A DNA stretch of 58,901 nucleotides, the filler included. It is 9 parts of 9 records of this genome, joined end to end, with 100 filler letters (N's around TTAATTAATTAA, not from the genome) between each part and the next. Parts side by side here need not be neighbours in the genome. Positions count along the whole stretch, not along the records: positions 7,179 to 13,135 come from SRR31147125_136450; 8 more parts are not named here. The stretch is one strand, 5' to 3'. Below are positions 1-58,901 of the stretch, in pieces. The stretch's first letter is position 1. Each line of letters begins with the position of its first letter. Below the pieces are notes generated by a model that was not told where the DNA came from, searched no databases, and saw only the letters and a program-made list of their open reading frames with translations. A program made the translations under genes and the position numbers.

Positions 1-21
1 TCCTCCTCCTCCTCCTCCTCC
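1..21. repeat. (TCC)n microsatellite at contig end
   Basis: Seen directly. Other eukaryotic contig ends also fall in simple repeats (7053-7078, 13236-13264, 50628-50657). Confidence 0.9.
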
Positions 22-160
22 TTCTTCTTCCTCTTCCTCTTCCTTGCCTTCTCCTGCTGTAAGTGCTGAGACCATCTTTCAAGATTTGTTTCGTGGTGTG
101 AGAGGGCGTCACGAGGATGTATTGGCAAGTGGACGATCGAAACGAAGGAAGAGAAGATGA
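1..160 (+). CDS. Probable 3' end of an upstream eukaryotic gene (low-complexity tract, basic C-terminus)
   Basis: An open frame reads ...SSLPSPAVSAETIFQDLFRGVRGRHEDVLASGRSKRRKRR* and ends at TGA 158-160. No family recognised. Confidence 0.3.
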   Translation, partial: PPPPPPPSSSSSSSLPSPAVSAETIFQDLFRGVRGRHEDVLASGRSKRRKRR

Positions 161-202
161 GGAGGAGAATCAAAAGATTCATTTCTTCCTTCTCGAAGTT
201 GA

Positions 203-1392
203 ATGTTTGCCAGCACACGCAGGCCACATCCCGTCACCCTTCGTCTTCTTCTTGTCTCCGATGTACATAATGCCCTCACACAAGTCCAAGCACTGGGCGA
301 ATGGGTGGCCGAAGCGCGTGAATGCTTTGACTACGTTATGTGCCTTGGGGACATTGCGGACATGACACAAGGCGACCGCGAGGTTCCTGAGCGTGTCAGT
401 GCTGCAGAAGGAGACATGAGCACGGTACTCTCGTCGCTGGAGTGCGTCCAAGCTCGGCTTGTGTACATCCCCGGAAATGTACGCCCGCCGTAGGGAGACA
501 GAGGAGGATCTCACAGCCGGTGGGGGCAGCATGATCCCTTGACAGCGTTTACACAGAGCGCTGAAAGCCATGCCCTTCCACGTCTGTCTCCATTCTCGTT
601 CAATTGCCACAATTGTCGTCTACGCCTTGCACCGACATTGGTGTGTAGTGTATAGATCTATCTGAATCAATCCAAGGGTTCATGCAATACAGGTGGTTTC
701 TGGTGTGGGTGGAAGTGTGAACGGCTATCGTGGGGTGTGGGAAGGATCGATTGTGCCCTATTGGGAGGCGTATCCATGGACGAGCGACAGTGCTGTGGGA
801 GCGTCGGTTCAGGTATCAGTGTTGAGGATGATGAGGATGATGAGGATGGAGGAAGATCAACCATCACTCTTCAGGAATTGCTCGCTCCCCAGCCACGAAC
901 TACTCCCGCCCAACCCTGTGGAGTGGATATTGATGAACCACCTCCTGAATTCCCCAACGCTGTAGAGGCCGTTCATCCTGATGACACTGTGATTCTTCTC
1001 ACTCATGCCGGGCCGTTGGGATGCGATACAACTGTTGATGCACAAGTATTGGACGACGAACCCATCATCGCCGGATGCAAGTCTCTTCGTTCTACACTGG
1101 AAGACAAGAGCATGGTGTGTGGGGGTGTAGACCACCCCTTTTCTTATATACACCCAGCAAGATCGTGTTCTCGTGAATCTCCACGGGCACACGCACGCCG
1201 GAAGTGGACGCTCTTGGGTGGGAAAGACCCTTGTTATCAACCCAGGTAGCCTACGGTGCGCAAATTCGTATGTGTGTGGTGTATGGGATCTGATCGTGTA
1301 CCAGTGAGGGTCGATTCGCCATACTGACCTTGAAGTTGGACGCACACACACACAAATGGAAAGTTGTTGAAACAACCTTCCGTGTTCTCTAG
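203..1392 (+). CDS. Calcineurin-like metallophosphoesterase, 6 exons
   Basis: Exons 203-478, 530-640, 693-812, 875-1114, 1158-1255, 1305-1392 are joined by GT-AG introns of 51, 52, 62, 43 and 49 nt. Splicing restores all motifs in order: SDVH, GD, PGN|HD, LLTH, HGHTH, INPGS. Confidence 0.9.
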
Positions 1393-1424
1393 GATGTTGG
1401 TGGTGTCGTACCAACATAAATATA

Positions 1425-3418
1425 CTATCGGTGGGGCAAAAATGACTCCTCTCCGGGAATGGAAACAGTGTGCATCGTAGGGATGGGTGCCAATATCGTC
1501 GGAGGCGAAATAACGGGAGGATGGGAAAGGGGAACGTCCTCCTCGTCCAGTTCGTCCGTACCGTCCTCCAACAGAATAGCAGGGGAAGGGGAAACGACTC
1601 GAGGAGTGATACTAGGAGAGGGTCCAGGGGATTGTCCTGTGGCGGGATCAATTGGGATGAAGATGAAGATGATAGTATCACGGCATACCAGGCGACGGGG
1701 TCATGGCAAAACGACTGCGTTGTCGATACGGCCTTTCCAGTGGTCCACAAACGGGTTCCACATTCCTCGCCGCCACCAACTCCATAGTATCGTCTTCGGG
1801 GGTACTGAGTTCGGCTCCCTCGTCGTCGCCCAGTTGTTGATCCACAACCAATCCAATCTCCTCGTCGCCCGTGTTCTCTCTGATCGAATCACCCTATCAA
1901 TACACTCAAACGGGGCCATGCATGCGTACGTGTCATCGTCACCAAGTATAGCATAGGATTTCTGTCGTTGCCTGCCCAGAAATGTGTCACAATGACTTCT
2001 TCCTCCCCAAACACCGCACAGCATACCATTTGTAGGCACTGAAGAGAGATAAACCAACGAGAGCCAACCCAAACCCCACTAACTGCCGTTGCGTAATCTT
2101 GTTATGAAAAATCTCCACTGAGAGCCACGTAATGAGAATAAGCTGGGCACGACGGACGGAGGGTTAGCAGAGAAAACACACAAATCCCAAACATGCCTTA
2201 AGAACCCCTGAAGAAACTAATGTCAAGGCGCTGGTTGTGCGAACCAGAAGAAGTTCAGACACATGCAGAAGGAATGCATTCACGGAACCTGCCAGTACGA
2301 GTCCCAGAGCCTTCCATCTGAAGATACAAGATACAACGTGAATCCTCCACGGCATCACATCAGGGCGAACTGCCTACAATTGGCGCTTGGGATCGACGAA
2401 TTCCGAATTCATGAGAGGTGCTCCCTCCATCACAAGTACCATCGGCAAGAGCACCAACGCCATCACAGGTGCCACAAAGTAGAGTGCGTGCAAGGGATTC
2501 ATGTGGACGCGACCCGAGGCACCTTGCAACAGTCCCTGACGGGCCGGGGGTTAGTCAATGCGTCAGAACCTCTCGAGAGCATCCAACCTGGGCCACGGTC
2601 ATGCGACCGCCCGCACACACGGCGGCGGCAAGGACCAATGCAAATCCACCCACATGAAACTCAGCTTCTCCCCATCTTATCGCTTGCTGTGTCGGCTACT
2701 AAACAGAATCATCACCACGTCTGTACGTACGATGCAATGGCTACACCCGCACTAATCATGAGCATAATGATCGTGAGAGACCAACGAATGGTCTCCAATC
2801 CAAAGATAAACGCAAACACAAGCACCCACACAGGCGTGCTTGATTTGACCATCTACACCCCATACCAAGAGTTGATCGGCGCACAATCCTACCAAATCCT
2901 ACCTCAATAAATGAAACATGAAGAAAAAGAAACGAGATATTCGTGAAGGCAACGTCAAGTCCCGACATCACACCCACAGGGATGATTTGGCGCCAGTAGA
3001 GCGACGCATCGAACGGTGGAGGCCCCCACTGACAAGGAAGGTAACCAACACACAATCCACTCTTCCTCTCACGACGTCTAACCTTCCCAAGCGGACGATC
3101 AGCTGAGCTAGAAGGAAGGACACAACCATGTGTACCTACACCCCCGTTGTCAACGTCCTCTACACCCTCGTGTACGCTTTATATGGCTCACCAGGGTCAT
3201 AGAAAGCGGGAACGTAAACTTGAAGAAGGACAAGAGCCACTTGTTGTAGATGACGAGACTGGTTGAGCACGCATAGAAGAATAACACAGCAGCCGTTCCT
3301 CGGACGACGGTGGCGAGGCTGGTGCCGCCCCTAATACAGTCCGCCACAAGGGCACGTTGGTCGTGTGCGTCCGTTCCGCCATGGACAGACCCGACCACCC
3401 ACTCACACACCTCCCCAT
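1425..3418 (-). CDS. Triose-phosphate/nucleotide-sugar transporter family (SLC35C2-like), multi-exon, with acidic/Pro-rich C-terminal tail
   Basis: Exon peptides include STSLVIYNKWLLSFFKFTFPLSMTL, SGLDVAFTNISFLFLHVSFIE and LLVRTTSALTLVSSGVLK. Start ATG 3418 is followed by an intron; stop TAG at 1427-1425. Internal exon boundaries only partly traced. Confidence 0.8.
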
Positions 3419-3632
3419 TCTCACACGTCTCACACGTCTCCCCCGTTCGTCACCAACGCCCCCCCCCAGAAGAGAGTGAGAGAGGAATGAGAAGGGAAGG
3501 ACGCCCGTTCATTCCTTCCCTCCCCATCACGCGCCTCAGAGGGGGCGGGGGAACGTTCCGGAAGCAGGCGCGAGGGAAAGGGACGCGCACGTGTGGAGGG
3601 GCGTGTGGTGTGGGGGAGCGTGAGAGGGGCCC
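3419..3632. promoter_or_regulatory. Putative bidirectional promoter between divergent genes
   Basis: 214 bp between two divergent ATGs. Contains GGGGCGGGG (3542-3550), TTCCGGAA (3556-3563), CACGTG (3588-3593) and tandem CTCACACGT x2 (3420-3437). Confidence 0.5.
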
Positions 3633-6600
3633 ATGTCGTCTCCACACGACAGCTACGCCGCAAGTGAACCTGGCGACGAAACGTATCCTACTTTCCATGA
3701 GGAGGAGTCGGAATGGAGTGGTGGGGACGTAGTGGATGTAGGGTGTGGGGGTGTGGGGTGGGGTGGGATGGTGTGTGTGTGTGTGTGTAGGGGAGGGAGG
3801 ACGGAAGGGCCGAGTTCCAAACGTCCTTGACTCTGTGTGTGCGAGCCCCGTATTTGGATCGATCGAAGAGGAGTTGGAGTACTGGAAGTCCAGGGCGGAA
3901 GAACTCAAAGATAGCTTTCAAGAGTTACAGAACGTGCGATGGGAATCCGGTGATGATGGCTGGAGAAGGAGAAGGGTTGATGGATGTTATAGGACTATGA
4001 AGATTTGCAAGAATCGAGTACGGAGATTGAGCAGGAGATCGAGAAAGACCTTCAACAAACAGAACGAAAATTACAGGCCATCCAAGTGCGTATTCGAGGC
4101 GATCTGATCCGATAAGGGAGGAGAATTCACAGGGCAGGACAACCCAGGGCGATGCACAACGGAGCAGGTTTGAGAATGATGAGTTGAAGACACGGTTTGC
4201 TCAGAGTAACGCACAAGCAGCCGCACAAATCAATCAATTCCGGGTGAGGTGTTTCATGGAGGTGATGGTGGAGGGAAGGACTAATGAAGTGGACCACACA
4301 GAAAGAAATTGACAACCTTCGTGAGAAACTTCAACAGCTTCAACAGCTTACACGACGCCTGGAACAGGATAATGATGATCTGGAGAGGAAGCAACGGTTC
4401 GTAGACGGGATATCTTCTTCTCTCATCCTGGATACAGGGCGGCTGAGTATAGTGAAAATGAGTTGCGGAGGAATTTGGAAGATGTAGAGGAGGTTTGTCG
4501 ATTTGGAGGAAGAGTCCACACCTCCGCTTACGTTGGTGTGTAGCACGCCGTGTTAGTCGAAGAAGAAATGGAGGAACAGAGAACTATGCATGAGGAACTT
4601 GTGCAAAGACTGAAGGAAGAGCTTCGAGGTACGGCCGTGGTTCCTTTGCCTGACTTAGATATGTCCCTCGCCCTCAGACCTCAAGAATGAAGTGACGGTG
4701 CGAACAAATGACGAGATTGTTGAGCGTCTCAATCGCGAGGTGCGCTGTCCCTGCTATCCTCGCTATCCTCCTAGGGCGTGGTGTTGATGGGATCTTCTCT
4801 AAGCTCTCGGAGTTGAAAAGTGAACTCGACACCTTGCGCTCCCAACCTCACCGAGCAAGTACCCGTCTCAGTTCCGGTAATGAGCTCACTCGAAAGGTAT
4901 ACCACGCCTCCTCGTCTCGCGTGTTAACCACAAACCTCACATTCAGCGAGCATTGAGTCCGGGAACACCGTTTGGAGATGCTTTGAGGGAAGAGAAGAGG
5001 TTATCTGCCGTTGACGTGCTAAGCTTGGCAGAAGATTCCAAGCTTTCCCAACTCAAGGCGGATGCATCCCACTCATCGACACCGGAAGAAGAGAATCCCC
5101 TTAAAGACTTTGTACTGCCAAGTGATCCCTCCGGTGCAGGAGGAGGACTTTCGCTGGCGGATGAGCTTGCAGCGGCTACCGCAGTGGAGAGTGATGGGGA
5201 GACAGAGGAGCATGAGGAACGGGTGGACGATGCTCCACAACGACAGGGGATGGGTGGGTGGGTTACCCTGGATGAGAAAGAGAAGGAACTCGTCCAGTGT
5301 GTTGCAGGTGCGGCATGGGGTGAGGACATGAGACGCTCGATCTTATACCCACCCACCCACTCGGCAGCTGTGCGAGGGGAGGAATTGGCGAGCAACGAGA
5401 AAATCTGACGCCGTCAGACTGTACACCTTGACCAAAGTTTGTCTGTACTCCTCTTTCTCCACGAACAAGAGAAGGCGAGGGAAGAGATGGAACGTGAGAA
5501 AGACCATCAGGTTCCAACCAGAGAGGGAGGAAAGGGGGGAATACCTGCCTGATTTCTCACGTAGTTGCTTGGGGCTATCCGTGAGAATACTTCTCTCCGG
5601 GCACAACTGTCCCAGCTTCAAGAGGATAAGAACAAGATTCAACTCAGGGTGAGAGGGAAGGGAATTGGCTTCATCCCCTCTCCGTTGACCCCTTCTTTGC
5701 CCCAAGGTAATGGAAATGGAAAGGAAGGTGAAAGAACAGGAGGGAAAGGAAAGTCGCGCTCTAGAATCCGTCCGAAAGAAGGAGGAAGAGTTTGTAGAAC
5801 GGGAAAAGCGTATTCGCGAGGAAATGGAAGTCAGGGTGCGGTGCTTGGGATTGAGTGGGGAAGGGGAGTCGAGGAGCTTACCTGTTGTTATCACAAGATG
5901 CAAAAAGTTATTGAAGAAGCAGCGGCGCGGTTGGCCGCAGCTACCAAACAGTAAGTGGGCAGAGAAGGTTGTGTGCTTCTCTGATACGTTTCCAAAGGCA
6001 CAACACGATCCCCGAGGATGATATGGTCGTCTTCGATGAACCCATATCACCCGGGTTTCCTGGTGCGAGTTTGACAACTGCGTCATCGCTCCCTTCGCGA
6101 GGAAGGTACGCTTCGGACGTGACAGGACGACATTGCCACTTATCCAGTTGGATCGTAGGTCTGGAAGTCTTCCCGAGATTCTTGCGACGTTAGATCGAAC
6201 GGGCCGTGCCTCTCTCAATGACCGCAACATGGTTCCCGTGGTATGCACGGCCTTTTTTCTGTGTGTGCGTGTGTGTGGTGCATGCATCTGATTCACTTCA
6301 GGTACAAGCCCGTCTGCGTACTCCTTCCGCTCCACATCGTCCTGTTTCCTCCAACAGTTCTCCACCCCCTGGAGAATTGTGGGGAGATGTTCGAGATGTT
6401 TCCCCCCTTCGCAAGGTGGGTGGGACTTCGTATTGTTCTTCAATTCCTAATCTCCATGGTTGTATTGTTGTATTAGACACAAGGGATGCCTGTGAACTAC
6501 GCCAGCCTGTTCTCGTGGATCTATGACAATGACGGGGAATTGAATCGAGAAGTGTATGAGTACTACGACGAGGTAAGGTGGAGGAGAGGCGAGAGATTGT

Positions 6601-7050
6601 TTCTGATACACAGAATCAGATGGATGAGGCGACTCTTAAGGAAGCCGTGCCCAGCACACCCCCGGGAGTCGCCACCCATCTCCATGACATACATACGACG
6701 ACCCGAAAGGTCCACCGCCTTGTTCGAATGGACTCGGGGTCTCCTAATGGCCGTCTGTGCGTGAACAACGCGAACACGTCCTTGTTCCTGTGACCAGTGT
6801 GTGTGTGTGTGTGTGAGCAGGAAGCCAGACGATCAAGATAGTGTGTCAGCATCCCCTGGAAAGCTCAGCGCCGATTATGTCCGAGACAGAGAGGTTTGAT
6901 CTTTCTCTGTGTTCCAACCAGCATCTGCTGAGTGTCTTCCAGATGGAAATGTTCCGCATGAGTTTGATCACAGGCCGGGAATTCCTCAAGTATGGACGGC
7001 GGGGAAAGCCACACAAGCGGTTTATCTGGTATGACGTAGATCTCAACAGG
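3633..7050 (+). CDS. NudE/NDE1/NDEL1-family coiled-coil protein, apparently extended by a second coiled coil and a PH-like domain; about 20 introns; 3' truncated
   Basis: Spliced exons read FGSIEEELEYWKSRAEE, DYEDLQESSTEIEQEIEKDL, RRLEQDNDDLERKQR and VQRLKEELR|DLKNEV, which match NudE N-terminal signatures. The last exon 6943-7050 reads GREFLKYGRRGKPHKRFIW, a PLC-like/Mcp5-type PH start. Confidence 0.75.
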
Positions 7051-7078
7051 GTGTGTTGTTGCTGTTGTTGTTGTTGTT

Positions 7079-7178
7079 NNNNNNNNNNNNNNNNNNNNNN
7101 NNNNNNNNNNNNNNNNNNNNNNTTAATTAATTAANNNNNNNNNNNNNNNNNNNNNNNNNNNNNNNNNNNNNNNNNNNN
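7079..7178. other. Artificial contig linker
   Basis: N44-TTAATTAATTAA-N44; stop codons in all six frames. Confidence 0.99.
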
Positions 7179-7253
7179 GTGTGCCTGAGGTAATTAGGGA
7201 CAAAGTCGAAGAGATGGTGCTGGAGCTTGAGGGATTGAACTGAGGAGGAGGAT

Positions 7254-7508
7254 ATGAAAGTAATAGTATTAGGGCAGGAGCATTGCAGTAACTGTGAGGA
7301 GATGTATGAGGAGCTAGTGAAGAATGGGTTTGATGTGGTGCAGGCTGATTTTATGGAGTTCAGGGATAATGAGAAGGTTGACAGGGAGCTTCGTATTGAA
7401 GCGACAGCGAAGTATCTTGACCAGAATGCGTTGCCGATTCTGGTGCAGGGTGATAAAGTGTATACCGTTGCGCAAGCGGTAAAGGAATTTGATTTGGACT
7501 TTCTGTGA
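7254..7508 (+). CDS. Glutaredoxin-like protein
   Basis: N-terminal CSNC motif and ALPILV cis-Pro segment; strong SD GAGGAGG. Confidence 0.65.
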   Translation: MKVIVLGQEHCSNCEEMYEELVKNGFDVVQADFMEFRDNEKVDRELRIEATAKYLDQNALPILVQGDKVYTVAQAVKEFDLDFL

Positions 7509-7520
7509 GGAGGGAATGTG

Positions 7521-7673
7521 ATGTTGAGTTTTAAGGAGTGGTATGAGGAGAATAAAGGTAGTCTTAACGCACATTATGAATTATACCAGGATTATCTCTG
7601 TATTACTTTTAAGCAGTTCTGTAAGAAAGGGTATAGACAGTATCGAGAGAAGGGAAAGGTGCTGGGGGTATGA
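7521..7673 (+). CDS. Small hypothetical protein (50 aa, not in the ORF track)
   Basis: SD GAGGAGG upstream; reads MLSFKEWYEENKG...; its stop overlaps the next ATG (ATGA). Confidence 0.6.
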   Translation: MLSFKEWYEENKGSLNAHYELYQDYLCITFKQFCKKGYRQYREKGKVLGV

Positions 7674-8095
7674 CGCATAATCAACTTGTAAAGACAGCGG
7701 TTGGCTGGCTTAGTATTTCCAAGGGCTGTAATCCTGCATTTGGAGAGAGAGGGAGTGCTAAGGTCAGAGAAATACCGGATGCAATTGGCTTTACTTCTGA
7801 TAAAAGTATTGTGGTTGAGTGCAAGGTGTCGAAATCTGATCTGTATGCGGACAGAAAGAAGCCGCACCGTACAGAGGGAGGGCTTGGAGATTATCGTTAT
7901 TATTTGCTGCCGCATGAATTGTACCTGGAGTGTGAGGATTTTGATTTTGCTGGATGGGGTGTGGTTACATGTGCGGAAAGCTTTGGGGTCAGGCAGGTAA
8001 GAGGTAGAGGGTCGGCTGAGTTTGAGAGCAATATTGAAGCGGAACGAGCTTTTCTGCGGTCGAGGATTCTGGAAATACAGAGGTTTGGAAAATGA
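7670..8095 (+). CDS. PD-(D/E)xK nuclease-like protein (MmcB-like)
   Basis: IPDAIGF...VVECKVSKSDLYAD motif and G-D-YRYYL. Confidence 0.65.
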   Translation: MTHNQLVKTAVGWLSISKGCNPAFGERGSAKVREIPDAIGFTSDKSIVVECKVSKSDLYADRKKPHRTEGGLGDYRYYLLPHELYLECEDFDFAGWGVVTCAESFGVRQVRGRGSAEFESNIEAERAFLRSRILEIQRFGK

Positions 8096-8574
8096 GTAAA
8101 GAAGTTTTAGATCCTTGTTGTGGGTCGAAGATGTTTTATTTTGATAAAGATAGGTCAGAGGTTTTATTTGCTGATCAGCGGAGTGAAGAGCATATCCTGT
8201 GTGATGGGAGAAAGTTGGAAATCAAACCAGATATACAGATTGATTTTCGGGATATGCCTTTTGAGGATGAATCTTTCAATCTGGTTATCTTTGATCCGCC
8301 GCATTTACATACTGCTGGCGAGAAGTCTTGGATGCGGAAGAAGTATGGGTGTCTGAGTAGAGAGACGTGGCGGGATGATCTTAGACAAGGTTTTGATGAG
8401 TGTTGGAGGGTCTTGGTTAAGGGTGGAACTTTGGTGTTCAAGTGGAATGAGACACAGATCAAGGTCGCAGAGATTCTGGCTTGTTTCTCGCAAGAACCAC
8501 TTGCAGGATGTCCTACGACACGGAATCTGAAAACGCATTGGCAGTTATTTTATAAAAAAGTAAATAAAGGATAA
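8092..8574 (+). CDS. Small phage SAM-dependent (amino-type DNA) methyltransferase
   Basis: LDPCCGSKMF SAM-binding motif, FDPPH catalytic-type motif, LVFKWNE. Confidence 0.85.
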   Translation: MSKEVLDPCCGSKMFYFDKDRSEVLFADQRSEEHILCDGRKLEIKPDIQIDFRDMPFEDESFNLVIFDPPHLHTAGEKSWMRKKYGCLSRETWRDDLRQGFDECWRVLVKGGTLVFKWNETQIKVAEILACFSQEPLAGCPTTRNLKTHWQLFYKKVNKG

Positions 8575-8578
8575 TGTA

Positions 8579-9829
8579 ATGGCAAAAATAGTAGAGTTAA
8601 AAGCAGAAAATGTGATGAGGCTTAATGTGGTGGAGATAACACCTGATGGAAGTCTTGTTGTGATTGGTGGGAATAATTCGCAGGGGAAGAGTTCTGTGCT
8701 CAATTCGATAATGTATGCGCTGGGAGGAGCAAAGACTATTCCTGAAAAAGCCTTGAGAGAAGGTGCAGAGCGTGGAGAGATAAGGATTGAACTGGATAGC
8801 GGTCTTATCATTACCCGTACATTCACTGCCAGTGGAAGGTCTTCAATCAAGGTAACAGGTAAAGACGGTGCTACATTCGGTTCACCACAGAAAATATTAG
8901 ACAGGATTACAGGATCACTCACCTTTGATCCGCTCAAGTTTACGCAACTCTCAGCAGGTGACCAGGCAATTCAGCTTCGGGAACTGGTCGGGGTTGACTT
9001 TGCAGAATACGATTCTATGCGTACTGAATATTATGCGGAACGGACTATTCTTAATCGTAAAGTTAAAGAGCTAGAGTCTATTGTAAATGCTGCTGATTTT
9101 CATGATGACCTGCCTGTTGAGGAGATTTCAGTTGCTGAGCTGGTAGTAGAGCATGATGCAATGATAGCAGCTAACGGGCTGAGAATGCTCGCACATAATG
9201 ATATTATGAGTATTGAAAGGCGGAAAGACTCTGTAACTCAGAAAATTAAAACTCTTGAGTGTGAATTAAGAGAGCTTAAAGAACAGAGGAAGGAACTTGG
9301 TAAGGTAATTCTGAGTGACAAAAAGAAATATAAAAATATGCCTGAATATTCAGAGTCTGAGATTGAGCAGATAACAGAGAAGTTATCCAATGCTGAGGAA
9401 ACAAACTCTCAAATCAGATCGAACCAGAAAATTATTGAGATTAAAGCACAGCTTTCAGAGACTCAGAATAGTGCTTCACAGATAACAGCAGCTATTAAAC
9501 ATATCGATAAGAAGAAGAAAGAGACTCTGGCAGCAGCAGATTTTCCAATTGAGGGATTGTCCTTTGATGAAAATACTGTTATTTATAATGACATACCGCT
9601 AAGTCAGGCAAGTTCAGCAGAGCAGCTCAGAGTATCAGTGGCGATAGGTATTGCCCTCAATCCAGAGCTCAAGGTTATTCTTATTCGTGATGGGTCGCTT
9701 CTTGATGAGGGCAATCTGCAGCTTATCAGGGATATGGCTACAGATAATGATATGCAGGTTTGGCTTGAGTGTGTTGGTAAAGGTGAGGAGTGCAGCGTGA
9801 TTATTGAGGATGGAAGGGTTGTGGCGTGA
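8579..9829 (+). CDS. SMC/Rad50/RecF-like ABC ATPase with coiled coil
   Basis: Walker A GNNSQGKSS, central coiled coil, signature-like ASSAEQ and Walker B-like ILIRDGSLLD. Confidence 0.85.
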   Translation: MAKIVELKAENVMRLNVVEITPDGSLVVIGGNNSQGKSSVLNSIMYALGGAKTIPEKALREGAERGEIRIELDSGLIITRTFTASGRSSIKVTGKDGATFGSPQKILDRITGSLTFDPLKFTQLSAGDQAIQLRELVGVDFAEYDSMRTEYYAERTILNRKVKELESIVNAADFHDDLPVEEISVAELVVEHDAMIAANGLRMLAHNDIMSIERRKDSVTQKIKTLECELRELKEQRKELGKVILSDKKKYKNMPEYSESEIEQITEKLSNAEETNSQIRSNQKIIEIKAQLSETQNSASQITAAIKHIDKKKKETLAAADFPIEGLSFDENTVIYNDIPLSQASSAEQLRVSVAIGIALNPELKVILIRDGSLLDEGNLQLIRDMATDNDMQVWLECVGKGEECSVIIEDGRVVA

Positions 9830-11094
9830 ATTGCTTTTCAGTCTGCTCCGGTATAGAAGCTGCAAGTGTGGCATGGCAGCCGCTGGGGTGGAAAGCTGTG
9901 GGGTTTGCAGAGATAGATAAGTTTCCGAGTGCGGTGTTGGCACATCATTATCCAGACGTGCCGAACTTCGGTGACTTCACTAAGGTGACCAAAGCCGATG
10001 TTGGAGATTTTGATTTGCTGGTTGGAGGGACTCCTTGTCAGGATTTCTCTATTGCCGGTAAGGGCGCAGGATGGGAAGGAGCGAGAGGGTCATTAACTTA
10101 TGAATATGTGCGATTACTGTCCAGAACAATGCCAGATTGGTTTGTTTGGGAAAATGTGCCGGGTGCAATACAAGGTGACAAGCGACTCGGATTTACTCGT
10201 TTTATCAGAAAACTTGGCGAACTCGGGTATGCTGTCGGATGGAGAGTGTTGGACGCACAGTATGTCAGAGTACCCGGATTTGAAAAAGCCGTCCCGCAAA
10301 GACGGAGACGTATCTTTCTTGTTGGGAATTCTTCAGCAGAACGTGTCAGAGAGGTACTCTTTAAGCCCGAAAGCAGGTGCTGGGATACTGAGGAGATCCG
10401 AAAAGAGAGGCAAGGAACTGCCGAAAATATTAGCCCTAGCACTACAGTCTACAGCAGAGAACAGTTCGGAGGATATGAAGAGGTAACAACAGGTGCATTT
10501 AGAACTTTATGCGCTAGGGATTATAGAGATCAAGGAGCTTCTGGTTTAGTCTGTGTTCATGGTTCTCAAGATCCTATAAGTAATTCAGAGACCGCAAATT
10601 GTATTGGTAGGAATCAGGGTCTTGAGGATGTTGTTGCAATTGCAGGGAATATTATCGGTAGACAGGCAAAGAATGGCGGTAATCATGATGGTTTCAGTGA
10701 GGATGGGGTGAGTTATACCCTGACTACAGCTGACAGGCATGCAGTGTGCTTTCAGCAGAACCAGAGGGATGAGGTCAGGCTTATTGGCGGTGACGGACAG
10801 ATTGCAGGTGCTATCGTTGCTGAAGCTGGAGTGAAGCAGCAGAATTATATCAAAGAGAAAACTATTGTCCGCAGGCTTACTCCAGTTGAGTGTGAGAGGT
10901 TGATGGGCTTTCCTGATGACTATACCTGTATTCCGTGGAATAAGAAACCAGCTGAGCGGTGTCCGGACAATCCGAGGTATAAGGCTCTTGGTAACAGTAT
11001 GGCGGTTAATTGTATGAGGTGGTTAGGAATGAGGATAGAGGAGGTGATAAAGAATGGTAGTTGTAAAACGGAGGAAGAATATGAGTGCAGTTGA
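9826..11094 (+). CDS. DNA (cytosine-5)-methyltransferase
   Basis: Motif I SVCSGI, IV GGTPCQDFS, VI WENVPG, VIII PQRRRRIF, IX RRLTPVECERLMGFP and X YKALGNSM. GTG start overlaps the upstream TGA. Confidence 0.95.
   Translation: MNCFSVCSGIEAASVAWQPLGWKAVGFAEIDKFPSAVLAHHYPDVPNFGDFTKVTKADVGDFDLLVGGTPCQDFSIAGKGAGWEGARGSLTYEYVRLLSRTMPDWFVWENVPGAIQGDKRLGFTRFIRKLGELGYAVGWRVLDAQYVRVPGFEKAVPQRRRRIFLVGNSSAERVREVLFKPESRCWDTEEIRKERQGTAENISPSTTVYSREQFGGYEEVTTGAFRTLCARDYRDQGASGLVCVHGSQDPISNSETANCIGRNQGLEDVVAIAGNIIGRQAKNGGNHDGFSEDGVSYTLTTADRHAVCFQQNQRDEVRLIGGDGQIAGAIVAEAGVKQQNYIKEKTIVRRLTPVECERLMGFPDDYTCIPWNKKPAERCPDNPRYKALGNSMAVNCMRWLGMRIEEVIKNGSCKTEEEYECS
10100..10486 (+). CDS. Nested +1-frame ORF resembling the beta polypeptide of M.EcoHK31I-type MTases
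   Basis: 128 codons entirely inside the MTase gene. ATG start with purine-rich GGAAGGAGCGAGAGGG upstream. Sequence NSGMLSDGECWT...YSLSPKAGAGILRRSEKRGKELP. Confidence 0.7.
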   Translation: MNMCDYCPEQCQIGLFGKMCRVQYKVTSDSDLLVLSENLANSGMLSDGECWTHSMSEYPDLKKPSRKDGDVSFLLGILQQNVSERYSLSPKAGAGILRRSEKRGKELPKILALALQSTAENSSEDMKR

Positions 11095-11524
11095 AATACT
11101 GGAGAAGATACGGGGCGAAGCAGAAAAGATGTTTCCTCATGAGGAAGTAGATGGGGCTGTTTATACTTCGTTGTCTAAAAAAATATCAGGATTCGAGATT
11201 AAACGGCTTGATTATATGGGTTTTCTGGTGTTGTATAAACATAAAACGAATATGTATCGGATAGACAATCTGTCTGGTGTGATGATAGGAGAGTCTGCAA
11301 AGTATGAGGATATACTTGAGATACTTCGTGTGGTTGCTAACTGTGGTAAGTCGGAAGAGGAGAAGACTATAGAAAATGAGTGGATAGAAGATGTGGAGTG
11401 TTGTCACAATTGTAACAATTATGATTTTGAAAATCAATTTTGTATTGAGCTTGATTCCTTTAAATCCGAGTCTGAATCATGTACTTATTGTGATATTAGA
11501 AAGCTAAAGGAGAATGTGAAATAA
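11081..11524 (+). CDS. Hypothetical phage protein with Cys-rich C-terminus
   Basis: SD GGAGGA before ATG 11081; CCHNC...C...CTYC cluster. Confidence 0.65.
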   Translation: MSAVEILEKIRGEAEKMFPHEEVDGAVYTSLSKKISGFEIKRLDYMGFLVLYKHKTNMYRIDNLSGVMIGESAKYEDILEILRVVANCGKSEEEKTIENEWIEDVECCHNCNNYDFENQFCIELDSFKSESESCTYCDIRKLKENVK

Positions 11525-11525
11525 A

Positions 11526-11717
11526 ATGCCAGTAGTTAAAGAGTGCAAGGATAGCGATAGTTTATATCGAGCTGAAGAGCATGTTGCCAGAAAGGAGCAT
11601 ATTTGTTGTGATTGTGGCAAGGTTATCCGTAAAGGTAATGAGTATTTTTCTGCTGTGACTATCGTTGATGAAAGATTCTATTATAAAAAATTCTGCTGGC
11701 TGTGCTGGTGGATTTAA
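11526..11717 (+). CDS. Small Zn-finger phage protein
   Basis: ARKEHICCDCGKVIRKG...FCWLC. Confidence 0.6.
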   Translation: MPVVKECKDSDSLYRAEEHVARKEHICCDCGKVIRKGNEYFSAVTIVDERFYYKKFCWLCWWI

Positions 11718-11730
11718 GTGAGGTGGATAG

Positions 11731-11928
11731 ATGGAGAATATTGAGGCTTATTGGAGTTTTCGGTTAGAGTGTACTTGCCCAAAATGCGATGAGGATGTCG
11801 ATTTACTGGAAGCCCCCGACTTCTGGGATGGTAGAGGGTATTTAAAAATACCCTGCCATAAAGAAGATGAAGTAGTGGTTTGTCCTGAATGTGGGCATGA
11901 GTTTATAGTTGATATAAATGATGATTAG
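11731..11928 (+). CDS. Small Zn-ribbon protein
   Basis: CPKC...CPECG; SD GAGGTG. Confidence 0.7.
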   Translation: MENIEAYWSFRLECTCPKCDEDVDLLEAPDFWDGRGYLKIPCHKEDEVVVCPECGHEFIVDINDD

Positions 11929-11945
11929 AGGTTGGGGGTAATGAA

Positions 11946-12344
11946 ATGAGAGGATTGATAATTAAGAAACCGTGGATTGATTATACTTTGGCGGGTAAGA
12001 AAGATTTTGAGATCAGGACACGGTCGACAAATATTCGGGAGCGTATAGGGTTGATCTGTGCGGGTACTGGGTTGGTTCTGGGTGAAGCGGATATTGTTGA
12101 GTGTAAGCAGTTGACAGATGTTACTCTTGATTATTATATAGGATTTGTATATCGGGAGCCTTTGCTTTCAGAGCTGCTTAAATATATTAATGAACTGAAA
12201 ACTAAGAAAGCGTATTTCTGGGAGCTTAAGAATATTGTTCGCTATGACAATCTTAAAAAATACAAACACCCGCAGGGTGCTCAGATGTGGATTAAGAATA
12301 TTAATTTTGTGGAGGAGTGGAAAGATAAAACCAATTATTATTAA
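11946..12344 (+). CDS. ASCH (PUA-like) domain protein
   Basis: GLIIKKPW...GKKDFEIR, GEADIV, HPQGAQMW. Confidence 0.85.
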   Translation: MRGLIIKKPWIDYTLAGKKDFEIRTRSTNIRERIGLICAGTGLVLGEADIVECKQLTDVTLDYYIGFVYREPLLSELLKYINELKTKKAYFWELKNIVRYDNLKKYKHPQGAQMWIKNINFVEEWKDKTNYY

Positions 12345-12567
12345 AACAAGAAAAGCATTATACGATCATGCCGATATGGTTGCGTCTTTTTGTCAGCAGA
12401 ATCTTATGAGTAAAGAACATAAGAAAAAATCATTGAGGCTTATCAACCAACTTAAATATTTGATTGATTGTGCAAGGGATCAGCCGGGACTGGAAACGTT
12501 TATCAACCTTGAGTATTTGGAGGCAAAAGCGGATAGTCTTTTAAGGTATATAGAATTAGAGGAGTGA
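12235..12567 (+). CDS. Hypothetical protein (true start uncertain, likely downstream of the ORF-track start)
   Basis: Fills the gap in the operon; the stop lies just before the next SD and ATG. Confidence 0.45.
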   Translation: MFAMTILKNTNTRRVLRCGLRILILWRSGKIKPIIIKTRKALYDHADMVASFCQQNLMSKEHKKKSLRLINQLKYLIDCARDQPGLETFINLEYLEAKADSLLRYIELEE

Positions 12568-12570
12568 TAT

Positions 12571-13020
12571 ATGAGTGAGGATTATGATTTCGGTAGGATG
12601 TATCTTGAGACTACCTGTGGAATTGAAATTGATTGTGAGCTTATTGGTGAAGAACGTGACAAGGCATCGGTGAGGGATGGAGAGGTGTTGCTTGCAGTTG
12701 TTAACTCTGCATTATATGCAGTCAATAAGGAGCGACTTATCTGTGGAGAACCGCTTTGGGCGGGCAAGGTGACGTTTGATCATAAGGAAGATGGATATAT
12801 TCTGACATTCTGCAGGCAGGATAATCCAAGTTGTTTTATGATGAGTATTGAAAGCAGCAAAGAGGGGTGGTATGTTCGTTATGGTGATCATTTACGGATG
12901 AAACCGGACAGATTGCCTGTAGGGTGCGGTCAGCATATGATTGAGGAAGTTATCGAGATGAATTGGGGTATATGTTTAGACAACTTAAAGGGAGATCAAA
13001 CGAATGAAGATGAATCTTGA
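12571..13020 (+). CDS. Hypothetical phage protein
   Basis: SD GAGGAG; 149-aa ORF in operon orientation. Confidence 0.7.
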   Translation: MSEDYDFGRMYLETTCGIEIDCELIGEERDKASVRDGEVLLAVVNSALYAVNKERLICGEPLWAGKVTFDHKEDGYILTFCRQDNPSCFMMSIESSKEGWYVRYGDHLRMKPDRLPVGCGQHMIEEVIEMNWGICLDNLKGDQTNEDES

Positions 13021-13135
13021 GGAATTGCGTAGAGAAGCTGCGTTTAAGATGACTGGAGAGCTGGATATTGATATTAGTATCGTTAAAGCGGTTATCAGTG
13101 TATACGGTCTTGTCAGTGAGGTAGGGCAGGGAAAA
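13004..13135 (+). CDS. Hypothetical protein, 3' truncated
   Basis: SD GGGAG, ATG 13004, open to the contig end. Confidence 0.5.
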
Positions 13136-13235
13136 NNNNNNNNNNNNNNNNNNNNNNNNNNNNNNNNNNNNNNNNNNNNTTAATTAATTAANNNNNNNNN
13201 NNNNNNNNNNNNNNNNNNNNNNNNNNNNNNNNNNN
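13136..13235. other. Artificial contig linker
   Basis: Same 100-nt linker. Confidence 0.99.
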
Positions 13236-16200
13236 CTCCCTCTCCTCCTCCTCCTCCTCCTCCTCAAGTACGCTCCCCTCGTCGTTCACTCTTTCCCCCA
13301 TTGCGAGACATTGAGATGAGTCGTGTTTTTCTGCTTTCTTCAAGGCTTCCTTTTCTTTTCTCCTGAGAACAATCTCCTGGAGGAATTCAAAGTCCACAAG
13401 AGGGAAGAAGGGCCCAAAGCTGCGGAAATCAGACTCGATTTGTTTGTCAACGTTCTTGTGTGCCTCTATTTCCATTTTCACAGACAATTTCTCAAGTCCG
13501 TCGTAGATGTACATGAGGAACACCATCGGCCAGAAGAGTGCAAAGATAATGGCACGACGAACAATACTCCGTCGTGATCCGTCCTTTCGATACCACTGAT
13601 GTCGAACAAACAACTTGAAGCGATAGTCGAGCCACGCGAAACACCGCCTTGAATATTTCAGGAAGAATTTGAGAATTCCCAGGGGTATGAGAATGGCGAT
13701 AAAGAGAATGGCTACCAGGCATCGGAACCAGCGCGGAATGACCAGTGCCCAGACATCCCAGAGCAACTGCCGGATCTTGTGCAGGGCAATGAGAACAATC
13801 AAGCTTATCAGGACAACGACAGGAATGGCCATGTAGAACAGCCACTTGACTTCATAGGACACTTGCACCTGACATTCAGGGTGAAGAAGCTCGATAGAGA
13901 AGGACAAGAAGCCCAAAAAGTTCATCACATCAATTACAATACTCGGCCACGGGATGCTGAAAAAGGAGAACAGGGCAGAGATTTGCACAAAACTGAAGAA
14001 GATGCGCATCGTTGCCAATCCACTCAATTTGCGTGAAATGAAGTAGAACATACACAGCATCAGTGTAACAAACATAATAAGCATGGCGAACATGAGCAGA
14101 AGGTTTGTCTCGGGACATTTCTTGCAGAATTCGTTCATCTTGTAGAAACCAATTTCACATTCACTGCACGCATACCCCATGTATCCATGCAAGCACGTGC
14201 TCTCTTCTCCACCCAGACAAGCTTGTGCTGGTGTACATATCATGAAGCAATTCTGAAGATCCAAACATCCTGGGATCTCCCAATAGCCTGATTGGGCACG
14301 AGGACGCTCTGTGCCGCCCGGACACGTTGCTCCAACCGGACAAGCCAGGCATTCAACCCCAGGTTCCTCAGAATAGTATCCCTCTTGACACACACAATCT
14401 ACAAGCTCTGCAGCACCAGCTGCAATTGTTGTTGTAAACACAGGACATTCCAAGCACTGTGTAGATCCTGTCTCAGTCTGGTACTCCCCCAGCGGACACA
14501 ACTTGCAGGCAGTGAGACCTTCCTCGTCACTGTATTCCCCAGCGATGCATGGTTGGCACGGAACAGTGAATGAGGGAGCAGCCGTCCCCGTCGAGCACGG
14601 CTTGTACTGAAAGTATTTGGGATTGGTGAGAGCACCGTGGAAATCGTTCGCGTTGTTTGAGATCATCACTTCCACGGTTCCTGGTGCTCGTGGTGGATTT
14701 TCACAGATGATTTCTGTATCAGAGATTGCATTTCCAACGACAACTTCCGTGCCAAAGCTCACACGAATCCGTTCGTTCGTCTCGGTCTCCGCAATCAAAC
14801 GGACAAAGTTCACTCCTCGAACAGTGACTGTCTTGTGACCATACTGATCCGTGAAGGTCGGATAGATAGAATCCACATAGGGCGGGGGATAGAACACAAA
14901 TTCTTTCTCCTGAAGAAGCCACTTTTGTCCACCATCGAAACTCACAGTCATCACGACCGCACTGGGTGTCAGAATCTCATCAAAGCGTGGAAGACTGAGG
15001 GATAAGGTGCTGGAGTCCACTGTGGTAGCGCGTACGTATTCCTTCTGGGTGGAACTCTGAGCGAAACAAACAATAGGATCTCCGCGAAGATGGAAACCAC
15101 CCGAGATCGTCAAAGAGGCTGTGCTCTCCTTAGTAGGCCCCAGAGGAGGTTCTACCGTGAACGTATTGTCTACATCTTGGTAAAAAACATCAACTGTCGA
15201 AGAGGACACAAATTGCTGTCCGTTGAGGGCAAGATGGGGGATAGCCTTCCCCAGCTTCGACTTGGAGGGAGCCGTGAATTTGTAGACGCGCCTTGTGGAA
15301 CAACCCGAGGAACGACAGAACTTGATCGCGGGGATACGATTCTCGGGAACACCGCGATCCTCCAGAGATTCCGCTGGATCATCATGCCATCGTACCGACT
15401 GCTGCTTGTAAGCGTAGCGCAACAGAATCCCTTCATCGGGAATAGTGCCATTTGCTGCAAGTCCACTGCTCGAAGAACGCGTCTCCGAGAAATCCAACAG
15501 GACACTCTTGCCGTCATAGACGATGGGAGTGTCCAACACAAGAGAAAGCCACTCATCGTCAATTATTGTGTCCTCGAGGTCGCCTGATGCAGTGAAGATC
15601 GTCTCAAGGGAGGCTGTCTGAAACCTATCCAGCGTTGACAAAGAGGAGGATCGGAACATCACTTTGAAGTTCTCGGTACCGAAGCTTGGTTTCTTGTACA
15701 GTTTGAGTGATATCGATACGATCACATCTCCACTCGCAATACCCATTTGCTCCATGTCATCCGATGTGTACAGGGCCTGGAAGCGATAACTGAAGGGACC
15801 TGTTCCAAAGGGCTCCCCAAGACGACGACTTGTAGCAACAGGATTGAGAGGTAGCATCTCATCGAAGAGGACGGGTGTTAGGGCAATGTCCACGTTCTCT
15901 TCCCCGATTCCTGTGTATTCAAGAAACATCCGTTCCTCTTCCGTCTCCACAAAGTGGGTACCCAGAACATAGACTGTGTTTCCACCCTTTAAATTGCTTG
16001 TGGGAGGAATGACAGTGGTGATCTGAGGATCCATATAGTAGAAGAAGGGTAACGAACCCATCTCCCCTCCACAACTGCCCAGAGTTACGTTCACCGTAGC
16101 ACTACTACTCTGCTTCGGAGAGATTAGGACAGCAGAGGTATCGTCAGTGGATGTGTCCACGCGGCCCTCTTCGTCTCCAAAGAACGTGACCAATGCAGAG

Positions 16201-19200
16201 TTAGGTCGAATTTCTCTTCCTTCAATCGTAATACTTGTCATTCCTGACACAGGCCCTGACCGTGGGCTGAGAGAAGTCATTTCTGTGTCGGGAAACAGTT
16301 CGGAGTACGTGTTGAACTCCAGATTATCAATAGCCCATTGTGCAGATGCTTCCGTTTGACGAAGTCGTATCTTTGTTGCAGGAGATCGAGCGGAGAGGGG
16401 AAGTGTCAATGTGATCGGCGTCCAACTCTCCCAGGGAGTCACATCTTCCCAAGTCTGCCATGCCGTCCCACCATCGGTGCTGAACTCAACAACCACCTTG
16501 TCACTCCCAGCTGGGGTGGCACACCACCGGAACTGTACAGTAAGAATACCCCCAAATCGCATGTCGAAGGGCTTGGAGGCTATCAGTCGCTCCACTCCTG
16601 TCGTTCCACCAAACACAAATGCTTCCCCGTCTACAGATCCACAACTCGCGCTCCGTCCCCCATTAGAAACGGTTTCCCACTGATAGGTATGGATGAAAGG
16701 ATCGAACGAGTCCCTCAGAAGGCTGCACGAGGGAGGAGGATCAAACGCAAAGGAAACTGTATCTATCACCTCGTATTGTTGGCCACGACTCAAGGAAACT
16801 TGGACAGGATAGACACCCTGGCCAAAGTCTCCCAACTCCGCAGTGCCCGCAAGGTTAAGGATGGGTGGTGTTGTGACAATAAGATTTCCATCCCCATCCA
16901 TGTCCTGTACAAGAACCTCGAACTCTGGATAATCCGAGGTTGTTCCGAATCGTACGCGCATGTCGTTTGCATCAGATACAGAACACAGAGGACACGCAAT
17001 CTGCAATTCCGTTCCACCAAAGATGGTTCCATTGGTTGGAGATACGTCTGTCACGGAAGGAACATTGTAGAACTCCAAGGTGACGCCATCGAGATTGAAC
17101 TGTTGTGAATTAGGGGATACCAGGATCGTAGAACTTCCAACATCCGAAGCCGGTGTCATACAGCGAACATGCGTTACGGAGGGGACTTCAGCTTCACTGG
17201 ATGTGTCAGGAACAGGCAATTCATAGTGTCCAAACCATCGAAGAGGGATATCTTCCGTTACTGTCTCGCGCACAGCACCCACATACAGGTATGTAAGGAC
17301 GGGAAGATTATGATTGGACAGAGTCAGGACAGGACAGCCCGACCCACCCCGTAATTGGACTGTTGATCCATCCATCACTTCGAGCTGGGCATACAGAGGT
17401 TCACTTTGGCCACAACTGGTACACTCTTCATCCACCCCGACACGCAAACACATCGTCGAGCACGAAACCGATGCAACCACCTCATCCGAGCCCGCAGAAG
17501 CACCGCTGGGTGGCCATTGAAATCCTATCGATGGAGAGAGACCCAAGAGTGCCGAGGCGCAAGAAGCCGAAGAATCGACCTCTCCAACAGAGATCACTTG
17601 GACTGGTCCCGAAGATGTATTGAACATCTCCACGGATCGCATAGGAACCTTCCCTTCAATCGCAGAAGAGAAGACGAGTTGACCAGATGCAAATGTGTAA
17701 AGGATATCCTGGGGGAGAGTCCAGCGTCCCACATTGGCAAAGGTGAAGGCATCGAAATCATCAAAGACGAATCCTCCCTTCGCTCGGTACTTGACGATGG
17801 AAAGACCCCCGTACAAAAGGTTCACAGTCGTTGTGGATGATGCACCGAGGGGAGGCGTACGAATGAACAGCTCCATCGCAGATAATCCACACGTCGTCGG
17901 ATCAAAGAACGAAGGCAGTTCGTTAGCAAGATCAGCATCCCGCACAGTAAGGTCTCCACAAGATCCCGTCATACGTCCCTCTTCTATGAGTGTTTGCGTG
18001 TCCATGGTGATACGTAGAACAGCCCCCTGGGCAAGAGGGGTGCCATGAGAATTTGTGACCGTGATCGGCTGACGATGGGTCAACTCAAGGGCTTGGCGCG
18101 TTGAGACTCCGTCAAATTGGCATGCATACTCTCGAGTAGCAACCAAATTCGTTCCAAATACATCCACAGGCGTATTTCCCGAGGCGGGGGCATGTGTTGG
18201 AAGGACGCTATCCACAGTAAAGGGGCCTACCGTGTGAGTGTGTGAGTGTGTGTGCGAGTGTGTCATCATCACTCTACGTACCATATACAAGGAATGAGAC
18301 GCTGTTGCTCTCAAATATCGAATCAATACGAAGCTCCATCGTCTGGGTTCCCAGTGCCATCCCACTTGGAGTTTCACAATGTAGTGCTGTTCCCTCACTG
18401 ACAACCGTGCAAGATGCTTCCAGTGTTCCTCCAAAACGAACCACAGTTACTCCTGTCATGTAGAATGTTCCATTCACAGTGACTACCGTGTCGCCTGAAT
18501 CGGGCCCACTCGTCGGCGAAATGACGTCAATAACAGGTGGATCATAAAACGTGAACGACATTTCCTCGTGGTATTGTTGGTCATTGAGTGTCACGCGTAC
18601 ATTGACATCGTCCGTCTCCAGTGGGACTTGAGGGAGGGTTGCCTCGATTTCTGTTGGAGAGATCATGGAGCCAGAGAAGGTCGACACCACTTCCAAATCA
18701 CTGACGCGAACCAGAGACACATCAATCAGGCTGCTATTCACAAATCCGCTCCCAAGAATCGAGACGGGAATCAGTCCACGAATAGGAGCGAACTCCAGGG
18801 ACAGCCCACTGACATGGGCATCGTAGAATGTATACTCGGCACCTACATCGGCATATTGCTGACCATTCAAGGAAACTTGAAGCGTCACCAACTCGGGTGT
18901 AGCTACAACAGGAGACACACACTTAAGGTGCGTCGAATCAAGGACTTCGGCTGCGACCGTATTCTCTGGGGGTCCAAAGCGACAGAAAATGGTTCCCGTG
19001 TCCTCAAGATGATATACAGTCAGGGAAACATCGGTATCTCCGGAAATGGGGCCGAGTGGTGGATAGATGGAGGTGATCTCCACAGGAGTGGCGTAGTAGC
19101 TGAACATATAGCCATTCGTGGTGTATACACGGTCATCTAACGAAAGCTCAACAGATACATCCTCTGTCTTACTTCCCAACGGAGGCCAGGATGGTGACAG

Positions 19201-20955
19201 GAATGTGATCTTGTTGTCGGCGAGGTAGGTTCCTGTCACGATGGACTCTTGAGAATCATAGGCGAATTTTGCGCGAATACGGGATGTATCTGGAATTCCA
19301 AAGCCAACTCCATTCATGGTAATGAGTGTCGCACCCGTAGAGGGTCCCCATTCCATATCCAGCCCCGTAACCACAGGTGCTGCGAAATAGGTGACCGTGA
19401 CCGATGTAGACGTATACTGCTGTCCGTTCAGGGCAATGCGAAGATCCCGCGCCGTGGCAGCTGTTGACTCGGGAAGAACAAAGGAGATATTCGTCGCGCT
19501 TTCAAACGTTCCAGAGACGACATCTTCCGTTTCTCCATCTGACAACGAGACCAGAATGGGATCACCTGTTGCAATAAAGGTGCTGCCCTGGAGCATGAGG
19601 TCCTCTCCTCCATAGACAAATCCAAATGCAAAAGGTTCTATCAAGGATAGACTCGGTTCCACATAGTACTGGAAGACCAGTGCGCTGCTGTCGAATTGCT
19701 GCCCATTCAAAGCTACCCGAAGCTCGACGTCTCCCGGCGCTCCTGTTGTTGGAGAACTGCAGGCCACAGATTCCACTTGATCATCCACCACGGTGACCGT
19801 AGCAGCTGAAGTGGAGCTTCCAAAGCGACATTGAATCAAGTCAAAGTTGATGAATTCAGTGAGAGTCGATGGAAACGTTCCCGTGATCGTAACATCCGTG
19901 TCACCAGACGTCGGTCCGCCTAGGGGTGCATTCGTAGAAAGTACAGTTGCGTTGTAGTAGACGAATACCTTGCTGTTGGTGTATCGTGTATCATCGAGCA
20001 TTGCCTCCACACCCCATTCTCCTGTGTCGGCTCCTTCGGGAGTCGTGAAGGTGATTTGTTCGGAACTCACAAATGTTCCTGTGCGAATTTGTTCGGGGTG
20101 TCCCTCCTTGAAAAGACGGACCAACACAGACGTCGCATCTACGAAATTCGATCCCACAACGGTGGCAGGGGTGGATCCCGTCAGCGGTCCACCCCAAGGA
20201 GAGATTGAGGCGACAACTGGATTATCTGGAAGAAAAGGAAGTTAGTAGCTGGTGTGGTGTACACACGTATGGATGCAAAAGAACATACCCAAATAGGTGA
20301 ATTCCGTCGTCTCGAGTGAAAACTGTTGCCCATTCAAAGCAACCTCCACCGTAACCACCTCAGCAACTTCACGAGTGGGGACTTGGTCGACTCTCAGATG
20401 ACTTGCATCTACGAAAGCCGCCACCACCACACTTCCCCCAAAGGACACAGTAATTTCCCCTGTGTCCACAAAGCCTGATCCGAGAATTGTGACCGTACGG
20501 CTTCCCCAAAGGAAGGACCAATCGGGAGTCACACCTGTCACATCGGGATCCACTGTACACGCCACAAGGATTCAGTGAAAAGGCAGAAAAAGGGACACTG
20601 CACCTCTACGCACCATAGAAGGTGAAGGGAAGCGAATCACTCGAGAAATGTTGACCATCCGCAGTTCCCTCCACAGTGGATTCAAACAGAGTTCCAGGAC
20701 ACGCCGGAGATTCACATGTGAAGTTTGCAAAGTCCAACGGGGCATAGGCTTCAAGTGGAGTTCCGTCGACAACAGGATCTCCTGCGGCGGGACACGCAAA
20801 CTGACAAGCCAGATGACGTGTGTTCCTGAAATGGCCATACATCGTGATGAGGGTACCCCCGTGACCGGTCCACTTTGTGGTCCCAGGCTTGAAACAGAAG
20901 GATTGAGATACCACACTCCAGCACTGCTAGGCAAGGAAGAAACTGTTGACCGTTC
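13236..20955 (-). CDS. Giant eukaryotic surface protein (>2500 aa, both ends truncated): many IPT/TIG repeats, DUF2341-like region, reelin-like subrepeat, Cys-rich ephrin-receptor-like repeats, multi-pass TM region
   Basis: Introns 20553-20613, 20226-20288 and 18227-18281 (GT-AG on the minus strand) join the ORF-track pieces in frame. TIG hallmarks recur (P.xGP.xG.T.V.I.G; VxLNGQQF/Y). Cys repeats CxxCPxG and several hydrophobic helices lie at about 13500-14110. Confidence 0.9.
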
Positions 20956-21055
20956 NNNNNNNNNNNNNNNNNNNNNNNNNNNNNNNNNNNNNNNNNNNNT
21001 TAATTAATTAANNNNNNNNNNNNNNNNNNNNNNNNNNNNNNNNNNNNNNNNNNNN
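20956..21055. other. Artificial contig linker
   Basis: Same 100-nt linker. Confidence 0.99.
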
Positions 21056-21918
21056 AAAAAAATGGAAAACAGTTTAGCATATAGAGTAGTTCAACACGCT
21101 CTGGAAGATTTGGCTGGAAATAAAATAAGCACAATGGCTAAAAAGTTCAAAGTTAATTTTGATGAGATTTTAGAGGCTAAAAAGTTGATTGTATCTTTAG
21201 ACCCTAGGCCCGGTTCTCATTTCAGTTATGCTACAAAAGCTAAATATGTTGAACCTGATATCATTGTTGAAAAAATAAACGGAGAGTACACTGTAAGTTT
21301 AAGCAAAAACAATAACTACAACGAGCTTAACTTAAATTCATATTATACTAGTGTTCAGAAGAAAAATTACACTGAAGAGGAAGTAGAATATATAAATAAA
21401 AAAATAGAAACAGCAAGAAATATTATTAACAGCATCAAACAAAGGAATGCAACAATATTAAAAATTACTACTGAAATAGTTGAGTTTCAGAAGGATTTTT
21501 TGAAAAAGGAAGTCTTCATTTGAAACCCTTTTCTAGAAAAACAGTTGCGGAGAGTTTGAACATTCATGAATCAACTGTAAGTAGAGCTGTAAAAACTAAG
21601 ATACTCCAATGCGATAGAGGGTTAATTAAGCTAAGTTTTTTCTTTCAAAGTGGCTTAAAGTCAGCATCAGGAGATATAGTTTCTGCAGAAAGTATCAAAC
21701 AGAGGATAAGCAGTTTGATTAGCAAAGAAAACAGAACAAGACCTTTGTCAGATAATCAAATAGTGGATTCCCTGCAAAAAGAAGGATTAGAAATATCCAG
21801 GCGCTGTGTTACAAAATACAGATTAGCTATAAATATACCTTCTTCTTCAAAAAGAAAAAATATAATTAATATACTCACAAATATAAAGCTATTTTTAATA
21901 ACTTTAAAGTATTTATAA
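21056..21918 (+). CDS. rpoN: RNA polymerase sigma-54 factor, 5' truncated, one frameshift at T6 (21496-21501)
   Basis: LDPRPG, YVEPDI, HESTVSRAV, PLSDNQI and RpoN box ISRRCVTKYR. Adding one T restores DFFEKGSLHLKP. Confidence 0.9.
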
Positions 21919-22000
21919 ATTGCTTAGCAGCAATTAAATTCATGTCGTCAAGCATGTCAGATTTATTTTGACTTAAATATATATAGGAGGATACGCTATT

Positions 22001-23503
22001 ATGAAAACTATTGAAACAGATATTATTGTTGTTGCTGGTGGTCTGTCTGGACTATCTGCTGCAGTCGCTGCTGCTGAAAATGGAGCAAATGTAGTTATAT
22101 TTGAAAAATCAAACACAACTGGTGGAGCTGCAAATATGGGAATGGGTCCATTAGGAATTGGGTCTTCAGTTCAAAGACATGAGATGATTACGCTTACTCC
22201 TGGTGAGGCATTTAGAAAGCACATGCACTTCACTCACTATAGAGTTGATGCTCGTTTAGTTCGTGATTACTACTTCAAGTCAGGTGACACAATTGATTGG
22301 TTAATCGATATGGGTGTTGAGTTTTGCGGAGCACATAAAGCATTTAGTGCTACAGAAGCTACTAGAGCATATGCTGACGGTGAAGCTACTTGGCATGTTG
22401 TAAAACCAGAGAGTGGAGGAGCTCCAGGCCCTAGAAGTGCAACAGCTATGACTAAAAAACTAACTGAAAAAGCAGTTGAGCTAGGTGCAGAGATTATGTA
22501 TGAAACACCTGTTCACAAAATCTTAGTAGAAGATGGCGCTGCAGTTGGAATTTTAGCTAAAAATAAAGATGGTGAAGAGATTGAAGCAAGAGGAAATTCA
22601 GTTATTATAGCTACTGGTGGATTTGGAGATAATCCAAAGATGATTAGTGACTTAACTGGATACGAATTCGAAAAAACAATATTTAACTTTGCAATTCCAG
22701 GAATGAAAGGTGACGGTCTTAGAATGGCATGGGAAGCTGGAGCTGGTAAAATTCAACCAACTATGGAACTAATGTACCAACTGCCTGATAATATGAACCA
22801 CTTTGTACTAGACGGAGCTTTCAGACAACCTTGTTTATGGGTAAATAAACTTGGTAATAGATTTATGCCTGAAGATCAAATTGCAAATAGTACATTTACA
22901 GGAAATGCTATTACAGCGCAACCTGGTTCTGTTGCATATGCAATTATGGACAGTAAAATACTTAAAAAATACAAAAAAAGAGGTCCAGATGTTATTTCGC
23001 ATGTACATCCTCATGATCTTTACGATCATTTTGATGAACAGTGGGAAAGAGATCTGGCTGAAGGCTATGAACCAATCGCTCAAGCTGATACTTTGGAAGA
23101 ATTAGCGGAAAAAATGGGAATTGATGTAGATGGTTTACTTAAACAAGTAGAAGAATATAACGAAATGTGTGACAGTGGATTTGATGAATTGTTCGAAAAA
23201 GACAGAAAATATATGGAGCCAATTGCAAAAGCACCATTCTACATCTGTAGACTTAATGTCGGAGCTTATGGTTCTCTTGGGGGAATCTCAATTAACTATA
23301 AAACTCAAGTTATGACTGATGATGATAAAGTAATACCAGGACTATATGCTGTTGGAACAGATGCGTGTAATATTTTTAGAGATAGCTATCCATTTATTTT
23401 ACCTGGAAACACTATGGGGTTCTGTCTAAATAGTGGTCGTATCGCTGGAGAAAACGCATCGGCTGAACTAAACAGCTATGATGATTTCGACGAATACGAA
23501 TAA
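22001..23503 (+). CDS. Cytoplasmic FAD-dependent oxidoreductase of the flavocytochrome c/fumarate reductase flavoprotein (FAD_binding_2) family
   Basis: N-terminal VVAGGLSG, IIATGGF, GDGLRMAW, WVNKLGNRF, IPGLYAVG, SGRIAG. No signal peptide; SD GGAGG. Confidence 0.9.
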   Translation: MKTIETDIIVVAGGLSGLSAAVAAAENGANVVIFEKSNTTGGAANMGMGPLGIGSSVQRHEMITLTPGEAFRKHMHFTHYRVDARLVRDYYFKSGDTIDWLIDMGVEFCGAHKAFSATEATRAYADGEATWHVVKPESGGAPGPRSATAMTKKLTEKAVELGAEIMYETPVHKILVEDGAAVGILAKNKDGEEIEARGNSVIIATGGFGDNPKMISDLTGYEFEKTIFNFAIPGMKGDGLRMAWEAGAGKIQPTMELMYQLPDNMNHFVLDGAFRQPCLWVNKLGNRFMPEDQIANSTFTGNAITAQPGSVAYAIMDSKILKKYKKRGPDVISHVHPHDLYDHFDEQWERDLAEGYEPIAQADTLEELAEKMGIDVDGLLKQVEEYNEMCDSGFDELFEKDRKYMEPIAKAPFYICRLNVGAYGSLGGISINYKTQVMTDDDKVIPGLYAVGTDACNIFRDSYPFILPGNTMGFCLNSGRIAGENASAELNSYDDFDEYE

Positions 23504-23540
23504 GAATTTATATTATTTAAAGGTAAATTAAGATATAAGT

Positions 23541-23575
23541 AATCGTAGGGGCACGCTAATCCCCTACGATTTTAT
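23541..23575 (+). terminator. Intergenic hairpin (terminator or REP-like stabilising stem)
   Basis: AATCGTAGGGG-N9-CCCCTACGATT, an 11-bp perfect stem followed by only a short T run. Confidence 0.55.
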
Positions 23576-23608
23576 GATATTGTATATTTTACAAGGTGGA
23601 GGAAAAGA

Positions 23609-25687
23609 ATGAAAATCAATATTGAAAATAAAGAGATAGAGGCAAAAAAGGGCGCAACTATCCTTGAAACAGCACTTGATGCTGGCATATATATACCTCA
23701 TCTATGCAAACATCCTGATTTAGAAGCTGTCGCCGGATGTAGATTATGCGTGGTAGAGATTGAAGGGAAAGAAACAGCAGTCCCATCATGTAAAACGCAA
23801 GTTGAAGATGGAATGAATATTAAGATTAATTCTGAACTAGCAACTGCAACTAGAAATATGGCTTTAGAATTAATTTTAGCTAGTCATCCCGCTGATTGTA
23901 CTGGGTGCCCAAAATATGGTAGTTGTGAACTTCAGTCAATTTATCAATATTTAGGAGTAAGTCCTGAAGGATGGAAAATGAAATCTAGATCTGTTCCTAA
24001 CGATACCAGTAGCGGCTTAATACATCACTCTTTCACTAGATGTATCAGATGCGGAAGGTGTATCAGAGCTTGTAGAGAACTTAGAGGAGTAAAAGTTTTA
24101 GATTTTCATAAAACTGAGGATGGAGTTAGAGTTGGAATCCCTGAAGGTATGACATTAGACGAAGCTGGATGTAGATTTTGCGGTGCTTGTACGGCAGTCT
24201 GTCCTACTGGTGCTATAACAGATGCACTAGTTGAAGAGGATAAATCATATGCTGATTCAGTAGTTCCGTGTAGAGCTGCATGTCCTGCACATACTGACGT
24301 TCCTAGATATGTTAGATATATCAAAGAGGGAGAGTTTGCCAAAGCAACAGCAGTTATTAGAGAGAAAGTTCCTTTTCCTGAGATATTAGGTAGCGTATGT
24401 GACCATATATGTGAATCTGAGTGTAAAAGAAATGAGTTTGAGAACCCAATCTCTATCTGTAAATTAAAAAAATCAGCTTCCTCTTATCATGATGAAACAT
24501 GGAAAACAAGAGCGAGAAAATCAGAAGCATCTGGTAAAAAAGTTGCTGTAGTTGGAGCAGGTCCAGCTGGAATGACTTCAGCTTATTTCCTAGCTAAAAA
24601 AGGACATGATGTAACAGTTTTTGAAGCTAATAAAAAAGCTGGTGGGCAATGTAGATATGGAATTCCTTCATATAGACTTCCTGATGATGTAGTTGATGGT
24701 GAGATTCTTGGAATCTTAGAAGAGGGAGTAAAATTAGTTACAGAAACTAAAATTGAAAATCCTAAAAATTTACTTGACGAACACGATGCAGTCCTTGTAT
24801 CAGTTGGTACTCATCAAGGGAATAAACTTCCATTAGATGGAGCAGACTTAGATGGGGTTACTCTAAACACAGATTTTCTTAAAGGCGTGAGAGAACACAC
24901 TATAACTAGTCTCAAAGAGAGAGTTATGGTTCTAGGTGGAGGAAATGTTGCGTATGATTGTGCCAGATCTGCTATACGTCTAGGAGCAAAAGAGGTGCAT
25001 ATAGCATGTCTTGAAAACCTTGAAACTATGACAGCTGCGAAAGAGGAAATTGAGGAAGGTAAAGAAGAGGGGGTTATCTTACATGATGCACACTCATTCT
25101 TAAAAATTGTAGGAGATACTAAAATTGAAGGTGTTGAGATTCAAAAAGTAAGTAAGTTTGAATTTGTTGACGGGAAAGCAAACATTGAACTTGTAGAAGG
25201 TTCTAATGAAGTTATCGCTGTGGACAAAGTTATCTTTGCTGTTGGGCAAAAACCCAAGGATACTGAGTGTATGGAGCTTGAGATGCACCACGGTAATTAC
25301 ATTCAGGCAAACGAATCAGCAGAAACAAGTGTCTCTGGAATATTTGCTGCTGGTGATGTTGTAACAGGTACAAAATCTGTTATCCAAGCTATTGAAGGCG
25401 GTAGACAGAGCGCTATGGCCATTGATAAATTCCTAGGTGGAGACGGAGATATCTCTGAAAACTTAGTTGATAAAGAGGAACTAAACCCTTACATTGGAAG
25501 AATAGAAGGTTTTGCTAAAAAAAATAGAGTTGAACTTGATCTCCTTGATGCAGAAGAGAGAAAAGCAAGTTTTGCTTGCGTAGAAAAAACACTTTCCAAA
25601 GAATCTGCAATGTGTGAAGCTGACAGATGTTTCCAGTGCGATTTAAGATTAGATATGAAAAACGTAAAACTATGGAACGATTTTTAA
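23609..25687 (+). CDS. Fe-S flavoprotein: NuoG/HydA-type N-terminal Fe-S relay fused to a GltD/NfnB-like FAD/NAD(P) module
   Basis: IPHLC...CRLCVVE (2Fe-2S), HxxxCxxCxxxxxC, two CxxCxxCxxxC motifs, PCRAACPAH, VGAGPAG, LGGGNVAYD, FAAGD, EADRCFQC. Confidence 0.9.
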   Translation: MKINIENKEIEAKKGATILETALDAGIYIPHLCKHPDLEAVAGCRLCVVEIEGKETAVPSCKTQVEDGMNIKINSELATATRNMALELILASHPADCTGCPKYGSCELQSIYQYLGVSPEGWKMKSRSVPNDTSSGLIHHSFTRCIRCGRCIRACRELRGVKVLDFHKTEDGVRVGIPEGMTLDEAGCRFCGACTAVCPTGAITDALVEEDKSYADSVVPCRAACPAHTDVPRYVRYIKEGEFAKATAVIREKVPFPEILGSVCDHICESECKRNEFENPISICKLKKSASSYHDETWKTRARKSEASGKKVAVVGAGPAGMTSAYFLAKKGHDVTVFEANKKAGGQCRYGIPSYRLPDDVVDGEILGILEEGVKLVTETKIENPKNLLDEHDAVLVSVGTHQGNKLPLDGADLDGVTLNTDFLKGVREHTITSLKERVMVLGGGNVAYDCARSAIRLGAKEVHIACLENLETMTAAKEEIEEGKEEGVILHDAHSFLKIVGDTKIEGVEIQKVSKFEFVDGKANIELVEGSNEVIAVDKVIFAVGQKPKDTECMELEMHHGNYIQANESAETSVSGIFAAGDVVTGTKSVIQAIEGGRQSAMAIDKFLGGDGDISENLVDKEELNPYIGRIEGFAKKNRVELDLLDAEERKASFACVEKTLSKESAMCEADRCFQCDLRLDMKNVKLWNDF

Positions 25688-25769
25688 AAAAACATTGATT
25701 TTGGATACTTTTCGGTCACCCTGTTTTAAGTTTATATTATAGCATGAGAAATTTTGAAAGGATAAAATA

Positions 25770-26618
25770 ATGAGTGAATTATTAATATGTAATGCAATAC
25801 CAACATACAAAACTGCACCAGTATCGCTTGATATTTTGAAAAATACCACCTCTGAAATTCTAGAGTCAATTTATTCAAAAAAGGCAGAAAAAAACTATAT
25901 TATTTTAGAAAAAGATCAAAGCGAAATAGAAGAGATAATAACAAAAGAACTTGGAAATTTCAAAGAGCTTACACTTGAAATTAAGGAAGCTGATGACAAT
26001 GTTGCTTTTGTTTATTTAAATGAAAGTGCAGCGGTAAAAATATTGGAAGGAGAAAAACCTATTCCATTATCAAAGGATGATAACAATATCCTATTTACTG
26101 TTGAACAATTATTAAATAAAGAAGTAAAAACAGTCTATGTTGAAGGTAAAATCAAGAAAAGCGGCAAACATGTTTTCTCTAAAAAACTTACACCGAAGGA
26201 AATTATTGAAACGTGTGGAGCTGATGGAGAAGTCAAAGGTATTTTTCTGGGCTTCCCAGAAGGAAGATTTATAGGACAAGATAAATTCGATGAAGTTATT
26301 GAACTTAAAAGTGATCTGATTAGAGTTTTCAATGAAAAGAATTGTATGCTTACTGAGCTTAATAAAACTGCTCAAGAGTTTATAAAAGAGAGTTGTGGAA
26401 GATGTGTATTTGGATTTGAAGGTGTTACTCAAATCAATAGAATCTTAGCTGATATTATTAGAAAAAAAGGTAAAATAACAGATATCTCAAAACTGCAAAA
26501 TTTATGCAATCAAATGAGACATCAAACAGTATGTAATGTGGATCCTGTTCTTGCAACCGTAGTTGAAACTGCGCTTGAAAATTTTCATGATGAGATCACA
26601 GAGCATATCACAAAAAAA
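25770..26618 (+). CDS. Degenerate NuoF/HydB-like subunit (SLBB plus C-terminal Fe-S region), 3' truncated
   Basis: NESAAVKILEGEKPIP, VYVEGKIKKSG and KESCGRCVFGFEG...TVC. The Gly-rich NADH/FMN loop is absent. Confidence 0.75.
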
Positions 26619-26718
26619 NNNNNNNNNNNNNNNNNNNNNNNNNNNNNNNNNNNNNNNNNNNNTTAATTAATTAANNNNNNNNNNNNNNNNNNNNNNNNNN
26701 NNNNNNNNNNNNNNNNNN
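26619..26718. other. Artificial contig linker
   Basis: Same 100-nt linker. Confidence 0.99.
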
Positions 26719-28256
26719 AAAACCCGACCATTCGGAGGAGATCGCCCGGGTCAGGGAAAACGGCCTTGTGGAATCCTGCGATGTGGTCATTATCGGCGGC
26801 GGGATCTCCGGCTGTGCCGTGGCGAGGGCCCTCAGCCAATACAACCTGGATGTTGTGGTGGCGGAGAAGAACAGCGACATATCCGAGGAAGCGACCAAAG
26901 CCAACAACGGGAACATCCATCCGGGGCTGATGGCCAAACCGGGAACCCTGAAGGCGGAATTGAACCTGATCGGCAACAGGATGTACACCCGGCTGTCCGA
27001 GGATCTGGGTTTCGAACTGAAAAGACCCGGATCTCTGGTGGTCTTCTACAGTCAGAAGGAGTGGAGAATCGCGAAACTTCTGAAGTTCCTCAAGGTAACG
27101 GGACTGGGCCATCTGATCAAACCCCTAAGGCAGTTTATGAAAGTCCCGGGCCTGAAATGGCTGAAGGGCGAAGAAGTAAACAAGCTGGAACCGAATCTGA
27201 AGGGCACCCCCATCGGGGGCTTTCACATGACCACCATGGGGATCGTCGAGCCCTATGAAGTGTGCATGGCCTTTGCGGAAAACGCCGCCGCCAACGGCGT
27301 CCGGTTCAAGCTGGACACCAAGGTTCTGGACATCGTCAGGGACGGAGACCGGGTGACAGAAGTCATCACGAACCGGTCCGCCATAAAGTGCTCCTATGTC
27401 ATCAACTGCGCCGGCGTGTATGCGGATGAGATAGCCGGAATGGTGAACGACCGGTTCTATACCATTCATCCCCGGCGCGGCGCCATCGCCATCTTCGACA
27501 AAAGCCGCAAGGGATTCTTGAACACTCCGGCGGGCGTGATCAGCGGTTCCGACAGGACCAACAATACCAAGGGGGAGGCGCCAGCGTGACCCCCGAGGGG
27601 AATATGCTGTGGGGACCGACGGCCACGGAAACGCCCTTCAAGGAGGAGAAAACCGTCGAGCGGTCGGACCTGCAGTACATCATGAACCTGGGCAGCGGCA
27701 TCACCGACGAGATCAAGCAGAATGAGATCATCACCTTCTTCTCGGGAATCCGGGCGGCCGACTACAAGGAGGATTTCATCATCGAAGCCTCCGAAAAGGT
27801 CCGCGGATTCATTCATGTGGCGGGATCCAGTCCCCCGGACTGGCATCGGCGCCGGCCATCGCCCAGCGGGTCGAAAAGATCCTGCTGAGTATGGACGGGA
27901 GTATCGGAAAGAAAGCCGATTTCATCGGCACCAGAAAACCGGCCGTGTCCTTCCGGGACCTGAGCCATGAAGAGCAGGATGAGCTGATCCGGAAAAACCC
28001 GAAGTACGGCAATATCGTCTGCCGGTGTGAACTGATCACCGAGGGCGAGATCATCGATGCGGTTCACGCCCCCATTCCGGCCACCACGGTGGACGGCGTG
28101 AAACGGCGGACCAGGGCCGGCATGGGACGCTGCCAGGGAGGATTCTGCGGCCCCCGGGTTCTTGAGATCATCGCCCGGGAACTGGAAAAACCCCTGACCG
28201 GGATATCCATGAAAGGCTCGGATTCGTATGTACTGCACAGAGACAACCGCGGGTAG
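26719..28256 (+). CDS. FAD-dependent glycerol-3-phosphate dehydrogenase/L-2-hydroxyglutarate oxidase-like protein with C-terminal BFD-like 2Fe-2S domain; 5' truncated; two frameshifts
   Basis: IIGGGISG, ATKANNGNIHPG, INCAGVYAD, CRCE...RAGMGRCQGGFC. One extra G at 27571-27575 and at 27822-27824 restores KGGGASVTPEGN and GIQSPGLASAPAIA. Confidence 0.85.
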
Positions 28257-28265
28257 AAAAGGAAT

Positions 28266-29564
28266 ATGAATGTGAAAAACAGGCAGATGGATTTAGTGGT
28301 AATAGGCGGTGGTCCCGCGGGACTGGCCGCAGCTATTGAAGCCAGACGGCAGGGAATAGAAAAAATACTGATCATCGAGAGGGACAACACCCTGGGCGGC
28401 ATACTGCAGCAGTGCATCCACGACGGATTCGGACTGCACCGGTTCGGTAAGAGGCTGTCTGGCTGCGAATATGCGGACAACTTCATTGTCGAAGCGGAAG
28501 AAGCGAACATCGAAGTCGCCTACGAGACCATTGTCCTTGAGATTACCGGGGATAAAACCGTCTACGCCATGAACTCCCGGGAAGGGATCGTGGAATACCG
28601 GTGCCGGACCATCATCCTGGCCATGGGTTGCCGGGAACGGACCCGGGCCCAGGCCTTTATCTGGGGAACCAGGCCCAGCGGCGTATTAACGGCGGGTACG
28701 GTTCAGAGGTACATCAATATCGAAGGCTACCTGCCGGGGAAGAAAGCGGTCATTCTGGGGTCCGGCGATATCGGTCTGATCATGGCGCGTCGGATGACCC
28801 TGGAAGGCATCTCCGTCGAAGGGGTCTATGAACTGATGGAGTCCCCCGGCGGACTGACCCGGAATATCGCCCAGTGCCTGAACGATTACGACATCCCCAT
28901 GCACCTGGCCACAACGGTGGTCCGGATTCACGGACAGAAGAAAATCGAAGGGGTCACAGTCGCCAAAGTGGATTCCGACAGGAATGTGATCGAAGGTACC
29001 GAGCGCTACATCGAATGCGACCTGCTGGTCCTGGCGGTGGGCCTGATACCGGAGAACGAACTGACCCGGCAGCTGGAGATAGAGATAGACCCGAAAACAA
29101 AAGGCCCGGCGGTGGATGAAAACTTCATGACCTCCATGGAAGGGGTATTTGCGGCGGGCAATGTGGTGACCGTCTTCGACCTGGTGGATTATGTGTCCCT
29201 GACCGGAGAGATCGCGGGCCGGGGAGCGGCCAGGTATATCCGGGGAGAACTGGACCTCGATCAGGAACCGACACTCCTCACCCCCGGAGAGAATGTCTCC
29301 TTTGTGGTCCCCCAGCGGATCCGGACGGAGAACCTCGAATCGGAACTGCCCATCTACTTCCGGGTGACAGGCAGAAAAGAGAAGGTGGAAGTCGTAGCGG
29401 CAATGGAAGATGAGGTCTGCTACAGAAAAAAGCATCGAGTGGTGCTGCCCCCGGAGATGCTGGTGGAAACCATTGACGGCAAGGCGATTCGGGAAAACTC
29501 TGCCGGGAGTCACGGGGCGGGGAAAAAGGGTTTGAAAGTCAATGTAACGGGAAGATCATTATGA
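28266..29564 (+). CDS. NAD(P)/FAD-dependent pyridine nucleotide-disulfide oxidoreductase (partner of the GlpA-like enzyme)
   Basis: GGGPAG, GGILQQCIHDGFG, AMGCRER, GSGDIGLIMARR. Confidence 0.9.
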   Translation: MNVKNRQMDLVVIGGGPAGLAAAIEARRQGIEKILIIERDNTLGGILQQCIHDGFGLHRFGKRLSGCEYADNFIVEAEEANIEVAYETIVLEITGDKTVYAMNSREGIVEYRCRTIILAMGCRERTRAQAFIWGTRPSGVLTAGTVQRYINIEGYLPGKKAVILGSGDIGLIMARRMTLEGISVEGVYELMESPGGLTRNIAQCLNDYDIPMHLATTVVRIHGQKKIEGVTVAKVDSDRNVIEGTERYIECDLLVLAVGLIPENELTRQLEIEIDPKTKGPAVDENFMTSMEGVFAAGNVVTVFDLVDYVSLTGEIAGRGAARYIRGELDLDQEPTLLTPGENVSFVVPQRIRTENLESELPIYFRVTGRKEKVEVVAAMEDEVCYRKKHRVVLPPEMLVETIDGKAIRENSAGSHGAGKKGLKVNVTGRSL

Positions 29565-29935
29565 AGAAAGACTTTATATGCATAGTCTGTCCCGTCAGCT
29601 GCAGTCTGACGGTAGAGGAAGTCGACGGACTTTTGACGGTGAAGGGCAATCAGTGCAAACGGGGCCGGAACTTCGGAGAAAATGAATTCAGAAATCCTCA
29701 GAGGATGCTGACGACGACGATGAAAATATCGGGAGGAACGGTCAAAAGGCTGCCCGTCATCAGTACCGATGAGGTTCCGAAAGAGAAGCTGTTTGAACTG
29801 GTCCGGATGCTCTACGGGATGACCCTGCAGAGCCCGGTGAAACGCGGAGATGTTGTTGTAAAGAATATTGGGAATACGGGTGTGGATATTATTGCAACAA
29901 GAACTATAAAAAATCAAAAGAATTGTGAGGAATGA
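29561..29935 (+). CDS. DUF1667 small Cys protein
   Basis: CIVCPVSC...GNQCKRG...P.R.LTTT; the usual third gene of this triad. Confidence 0.85.
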   Translation: MKKDFICIVCPVSCSLTVEEVDGLLTVKGNQCKRGRNFGENEFRNPQRMLTTTMKISGGTVKRLPVISTDEVPKEKLFELVRMLYGMTLQSPVKRGDVVVKNIGNTGVDIIATRTIKNQKNCEE

Positions 29936-29936
29936 G

Positions 29937-31355
29937 ATGGAGCAATCAAAAGTAGTTGAGTATTTCGAAAGCATGCTGGGAAAAGAGAAAGTCCTGACCG
30001 ATACGCCGGTACTGCAGGAATATGCCACAGACATTACAGGCCTTCGGATGGTACAGAAGCATTTCGGATGGGAATCCGATTCTCTGGCCGCATGCGTCCT
30101 GAAAATCCATTCCGAAGAAGAAGCGTCCGAGGTTATCCGGTTCCTGAATGAAGAGGGAATCGTCAGCATCCCCAGAACCGGCGGCTCCGGTGTCTGCCTG
30201 GGCCTGGAAACACCCGCCGGAAGCGTGGTCCTGGACCTGAGCGATATGAATGAAATCCTTGAGATCAACGAAGAGAACCTGACCGTTACGGTTCAGGCGG
30301 GGGTCCCCCTCCAGGTTCTCGAAGAGACGGTCAATAAAAAGGGGTACACCACGGGGCACTTCCCCCAGTCCTATCCCATGGCCCAGATGGGCGGTCTGGT
30401 GGCCACCGGGAGCATCGGACAGTTCTCCACCATGTACGGCGGAATCGAAGAGCTGCTGGTGGGAATCGAAGGGGTACTGGCCGACGGAACAGTATCCAAA
30501 ATCAAAAACAACCCGCGGAAATCCACCGGTCCGGATCTGAGACACATCTGGCTGGGATCGGAAGGCGCCTTCGGGATCATCACCCAGGTCACGGTCAAAA
30601 TGTTCAAAAAAGCCCCGGAACGGGTCATGCAGGCCTTTGCCATCGATAAATTCGGAGACGGACTGGCGGTCATCAAAGAGATCATGCAGGCGGGATGGAA
30701 GCCGGCGGTAACCAGACTCCATGACGGCACCGAAGCGGCGGAAAGCTACGGCCCCTTCGTCAAAGACGGCGAAAGCATCATGCTTTTCATATCCGAGGGA
30801 CCCGAAGGATTTGCGGAGCTGGAAGGAAAGGCGGTTGAAAAAGCGGCCCTGAAATACGGCGCCAGACCCCTGGGAAGCAAGCCCCTGGAACTGTGGCTGG
30901 TCCATCGGAACGATATCTGCGATCACCTGGATATGTACGCCAAACAGGGAGCCGTCGCCGATACGTGTGAAATATCCGCCATGTGGTCCGACATCGGCAA
31001 GATCTACGATGAAGTGATCCAGCGGGCCAAAAAAGAAGTGTCTCACCTGGTTGCCGTGACCGGTCACTCCTCCCACAGCTATGTGCAGGGAACCAACATC
31101 TACTTCATGTTCGGAGCCATGTGCGCCCCCTCGGTGGAAGCGGCGCAGCAGACATACGATCAGCTGTTCGGTATTATAATGGAAACCACTCTGAAATATA
31201 ACGGCTCCATCTGCCATCACCACGGCGTGGGCCGGTACAGGGCGAAGTGGATGAAACAGGAGCTGGGCACAGCCTATTCCATGCTCGAAAGAATGAAAGA
31301 AGCCTTTGATCCCAAGGGTATTATGAACAGGGGCGCGCTCCTGCAGCAGGAGTAG
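29937..31355 (+). CDS. FAD-binding oxidoreductase, YgcU/alkyl-DHAP synthase-like (VAO/PCMH family)
   Basis: GYTTGHFPQS, AQMGGLVAT.SIGQFST.YG, GHSSHSY..GTN.YF, HHHGVG; closely follows E. coli YgcU as I recall it. Confidence 0.85.
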   Translation: MEQSKVVEYFESMLGKEKVLTDTPVLQEYATDITGLRMVQKHFGWESDSLAACVLKIHSEEEASEVIRFLNEEGIVSIPRTGGSGVCLGLETPAGSVVLDLSDMNEILEINEENLTVTVQAGVPLQVLEETVNKKGYTTGHFPQSYPMAQMGGLVATGSIGQFSTMYGGIEELLVGIEGVLADGTVSKIKNNPRKSTGPDLRHIWLGSEGAFGIITQVTVKMFKKAPERVMQAFAIDKFGDGLAVIKEIMQAGWKPAVTRLHDGTEAAESYGPFVKDGESIMLFISEGPEGFAELEGKAVEKAALKYGARPLGSKPLELWLVHRNDICDHLDMYAKQGAVADTCEISAMWSDIGKIYDEVIQRAKKEVSHLVAVTGHSSHSYVQGTNIYFMFGAMCAPSVEAAQQTYDQLFGIIMETTLKYNGSICHHHGVGRYRAKWMKQELGTAYSMLERMKEAFDPKGIMNRGALLQQE

Positions 31356-31368
31356 GATTGGAGAAAAT

Positions 31369-31977
31369 ATGACCATTATCAGCTGTATAAAGCAGGTACA
31401 CGACCTGGACATCGTATTGAAAGACGACTGGGTGGTTGGAAACGACGGACTGACAATCGACATCGATTATGCCAACAGAATCATGAATACCTTTGATGAA
31501 ACGTCACTGGAGCTGATGCTGCGGCTGAAAGACGAGATAGAGGACGTCAGAACAAAAGTCGTGACCCTGGGGGGAATCCAAAGTGAGAGCATCCTGCGGA
31601 AAGCCCTGGCTGTGGGGGCCGATGAAGCCCTCCGTATCGAACCGCCCTTCGATCTGGATTTCCATCCCGAAAAGACAGCGCTCCTGCTGAAGGAGGCGGT
31701 CGCCGGGGATGAAGATGCGGAGCTGGTACTCTGCGGCAGACAGGCTGATAACGGCAGTAACGGTCAGACGGGTCAGATCCTGGCGGAAATGCTGGGATGG
31801 CCCTGCCTGACCATGGTAACGGATATTAAAAAAGTCGGAAACGAATACAGGATCAGCCGCCTGACGGAAGAGGGAACCGAACACCTCCACATCGCCCCCC
31901 TTGTGGCGACCGTCACCCAGTCGGAAAACAAGCTGCTCAGGATGGCGACTCTGAAAGACATGCTGACGGCGAAAAAA
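31369..31977 (+). CDS. etfB: Electron transfer flavoprotein beta subunit (FixA/EtfB family), 3' truncated
   Basis: CIKQV.D, MNTFDE, ALAVGAD, LCGRQAD...GQTG..LAE.LGWP. Confidence 0.9.
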
Positions 31978-32077
31978 NNNNNNNNNNNNNNNNNNNNNNN
32001 NNNNNNNNNNNNNNNNNNNNNTTAATTAATTAANNNNNNNNNNNNNNNNNNNNNNNNNNNNNNNNNNNNNNNNNNNN
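31978..32077. other. Artificial contig linker
   Basis: Same 100-nt linker. Confidence 0.99.
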
Positions 32078-32343
32078 GCAACCATGACCATGAACGAAAC
32101 AAGTGGTTCGGCACCTTCTATTTCGACAGTCAGGGCAATGCCATTCGTTTCGAAACCATGCGATACAAAGGTGATGAACCCGATTCGGAACTGATTCCTT
32201 GGATCGTTGATGTTTTGGAAACGAAAGAGATGGACGGCATCCGAATCCCTACAAAATGTAATGTTACCTGGCAATTACCAGAAGGCGAATGGACTTGGTT
32301 GCAACTTGAAATTACGGATGTCGATTATAATCCTGAGAAATAA
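32078..32343 (+). CDS. 3' end of a conserved hypothetical protein (DUF6544-like)
   Basis: RY...PW...GIRIPT...W.LPEG...WLQLEI..VDYN pattern. Confidence 0.5.
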
Positions 32344-32656
32344 TATTATCATGTATCCTCTGTAACATGTATATTCCTTTTGGGAAATCATACAGGTTGA
32401 CAAATTGAGTTCTATTGAAAGAATTACCCAATCGTCCATAGGTACGAAGCTCTATTTTATCCAACTCGGTAATGAGGATCTTCTTCATCCAATTCGGCCA
32501 TGATAATTTTTATCATTCTTTCTATTTCCTAAAATCTTTGTGCCTTTCTGGCTTCGTGGTTCAAAAGTTCTTTCCTGTGTTAAGCTATGTTAAGGTTTTG
32601 GAAGCGTGTTGATCTCTTTCGTACTTTTATCAACGATTATTCTAAAACTCTTTTGA

Positions 32657-34252
32657 TTGATGACCCAAAAATTGCGAATAGTAATAATAATGATCGCCCT
32701 AGCTTTAGCAGGAATCGTGTATTTTCAAGTGCAATGGGTCAAATCTTCGTATCGTATTTGGCAAGAGCAATTCGATACAAAAGTACGCAAAGCCCTTACA
32801 AACGCTGTTGAGAGTAGACTCCAAGATAAGATTTATACACTATCGAAAAGTTATGCCTTGGGCAGTACACCTAATCAAACGGTAATTAAGATTCTTGCCA
32901 CCGATACTTTTCATTCTATAGAAAACATAATGGTGAGCCTCGACGAATCGGAATTAGTTTTTACCGAGGAATTCGAGGAATACAAGTCTTTCATTAATAT
33001 GCAAGATAGCTTGGCTGTTTTGGTGGATGAAAGAATTGCTGACTTTGGCGAAAATCTAGATATAAAAATAAGTGCTAAAGGACTTGTGCAAATGAGTAAT
33101 TCCGATTCCGTTGGCAAACATATTATTGAGCATAGTTTTAGTAACCAACGAGCAAATGTGATTACGGAAGAATGGCTCGACACGCTAGTTGAACAAGTAG
33201 TTACAACAACAATAGACTTTGATGCAAGCAACTACACCCATTTTAAAAACACGCTAGAGGATGAATTGATACGATCGGACATCGATCTTCCTTTTCAATT
33301 GGGGATTTTCAATTCCGATAAAACATCATACGATTATTTATTTCCCAAGGCCAGTGATGCAAGTCAACTAAAATTGGGCTATAAAACCCCTTTGTTGGGT
33401 AATTTGGGTTCGTCTAGCTATGCAAGTTTATATTTCCCCGATCAACAGCTGTACATTCAGAAAAAGCTTTTGCCCGTACTCATAGGATCCATCCTTTTGT
33501 TTTTGATTACTGCAGGTAGCTTTGTGCTGATGTTCCAAACCATTCTTCGTCAGAAACGGCTTTCAGAGATTAAAAACGATTTTGTGAACAACATGACCCA
33601 CGAGCTGAAAACACCGATATCCACTGTGTCGTTGGCCTTGGAGGCTTTGCAAGATTTTGATGGATTGAAGGATCAGCAGCGCACCGAGCGGTACATGAAC
33701 ATAGCCCGCAACGAGAACAGTCGCTTGGGTTTGTTGGTTAACAAGATTTTGAAAATGTCAACCTACGAGCGCGACGACCTCCGTTTACACAAAGAGGAAT
33801 GCGATAGCTCGGAATGCATCGAGAATGTGTGCAAGAATTTCGCCGTTCAACTTCAGCAGAGTGGAGGAGTGTTAAACAAAAAACTAGAAGCAGAGGAAGG
33901 GCTTATCGAAGTTGATCGGGTACACTTCAACAATGTAGTATACAATTTACTAGACAATGCGGTAAAATATTCCGAATCAACACCCGAAGTAACAATTTCA
34001 TCTTACAACGAAAACAATTATTTGGTGGTAGAAGTAGCCGATAAGGGTAAGGGGATTGCAAAGCAGCATCAGCAAAAGATTTTCGACAAATTCTATCGCG
34101 TACCAAGTGGCGATCTTCACAATGTAAAAGGACATGGTCTTGGCTTGAGCTATGTGCACAAAATTATGGAGGCACACGGAGGATTCGTTCAACTCGAAAG
34201 TAAAGCCGGAGAGGGCAGCCGATTTAAACTTTGTTTCCCGCAAAAAGCGTAA
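32657..34252 (+). CDS. Membrane sensor histidine kinase (Bacteroidota type)
   Basis: Two TM helices, H-box NNMTHELKTPI, NLLDNAVKY, DKGKGI, FYRV..G..HNVKG.GLGLSYV. Confidence 0.95.
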   Translation: MMTQKLRIVIIMIALALAGIVYFQVQWVKSSYRIWQEQFDTKVRKALTNAVESRLQDKIYTLSKSYALGSTPNQTVIKILATDTFHSIENIMVSLDESELVFTEEFEEYKSFINMQDSLAVLVDERIADFGENLDIKISAKGLVQMSNSDSVGKHIIEHSFSNQRANVITEEWLDTLVEQVVTTTIDFDASNYTHFKNTLEDELIRSDIDLPFQLGIFNSDKTSYDYLFPKASDASQLKLGYKTPLLGNLGSSSYASLYFPDQQLYIQKKLLPVLIGSILLFLITAGSFVLMFQTILRQKRLSEIKNDFVNNMTHELKTPISTVSLALEALQDFDGLKDQQRTERYMNIARNENSRLGLLVNKILKMSTYERDDLRLHKEECDSSECIENVCKNFAVQLQQSGGVLNKKLEAEEGLIEVDRVHFNNVVYNLLDNAVKYSESTPEVTISSYNENNYLVVEVADKGKGIAKQHQQKIFDKFYRVPSGDLHNVKGHGLGLSYVHKIMEAHGGFVQLESKAGEGSRFKLCFPQKA

Positions 34253-34302
34253 GACTTTTTATCTTGATACTAATGTCTAAGTACTAACATCTTTTTTTTA
34301 GA

Positions 34303-34996
34303 ATGAAACATAAGATACTAATCGTAGAAGACGACCCCAACCTAGGGATCATAGTAAAAGAGAGTTTCGAGATTCGTGGCTTCGAGGCACGTTTGAGCGA
34401 AGATGGAAAAGCTGGCTATACGGAATATATAAAATGGAAGCCCGATGTTTGCATTCTTGATATTATGATGCCCAAAAAGGACGGTTTTACCTTGGCCGAG
34501 GAAATCCGTGCTACAGACCAGCATACTCCTATCATCTTTCTAACGGCTCGCTCCTTTAACGAAGATGTACTTAAGGCTTTTTCAATTGGAAGCCGACGAC
34601 TACATTAAAAAGCCCTTTTCGATGGAAGAGTTGATATATCGCACCAAAGCTATCCTGAAACGGCTATCAACAACAGGGTTAGAATTCAGCAAAACCTCCG
34701 ATTACCAATTAGGGAAATATCGCTTCGATTACCGACGACTTACCCTTACCCAAAACGACAAGCAGCAAAAGCTCACCTCTCGCGAGGCCGACCTGCTGAA
34801 GCTTCTCTGCGACCACAAAAACCAGGTGCTCGATCGGGGCGAGACCCTCAAAAAACTTTGGGGCGACGACAACTATTTCAATGGCCGAAGCCTCGATGTG
34901 TTCGTTACCAAAATCCGCAAATACCTAAAAGAGGATGATGAGATTGAAATAATCAATGTTCGTGGGAAGGGGTATAAATTGATAGCGGAGGACTAG
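34303..34996 (+). CDS. OmpR-family response regulator, frameshifted by one extra A at 34590-34591
   Basis: VEDD, LDIMMP, FLTA; removing one A gives GADDYIKKPF. Winged helix WGDDNYFNGRSLDVF, NVRGKGY. Confidence 0.9.
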
Positions 34997-35069
34997 TTTC
35001 TACGCTTCCTATTATTCAAGTTTGCAATCTTCTTGTATTTTTACAACTCATTTTTGAAGACTAAGAATA

Positions 35070-35723
35070 ATGGCACTGCATCAACTGGTAAAAGAAACTT
35101 GGATCGATCTACTTAACTATCTAAAAAATCCTGTAGATAAAGAGGACTCTAATCAAGAAATGAATTTAAGAACGAAGCGATTATTCACCGTATTCGCTAT
35201 TGAAATTCCAATTATGGTAGTACTCATAATGGTGATCTCTGTGCTTGAGTATTTTAACCTTTTCAAGTCCGATGACCATTTTATAATGGAAATCTTAGAA
35301 AATTGGTCGTATGCTGAGATTATCTTTTTAATCGGCATGCTTATCCCTTTTATTGAGGAACTGATATTTCGATTTTATTTACGACTTAAATCAAATCATC
35401 CTTTACAGTTTATTGCTTGGATAAGTAGCTTTTGGTTTGGAGATAAGGTGAGGCATTTTATAGAAGAAAAATGGCATAAATATTACAGTATAATTTTCTA
35501 TGTTGTTACCTCCATCTTTGCCTTGGTTCATATTTTTAACTACGAAATATCCCTTAGTCTTTTGCTACTAGCTCCTCTACTGGTTTCACCCCAATTTGTT
35601 GGAGGTCTTTTTATTGGATACATGCGCGTAAGATTTGGATTTATATGGGGCTTCTTTCTTCATTCGATTCATAATATTTTGTACGTTGTAATTGCTTTGG
35701 CTATGATTGAAATGTATGCCTAG
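35070..35723 (+). CDS. CPBP/Abi family intramembrane glutamic endopeptidase
   Basis: EELIFR, FALVH and HSIHN motifs; hydrophobic. Confidence 0.9.
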   Translation: MALHQLVKETWIDLLNYLKNPVDKEDSNQEMNLRTKRLFTVFAIEIPIMVVLIMVISVLEYFNLFKSDDHFIMEILENWSYAEIIFLIGMLIPFIEELIFRFYLRLKSNHPLQFIAWISSFWFGDKVRHFIEEKWHKYYSIIFYVVTSIFALVHIFNYEISLSLLLLAPLLVSPQFVGGLFIGYMRVRFGFIWGFFLHSIHNILYVVIALAMIEMYA

Positions 35724-35920
35724 ATGTATCAACATAGGTTATTCTATTTTGAGGATACGGTTTTATAGTGCTTTCAGATTATTTGGACTGAAACTATATT
35801 AGCTATTACGCGATGGTTTATGAAAAAAACATTTGGTTTCCAGATTTTGTGTTAATAGAAAATCTATTTTTGAACAGATCAAAATTAAACGCAAACAAAT
35901 TAGAACCTTATTAACCAAAA

Positions 35921-36868
35921 ATGAAACGAATCGCATTTTACCTTATCATTGCCATTGCATTTTCAAGTTGTGCAAGTAGATATAAATCCATCGAGCCCGA
36001 ATACTTACCATTTACAAGCCGATATGCTAATTCCTGTTTAAGCTATGCTTATGAATATGATGTATTGGCACTTAAAGGAAACCGTAAATTAGCACAAAAA
36101 GAATTTAAAAAAATGATCAAGATTGTTGGTGTTGAGATACAGAACAACACGGATGAGGTCATTCAGTTTAACGAAGATGTTAAGGTTATGATTGGGGGCA
36201 AAGAAGTTGTTTTACTCGATCCGGGTCTTGTGAAATCGAAAATAAAACAGAAAACTCCTTGGTATTTATTGTACGCGCCATTCGTCTTAGTTAGGTATGA
36301 AAGTTCTTATGGTTACGAACCTGACTTAGTTATTCCAATTGGACTTCCCATTTCAATTATAAATATGGTTGTTTCTTCAAATGCAAACACTAATTTGCAA
36401 AAAGAACTCTCGCGAAAGGATATTCGAAACTATGTACTCCAACCTGGAGAAAAGAAGCATGGCATTATGAGTTTTTATGGATTTCAGAATGAAGTAATTC
36501 GACTTTCATTAAAAAACAGTGAATGTGGAGAAGACAGGTCTTTTTACAAAAAGTATGAAAGCCCTCCATTGTTGAATCCAGATAGCATTCAATATCAACC
36601 TGAGGATAAGACGTATGAAAATTACGTAAAACGATTTGGTCGCTTGCTCGAAAAAGATAGGAAGGTATCTAAATATGAGTTTGTTGAGAATAAAGATGGA
36701 AAAGGAGTACTGCGCTATAGGGGCTACAAGATCAAACATAACTACCTGCAATTTGGTAAATTTACATCACGAGCGGCGACCTGGCAATTCTACGATCGAT
36801 TTGGCGTGTTGAAAGAAACGAGATATTACAATCTCGAAGAGTATGTAGTGAAATCAATCAAGCATTAA
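35921..36868 (+). CDS. Lipoprotein of unknown function
   Basis: Signal peptide with lipobox FSSC; paralogous to the next gene. Confidence 0.8.
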   Translation: MKRIAFYLIIAIAFSSCASRYKSIEPEYLPFTSRYANSCLSYAYEYDVLALKGNRKLAQKEFKKMIKIVGVEIQNNTDEVIQFNEDVKVMIGGKEVVLLDPGLVKSKIKQKTPWYLLYAPFVLVRYESSYGYEPDLVIPIGLPISIINMVVSSNANTNLQKELSRKDIRNYVLQPGEKKHGIMSFYGFQNEVIRLSLKNSECGEDRSFYKKYESPPLLNPDSIQYQPEDKTYENYVKRFGRLLEKDRKVSKYEFVENKDGKGVLRYRGYKIKHNYLQFGKFTSRAATWQFYDRFGVLKETRYYNLEEYVVKSIKH

Positions 36869-36992
36869 TTGCAGTAAAAGTCATAAAGTCAAAACATTAT
36901 GAAATCGTTAAATGAATTAGTTATTGCCCTTGTTTTAGCTTTTTCCTCATTTAGAAACTATAGTTTACTTTTTTGATTTTAAAATTGTTCCA

Positions 36993-37355
36993 ATGATAAA
37001 CCGAATTTTCACCTCTCTAGTTTTAATTTCAGTTTTACTGCTTACTGGTTGTGCATCTCAGTATACTCCGGTGCAACCCCAAGTTTTAATGTACGATCAG
37101 TACTTTACGGATGATTGTTTACAATATACCTATAAATACGAGGTGAATAGGCATATCGAGAATAAGAAATATGCACGTAAAGAAACTCGAAATAATCTAA
37201 GAATAGTAGCTGTTGAAATCACCAATTTGTCCAATTCTCCACTTAAATTTAGTGAAGACATTGCTGTAGAGATATATGGCCGTGAAGTTCAGCCATTAGA
37301 TCCAGCCCTAATTTACGAATTGTTGGAGCAGCCCGTTTGGGTATATTTGCTTTAT
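36993..37355 (+). CDS. Paralogous lipoprotein, 3' truncated
   Basis: Lipobox LTGC; aligns by eye with the N-terminal part of 35921-36868. Confidence 0.8.
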
Positions 37356-37455
37356 NNNNNNNNNNNNNNNNNNNNNNNNNNNNNNNNNNNNNNNNNNNNT
37401 TAATTAATTAANNNNNNNNNNNNNNNNNNNNNNNNNNNNNNNNNNNNNNNNNNNN
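37356..37455. other. Artificial contig linker
   Basis: Same 100-nt linker. Confidence 0.99.
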
Positions 37456-37582
37456 GGGAATTCGTCGGAAACCCCTCGCGGAGCGGGTCCAGATCCTTGC
37501 CCAGCAGGTGGGGATTGCGCTGCTCGGAACGTTGATGCTGTTCGTTTTCTATAACGATATTGTCAGGATCTTCAGCCAATGA
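37456..37582 (+). CDS. rseP: 3' end of RIP metalloprotease RseP
   Basis: RRKPL...QQVGIALLGTLMLFVFYNDIVR; overlaps the tsaB start (ATGA). Confidence 0.8.
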
Positions 37583-38322
37583 CAGGCGGCGAGCTGATAC
37601 TCTCATTCGATACGGCTACCACCAATTGCTCGATCGCCGTCACCTCCGGTAATTCCGTCAGCAGGAGAGTGCTCGGATCCGTATCCTTTGAATCGGGAGT
37701 CACTCACTCCAGGCGCCTCCTCAGCTCTATCGACTGGCTGCTGACGTCGGTGGACGTGACCATCGGTGATCTGTCGGCCCTCGCCGTGGGCCTCGGTCCG
37801 GGCAGTTTCACCGGCCTGCGGATCGGCCTGGCTGCGGCAAAAGGCTTGTGCCACGGTTCAGGAATCGGGCTGATCGGCGTCTCCTCGCTCGATGCGATCG
37901 GCACCCGGGTCGTCTCCGACAAGCTCATCTGTGCGGTACTCGATGCCCGCAAGAAGGAGGTCTACAGCTGTTTCTACCGCAGTTGGCCGGGAGCGTCCGG
38001 AGACGGTGCGATCCGCTGCGGTGAACCATCCGTGCTGCCACCCCGGGAACTGGCCGGGCTGATTAACGAGCCGGTGACGATGGCGGGGGACGGCGTCCAT
38101 GTTTATAGTGATGTTTTTGTTGCGGCCCTGGGCGATAAGCTCGAACTCAGGCCCCGGCCGCGCTGGCCCGATGCGGTGCAGATCGGCTACCTTGCCGCGG
38201 ATGCTTACCGGGAACGCCGATTCCTCGATCTTGACGACGCCAGCCCGGAATACATCCGCACGTCGGATGCGCAGCTCAGCCTGGTGAGTCCGCTGAACAG
38301 AGAGCAGCAGCGAAACAAGTGA
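37579..38322 (+). CDS. tsaB: tRNA t6A biosynthesis protein TsaB
   Basis: FDTAT, HSRRL, GPGSFTGLRIG, DARKKEVY, PEYIR. Confidence 0.95.
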   Translation: MTGGELILSFDTATTNCSIAVTSGNSVSRRVLGSVSFESGVTHSRRLLSSIDWLLTSVDVTIGDLSALAVGLGPGSFTGLRIGLAAAKGLCHGSGIGLIGVSSLDAIGTRVVSDKLICAVLDARKKEVYSCFYRSWPGASGDGAIRCGEPSVLPPRELAGLINEPVTMAGDGVHVYSDVFVAALGDKLELRPRPRWPDAVQIGYLAADAYRERRFLDLDDASPEYIRTSDAQLSLVSPLNREQQRNK

Positions 38323-39410
38323 TGATCGCGAGAAGGCCGACAAGACAGATAACGGTAGGCGGTGTCGCCATCGGCGGTGATGCGCCGATCAGCGTGCAGT
38401 CGATGACCAATACGGAAACCTCGGACGTCGCCGCAACCGTCGAGCAGATACACCGTCTGGAGAAGGCAGGCTGTGAGATTATCCGCGTGGCGGTTCCTGA
38501 CATGGATTCCGCCGTTGCCGTCAGGGTGATCCGGGATGACATTTCGATCCCGCTGATCGCCGATATCCATTTCGACTGGCGGCTCGCGGTCGCGGCCATG
38601 GAACACGGTGCCCAGGGAATCAGAATCAACCCGGGCAATCTAGGAGGCGCGGACAAGCTCAGGAAGACGGTCGATGCGGCCACCCTGCACAAGGTTCCGA
38701 TCAGGGTCGGCGTCAACAGCGGTTCGGTGGAAAAAGACCTGCTCGAGCAATTCGGCTATCCGACACCGGAAAAGCCGGATTCGTTGATCGAGAGTGCCCT
38801 TCGGAACGTGCGGCTTCTGGAGGATTATGGGTTTCACGACGTAAAGATATCGGTAAAATCGGCCGACGTGTTGACCACGATTAGCGCCTATCGCACTCTT
38901 TCAGAACGGGTCGACTACCCGCTGCACCTTGGCGTCACCGAGGCGGGAGGGTTGATCGGCGGAACCGTCAAGTCGAGTGTGGCGCTTGGCATCCTGCTGC
39001 ATGAAGGGATTGGCGACACGTTCAGGATTTCTCTGACGAGGGACCCGGTCGAGGAAGTCCGGGTCGCATTTGAGCTGCTGCGCTCATTGAAAATCAGGGA
39101 ACGCGGCCCCGAACTGATCTCCTGCCCGACCTGCGGAAGAACGAAAATCGACCTGTTCGACCTTGCCGAAAAGGTTGAAGCCTATATCCAGACCATGAAA
39201 TCGCCGCTCAAGGTTGCGGTAATGGGATGCGCCGTCAACGGCCCCGGAGAGGCCCGTGAGGCCGATATCGGCGTAGCCGGCGGGCACGGTGTCGGCATCA
39301 TTTTCAAAAAGGGTGAGATCGTCAGGCGGGTTGCGGACGACGAACTGCTCGAAGTATTCATGGACGAGTTGAAGAAAATGGAAGCGGAGCGGCTGGAAGA
39401 CCAATCCTGA
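38319..39410 (+). CDS. ispG: (E)-4-hydroxy-3-methylbut-2-enyl-diphosphate synthase
   Basis: VQSMTNT, ADIHF, RINPGN, HLGVTEAG, SCPTCGR, MGCAVNGPGEA. Confidence 0.97.
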   Translation: MMIARRPTRQITVGGVAIGGDAPISVQSMTNTETSDVAATVEQIHRLEKAGCEIIRVAVPDMDSAVAVRVIRDDISIPLIADIHFDWRLAVAAMEHGAQGIRINPGNLGGADKLRKTVDAATLHKVPIRVGVNSGSVEKDLLEQFGYPTPEKPDSLIESALRNVRLLEDYGFHDVKISVKSADVLTTISAYRTLSERVDYPLHLGVTEAGGLIGGTVKSSVALGILLHEGIGDTFRISLTRDPVEEVRVAFELLRSLKIRERGPELISCPTCGRTKIDLFDLAEKVEAYIQTMKSPLKVAVMGCAVNGPGEAREADIGVAGGHGVGIIFKKGEIVRRVADDELLEVFMDELKKMEAERLEDQS

Positions 39411-39429
39411 AAATTAACAAGAGATATTT

Positions 39430-41136
39430 ATGCGCTATTCACAGATACTGATCCGGACACTCAAGGAAGTACCGGCGGAGGCCGAGGTCGTCAGTCATCG
39501 TCTTATGCTCCGGGCCGGGTTTATCAAGAAACTGACGTCCGGTGTCTATACGTACCTCCCGTATGGCCTGGCAGCTATTCGCCGGGTGGAGAACATCGTT
39601 CGAGAGGAAATGAATCGTGCCGGAGCCCAGGAACTGTTGATGCCGATGGTGCAGCCTGCGGATCTGTGGCAGGAGTCGGGACGGTATACAAAATATGGGC
39701 CGGAACTGCTGCGTTTCACGGACCGTCATGAGCGTGAATCCTGCCTCGGTCCGACCCACGAGGAGGTTATCACCGATATCGCGCGCAAGGATATTCATTC
39801 GTATCGCGACCTGCCCGTCAACCTCTATCAGATCCAGACCAAGTTCCGGGACGAGATCCGGCCCCGTTTCGGTCTGATGCGGGGACGCGAATTCATCATG
39901 AAGGATTCGTACTCGTTTGACGTTTCCGACGAGGCGGCCGAGGCGTCGTATCAGAGGATGTATGATGCCTACAACCGGGTGTTCGAGCGGTGCGGTCTGG
40001 AGTTTCGCTGCGTCGAGGCTGACTCGGGTACTATCGGCGGCAGCTTTTCGCACGAGTTCATGGTTCTCGCCGAGACGGGCGAAGATACGATCGCCGTCTG
40101 CAACGAATGCACCTGGGCAGCCAACGTGGAGAAGGCTGTGGTTGTCGCTGGCGACGCGGTCGAGAATGACGAAGCGCTCGAGATGGTCAAAGTTGAAACA
40201 CCGGGAAAGCGCAAGGTCCATACGGTCTGCGAGTTTCTCGGAATCGAGCCTGCCCGGCTGATCAAGACCCTGGTCTACATCGCCGACGGCGAACCGGTCG
40301 CGCTGCTGCTCCGGGGGGATCGGGAGGCTGAAGAGGTCAAGCTGAAGAACTACCTTGGTGTCAACGACGTCCGCCTTGCCGACGACAAGGAGGTCTTCGA
40401 TGCGACAGGTGTACCGAGCGGGTATCTCGGACCGGTCGGCATCACCATCAGGCTAATTGCGGACAACGAAGTGGCTCGAATGGTTGACGTCACCGCAGGG
40501 GCCAACGAAAAGAATTCTCACCTGCAGCATGTCAGCTACGGCAGAGACTTCAGCGCTCCCGAGACCGGCGATTTCCGGCAGTTTGCCGAAACCGACCCGT
40601 GCCCGGAATGCGGTGCCTCTATCCGCCTGGTTGAGGGGATTGAGGTGGGGCACATATTCAAGCTCGGGACCAATTACTCCGAGTCGATGGGAGCCTATTA
40701 CCAGGATGCGGACGGGAATGAATTGCCGCTCGTGATGGGCTGTTACGGCATCGGAGTAAGCCGGGTCGTGGCTGCAGCTATCGAGCAGAATCACGACGAA
40801 AACGGGATCATTTTCCCGGTTCCGCTTGCACCGTATCAGGTGAGTGTACTCAATCTCGACCTCAAGGATGAGGAGGTGAGCGGTGCGGCGGAGGAAATTT
40901 ATACGGAACTGAGAGAAGCCGGTTTCGACGCGTTTATCGACGACCGTGAAGAACGACCGGGGGTGAAGTTCAAGGATGCCGATCTGCTTGGGTTTCCCTA
41001 CCGCATCACGGTGGGTAAGCGGTTCAAGCAGACCGGGCAGGTAGAGGTTCGTGAGCGCAGGAGCGGTGAAACCGAGGATGTTGCGATCGAGGAAGTCATC
41101 GCCTATATAACCAGACAGACCAGTGAGAGTGAGTAG
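39430..41136 (+). CDS. proS: Proline-tRNA ligase with INS editing domain
   Basis: LGPTHEE, KFRDEIRPRFGLMRGREF, EVGHIFKLG, MGCYGIG. Confidence 0.97.
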   Translation: MRYSQILIRTLKEVPAEAEVVSHRLMLRAGFIKKLTSGVYTYLPYGLAAIRRVENIVREEMNRAGAQELLMPMVQPADLWQESGRYTKYGPELLRFTDRHERESCLGPTHEEVITDIARKDIHSYRDLPVNLYQIQTKFRDEIRPRFGLMRGREFIMKDSYSFDVSDEAAEASYQRMYDAYNRVFERCGLEFRCVEADSGTIGGSFSHEFMVLAETGEDTIAVCNECTWAANVEKAVVVAGDAVENDEALEMVKVETPGKRKVHTVCEFLGIEPARLIKTLVYIADGEPVALLLRGDREAEEVKLKNYLGVNDVRLADDKEVFDATGVPSGYLGPVGITIRLIADNEVARMVDVTAGANEKNSHLQHVSYGRDFSAPETGDFRQFAETDPCPECGASIRLVEGIEVGHIFKLGTNYSESMGAYYQDADGNELPLVMGCYGIGVSRVVAAAIEQNHDENGIIFPVPLAPYQVSVLNLDLKDEEVSGAAEEIYTELREAGFDAFIDDREERPGVKFKDADLLGFPYRITVGKRFKQTGQVEVRERRSGETEDVAIEEVIAYITRQTSESE

Positions 41137-41167
41137 GCGTTGATGGCGGCATCACGCTGAATGGACC

Positions 41168-43369
41168 GTGACGACTAAAATTTCGATGCCCCAGACTTCC
41201 GCGGTTAACCCCGGCGGTCTGAAACTGCTGACAGCCAACTACCTGTATGGTGTGGACCTGACGTCCATCGACCGTGCATGGGCGATGGCAGTCGACACCT
41301 ATCGGGGGGTCAGCCATTTTTCCGGCGAGCCCTACCTGATCCATTCGCTGGAGGTTGCCTCCACGCTTGCGTCGATGCATCTCGACCTCGATACGGTCTT
41401 GGCCGGGCTGCTCCACGGTACCTTGAAAAACGGGGTGAGCTTCGAGGAACTCGAAAAACAGTTCGGGAGCGATGTCGCGTACATCGTGGGCGGGACGACG
41501 AAGATCACCAGCGTCCAGTACAACAACCGGCTAACCAGCCAGGCGGAGAACGTCCGCAAGATGTTGCTGGCTATGGCCAAGGACATCAGGGTCCTGCTGG
41601 TACGCCTGATTGACCGGCTCCAGGACATGCTGCTGCTCGACCTTGTCGACCGGCAGAAACAGCTCGAAGTAGGCCGCGAGACGATGGACCTCTACGCTCC
41701 GCTTGCCAGCAGGCTCGGTATTGACTGGCTGAAGCGGCAGCTCGAGGATTTCGCGTTCAAGTTTCTCTACCCCTCCGAATTCGAGGACCTCAACGGCCGA
41801 CTGGAAAGTTCTTTGGCGGAGCGGCAGGATTATGTCGATGAGGTTATCGCGATTCTCTACGACAAACTCAAGGATGGAAACGTCTATCCGTCCCGTATCC
41901 TCGGGCGTCCGAAACACCTCTATTCGATCTACAAGAAATTGATCGCCCAGGATATTCCTCTCGAGCGGGTCTATGACAAGGTTGCGTTTCGGGTGATCGT
42001 CGATGAAGTGAAGGAATGCTACGAGGCGCTCGGCATCATTCACGCAAACTGGTCCCCGGTTCCGGGCAGGATTAAAGATTTCATCTCCGTTCCCAAGGCG
42101 AACAACTACCAGTCGATGCATACGACGGTGGTCGGTCCCGAGGATCATTTTATCGAGATTCAGATCAGAACCGAGGAGATGGACCTGATTGCCCAGGAGG
42201 GTGTTGCCGCCCACTGGGCCTACAAGGAAGGTCAGCAGGTCAACGACAGGGATGCCAGACTGTTCAAGGATCTGAAATCGCTGGTCAGTTCCCTGCAGGA
42301 CGTCGAGGATTCACGGGAATTCCTGGAGAGCCTGCGAGGTGAGCTTCACGACCCGGAAGTCTATGCGCTGACTCCCAACGGGGAAGTCAAGGAGCTTCCC
42401 GCACGGAGTTGCCCGATCGATTTCGCGTATGCCATCCATACCGAAGTGGGCAATCGCTGCACCGGTGCCAAGGTCAACGGCCGCCTCGTACCGCTCAGAT
42501 ACGTGATTCAGAACGGGGATATTATCGAGATTATTACGTCGCCGAACCAGCGGCCGCGCAGGGGGTGGCTCGACCTCGTGAAGACCAGCCGTGCACGAGC
42601 GAGGATCAGATCCTGGTTCCGTCGGGAGGAACGTGACAAGGCGCTGGCCCTGGGCCGTGAAATGTGCGAGAGGGAGCTGAAAAAATATGATATGACGCTG
42701 AAGCGGTTGATCAAGAGCGGACATATCAAAATCCTGTTCAAGTCCTTGCGCTGCAATTCACTCGAGGATATGCTGATCAAGGTCGGCAGCGGCGCGATAA
42801 CGATCGATTCCCTGATCAAGGCCCTCGATCCGCCCGAGATGCGTACCGAGCAGGAGCCGGCTTCCTCCGAGTTGACGCCAGAGCAGCTGGCTGAGGTGAT
42901 GGCCGGACAGGCGAAAGGTTCTGTCAATCGCGGAGGTTCGGCGATCAGTATCGACGGAATCGATGACATGCTGGCCAAGGTCAGCCAGTGCTGCAGCCCG
43001 GTACCGGGTGACCCGATAGTCGGCTTCATAACCACCGGCAGCGGTGTCTCGGTCCACAAGTCAGACTGCCCAAACCTGCTCAGCTCCGATCCGCAGCGCT
43101 GGATCGAAGTTTTCTGGAACAATCTGGAATCGCATAACTATCGTGTAGGAATCCAAGTCACGGCCGAAAACCGCCGTGGAGTATTTGCTGACATCAGTTC
43201 TGCGATCAGCGCTGACATGGCGACTATTCTCGAGATTTCCGCCCATGTAACTCCCGAGGATCGTGCCGAGTTCACGATTGCACTGGAAGTCAGGGATCTC
43301 GATCATCTTCAGGTCATCATGAAACACCTGCGGCAGATGGATGTGGTCATATCTGCCCGCCGCCAGTGA
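41168..43369 (+). CDS. relA: Long RelA/SpoT homologue (pseudo-HD, SYNTH, TGS, ZFD, ACT)
   Basis: SGEPY..H, GRPKH.YSIY.K, RIKD, YQSMHT, EIQIRT, AAHWAYK, DFAYAIHT, CC.PVPGD. The HD motif reads LLHGT. Confidence 0.9.
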   Translation: MTTKISMPQTSAVNPGGLKLLTANYLYGVDLTSIDRAWAMAVDTYRGVSHFSGEPYLIHSLEVASTLASMHLDLDTVLAGLLHGTLKNGVSFEELEKQFGSDVAYIVGGTTKITSVQYNNRLTSQAENVRKMLLAMAKDIRVLLVRLIDRLQDMLLLDLVDRQKQLEVGRETMDLYAPLASRLGIDWLKRQLEDFAFKFLYPSEFEDLNGRLESSLAERQDYVDEVIAILYDKLKDGNVYPSRILGRPKHLYSIYKKLIAQDIPLERVYDKVAFRVIVDEVKECYEALGIIHANWSPVPGRIKDFISVPKANNYQSMHTTVVGPEDHFIEIQIRTEEMDLIAQEGVAAHWAYKEGQQVNDRDARLFKDLKSLVSSLQDVEDSREFLESLRGELHDPEVYALTPNGEVKELPARSCPIDFAYAIHTEVGNRCTGAKVNGRLVPLRYVIQNGDIIEIITSPNQRPRRGWLDLVKTSRARARIRSWFRREERDKALALGREMCERELKKYDMTLKRLIKSGHIKILFKSLRCNSLEDMLIKVGSGAITIDSLIKALDPPEMRTEQEPASSELTPEQLAEVMAGQAKGSVNRGGSAISIDGIDDMLAKVSQCCSPVPGDPIVGFITTGSGVSVHKSDCPNLLSSDPQRWIEVFWNNLESHNYRVGIQVTAENRRGVFADISSAISADMATILEISAHVTPEDRAEFTIALEVRDLDHLQVIMKHLRQMDVVISARRQ

Positions 43370-43391
43370 TGGTCTTTCTCACAGGATGTGA

Positions 43392-43847
43392 GTGATGGCG
43401 ATGATCTGTGATGTCTGCGGCAATACTTCTGATACAGGCGGTGGTGCCTGCCGGTTCTGTGGTTCTCAATTCGATTCGGGGCCACTTTCCCCGAAGAACG
43501 GGAGTGTTGTTCATCGGATTGTCAATATCGAACAGGGCCGGCCATTCGTTGAGACGGCTCTGAGAAAGATGGAAAATGAGCTGGAGCACGCTCGAGTAGA
43601 GCGAGTTGGGGTGGTTACGCTGATTCACGGGTACGGTTCGAGTGGCAAAGGAGGAAGAATTCGTACGGAGTGCAGGAAGATGCTTGACTATCTGCAGCAG
43701 CAGAAGAAGATTAGTGCAGTGATTCCGGGAGAAACGTTCAGGAAACGCAACGGCTCAGGAAAAGCGTTGCTGCAGCGTTATCCGCACCTTGAAAGAAGCC
43801 TTTCATCAGATTTTGCTAATCCGGGTATTACTATTGTCGTGTTCTGA
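43392..43847 (+). CDS. Smr/MutS2 C-terminal domain protein with N-terminal Zn ribbon
   Basis: CDVC...CRFC; LIHGYGSSGKGG; NPGIT. Confidence 0.85.
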   Translation: MMAMICDVCGNTSDTGGGACRFCGSQFDSGPLSPKNGSVVHRIVNIEQGRPFVETALRKMENELEHARVERVGVVTLIHGYGSSGKGGRIRTECRKMLDYLQQQKKISAVIPGETFRKRNGSGKALLQRYPHLERSLSSDFANPGITIVVF

Positions 43848-43954
43848 CGGCGGGAGGCAGTCACTGTGCCGGCCCGCTATAATGCCTATATGTAGGTGAA
43901 ACCGATAGTTCTTCAGGGGCGAGGAGCCTCTAAAACCAACAATCAGGAGAAATA

Positions 43955-44707
43955 ATGAAGAAGATAATTGCAAGCGCGGTACTCGGTCTGTTTCTGTTGC
44001 CGCTCAGTGTGAACGCGGCGGAGGAATCGCTGGAAACGCTCCAGGCCAAGGTCAGTTACAGTATCGGGCTTGATTTAGGAAAATACTTGAACTCCATGAA
44101 GGACAAGATCGACTACGATATTCTCAAGCAGGGGATCGATGACGGGTTCTCAGGCGCGGAGCCGAAGTTGTCCGATGAGGAGATGGCCGCCGCCCAGCAG
44201 GAGTTCTCGGAAACCATGCAGGCAGAGCAGGAAGCGGAACTCGAGGCCATGAAACAGAAGAACGCTGAGGCAGGTGCCGCGTACCTCGAAGAAAACAAGG
44301 GCAAGGAAGGCGTTGTTGTGACGGACAGCGGGTTGCAGTATGAAATGCTGACCGAGGGCGACGGGGAGGTACCGACTGCAGAGGATGTCGTTAAGGTTCA
44401 CTACGTCGGTACGCTGATCGACGGGACCGAATTCGACAGTTCAGTATCCCGTGGTGAGCCGGTTACCTTTCCGGTTGGCCAGGTAATACCGGGCTGGACC
44501 GAGGCGCTCCAGCTGATGAAAGTCGGATCCAAATACCGGGTAGCGATTCCGGCCGAACTCTCTTACGGTGAAGCCGGCGCTCCGCCGGTTATCGAACCGA
44601 ACTCGGTTCTCGTTTTCGAGATCGATCTGCTCGGTATCGAGAAGGAGGAGCCAGCCCCTGAAGCAGCAGCCGCCCAGGAGCCGGAAGCGGAGAAGAAAAC
44701 CGAATAG
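43955..44707 (+). CDS. Periplasmic FKBP-type peptidyl-prolyl isomerase (FkpA/Mip family)
   Basis: Signal peptide, SYSIG, SGLQY, VHYVGTLIDGTEFDSS, VIPGWTEALQLM. Confidence 0.95.
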   Translation: MKKIIASAVLGLFLLPLSVNAAEESLETLQAKVSYSIGLDLGKYLNSMKDKIDYDILKQGIDDGFSGAEPKLSDEEMAAAQQEFSETMQAEQEAELEAMKQKNAEAGAAYLEENKGKEGVVVTDSGLQYEMLTEGDGEVPTAEDVVKVHYVGTLIDGTEFDSSVSRGEPVTFPVGQVIPGWTEALQLMKVGSKYRVAIPAELSYGEAGAPPVIEPNSVLVFEIDLLGIEKEEPAPEAAAAQEPEAEKKTE

Positions 44708-44735
44708 CTTTCTCTCTTAACAGGGATAAAAAGGG

Positions 44736-44835
44736 NNNNNNNNNNNNNNNNNNNNNNNNNNNNNNNNNNNNNNNNNNNNTTAATTAATTAANNNNNNNNN
44801 NNNNNNNNNNNNNNNNNNNNNNNNNNNNNNNNNNN
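44736..44835. other. Artificial contig linker
   Basis: Same 100-nt linker. Confidence 0.99.
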
Positions 44836-44938
44836 TGTGTCAGGTGGCCTGGCATGGCCGTTATTGTAAGTTTATGGTTTATGAGGCGCATAGTCAGTGT
44901 ACCCTTCAGGGCCGGATGTATACCATAACGACATGTCT

Positions 44939-45237
44939 TCAGCCGAATTTAAAGGCCAATCCATCCATAATATGAAGATACCCAAGCTTTAATTTATCTA
45001 TCTCCTTCGCTAGATAAAGATAGAACTCCCGATAGTCATCACAGCCCATATCATTAAACACACCGTTGGGTGAAATACGGACGCCAACCTGTTCCGGCGG
45101 CCACACCGTAAGGACTGCTTCCAGCACCTCTCTCAAAAAACGGAATCTGTTCTCAAAACTGCCACCGTACTCATCATCACGATGATTAGTGGTGGAATAT
45201 TAATCAAATATCCATTCGCACCATGCACCTCTATATG
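44939..45237 (-). pseudogene. Old yellow enzyme (NemA-like alkene reductase) internal fragment
   Basis: IEVHGANGYLI, then a deletion/frameshift, then TNHRDDEYGGSFENRFRF...VGVRISPNG...YLHIMDGLAF and an early stop. Both ends are missing. Confidence 0.8.
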
Positions 45238-45404
45238 CTAAGTCCCCCGTTCAAGACCCTCCCGGCGATGCACCGGTTGAGCACGATAGACCCAATTTGG
45301 AACTGCTGTGAACAGATGTCTTGGAATAGTTGGCTTTATCTGGTAATGAGAAGTACATGAAAAAGATGAAGAAAAGTTGTTATTCAGTACCACAGGGGTC
45401 TTTT

Positions 45405-45623
45405 TGCGGTTTTTTCGGCGATTCTTTACACGACTGTTCATGTATGGACGCTCAGGTCCAGCGCTATCACTCATGCATTTCAGGACCGCTCATGGATCGG
45501 ATCGATATTCATATTCAGGTTCAGGCCACGACTTACTGCGAGTTGACCGGTAAAGAAAAACCTGAAGTCTCCGTAGATAGCCGAAAACGGGTAAGGGCTG
45601 CCGGAGATATCCAGCTGACGCGC
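45405..45623 (+). pseudogene. comM: ComM/YifB (Mg-chelatase-like AAA+) internal fragment
   Basis: CGFFGD...CSC...QRY...ISGPLMDRIDIHI...RV..A..IQ..R, with no recognisable N- or C-terminus. Confidence 0.8.
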
Positions 45624-45697
45624 TCGATGATTCAGAATCCATCTTCAGACAACATGTGGCAGAAGCGGTGCAACATCGTGAGTCATAAAAAATACTT

Positions 45698-47802
45698 TTG
45701 GGAATGTTGGAGATGATGCGACAATTTGGGTCTGTATTTTCTTTTTTTCTGTTTTTGATTGTTTTTATAAATTGCAGTGTTGCAGGGTTTGCATCTGAAA
45801 TTGAAAGTCCCCTGAGTGAGCGCATCATCCGGGTTCGTGGTGATTATAACTATCCCCCATTTGAATATGTGAATGCCAAAGGGCTGCCTGAGGGGTTCAA
45901 TATCGATATCTTAATTGCCGTGGCAGAAGCCATGGGGATGGAAATCGCCATCACCCTTGGGCCATGGGAAGAGGTGAGAAATGCCCTTGAACAGGGAGAG
46001 ATCGATCTGTTGATGGGGATGTTCAATACCCGAGACCGAGATCGAAAGGTGGACTTTTCCATCCCTCACTTCATCTCATCTTATGCCGTATTTGTGCGGG
46101 AGGGATCATCCATTGATGCCTTGGGTGAGATCAAAAATAAAACAGTGCTTGTCCAAGCCGCTGATCTTGGCCATGATTATGTCGTTGAAAATCGCTTGAC
46201 CGACAACATTCTGACGAAAAGCAACTGGGAAGATACGCTGAAGTCATTGTCCCAAGGCCAGGGGGATTGCGCCATTGTCTTGCGGCTTCAGGGAATTCAC
46301 CTCATCAATCGATTGAATATTTCAAATATCAAGGCAGTTGGACCGCCCATCATTCAAAGAGAGTACTGCATCGCCGTTGCCGAAGGCAACTCATCGTTGC
46401 TCGCAAAGGTCAATGAAGGGCTTGGCATTATAAAAAACAACGGCACGTATGATGCCGTTTATGAGAAGTGGTTTGGGGTGTTTGATGAGCCCCGGACCGT
46501 CGAACCTGTTGTTGTTAAGTATCTCGACTGGATACTGTTTCCCATTGCCGGGGTGGCTTGCATAGGATTTCTTTGGTCTTGGTTGTTGAAGCAACAGGTC
46601 ACAGGGAAAACAAAAGAGCTTTGCACTGAGTTGAGTGAACGAAAACGGCTGGAAAAACAGTTGCGCCAGGCTCAGAAAATGGAAGCCATCGGGACTCTTG
46701 CCGGTGGAATCGCCCATGACTTTAACAACATCTTGTCGGCAATTGTGGGGTATACCGAGCTTGCCATTATGCATGCAAAGGAAAATAAAAATAATGAGCG
46801 GTGCCTTGAGCAGGTGCTGAAAGCATCCGGTCGTGCCAAAGAACTGGTGGGGCAGATTTTGACCTTCAGTCGGCAAAGGGAGTCTGAGCGTAAACCGGTG
46901 ATGGTCAAGGCCATTGTCAAAGAGGCGCTGAAGTTGATACGAGCAACGCTTCCATCATTCATCGATATCCGGCAGAAAATTGAGAGTGATGCCATGGTGA
47001 TGGGAGACCCCACGCAAATTCATCAAATTATTATCAATTTGTGCGCCAATGCCGGTCATGCCATGGATGAAAAGGGAGGGGTGCTGGACGTTACCCTTAG
47101 AAAAGACGTATTCGATGAAGAGGCGCTTCAGCGAATCTTCCCTACTCTCAAACCCGGTTCGTATCTCCATTTGGTCGTATCTGACGAGGGAAATGGAATC
47201 GCTTCTGATGTGCAGGATCACATTTTTGAACCATTCTTTACAACAAAAGCTTCTGGCGAAGGAACAGGGATGGGGCTTGCCGTGGTCCACGGTATTGTGA
47301 CCCATTTAGAAGGTGCAATTTTTGTTGAAAGTCAGCCGGGCCGTGGGGCTCAATTTCATGTTTTACTGCCTGTCACTGACAACAGTGAGAAGAATCAGAA
47401 AAAAAGACGCGTGATGTCGGTATGAGATCCGGACGGATTTTGTTTGTAGACGATGAGCCCTCACTGGCGGAGAGCGGGCAATTGCTCTTGAAAAGTTTGG
47501 GATATCATGTCGTCTCCAAGACAAGTAGCTTGGAGGCCTTGGCATTGTTCAAGGCTGAGCCGAATGCGTTTGATCTGGTCTTTACGGACTTGAGGATGCC
47601 GGCCATGTCCGGCGATCAACTGGCGGAATTGATGATTTCAATTCGGCCGGATATTCCTGTGATAATCTGTACCGGATTTAATGCCCATATGGAGTTGGAC
47701 GCGTTGAGGCAAAAAGGTGTTCAAGATATCTTGTTTAAACCCGTTTTTAGAGCCGATTTTGCATCATCCATCAAAATGGTCCTTGATGGAGAAACAGATT
47801 AA
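45698..47802 (+). CDS. Hybrid sensor kinase (periplasmic solute-binding domain, HisKA, HATPase, REC); split at A7 47399-47405 into 45698-47425 and 47422-47802
   Basis: GDYNYPPFEY, QAQKMEAIGTLAGGIAHDFNN, FEPFFTTK..GEGTGMGL, then ILFVDDE. One added A fuses the two ORFs. Confidence 0.85.
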
Positions 47803-47841
47803 TGCGTCGACAATTACCGATTTACCCTTATGATCACTACG

Positions 47842-49166
47842 TCATCCTCCATCCCTCTCTTCATAAATGGCCAGGGGGCGCTCAGATGAGGTAAATTGAG
47901 AGTTGCAGAATCCCTTAGCAGGGAGAGAGTGCTTCTTTTCCCGGTATCCGGCATCCAGTCTCCTGGGAAAGAAAAATACGGCAAGGATGAGTATGCCGGC
48001 AATAATGAAAAAGGGAAGTGTAAAGCTATCTTGAAGATCGTAGCACCATCCCGCAAACATTGGAGCCAATGCCGCCGGGATATTGGATGAGAAGATCCAT
48101 CCATAGACTCGTCCCATATTTGCAGTACCCCACAATACGGCAGAGGATGAGGCATAAAGCACCAGCACTCCGCCATAGTTGAAACCGGCGAAAAATGAGA
48201 AGAGATAAAATCCTCCTTTGGAATGCAATAAAAATGTGGAGGAGATGAGTAAAACAGCCTGGGCTAAAAGATTGGCTCGCACTACCCAAGAGGGCGTCAA
48301 TCGATCAAACAGCACCCCCCAGCTGATTCGTCCTGCAGCATTGGCCAGAGCAAAGAGAGAAACCGCAGTGATACCGGCGGTACCTGCGGAATCCGCAAAT
48401 AACTCCTTGAGATTGGCATTCACGGCAAATCCGGCAGCCAGACCGGCAAACATGGCGCCGTAGAGCAGCCAAAAGACCGTTTTAGACAGAATGGATGCCG
48501 CCGGTAATGGTTGCGGAGTGTGTTGAGATGTAAACGTGTAGGATTGCGGTTGAGACTGAGAGTGAGATTGGGGCGGTTGAGCTGAAGAGATTGCCGACAT
48601 CGACTCCGGCGGATCCTGCATCATAAAACCTGCGAGTAAAATCAGAATCAAAAACAGCGTTCCCATAAACAGGAACACATCAAACGGGGTCTTACCTAAG
48701 TTCTCCATCATCATGCCGCCGATTTGACTCACCAGTGCGGCGCCGCCCCCGAATCCGGCTACGGAAATACCGGTGACCATCCCCTTATGCCGGGGAAACC
48801 ATTTGATGCAGGTGGCCAACGGAACGATGTATGCCACCCCCGCCCCGATTCCTGCAATGAGACCGATACCGGCGACGGTCAGGCTGAAATGAAACTCGCC
48901 CCGGCTTGCCGTAATCCAGCCGATCCCGAACAGCGTACCACCCAGCATGGCGCAAAATCGAGGGCCTTTTCGGGAGAGAAGGGCACCGGAAAAACCATGG
49001 TCAGAGGGAAGATGAAGTAAAACACGGAAAACGGTAATTGCACGGCCCACTGACTCATGCCGGTCTCCCCCCGAATGGCCCCTACATAGACCGCCCAGGA
49101 GTATGTAGCGCCAAGGCAGAGCTGCATCATCACAGCGGCACTTAATATACGATACCCCCGCATCAT
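47842..49166 (-). CDS. OFA/monocarboxylate MFS transporter, frameshift at 48990-48994
   Basis: QLCLGATYSW, KWFP.HKG..TG..VAGFGGG, NAAGR..WG..FD, FNYGG. Confidence 0.85.
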
Positions 49167-49888
49167 CGCCGAACCTCTTTTCTATCCCGGAAAAACATCA
49201 TGACAAAGGTGATGTGATCCTTCATGGCGGAGTAGGCTTGATAGGAGTCCCTGGCCTTGATGGCATCCACAATTTTTCGATGCTGATTGAGGATGATATC
49301 GATGTTATCCATATTCTCATAGAGATGGGCCAGGTTTTCCCGGATGCCGTGGAACAGGTAATCGTAGAAATTCCGCATGATGAGAATCTGCAGGGGGTTC
49401 TTTGCCGCATAGGCCACGGCCATATGAAATGAGGTGTCGGCTTCAGTACCCAAACGTCCGGAGTGGACCTCCTTTTTCATCTCATCAATGGAGTGTTCCA
49501 TGGCGTTGATGTCGTTTTCATCCGCTCTTCTAGCGGCAAGGGCGGCGGCATTGCACTCCAGCCCCATCCGAACCTCCAAAAGATCCTCAATGGAGGCATC
49601 CTGGGCCTGCATCACCTTGGCAAGGGGGCTCTCTTCCTGGGGATCGGCGGCTTTGACAAAGGTCCCCTGCCCTTGCTTTTGAACGATCAGCCCCATGACC
49701 ACAAGACGCTGAATGGCATCCCGAATGGTGGTTCTGCTAACATTCATGGCTTCTGCCAGTTCTCGTTCAGGCATTAATTTTTCCCCGGGTTTGAGATTGC
49801 CCCGGTAAATCAATTCCCGTATCTGATCGAACACCTGATCAGATATTCTTTTGGGTTTGATGGGTTTGATCGGCATAGTCATAATCAT
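49163..49888 (-). CDS. GntR/FadR-family regulator (LldR/PdhR/GlcC-like)
   Basis: PGEKLMPERELAE.MNVSRTTIRDA, GQGTFV, FCD domain D..FH. Confidence 0.95.
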   Translation of the reverse strand: MIMTMPIKPIKPKRISDQVFDQIRELIYRGNLKPGEKLMPERELAEAMNVSRTTIRDAIQRLVVMGLIVQKQGQGTFVKAADPQEESPLAKVMQAQDASIEDLLEVRMGLECNAAALAARRADENDINAMEHSIDEMKKEVHSGRLGTEADTSFHMAVAYAAKNPLQILIMRNFYDYLFHGIRENLAHLYENMDNIDIILNQHRKIVDAIKARDSYQAYSAMKDHITFVMMFFRDRKEVRR

Positions 49889-49930
49889 TCTTCCATACTG
49901 TTATTTGATTTTCAAAGAGCATTGAGTTGG

Positions 49931-49961
49931 TTGGGGGACGGATTTATAATTCGTCCTCCAA
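49931..49961. promoter_or_regulatory. Imperfect inverted repeat between the Fe-S gene and the regulator (terminator or operator)
   Basis: TTGGGGGACGGATT-TAT-AATTCGTCCTCCAA; 12 of 14 positions are Watson-Crick pairs. Confidence 0.45.
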
Positions 49962-49988
49962 TCTATCTCAGTGGCTCCAAATCAATTA

Positions 49989-50527
49989 TTATTCCCGGAG
50001 TGATTCGGCATACAGCTCAAGCGGATGCCTCACTTTGATATCAAGTCCTTCCTTGGCCAACATATCCGAGATCTGCACCATGCAGGCCGGGCAACCGGTG
50101 GCAACGGTCGAACAGCCGGTATCGGCAATATTGTGTCGCTTTAGACCTCCGATTTGCGAGGAGATACCATAATGATATAGGTTGAAGCTTCCCCCATCCC
50201 GCAGCATTTGTCGGATCCCTCCATCTCAACCAATGATCTGCCCGACGCCTTGATGACGCTGCGCGGCTCCGTGAAAACACCCAAAGATTTTTTCAGATGG
50301 CAAGGATCGTGGTAGGTCACCCGCTCTTTTTCACTCTCGTCTTGCCCCGATATTGATGATGCCCCATGTTGACCCAGGGTCGTGTCAAAATCGGAAAAAT
50401 TCACTTTATCTACCAAAAACTGATTTATATCAAGGGTTTTTTCTGAGATACGTTTGATTTTGTCCTGAATCACGCTGGAATCCCCTTCATAAATGGAGGG
50501 CCATAGCTTCTTGATGGTGGAGGTGCA
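49989..50527 (-). CDS. CCG-domain Fe-S subunit (GlcF/lactate dehydrogenase type), 5' truncated, frameshift at 50191-50195
   Basis: TYHDPCHL, CCGMG|GSFN, TGCPACMVQI. Confidence 0.85.
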
Positions 50528-50627
50528 NNNNNNNNNNNNNNNNNNNNNNNNNNNNNNNNNNNNNNNNNNNNTTAATTAATTAANNNNNNNNNNNNNNNNN
50601 NNNNNNNNNNNNNNNNNNNNNNNNNNN
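50528..50627. other. Artificial contig linker
   Basis: Same 100-nt linker. Confidence 0.99.
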
Positions 50628-50925
50628 ACATACATACATACACACACATACACACACCATAGCGGGATGATGGCACGTGGGGATGGTGTGGCGGTGGAGA
50701 CTTTCGAAAAAAGTAAGGAAGGGTATTCTTCTCTCGTTCTCACTGGTCGCCGACGCCCAGTTTGCGCGAACGTGTGGTTACATGGTACGCCGCCGGCGCA
50801 CGTTGGATCGGTGGTTGTTGTCGTGTCTTCCCCGAGGATATCAAAGAGATTCGAGCATCGCTATCAGCGGTAGCGACAGATGCTACGACAGATCCATAAC
50901 AAACAATATGCCATGTACACCTTTC

Positions 50926-53900
50926 TCAATACTCCTCCAGGAGAGCCAATTCCTCTTTCAGTTCGGCTATACGCTGCTCCGTTTTGCGCTGATAGATTGG
51001 ATTGGAGTAAGGGAGAATCGGCATCCGTGCACCAATGCCACTACCACGCACCTGAGAGGCAGCGAGACGTTGTAGTTGTCCTTGTGTCTTTGTCTCTTGA
51101 AAACGATCACCCTTCAGCGTCGGCAGCTTACATGTTAACTCTTCAAGCTATCCGACACCACTCGGTTAGCCCTGTATGATAGATACCATCATCGTGCGTA
51201 CCTGTTTCGCTTCTCCCAAAAAAATGACGTGGAGGGCATCAATCTCCTCACGAAGGCGCCTGGCTCGCATTTGTACGGGGAAACTGAGGTCACCTCGTCC
51301 GGGATTGCATCCACAGAGTCCCGTTCAGCAACACGTCGCAACAGGGTTACAAGATTCGCCGGTTCTGTCGTCGTTTCTGTTTGGCGCAATGAGCGAAGAT
51401 CCAACAAATCCTCGAGGAGAGCCCGTCGTTCTGCCTCGTCTTCGGTGACCTCTGCAACGGCCTCTTCGATAGGATCACGATTTTCATTGAGAGAAACGGA
51501 GGGCATCCCCACCGCGGCAACCAATGGTGTCCGGCGAGTGCGTGACACAAAGAATTGCTCACACATGACACGGAGAGCACGATAGAACTCTCGCAGAAAC
51601 GCAGAATCCGTATCGTCAGTCATATCACCGACTTTCACGTGTGTCGACGCATGGATCAGTACAAGCATGAAGTCACCAATCGTGTCCAGGCGCTCTTGTC
51701 GAATGAATAAGGTACGCATGCGTTCATCATAGAACACCGAATTGCGATAGGCGTTGCGTCTGTAGTTGTTGGACGGTAGGGACCGAGCGACCAATAGAGA
51801 GAGGGCAGGATGTTGACAACGCACAGATAGCATATCAAGAACAAAGACTCCAAAGCGATACGTCAGAAAAGAGGATGGAGTCATGTCGGAGACGGAAATG
51901 GGGTCCAATGTTCCCTCACAAATCCATATGGCATCGCGAGCGTCAATATACGGTAGGGCAAGGGGTTGAGGGGAAGGGATTACATCAGAAGTCTTCGTAT
52001 CCTGCAGGCAGGTGTTGAGCTTCTGTTCAATTGATTGAAGTTTGAGGAAGAGAGGCGATGCCACAAGGGATTCGTGGAGTCCACCATCCTGTTGCTGTGT
52101 CGTGGGTACAAGTTCTGGCGCGATGCCCAGGGCAGCTACTTGGCCAGGAGTTGGTATCAGAGTGTTGCTGCTACTGCTGCTACTGCTGTTGTTGCTTGTT
52201 GTTTGAGGTTTCGATGAAGATACGGTTCGTGTGGTGGGAGACGGAGGTTGTACAAGGCGTTTGGACACCTCTTGTCCCTCCTTTCGGGAAATCGAACTCT
52301 TCTTCGCGCGACGTTGGGCAAGGCGTTCCTCGAGTCGTTTCTGCTGACGCTCCCGTTCAATCTCCAGATGTTTCTCCATGGCAGCAACCTCTTCCAAATT
52401 CTCGAGAAGTGCTTCTTGACGCATAGTGGCCTGAGTAGCCATGGCAGCATCACGCGCTGCCTCTTCCTTCTCTTGCACGGCTGCACGCTGCTTCTTCTCA
52501 ATGTCTTCGGTCCACTTCTTCCATTTCTCTTCGTTTTCTTTGTCTTCACGAGTCAAACGAGTCATCAATCGGCGGATATCATCTGCCTTACGTCGCTTGT
52601 CCAAACCCTCAGGGATGGCTGTAAGCTCGGTCTGAAGTTGTTGGAGCTGCTCTCGACCATTTTGTGCCCTCTGCTCTTCAGCTTGTCGATCAAGGGCCAA
52701 AGCCTCCTCCATCTCGCGAATTTGTGTGATGAGAGGAGCCTGAGGAAGGGCACCCCGCCGATTCTGTTCAAGCAGTGCAACGTTCTCCTTTTTCTGGGCC
52801 TCCAATTCCTCCTGGAGAATTCGTAATTCTTCTTCCATTTTTTCGCGTTGCTGTTGTTCATACGATGTCCTTTCTTCCTGAAGCCGGCGCACCGTTTCTC
52901 TGTTTTCTTGTTCAAGCTTGGCTTGATAGGCGGCCAGATCACGGGCAACCGATGCCTCGTCCAGGCCTTGAACGGATACATTGTTTCGTGCAGCCAGCAT
53001 TGAGAGTTCCCGAGCCGCATCCACCACTTCGTGAAGCTGACGTTCACGAAGTTCAAGCCGCGAACCGCTGTGTGCAACATCAAGGGAGCAGAGAACTTCA
53101 CGTTCTGCTCGAATCTGTTCCACAGCGTGACGACGAGCCATCTCCGCAGCTGCCTGGTGGCGATCCTCTCCATCCAGATCTCTCCGCTCGCTTAAGATCG
53201 CTCGTTCCTTCTCCTGGTGTTCATCAACCTCTTCTAGTACTTCACGAACGCGTGCAGCCCGGTTTCGCATCAGTTCTGCGATGAGTTCTTCCATTTCCCT
53301 CGCATGACGTTCTTCCATTACCCTCTCCACAGCTTCTGATGTGCGTCCCAGGGGCAACGCTTGAATTCGGATCGACTGACGGAGGGCCCTCTTCTCGGTA
53401 TCAATACGTAGACTTCTTCGAAGACTCTTTACCTCATTGTCCTAATGCATGCATGCCACACAGATTGAGAATCCATACTACACACACACACACACACGTG
53501 CACACGCTACCTGTGCCCGGATCTCCAGGTCACGTTGCCTCTCATGCAGTTGTTTCATCTCATTGGCTCGTCGTCGTCTCTTCTCATCCAATTTGGTTTG
53601 AAGGAGTTCGGCTTGACGTTGCTTTTCAGCAGAAAGCGTCTCTTGTAGAGATGCAAGTTCTTCTCGATGAGATGAGATGATACGGGCCTTCTCGGAGTCT
53701 GTCGCGTCCGTCATGCTGGCAAGCTGGGCCTCGAGTCGACTGCGCCTTTCCTGGATTAATTTTTGCCGTTGTTCTTGGTGTTTGCCCTCCAGATCACGTT
53801 GTCTTTGTTCCCGTTCTCGCTCAAGCTCTTGTTCAAGTTGCAAGAGATCGACATTGGCCTTCTTCTCCAGTCCATCAAGCATGTGCACATGGTGTTCACG

Positions 53901-56900
53901 TAGTGCGATCTCCTGACTTGTGGGTCCTGACAGTTCTTCCACGGCAGGAATCACAAGTTCAGTGGACAACAATCCACCGTCCCCGGAAGAACCTTGCACA
54001 TTCAGAACGGCGTCGCTTTGTGTACGTTGCACCTCAGCGGTAAGGGCGTTCATTTCGTTTTGTTGAATTTGTTCAAGCTCTTGTTGTCGCTTCAGTTTTT
54101 TAGTGGCAAGTTTGTCGGCAAGCTGTTTCCCCTGTTGTGCGCGTTGAGCCTCCAGATGTGCCGCCAAATCCTTTAACTCGGCTGCGTGGTCACTGATCGT
54201 CCGTTCTCGTTCTTCAACCGTTCCTTCGAAGACTTCCAATTCCTCGGTGTGTTTACGTGTGGTATCCTCAAGAATCTGATAGTTTGTCAGCGGGAGAACA
54301 GTCCCGGTCGTCTTAGGTACCTTACTATGCTTGGATTGCAAGTGTTGAGCGTGTTCTCGAACGGTTACCTTGGCCTTTTGCTCCAACTCGTGTCCCTCTT
54401 GCACTTTCTCCTGTTGGTGACGCTGCTGGGTCTCCTCGAGTTGACGTTGGGCCTGCAATTCAGAAAGTTCCCTGCGTATGTCTGTGTCAGTGGATGTACA
54501 CAATGATTTCGTACGGAGCGCGGGGCGTACTTCTCTTGTCGTTGCAGAATTTCTTTCTCCCGTTTCTCCCGACGTACACGAAGTCGCTCACAAAGCGACT
54601 GTTCCTGTCGTGCCTTCTCGTCACCCAAGAAACTTCCCAGCTTCTCCATTCGACGCTGATGGGACTCAAGGGCCTTGGTTGCTTCGGATTCGGTTAGATT
54701 TCGTGACGCTAGACGTTCTTTGAACATAAGCTGCTCCTCTTCCAACACATTTCGCTTCTGTTCTTCCAATCGTATCGAAAGACCACTCATCTCTCGATCC
54801 TCTTCGTTGATCAATTGCTCCGTCAATACAGCAAGTTCGTGCTTGTGACGCTCCTGTAACTGTTCCACTGTTTGTGCAACGGGTTCCTGAGTCACTCCAC
54901 CAGCCTGCATGGGAATAGGCAGTCCACTCCGAGGATCAATCGTCGTACCACCCGCCTGTCCCAAAAGGCCTGCAATGATGCGGCGTAGCTCTTGGGAATC
55001 CAGAGCGGGTGCGATCATCGTATCCTTGTTTGCGTCTGGTTGTTTGGTGTGTCCGCACGCCACATCGTCTAGCTTGCGACGGACGCGTTCACGATTGGCA
55101 CGGGATTCCTCGCGTACCGCATGAAGAGAATCTTGCAAACGTTCAAGCACAGCCTTTCGACACTTCATATCGGTTGTGTACTCTTGACGAAGCATAGATT
55201 GAAGTGCATTGAACTCAGACATCCAACCCTCCGTCGTCTCCCTTCCTTCCCCTTCACGTTTCGCAGAATTATGAGATTCTACAAAACGCCTACGCAATTC
55301 CTTCATCTTCTTGCGATAAGATTCCAGGGCGTCGTGCATTCCCGTGTTGGCATTGAGAAGAGCCTCTTCCGCTGACATCTCACGCTTGTCGGTTGCCGTA
55401 AGAGTATCAAAAATGTCAGTACCGATGTGATGTCGCATTAGATCCAGTTTTCTTCGACGTCCTTCTTCCGCCGAGTGTGCATCTGCGATCGTCGCTGACA
55501 CCGAAAGCAGGGAATTCTGCACTTGTCTGATCTCCTTGGGAATCTTCTCACTAAGAGACAACTTGAGCGCACTAGTCATCAGGGACAAGAAATTCGTGCT
55601 CAAAGACTCGGATTCCTTCTCACGATCCTCTTGTCGATTCTCGTACACGGTCCGAGCCACCATTTCCGCTTCCACGTCGCTCACACGCCGGTCAACCTCT
55701 GCCCTTTCCTCTTTCTGAACAATGTCTTCTGCTGCACTTAACTTGAATCCCAACAGGGCCCGCAGTTCTCCTGTTTGTGCACAGATGCGTTCGTAAAACT
55801 CTTTCATGTCCTCTTTTTGCTGAGCGAGCTGAGAAGTGACGTGGACGTTTTGTGTTTCCAAGCGTTCGTACAGCGTCTTCACACTGAACCCCTCAAGGTC
55901 GACTTGACGTTCAAAGTCCCAGAAATCATTACGATACGTGTCATCATCATTACCTTCATTCACCCGTGACAGTGCTCCCTTCTGAAGTTTAGCAAGACGC
56001 TGGACAGCAGATCCCTTGGATGCATATTTATCCATGTCATGTCGGTGTGCATTGCGTCGATAGGGTGGCAGCAGCGAACCTCCCGCTCCCCATTGTCCAC
56101 GACGGAAGTTGCGCATCCATACAGTAACCCCAATGAATACAACAAGCAGTCCCATCACGACGCCACAAATCATCCACCAGTCAGGCTCGAGGACAATGTC
56201 ATCGGTCCTTCGTCCACCAAGTTGTACCAAATTCTGGGCACTGGTTGCCATGATACGTGCACTTGACGGACATTGTTCATTGGCACGCATAACGCTGACA
56301 ATCAGACGGCGATCACGCTTGGAATTGTCCCCAAAGACATACACACCGGGCTCTGTGAAAGAGAATGCGAATGTTGTGGCATTGTGGTGTCCGCCGCGCA
56401 TGGTCTCGGCCAAACGACGGAACGCGCCATAGTCGAAGTTGGGATTCGTGTTGTACAAAGAGTCCTTAATGTATACGGGGAAGTGATCTGGGCCGCCGGA
56501 GATGTCAAAGAGGATCCCATCACCAAGGCCGAGACACATCATGGGGTTTTGGAGAGACCGAAACACAGAGGTAGACTCCGTCTCCAGTCCTACAGGCTCA
56601 CCGGCCTCGTGCTCCTCAGTGTGGCGGCGGAGGCGGCGTTTCCTTGCCGCCACCTCACCCTCCAACAGCTTTCCACGCAACAAGAAATCAACGTACGATT
56701 TCTCCACGTCATAAACACCGGCAGCTCCCTCGGGCCAGTACTCCACAACCTCTAAGTTACAGGAATACCCATCCTGTTCACGACACTCAACACTACCAAT
56801 AACGCCTGTTGCTTCGGACAGGGTATAGGTTGTCGATGTGTTTCGGACAGGATCAAACAAGAGGAAGGTGGGCGTCGATGCCGTGGGATCCAGTGTAATA

Positions 56901-58901
56901 TGCAGTTGATTGTGCCGACACACATCATCACACACCGTATCCACACTTTCGATTTCTTCACACTCACACAACCCAACTCCTGGTACCAGTTTTCCACGAC
57001 CACTCACACATGCATGGGCACACACAGTACTATTGTTGGGATCCACACACTGACCATTCATATCCCGGACCTGGCCCGTCAAACACCGCGAATAGACAAT
57101 TGCCTGACAGTCAACAGTACTGTCTGCCTCACTAATCCGTAGCGACTCGTCCATGAACTCATAGCCCGGAGCACACACACAGGCACCATCCGACCGCTGG
57201 AATACACGATGTGTGCCATTGCAAATACACGTCTCGGCCCCTGGGAGAGAATAAGAGCTCGGTCCACAAGAGAAACATCCCGCCTGTCCTGGTAGATGAT
57301 TGAATGTACCCGCTGGACAGGGGAGACAGGCACTCGCGGAAGTGGCCACTTGTAGGGGGTTGAACGTCCCCGAGGGGCATGGTATCTTCTCCGCGGGTAG
57401 GGACTGGTTGGTGCACCAGTGACCTTCGGGACACGGATAACCACCTTCACTGGGTCCTGAGGGACGGGGAGTTGTGGCTCCCCCGGTACAAATGTATCCT
57501 GCATCACACGGAGCACACTCCAATCGAAGTGAATCAGCGCCATATTCACCCACTGGACAAGCCACACATGCTGTCTCTGCACTCGTCCGATTGTACGTGT
57601 GGAACAGGGTTCGCGTTCCAAGAGGACACAAATAGGGTTCCGCTGTTCCTGCCGGACAATAGTACGAAATGTTGTGACACGGTAACGGGGTTGAACATTC
57701 AGGAGGGCAGTAGAACCCGGGAGGACACTCGACGGGTTCATTCGTCTCCGCGGGACAAAACGAGCCAGCCGGACAAGGAAGCGGAATCCCAATTTCACCG
57801 GGACAGTATCGCTCCTCAGGACACGACTGGAAGAAGGAGGACGCAATGGGGCAGAAGAACCCCGGCGGACACAGATGGCAACCGTCCACCGACGTCCCAG
57901 CGGTTTCGTTTCGGTATGTTCCCGGTGGACACGGCACGGGATCCACTCCTTGGGGACAATACATACCCACTGGGCATGGAAAGACGTTGTAGGCAGCCAA
58001 ACCCTCCACATCGCAGATATAGCCAGCGGGACACAGAATACAGTTATCAATGCTTGTACTTCGTTCGTAAGGCTGGTAGGTGTTGCGGGGACAATCGAGC
58101 GCACCAATCGCACCCAGTTCTCCAATGGGACAGTACTTTCCGGGTGGGCAGCTTACAGGCACGGGATCGCCAGCCAGGCAGATAAAACCGGGAAGACATG
58201 AAGTGCATTCGCCAAGCTGCATCGCTCCTGGATCGGCGCGGAAGGTGTTATTGGGACAAGGAATCGGTAGCGGAGCGCCAGAGGGACAGTAGTGTCCGGG
58301 TGGGCAGGGTGCAAGGAGGGCAAAGGTGGACTCGGATGTGTAGTTGCCGGGGAGATAACCCGGAACGTCATTTCCTGCCTCGCAATAGACGCCAGCCAAA
58401 CAGTCGCCTGCGATAACCCCTCCACGACAGTATTTTCCCGGAGGACAAGCGAGGCACTCCTCGGCACGTTCCAGATTGGATTTATGGCCAAAGGTGCCCA
58501 GAGGACACGGAGTGCCGAACGCTGCTCCCTCAGGGCAATAGAATCCAACCGGACAGTCCTCAGGAGCTGTGGCATTGTCGTGACACACCATACCAACGGG
58601 GCAGGGAACACAACTCGATGCACCGTCAACATCTTGGTAGGAACCATCTGGACACCCAACCGCCCGTTCCGTACCCGCCGGACAGAAGTGACCCCGGGGA
58701 CACGTATTGGCACTTTCATTCCCGAATGTGTTGCCGCCCGGACAATAGAATCCCACTTGACACGGCCCGGATGGACCAGCCAGACCACGTTGATCACAAT
58801 AGAATCCAGGAGTACAGGGCTTGCAATCTGCTTCGAGCCGTGCCACCCCCTCCGTGTCCATGTACGTACCCAGTGGACACGGCTCGGGAGTTAACGTTCC
58901 C
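50926..58901 (-). CDS. Giant eukaryotic single-pass membrane protein (>2500 aa, 5' truncated): GCC2/GCC3-type Cys repeats, globular ectodomain, TM helix, very long coiled coil, globular C-terminal domain
   Basis: Many CPxGxYCP repeats and TM WWMICGVVMGLLVVFIGVTVW. Introns (e.g. 53442-53510, about 54472-54529, two near 51000-51200) link the ORF pieces. One missing base at G4 51277-51280; stop TGA at 50928-50926. Confidence 0.85.

Follow-up and report, generated by a model that had tools for sequence, protein, structure and literature searches.

A conserved +1-frame gene nested in a phage-like C5-cytosine methyltransferase gene and its kinship with the beta polypeptide of M.EcoHK31I

Introduction

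The closest described system is that of M.EcoHK31I and its isoschizomer M.EaeI. M.EcoHK31I is a methyltransferase (MTase) which, according to Lee, Kam and Shaw (1995), reportedly consists of two polypeptides, alpha and beta, the latter being encoded in an alternative frame inside the alpha gene. A second point of reference is M.AquI, a split C5-methyltransferase made up of consecutive subunits, in which alpha carries motifs I-VIII and beta motifs IX-X. Enzymes of the AquI type are encoded by two genes without any alternative-frame overlap, and we know of no nested domain in them.

As described in the passages of PMC2836561 on which we draw, the beta polypeptide of M.EcoHK31I is translated separately, has been purified in an active form, and is needed for methylation, the activity being abolished when its ATGs are silently removed. 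N-terminal deletions of beta, from about residue 37 to 50, progressively loosen its association with alpha (Kd from 2.4 to 7.1 uM), and the activity of zinc-finger tethered M.EcoHK31I falls between beta deletions of 69 and 70 residues (same passages of PMC2836561). As for overprinted viral genes, the passages of PMC8227390 considered here describe how an older gene comes to encode a second protein in an alternative frame, synonymous changes being fewer in the overlap; their examples are mostly eukaryotic viruses and phiX174, and no DNA-methyltransferase case occurs in them. Our own literature searches for an earlier description of nested ORFs in phage C5-methyltransferases, whose coverage of subscription journals and REBASE was poor, gave just papers on M.EcoHK31I, besides work on unrelated subjects.

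Results and Discussion

The host methyltransferase gene

The window (i.e., the whole stretch of DNA that was analysed, 58,901 nucleotides including filler) contains a C5-methyltransferase gene with the following main-frame features:

9826..11094, plus strand: host gene for a C5 DNA cytosine methyltransferase, alpha-like and complete, 422 aa, with motifs I-X in a single frame (ORF call, PF00145, phrog_116, TIGR00675, alignment)
10870..10923, plus strand: main-frame motif IX, RRLTPVECERLMGFPDDY, which in M.EcoHK31I is carried by beta (translation, alignment)
10978..11037, plus strand: main-frame motif X (GNSMAV), YKALGNSMAVNCMRWLG... (translation, alignment)

The ORF begins with GTG and overlaps the stop of the upstream gene; its product matches PF00145 (Pfam search, E 1.8e-50), phrog_116 (E 4.2e-86) and the NCBIfam model TIGR00675 (dcm), and motifs I, IV (PCQ), VI (ENV), VIII (QxRxR), IX and X all lie on this one polypeptide. 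The gene sits within a phage-like block, next to a second MTase; its neighbours are the MTase at 8092-8574 (phrog_954), a phrog_1499 gene and ORFs without a match. Scanning the eight adjoining ORFs, some of which are small and without family, gave no endonuclease family match, and no close DNA relative was found among phage records, with just three short matches.

The nested ORF and its start

Wholly inside this gene there is a second ORF, which the frame arithmetic, (10100-9826) mod 3 = 1, places in the +1 frame. Its parts, and the elements that precede it, are as follows:

9998..10096, plus strand: leader ORF in the +1 frame, 32 codons, MLEIL...EGH* (+1 translation, family alignment)
10073..10089, plus strand: purine-rich SD-like tract, gggaaggagcgagaggg, ending 10 nt ahead of the ATG at 10100 (best anti-SD duplex -6.3 kcal/mol)
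10100..10486, plus strand: nested gene, short form of a beta-like family, 128 codons plus stop, ATG start (ORF call, conservation, shuffle control, test with L051)
10223..10252, plus strand: nested residues 42-51, NSGMLSDGECW (alignments), equivalent to beta residues 40-50
10313..10336, plus strand: nested residues 72-79, SFLLGILQ, corresponding in diverged form to the family motif CSLSDILE (CTLSQVLE in beta; alignments)
10352..10423, plus strand: nested residues 85-108, RYSLSPKAGAGILRRSEKRGKELP, where conservation in the family is highest (invariant columns, model, entropy, identity)

The ORF overlies main-frame residues 92-221, that is, ENV of motif VI, QRRRR of motif VIII and about 50 residues past it. 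ORF call and frame arithmetic agree on this point with the preliminary description, which had placed a 128-codon, ATG-initiated ORF over motifs VI-VIII of the MTase, and the purine-rich tract that it had reported upstream was located at 10073-10089. The spacing of 10 nt between this tract and the ATG is long. An equivalent tract is found in L051, the closest relative, and an AAGGA/AGGAG-like motif precedes the first in-frame ATG in the majority of the 38 distinct sequences. The nested product, like beta, would probably be translated from a separate start within the MTase mRNA, by means of the SD-like tract and the ATG at 10100.

Alternatively, the +1 sequence might be expressed as a frameshift protein, with programmed +1 shifting or slippage joining motifs I-V at the N-terminus of the MTase to the C-terminal part encoded in the nested frame. 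In one database protein (P0203), a single 295-aa chain does pass from motifs I-IV of the MTase into the nested frame, but it may reflect an assembly indel. Moreover, the frame is opened by a conserved ATG and SD-like motif in most members, a +1 stop lies one codon ahead of the ATG in both the window and L051, no conserved slippery site was noticed, and beta has a separate start of translation, whose silent removal abolishes activity (PMC2836561, passages considered). We therefore regard a frameshift origin as highly improbable.

The window's ORF is without the approximately 45-residue N-terminal part of the long form of the family. In the family alignment, the ATG of the leader ORF falls close to the usual start position, where the long forms begin; the leader closes with a TAA at 10094-10096, one codon ahead of the nested ATG, and L051 has a TGA at the same codon. 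The leader ORF is probably a remnant of the N-terminus of the long form, and a stop-restart coupling between it and the nested ATG is possible.

Conservation and selection on the overlap

Homologous loci were gathered solely through the similarity of the main-frame MTase, and not through the nested peptide. The +1 ORF is present in all of the 58 loci covering the region: these comprise 42 of the 46 viral loci, 41 of them with a +1-frame tblastn match and one (L011) in which the ORF was seen on inspection, and 16 of the 18 genome loci, where the nested ORF was found in 16 out of 16. The offset is +1 in each of the 57 loci with a tblastn match and, by translation, in L011 too. The loci are partly duplicates, so that the 45 aligned sequences (window and three phage records included) reduce to 38 distinct peptides. 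In all the homologues, whose host genes span a G+C content of 40-69%, the +1 frame is free of stops, whereas in the negative controls the antisense frames across the same DNA are fully open in just 2, 7 and 2 of the 38 sequences and the +2 frame contains 8-9 stops. An antisense ORF at 10098-10442 (114 aa) was set aside as a chance one, since it has no family and its frame is fully open in 2 of the 38 homologues.

Against a leave-one-out family profile, the window's nested peptide scores 127.8 bits, while the best host-synonymous permutation reaches 93.2 (n = 300) and the best resampling 77.8 (n = 300), with z values of 6.2 and 8.0, respectively; in all seven sequences tested, the real peptide scores above every one of the 600 synonymous shuffles (z 6-14). 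Because the real peptides outscore all the shuffles, the conservation of the host frame alone does not explain them. Furthermore, the window's ORF contains no internal +1 stop, against about three expected, and only 2.1% of 2000 host-synonymous resamplings leave the frame without one. At conserved four-fold sites, third-base entropy amounts to 1.08 bits for the 66 columns within the overlap versus 1.65 for the 49 columns outside it (Mann-Whitney p 9e-10), and, over the 36 codons ending at KRGKxLP, identity is 0.69 in the nested frame versus 0.50 in the host frame (528 pairs). Across the block at 10352..10423 the host frame is poorly conserved, and the third-position entropy there is near 0. 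The depletion of +1 stops (58 of 58 loci open) and the reduced synonymous variation (1.08 versus 1.65 bits), proposed beforehand as a check on homologous MTases, are thus both observed. The nested ORF is not a product of chance, and its frame constrains the synonymous sites of the host gene.

Third-position constraint alone cannot separate selection at the RNA level from selection at the protein level, and the conservation might in theory reflect a DNA or RNA constraint (a structure, or binding sites) rather than a protein. We consider this extremely improbable, given that the +1 frame stays free of stops over so wide a range of G+C content while the antisense frames are seldom open and the +2 frame is interrupted, that the amino-acid motifs survive substitutions, and that beta is a purified, active polypeptide (PMC2836561, in the passages considered).

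A different doubt concerns the window's own copy, which deviates at strongly conserved sites of the family (CSLSDILE has become SFLLGILQ and KAC has become KAG). It might be a decaying relic, truncated at its N-terminus, with altered motifs and a lost function; the stop at 10094-10096, where the long forms read through, the change of five of the eight CSLSDILE positions and the loss of the conserved Cys would all fit such a picture. However, the short architecture is kept in L051, whose MTase is 64% identical and whose +1 ORF, 127 codons long, has the M[NS]MCDYC start in common with that of the window. The two +1 products are 59% identical, against a null of 28% and a maximum of 40% in 2000 replicates, and their nucleotide identity by host codon position (1/2/3) is 0.65/0.74/0.71 for the overlap, compared with 0.78/0.88/0.44 for the part upstream of it, which indicates constraint on the third position. 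The starts of the experimentally active beta and of the sequence from Streptococcus phage Javan261 almost coincide with that of the window's ORF, the Cys of KAC is absent from beta too, and the internal stops that decay might have left (zero against about three expected) are not there. Loss of function in the window is, in our opinion, very unlikely.

Comparison with M.EcoHK31I

The M.EcoHK31I locus was recovered from an E. coli genome (L050), where a 309-aa alpha, a 176-aa beta and a convergent NotI-family endonuclease are encoded; the primer tables of PMC2836561 served as the reference for the beta sequence. Alpha and the window's MTase belong to a common enzyme family (E 3e-37), and in both loci the second ORF is in the +1 frame over motifs VI-VIII. 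The two overlays correspond in detail: NSGM lies over EFGY and EHPSVEEEC over PQRRRR, and the start precedes NSGM by 40 residues in the window and by 39 in beta. The beta motifs quoted in the preliminary description (NSGM, GE.W, L..VLE and L..RA.ERG...P) are all found in the +1 frame of L050. The resemblance to beta suggested in the preliminary description is borne out by this common register, by the family profile, which matches beta residues 4-111 with 72.4 bits, and by the alignment of the 128-aa peptide to beta (BLASTP E 7e-7, with 27% of residues identical in a collinear match of 103); this similarity is partly forced by the homology of the host frames, and the family-level shuffle control gives an excess beyond that.

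Beta has 176 residues and reaches motif IX, whereas the window's ORF has 128 codons and ends at 10486, before it; indeed, as had been anticipated, beta contains a canonical motif IX (YVRRMLPSEYERLQGFPENW) that alpha is without, while the window keeps motif IX (10870-10923) and motif X in the main frame. A reading of LS.KAC.GILRRA as a divergent motif IX was rejected, since beta has ESFLNPEQLESLINRA there and a separate canonical IX further on. M.EcoHK31I adjoins a NotI-family endonuclease, whereas the eight ORFs scanned around the window's gene gave no endonuclease match. Lastly, the need for beta has been established by experiment, whereas the nested gene of the window is known from its sequence. 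In the one E. coli record (L050), beta is as devoid of annotation as the nested ORF of the window.

A large family without a Pfam or NCBIfam model

The nested family has at least 5,935 database representatives, the dmt of phage P1 being among its loci. No Pfam or NCBIfam model matched the nested peptide, a search of PDB sequences with the family profile gave no relative of a solved structure (a match to cytochrome c-550, E 0.12, was dismissed as chance), and phrog_16143 was matched weakly (E 0.004). The claim that gene callers miss the ORF holds for the most part: neither the listed annotated phage records nor L050 have a separate nested gene, but gene calls do exist for thousands of copies, as hypothetical proteins, and many of these lie on contigs shorter than 2 kb.

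In ten database proteins (P0013, P0091, P0120, P0185, P0190, P0206, P0242, P0260, P0264 and P0269) the nested domain is in one frame with the TRD, motif IX and motif X, and the loci L036 and L059 show the same fusion. The model of one of these 'beta-long' proteins, P0242, built on an 11-row alignment, is uninformative (mean pLDDT 41). The 'beta-long' relatives (P0120, P0242, L036 and others) resemble M.AquI in placing TRD, IX and X on the second polypeptide, whereas the window's enzyme, unlike M.AquI, is wholly unsplit.

Proposed role of the nested product

Taken as a whole, we favour, as fairly probable, the reading that 10100-10486 is a selected overlapping gene, homologous to the N-terminal two-thirds of beta, whose product likely binds the complete main-frame MTase as an accessory subunit. 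That the product is a small MTase-binding subunit is the best reading of the deletion data on beta and of the natural fusions. Indeed, in L050 numbering, the deletion-sensitive sites of beta are WSNSGMAFRGEYW and LSQVL, both of which are motifs common to the nested family, and NSGMLSDGECW aligns with beta residues 40-50, which belong to a segment (38-50) without which alpha and beta associate less tightly (PMC2836561, passages considered). The idea of a stand-alone accessory subunit, with a bearing on how the split enzymes arose, also fits the distribution of the loci, because in most of the 58 a short nested ORF accompanies a complete alpha.

All the canonical motifs are present in the host enzyme, which hence leaves no obvious gap for a partner to fill. 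Accordingly, a real nested protein might act on its own, for instance by controlling the expression or the timing of the MTase, by binding DNA or by countering defence; its location inside the MTase gene would then be incidental. Besides the completeness of the host MTase, this is in line with the lack of a match to any known family, with P0211, in which the domain is joined to an unrelated 400-residue tail, and with the predicted fold: modelled alone, the nested peptide is confident just over residues ~88-120 (mean pLDDT 61.7, most residues below 60), and its best-conserved part is a basic helical hairpin (helices 90-103 and 109-127, pLDDT above 90) that could, on this model, bind nucleic acid by itself. 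We nevertheless think independent action unlikely. Beta, the sole homologue to have been characterised, is indispensable to its MTase (PMC2836561), the motifs in common with beta are those whose deletion weakens alpha binding, the domain is fused to the C-terminal half of the MTase in the ten proteins and two loci listed above, and no copy outside an MTase gene was found among the 58 loci.

If the product is an accessory subunit, its N-terminal half, which is disordered when modelled alone, may fold onto the catalytic domain through NSGM...ECW, and the basic C-terminal hairpin, GILRRSEKRGKELP, might aid DNA binding or the stability of the enzyme. M.EcoHK31I would then be derived: two changes of frame would have transferred motif IX to a partner that already existed, and the pair would thereby have become obligatory.

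Implications for the methyltransferase family

In annotation, cloning and discussion alike, the phage C5-methyltransferases of this clade have been treated as single-chain orphan enzymes. A broader and more tentative proposal, for which we see somewhat less than an even chance, is that all the enzymes of the large phage/prophage 'orphan Dcm' clade, P1 Dmt included, are two-protein enzymes, in which a +1-frame subunit was overprinted on motifs IV-VIII and later let motif IX (in M.EcoHK31I) or TRD, IX and X (in 'beta-long') migrate, giving rise to split MTases; pieces of the enzyme could have moved onto the subunit because the subunit already bound the enzyme. The window and the overprinted viral genes have in common a protein in an alternative frame and a lowered synonymous change in the overlap; the nested gene differs from the cases in the cited passages of PMC8227390 in that its product seems to act for the enzyme whose gene it overprints.

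If a hidden subunit, obligatory or modulating, does exist, it would be lost unnoticed from constructs that are codon-optimised or recoded, the activity and specificity assigned to enzymes of the clade could be wrong, and anti-restriction models would be missing one component; at the same time, a family of at least 5,935 representatives that no Pfam or NCBIfam model covers would be given a name and a function that can be tested. An overprinted partner would offer a concrete and datable route to a split enzyme such as M.EcoHK31I, and the long same-strand overlap under selection in two frames represents a rare, well-supported bacteriophage case.

The methyltransferase gene and its nested reading frame

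The C5 DNA cytosine methyltransferase (MTase) of the window lies among genes of phage-like content and keeps all its motifs in one frame, from an atypical motif I (CSGIEA) through motif IX and motif X (GNSMAV). A second ORF, nested in the +1 frame, overlies its residues 92-221, which comprise ENV, QRRRR and then about 50 more residues. The features concerned are the following:

8092-8574, directly upstream of the C5-MTase: second DNA methyltransferase (phrog_954, E 1.8e-77)
8579-9829, between the two methyltransferases: protein of 416 aa, function unknown (PHROG match, phrog_1499)
9826-11094, + strand: complete C5 DNA cytosine methyltransferase, 422 codons (PF00145, E 1.8e-50; TIGR00675; phrog_116, E 4.2e-86)
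9998-10096, + strand: 32-codon leader ORF in the +1 frame, with its ATG (9998) near the long-form start position, closed by TAA 10094-10096
10073-10089, + strand: purine tract, ending 10 nt upstream of the nested ATG
10100-10486, + strand: nested ORF, 128 codons, ATG start, inside 9826-11094 at offset +1
10870-10923, + strand: main-frame motif IX, RRLTPVECERLMGFPDDY, from frame translation and alignment

The stop of the phrog_1499 protein overlaps the GTG start of the C5-MTase (GTGA), and no endonuclease family was matched among the neighbouring ORFs scanned around this gene. In Streptococcus phage Javan261 an adenine MTase likewise stands immediately upstream of the C5-MTase. Elsewhere in the window, three ORFs within 22001-29564 (500, 692 and 432 aa) all match phrog_6397 (ribonucleotide reductase large subunit), weakly or in part, and no PHROG was matched by the very long ORFs of the minus strand (1,748, 1,498 and 722 aa).

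Occurrence in homologous loci

When the 128-aa peptide was used as a tblastn query, 126 phage records from very diverse hosts were matched; in the three examined (Caulobacter phage DMCA, Streptococcus phage Javan261 and mycobacteriophage Omega; 3/3) the match is the +1 frame of an annotated methyltransferase. Because selection by the nested frame was to be avoided, an unbiased set of loci was gathered with main-frame MTase similarity as the sole criterion. The viral part comprises 46 contigs, 42 of which cover the region; 41 of these gave a tblastn match in the +1 frame, and in the remaining one (L011) the nested ORF is visible on translation. Among the 18 bacterial contigs, the 16 covering the region all harbor it. 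The nested ORF is thus present in 58/58 covering loci, some of them duplicates. In the main frame these loci are 35-64% identical to the window (as much as 73% in the best local segments), and their host genes range from 40 to 69% G+C.

In the Omega locus (L003, 1080-2384) the annotation divides the MTase into gp127 and gp128, with an in-frame stop between them; a conserved stretch typical of this MTase family falls in the +2 frame across their junction, and the nested +1 ORF is intact.

Selection on the +1 frame

A conserved host protein by itself makes +1-frame sequences resemble one another to some extent, and synonymous shuffles average 38-89 bits. Nevertheless, the real nested peptides outscored 600/600 synonymous shuffles in each of the seven sequences tested, the window peptide reaching 127.8 bits against a shuffle maximum of 93.2. 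The third bases of conserved four-fold-degenerate codons have an entropy of 1.08 bits within the overlap versus 1.65 outside it (p 9e-10), and this entropy falls to about zero under the block SLSDILE...KRGKxLP, whose conservation is 0.69 in the nested frame versus 0.50 in the host frame. As controls, among 38 sequences (the distinct nested peptides to which 45 sequences were reduced) the three antisense frames over the nested gene are open throughout in no more than 2, 7 and 2, and the +2 frame contains 8-9 stops. These data show that a second protein-coding frame, under purifying selection, lies inside the MTase gene.

An antisense ORF mirroring the nested gene (10098-10442, minus strand, 114 codons) is most likely due to chance, having no family match and a frame fully open in 2/38 homologues.

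Relation to M.EcoHK31I

According to PMC2836561, the beta chain of the two-part enzyme M.EcoHK31I is encoded wholly within the alpha gene in another frame and has its own start plus internal starts, alpha holding motifs I-VIII, the target-recognition part (TRD) and motif X, and beta motif IX. We located this system through a 31-base primer from the supplement of PMC2836561, requiring an exact match, which was found in 80/5,426 complete E. coli genomes. In the copy inspected (L050, NZ_CP024886.1) the primer lies inside a 309-aa "DNA cytosine methyltransferase" (CDS 2014-2943) adjoining a NotI-family endonuclease, and the ends of the alpha gene are consistent with the primers of PMC2836561. Translation of the +1 frame of alpha revealed the beta gene:

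2324-2854 of NZ_CP024886.1, +1 frame of alpha, inside CDS 2014-2943: M.EcoHK31I beta, 176 aa

In this one RefSeq record only alpha and the NotI-family endonuclease are annotated, although the beta gene has been characterised by experiment. The N-terminal part of beta reads ...IRWSNSGMAFRGEYW...ECTLSQVLET...LINRAKERGQMLPEPLLQA..., so that the beta motifs which the preliminary description had quoted proved correct, and its C-terminal part carries a canonical motif IX, YVRRMLPSEYERLQGFPENW.

The resemblance to beta proposed on that basis is also borne out: the profile of the nested family scores 72 bits over beta residues 4-111, the alignment of the window peptide to beta is collinear (E 7e-7), and the nested start precedes NSGM by 40 residues in the window, against 39 in beta. 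The host MTase is in turn homologous to alpha (E 3e-37). Sequence comparison thus shows homology between the nested peptide and the N-terminal part of beta. The two systems differ as had been described, in that the window main frame retains motifs IX and X, whereas the L050 alpha frame lacks motif IX, which beta carries, and picks up again at motif X.

The short form of the window

Typical family members (160-180 aa) start with M-Q-L-S/T-x-F over motif IV, preceded by an AAGGA/AGGAG-like motif. The window copy is a short form, which has a stop where the long forms read through and then restarts, the leader TAA lying one codon ahead of the nested ATG. It also deviates at conserved positions (CSLSDILE to SFLLGILQ, KAC to KAG).

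Decay is a very unlikely explanation of this short form. In the nearest relative, L051, from a Planctomycetota MAG (64% MTase identity), the +1 ORF of 127 codons shares the M[NS]MCDYC start and has its upstream stop at the corresponding codon. The +1 peptides of the window and L051 agree in 59% of residues, against an average of 28% and at most 40% in 2000 replicates of synonymous resampling. At host codon positions 1/2/3 the fraction of identical nucleotides is 0.65/0.74/0.71 in the overlap versus 0.78/0.88/0.44 just upstream. The layout of stop and restart suggests that translation of the nested ORF may be coupled to the leader by termination and reinitiation.

Size and annotation of the family

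A profile built from 29 nested peptides, searched against 1.84 billion proteins (cut-off E 0.001), retrieved 5,935 representatives, 4,528 of them with E values down to 1e-10 or lower; in the 90%-identity database 5,367 clusters of 62-340 aa were matched. Among the 120 clusters listed, those with a name are "hypothetical protein", and a Pfam domain is absent from nearly all of the 120. No model for the family was found in Pfam or NCBIfam, and no solved structure is related to it by sequence; the closest ESM Atlas clusters are viral "hypothetical proteins". The dmt gene of phages P1 and P7 contains the nested gene, and in the phage records listed nothing is annotated beneath the match except the methyltransferase or one "hypothetical protein". 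The principle of a nested beta has reportedly been known since 1995, from M.EcoHK31I and M.EaeI. In the literature searched, whose coverage was limited and did not extend to REBASE, we found no description of a homologous nested gene accompanying complete MTases, nor of its spread over a very large phage/prophage clade.

Architectures and a possible role of the nested protein

The usual architecture is a complete alpha-like MTase with a short nested ORF; in M.EcoHK31I motif IX alone is carried by beta. In a further, "beta-long" form, the nested domain, TRD, motif IX and motif X share a single frame, and the main frame stops soon past motif VIII. It was found in ten database proteins (P0013, P0091, P0120, P0185, P0190, P0206, P0242, P0260, P0264 and P0269) and two loci, L036 (300-1421) and L059 (1155-1889), and would be an overlapping split methyltransferase. 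In L004, L039, L058 and L066 the C-terminal half of the MTase (motifs IX-X) is likewise read in the +1 frame, but stops intervene between it and the nested ORF; such loci could represent enzymes in three pieces, pseudogenes or frameshifts introduced by sequencing. Some of the shifted and "beta-long" architectures could be assembly indels, but such architectures recur in divergent clusters.

Among the database proteins, P0211 (546 aa) has the nested domain followed by about 400 unrelated residues, and in P0203 (295 aa) MTase motifs I-IV continue into the nested frame, like a frameshift fusion.

Deletion of residues 38-50 of M.EcoHK31I beta raises the alpha-beta Kd, and deletion at residues 66-70 abolishes activity despite tethering of the two fragments (PMC2836561). 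Because these deletion-sensitive segments are the ones that beta has in common with the nested peptide, and because the nested domain is repeatedly fused to methyltransferase parts and was never seen outside an MTase gene (58 loci), we infer that the nested protein is probably translated from its own start and would bind the methyltransferase. The predicted fold of one natural "beta-long" fusion has low confidence (pLDDT 41). Modelled alone, the window peptide is disordered to about residue 70 and forms a confident basic helical hairpin from about residue 88, a prediction that fits a chain folding on its partner and perhaps touching DNA.
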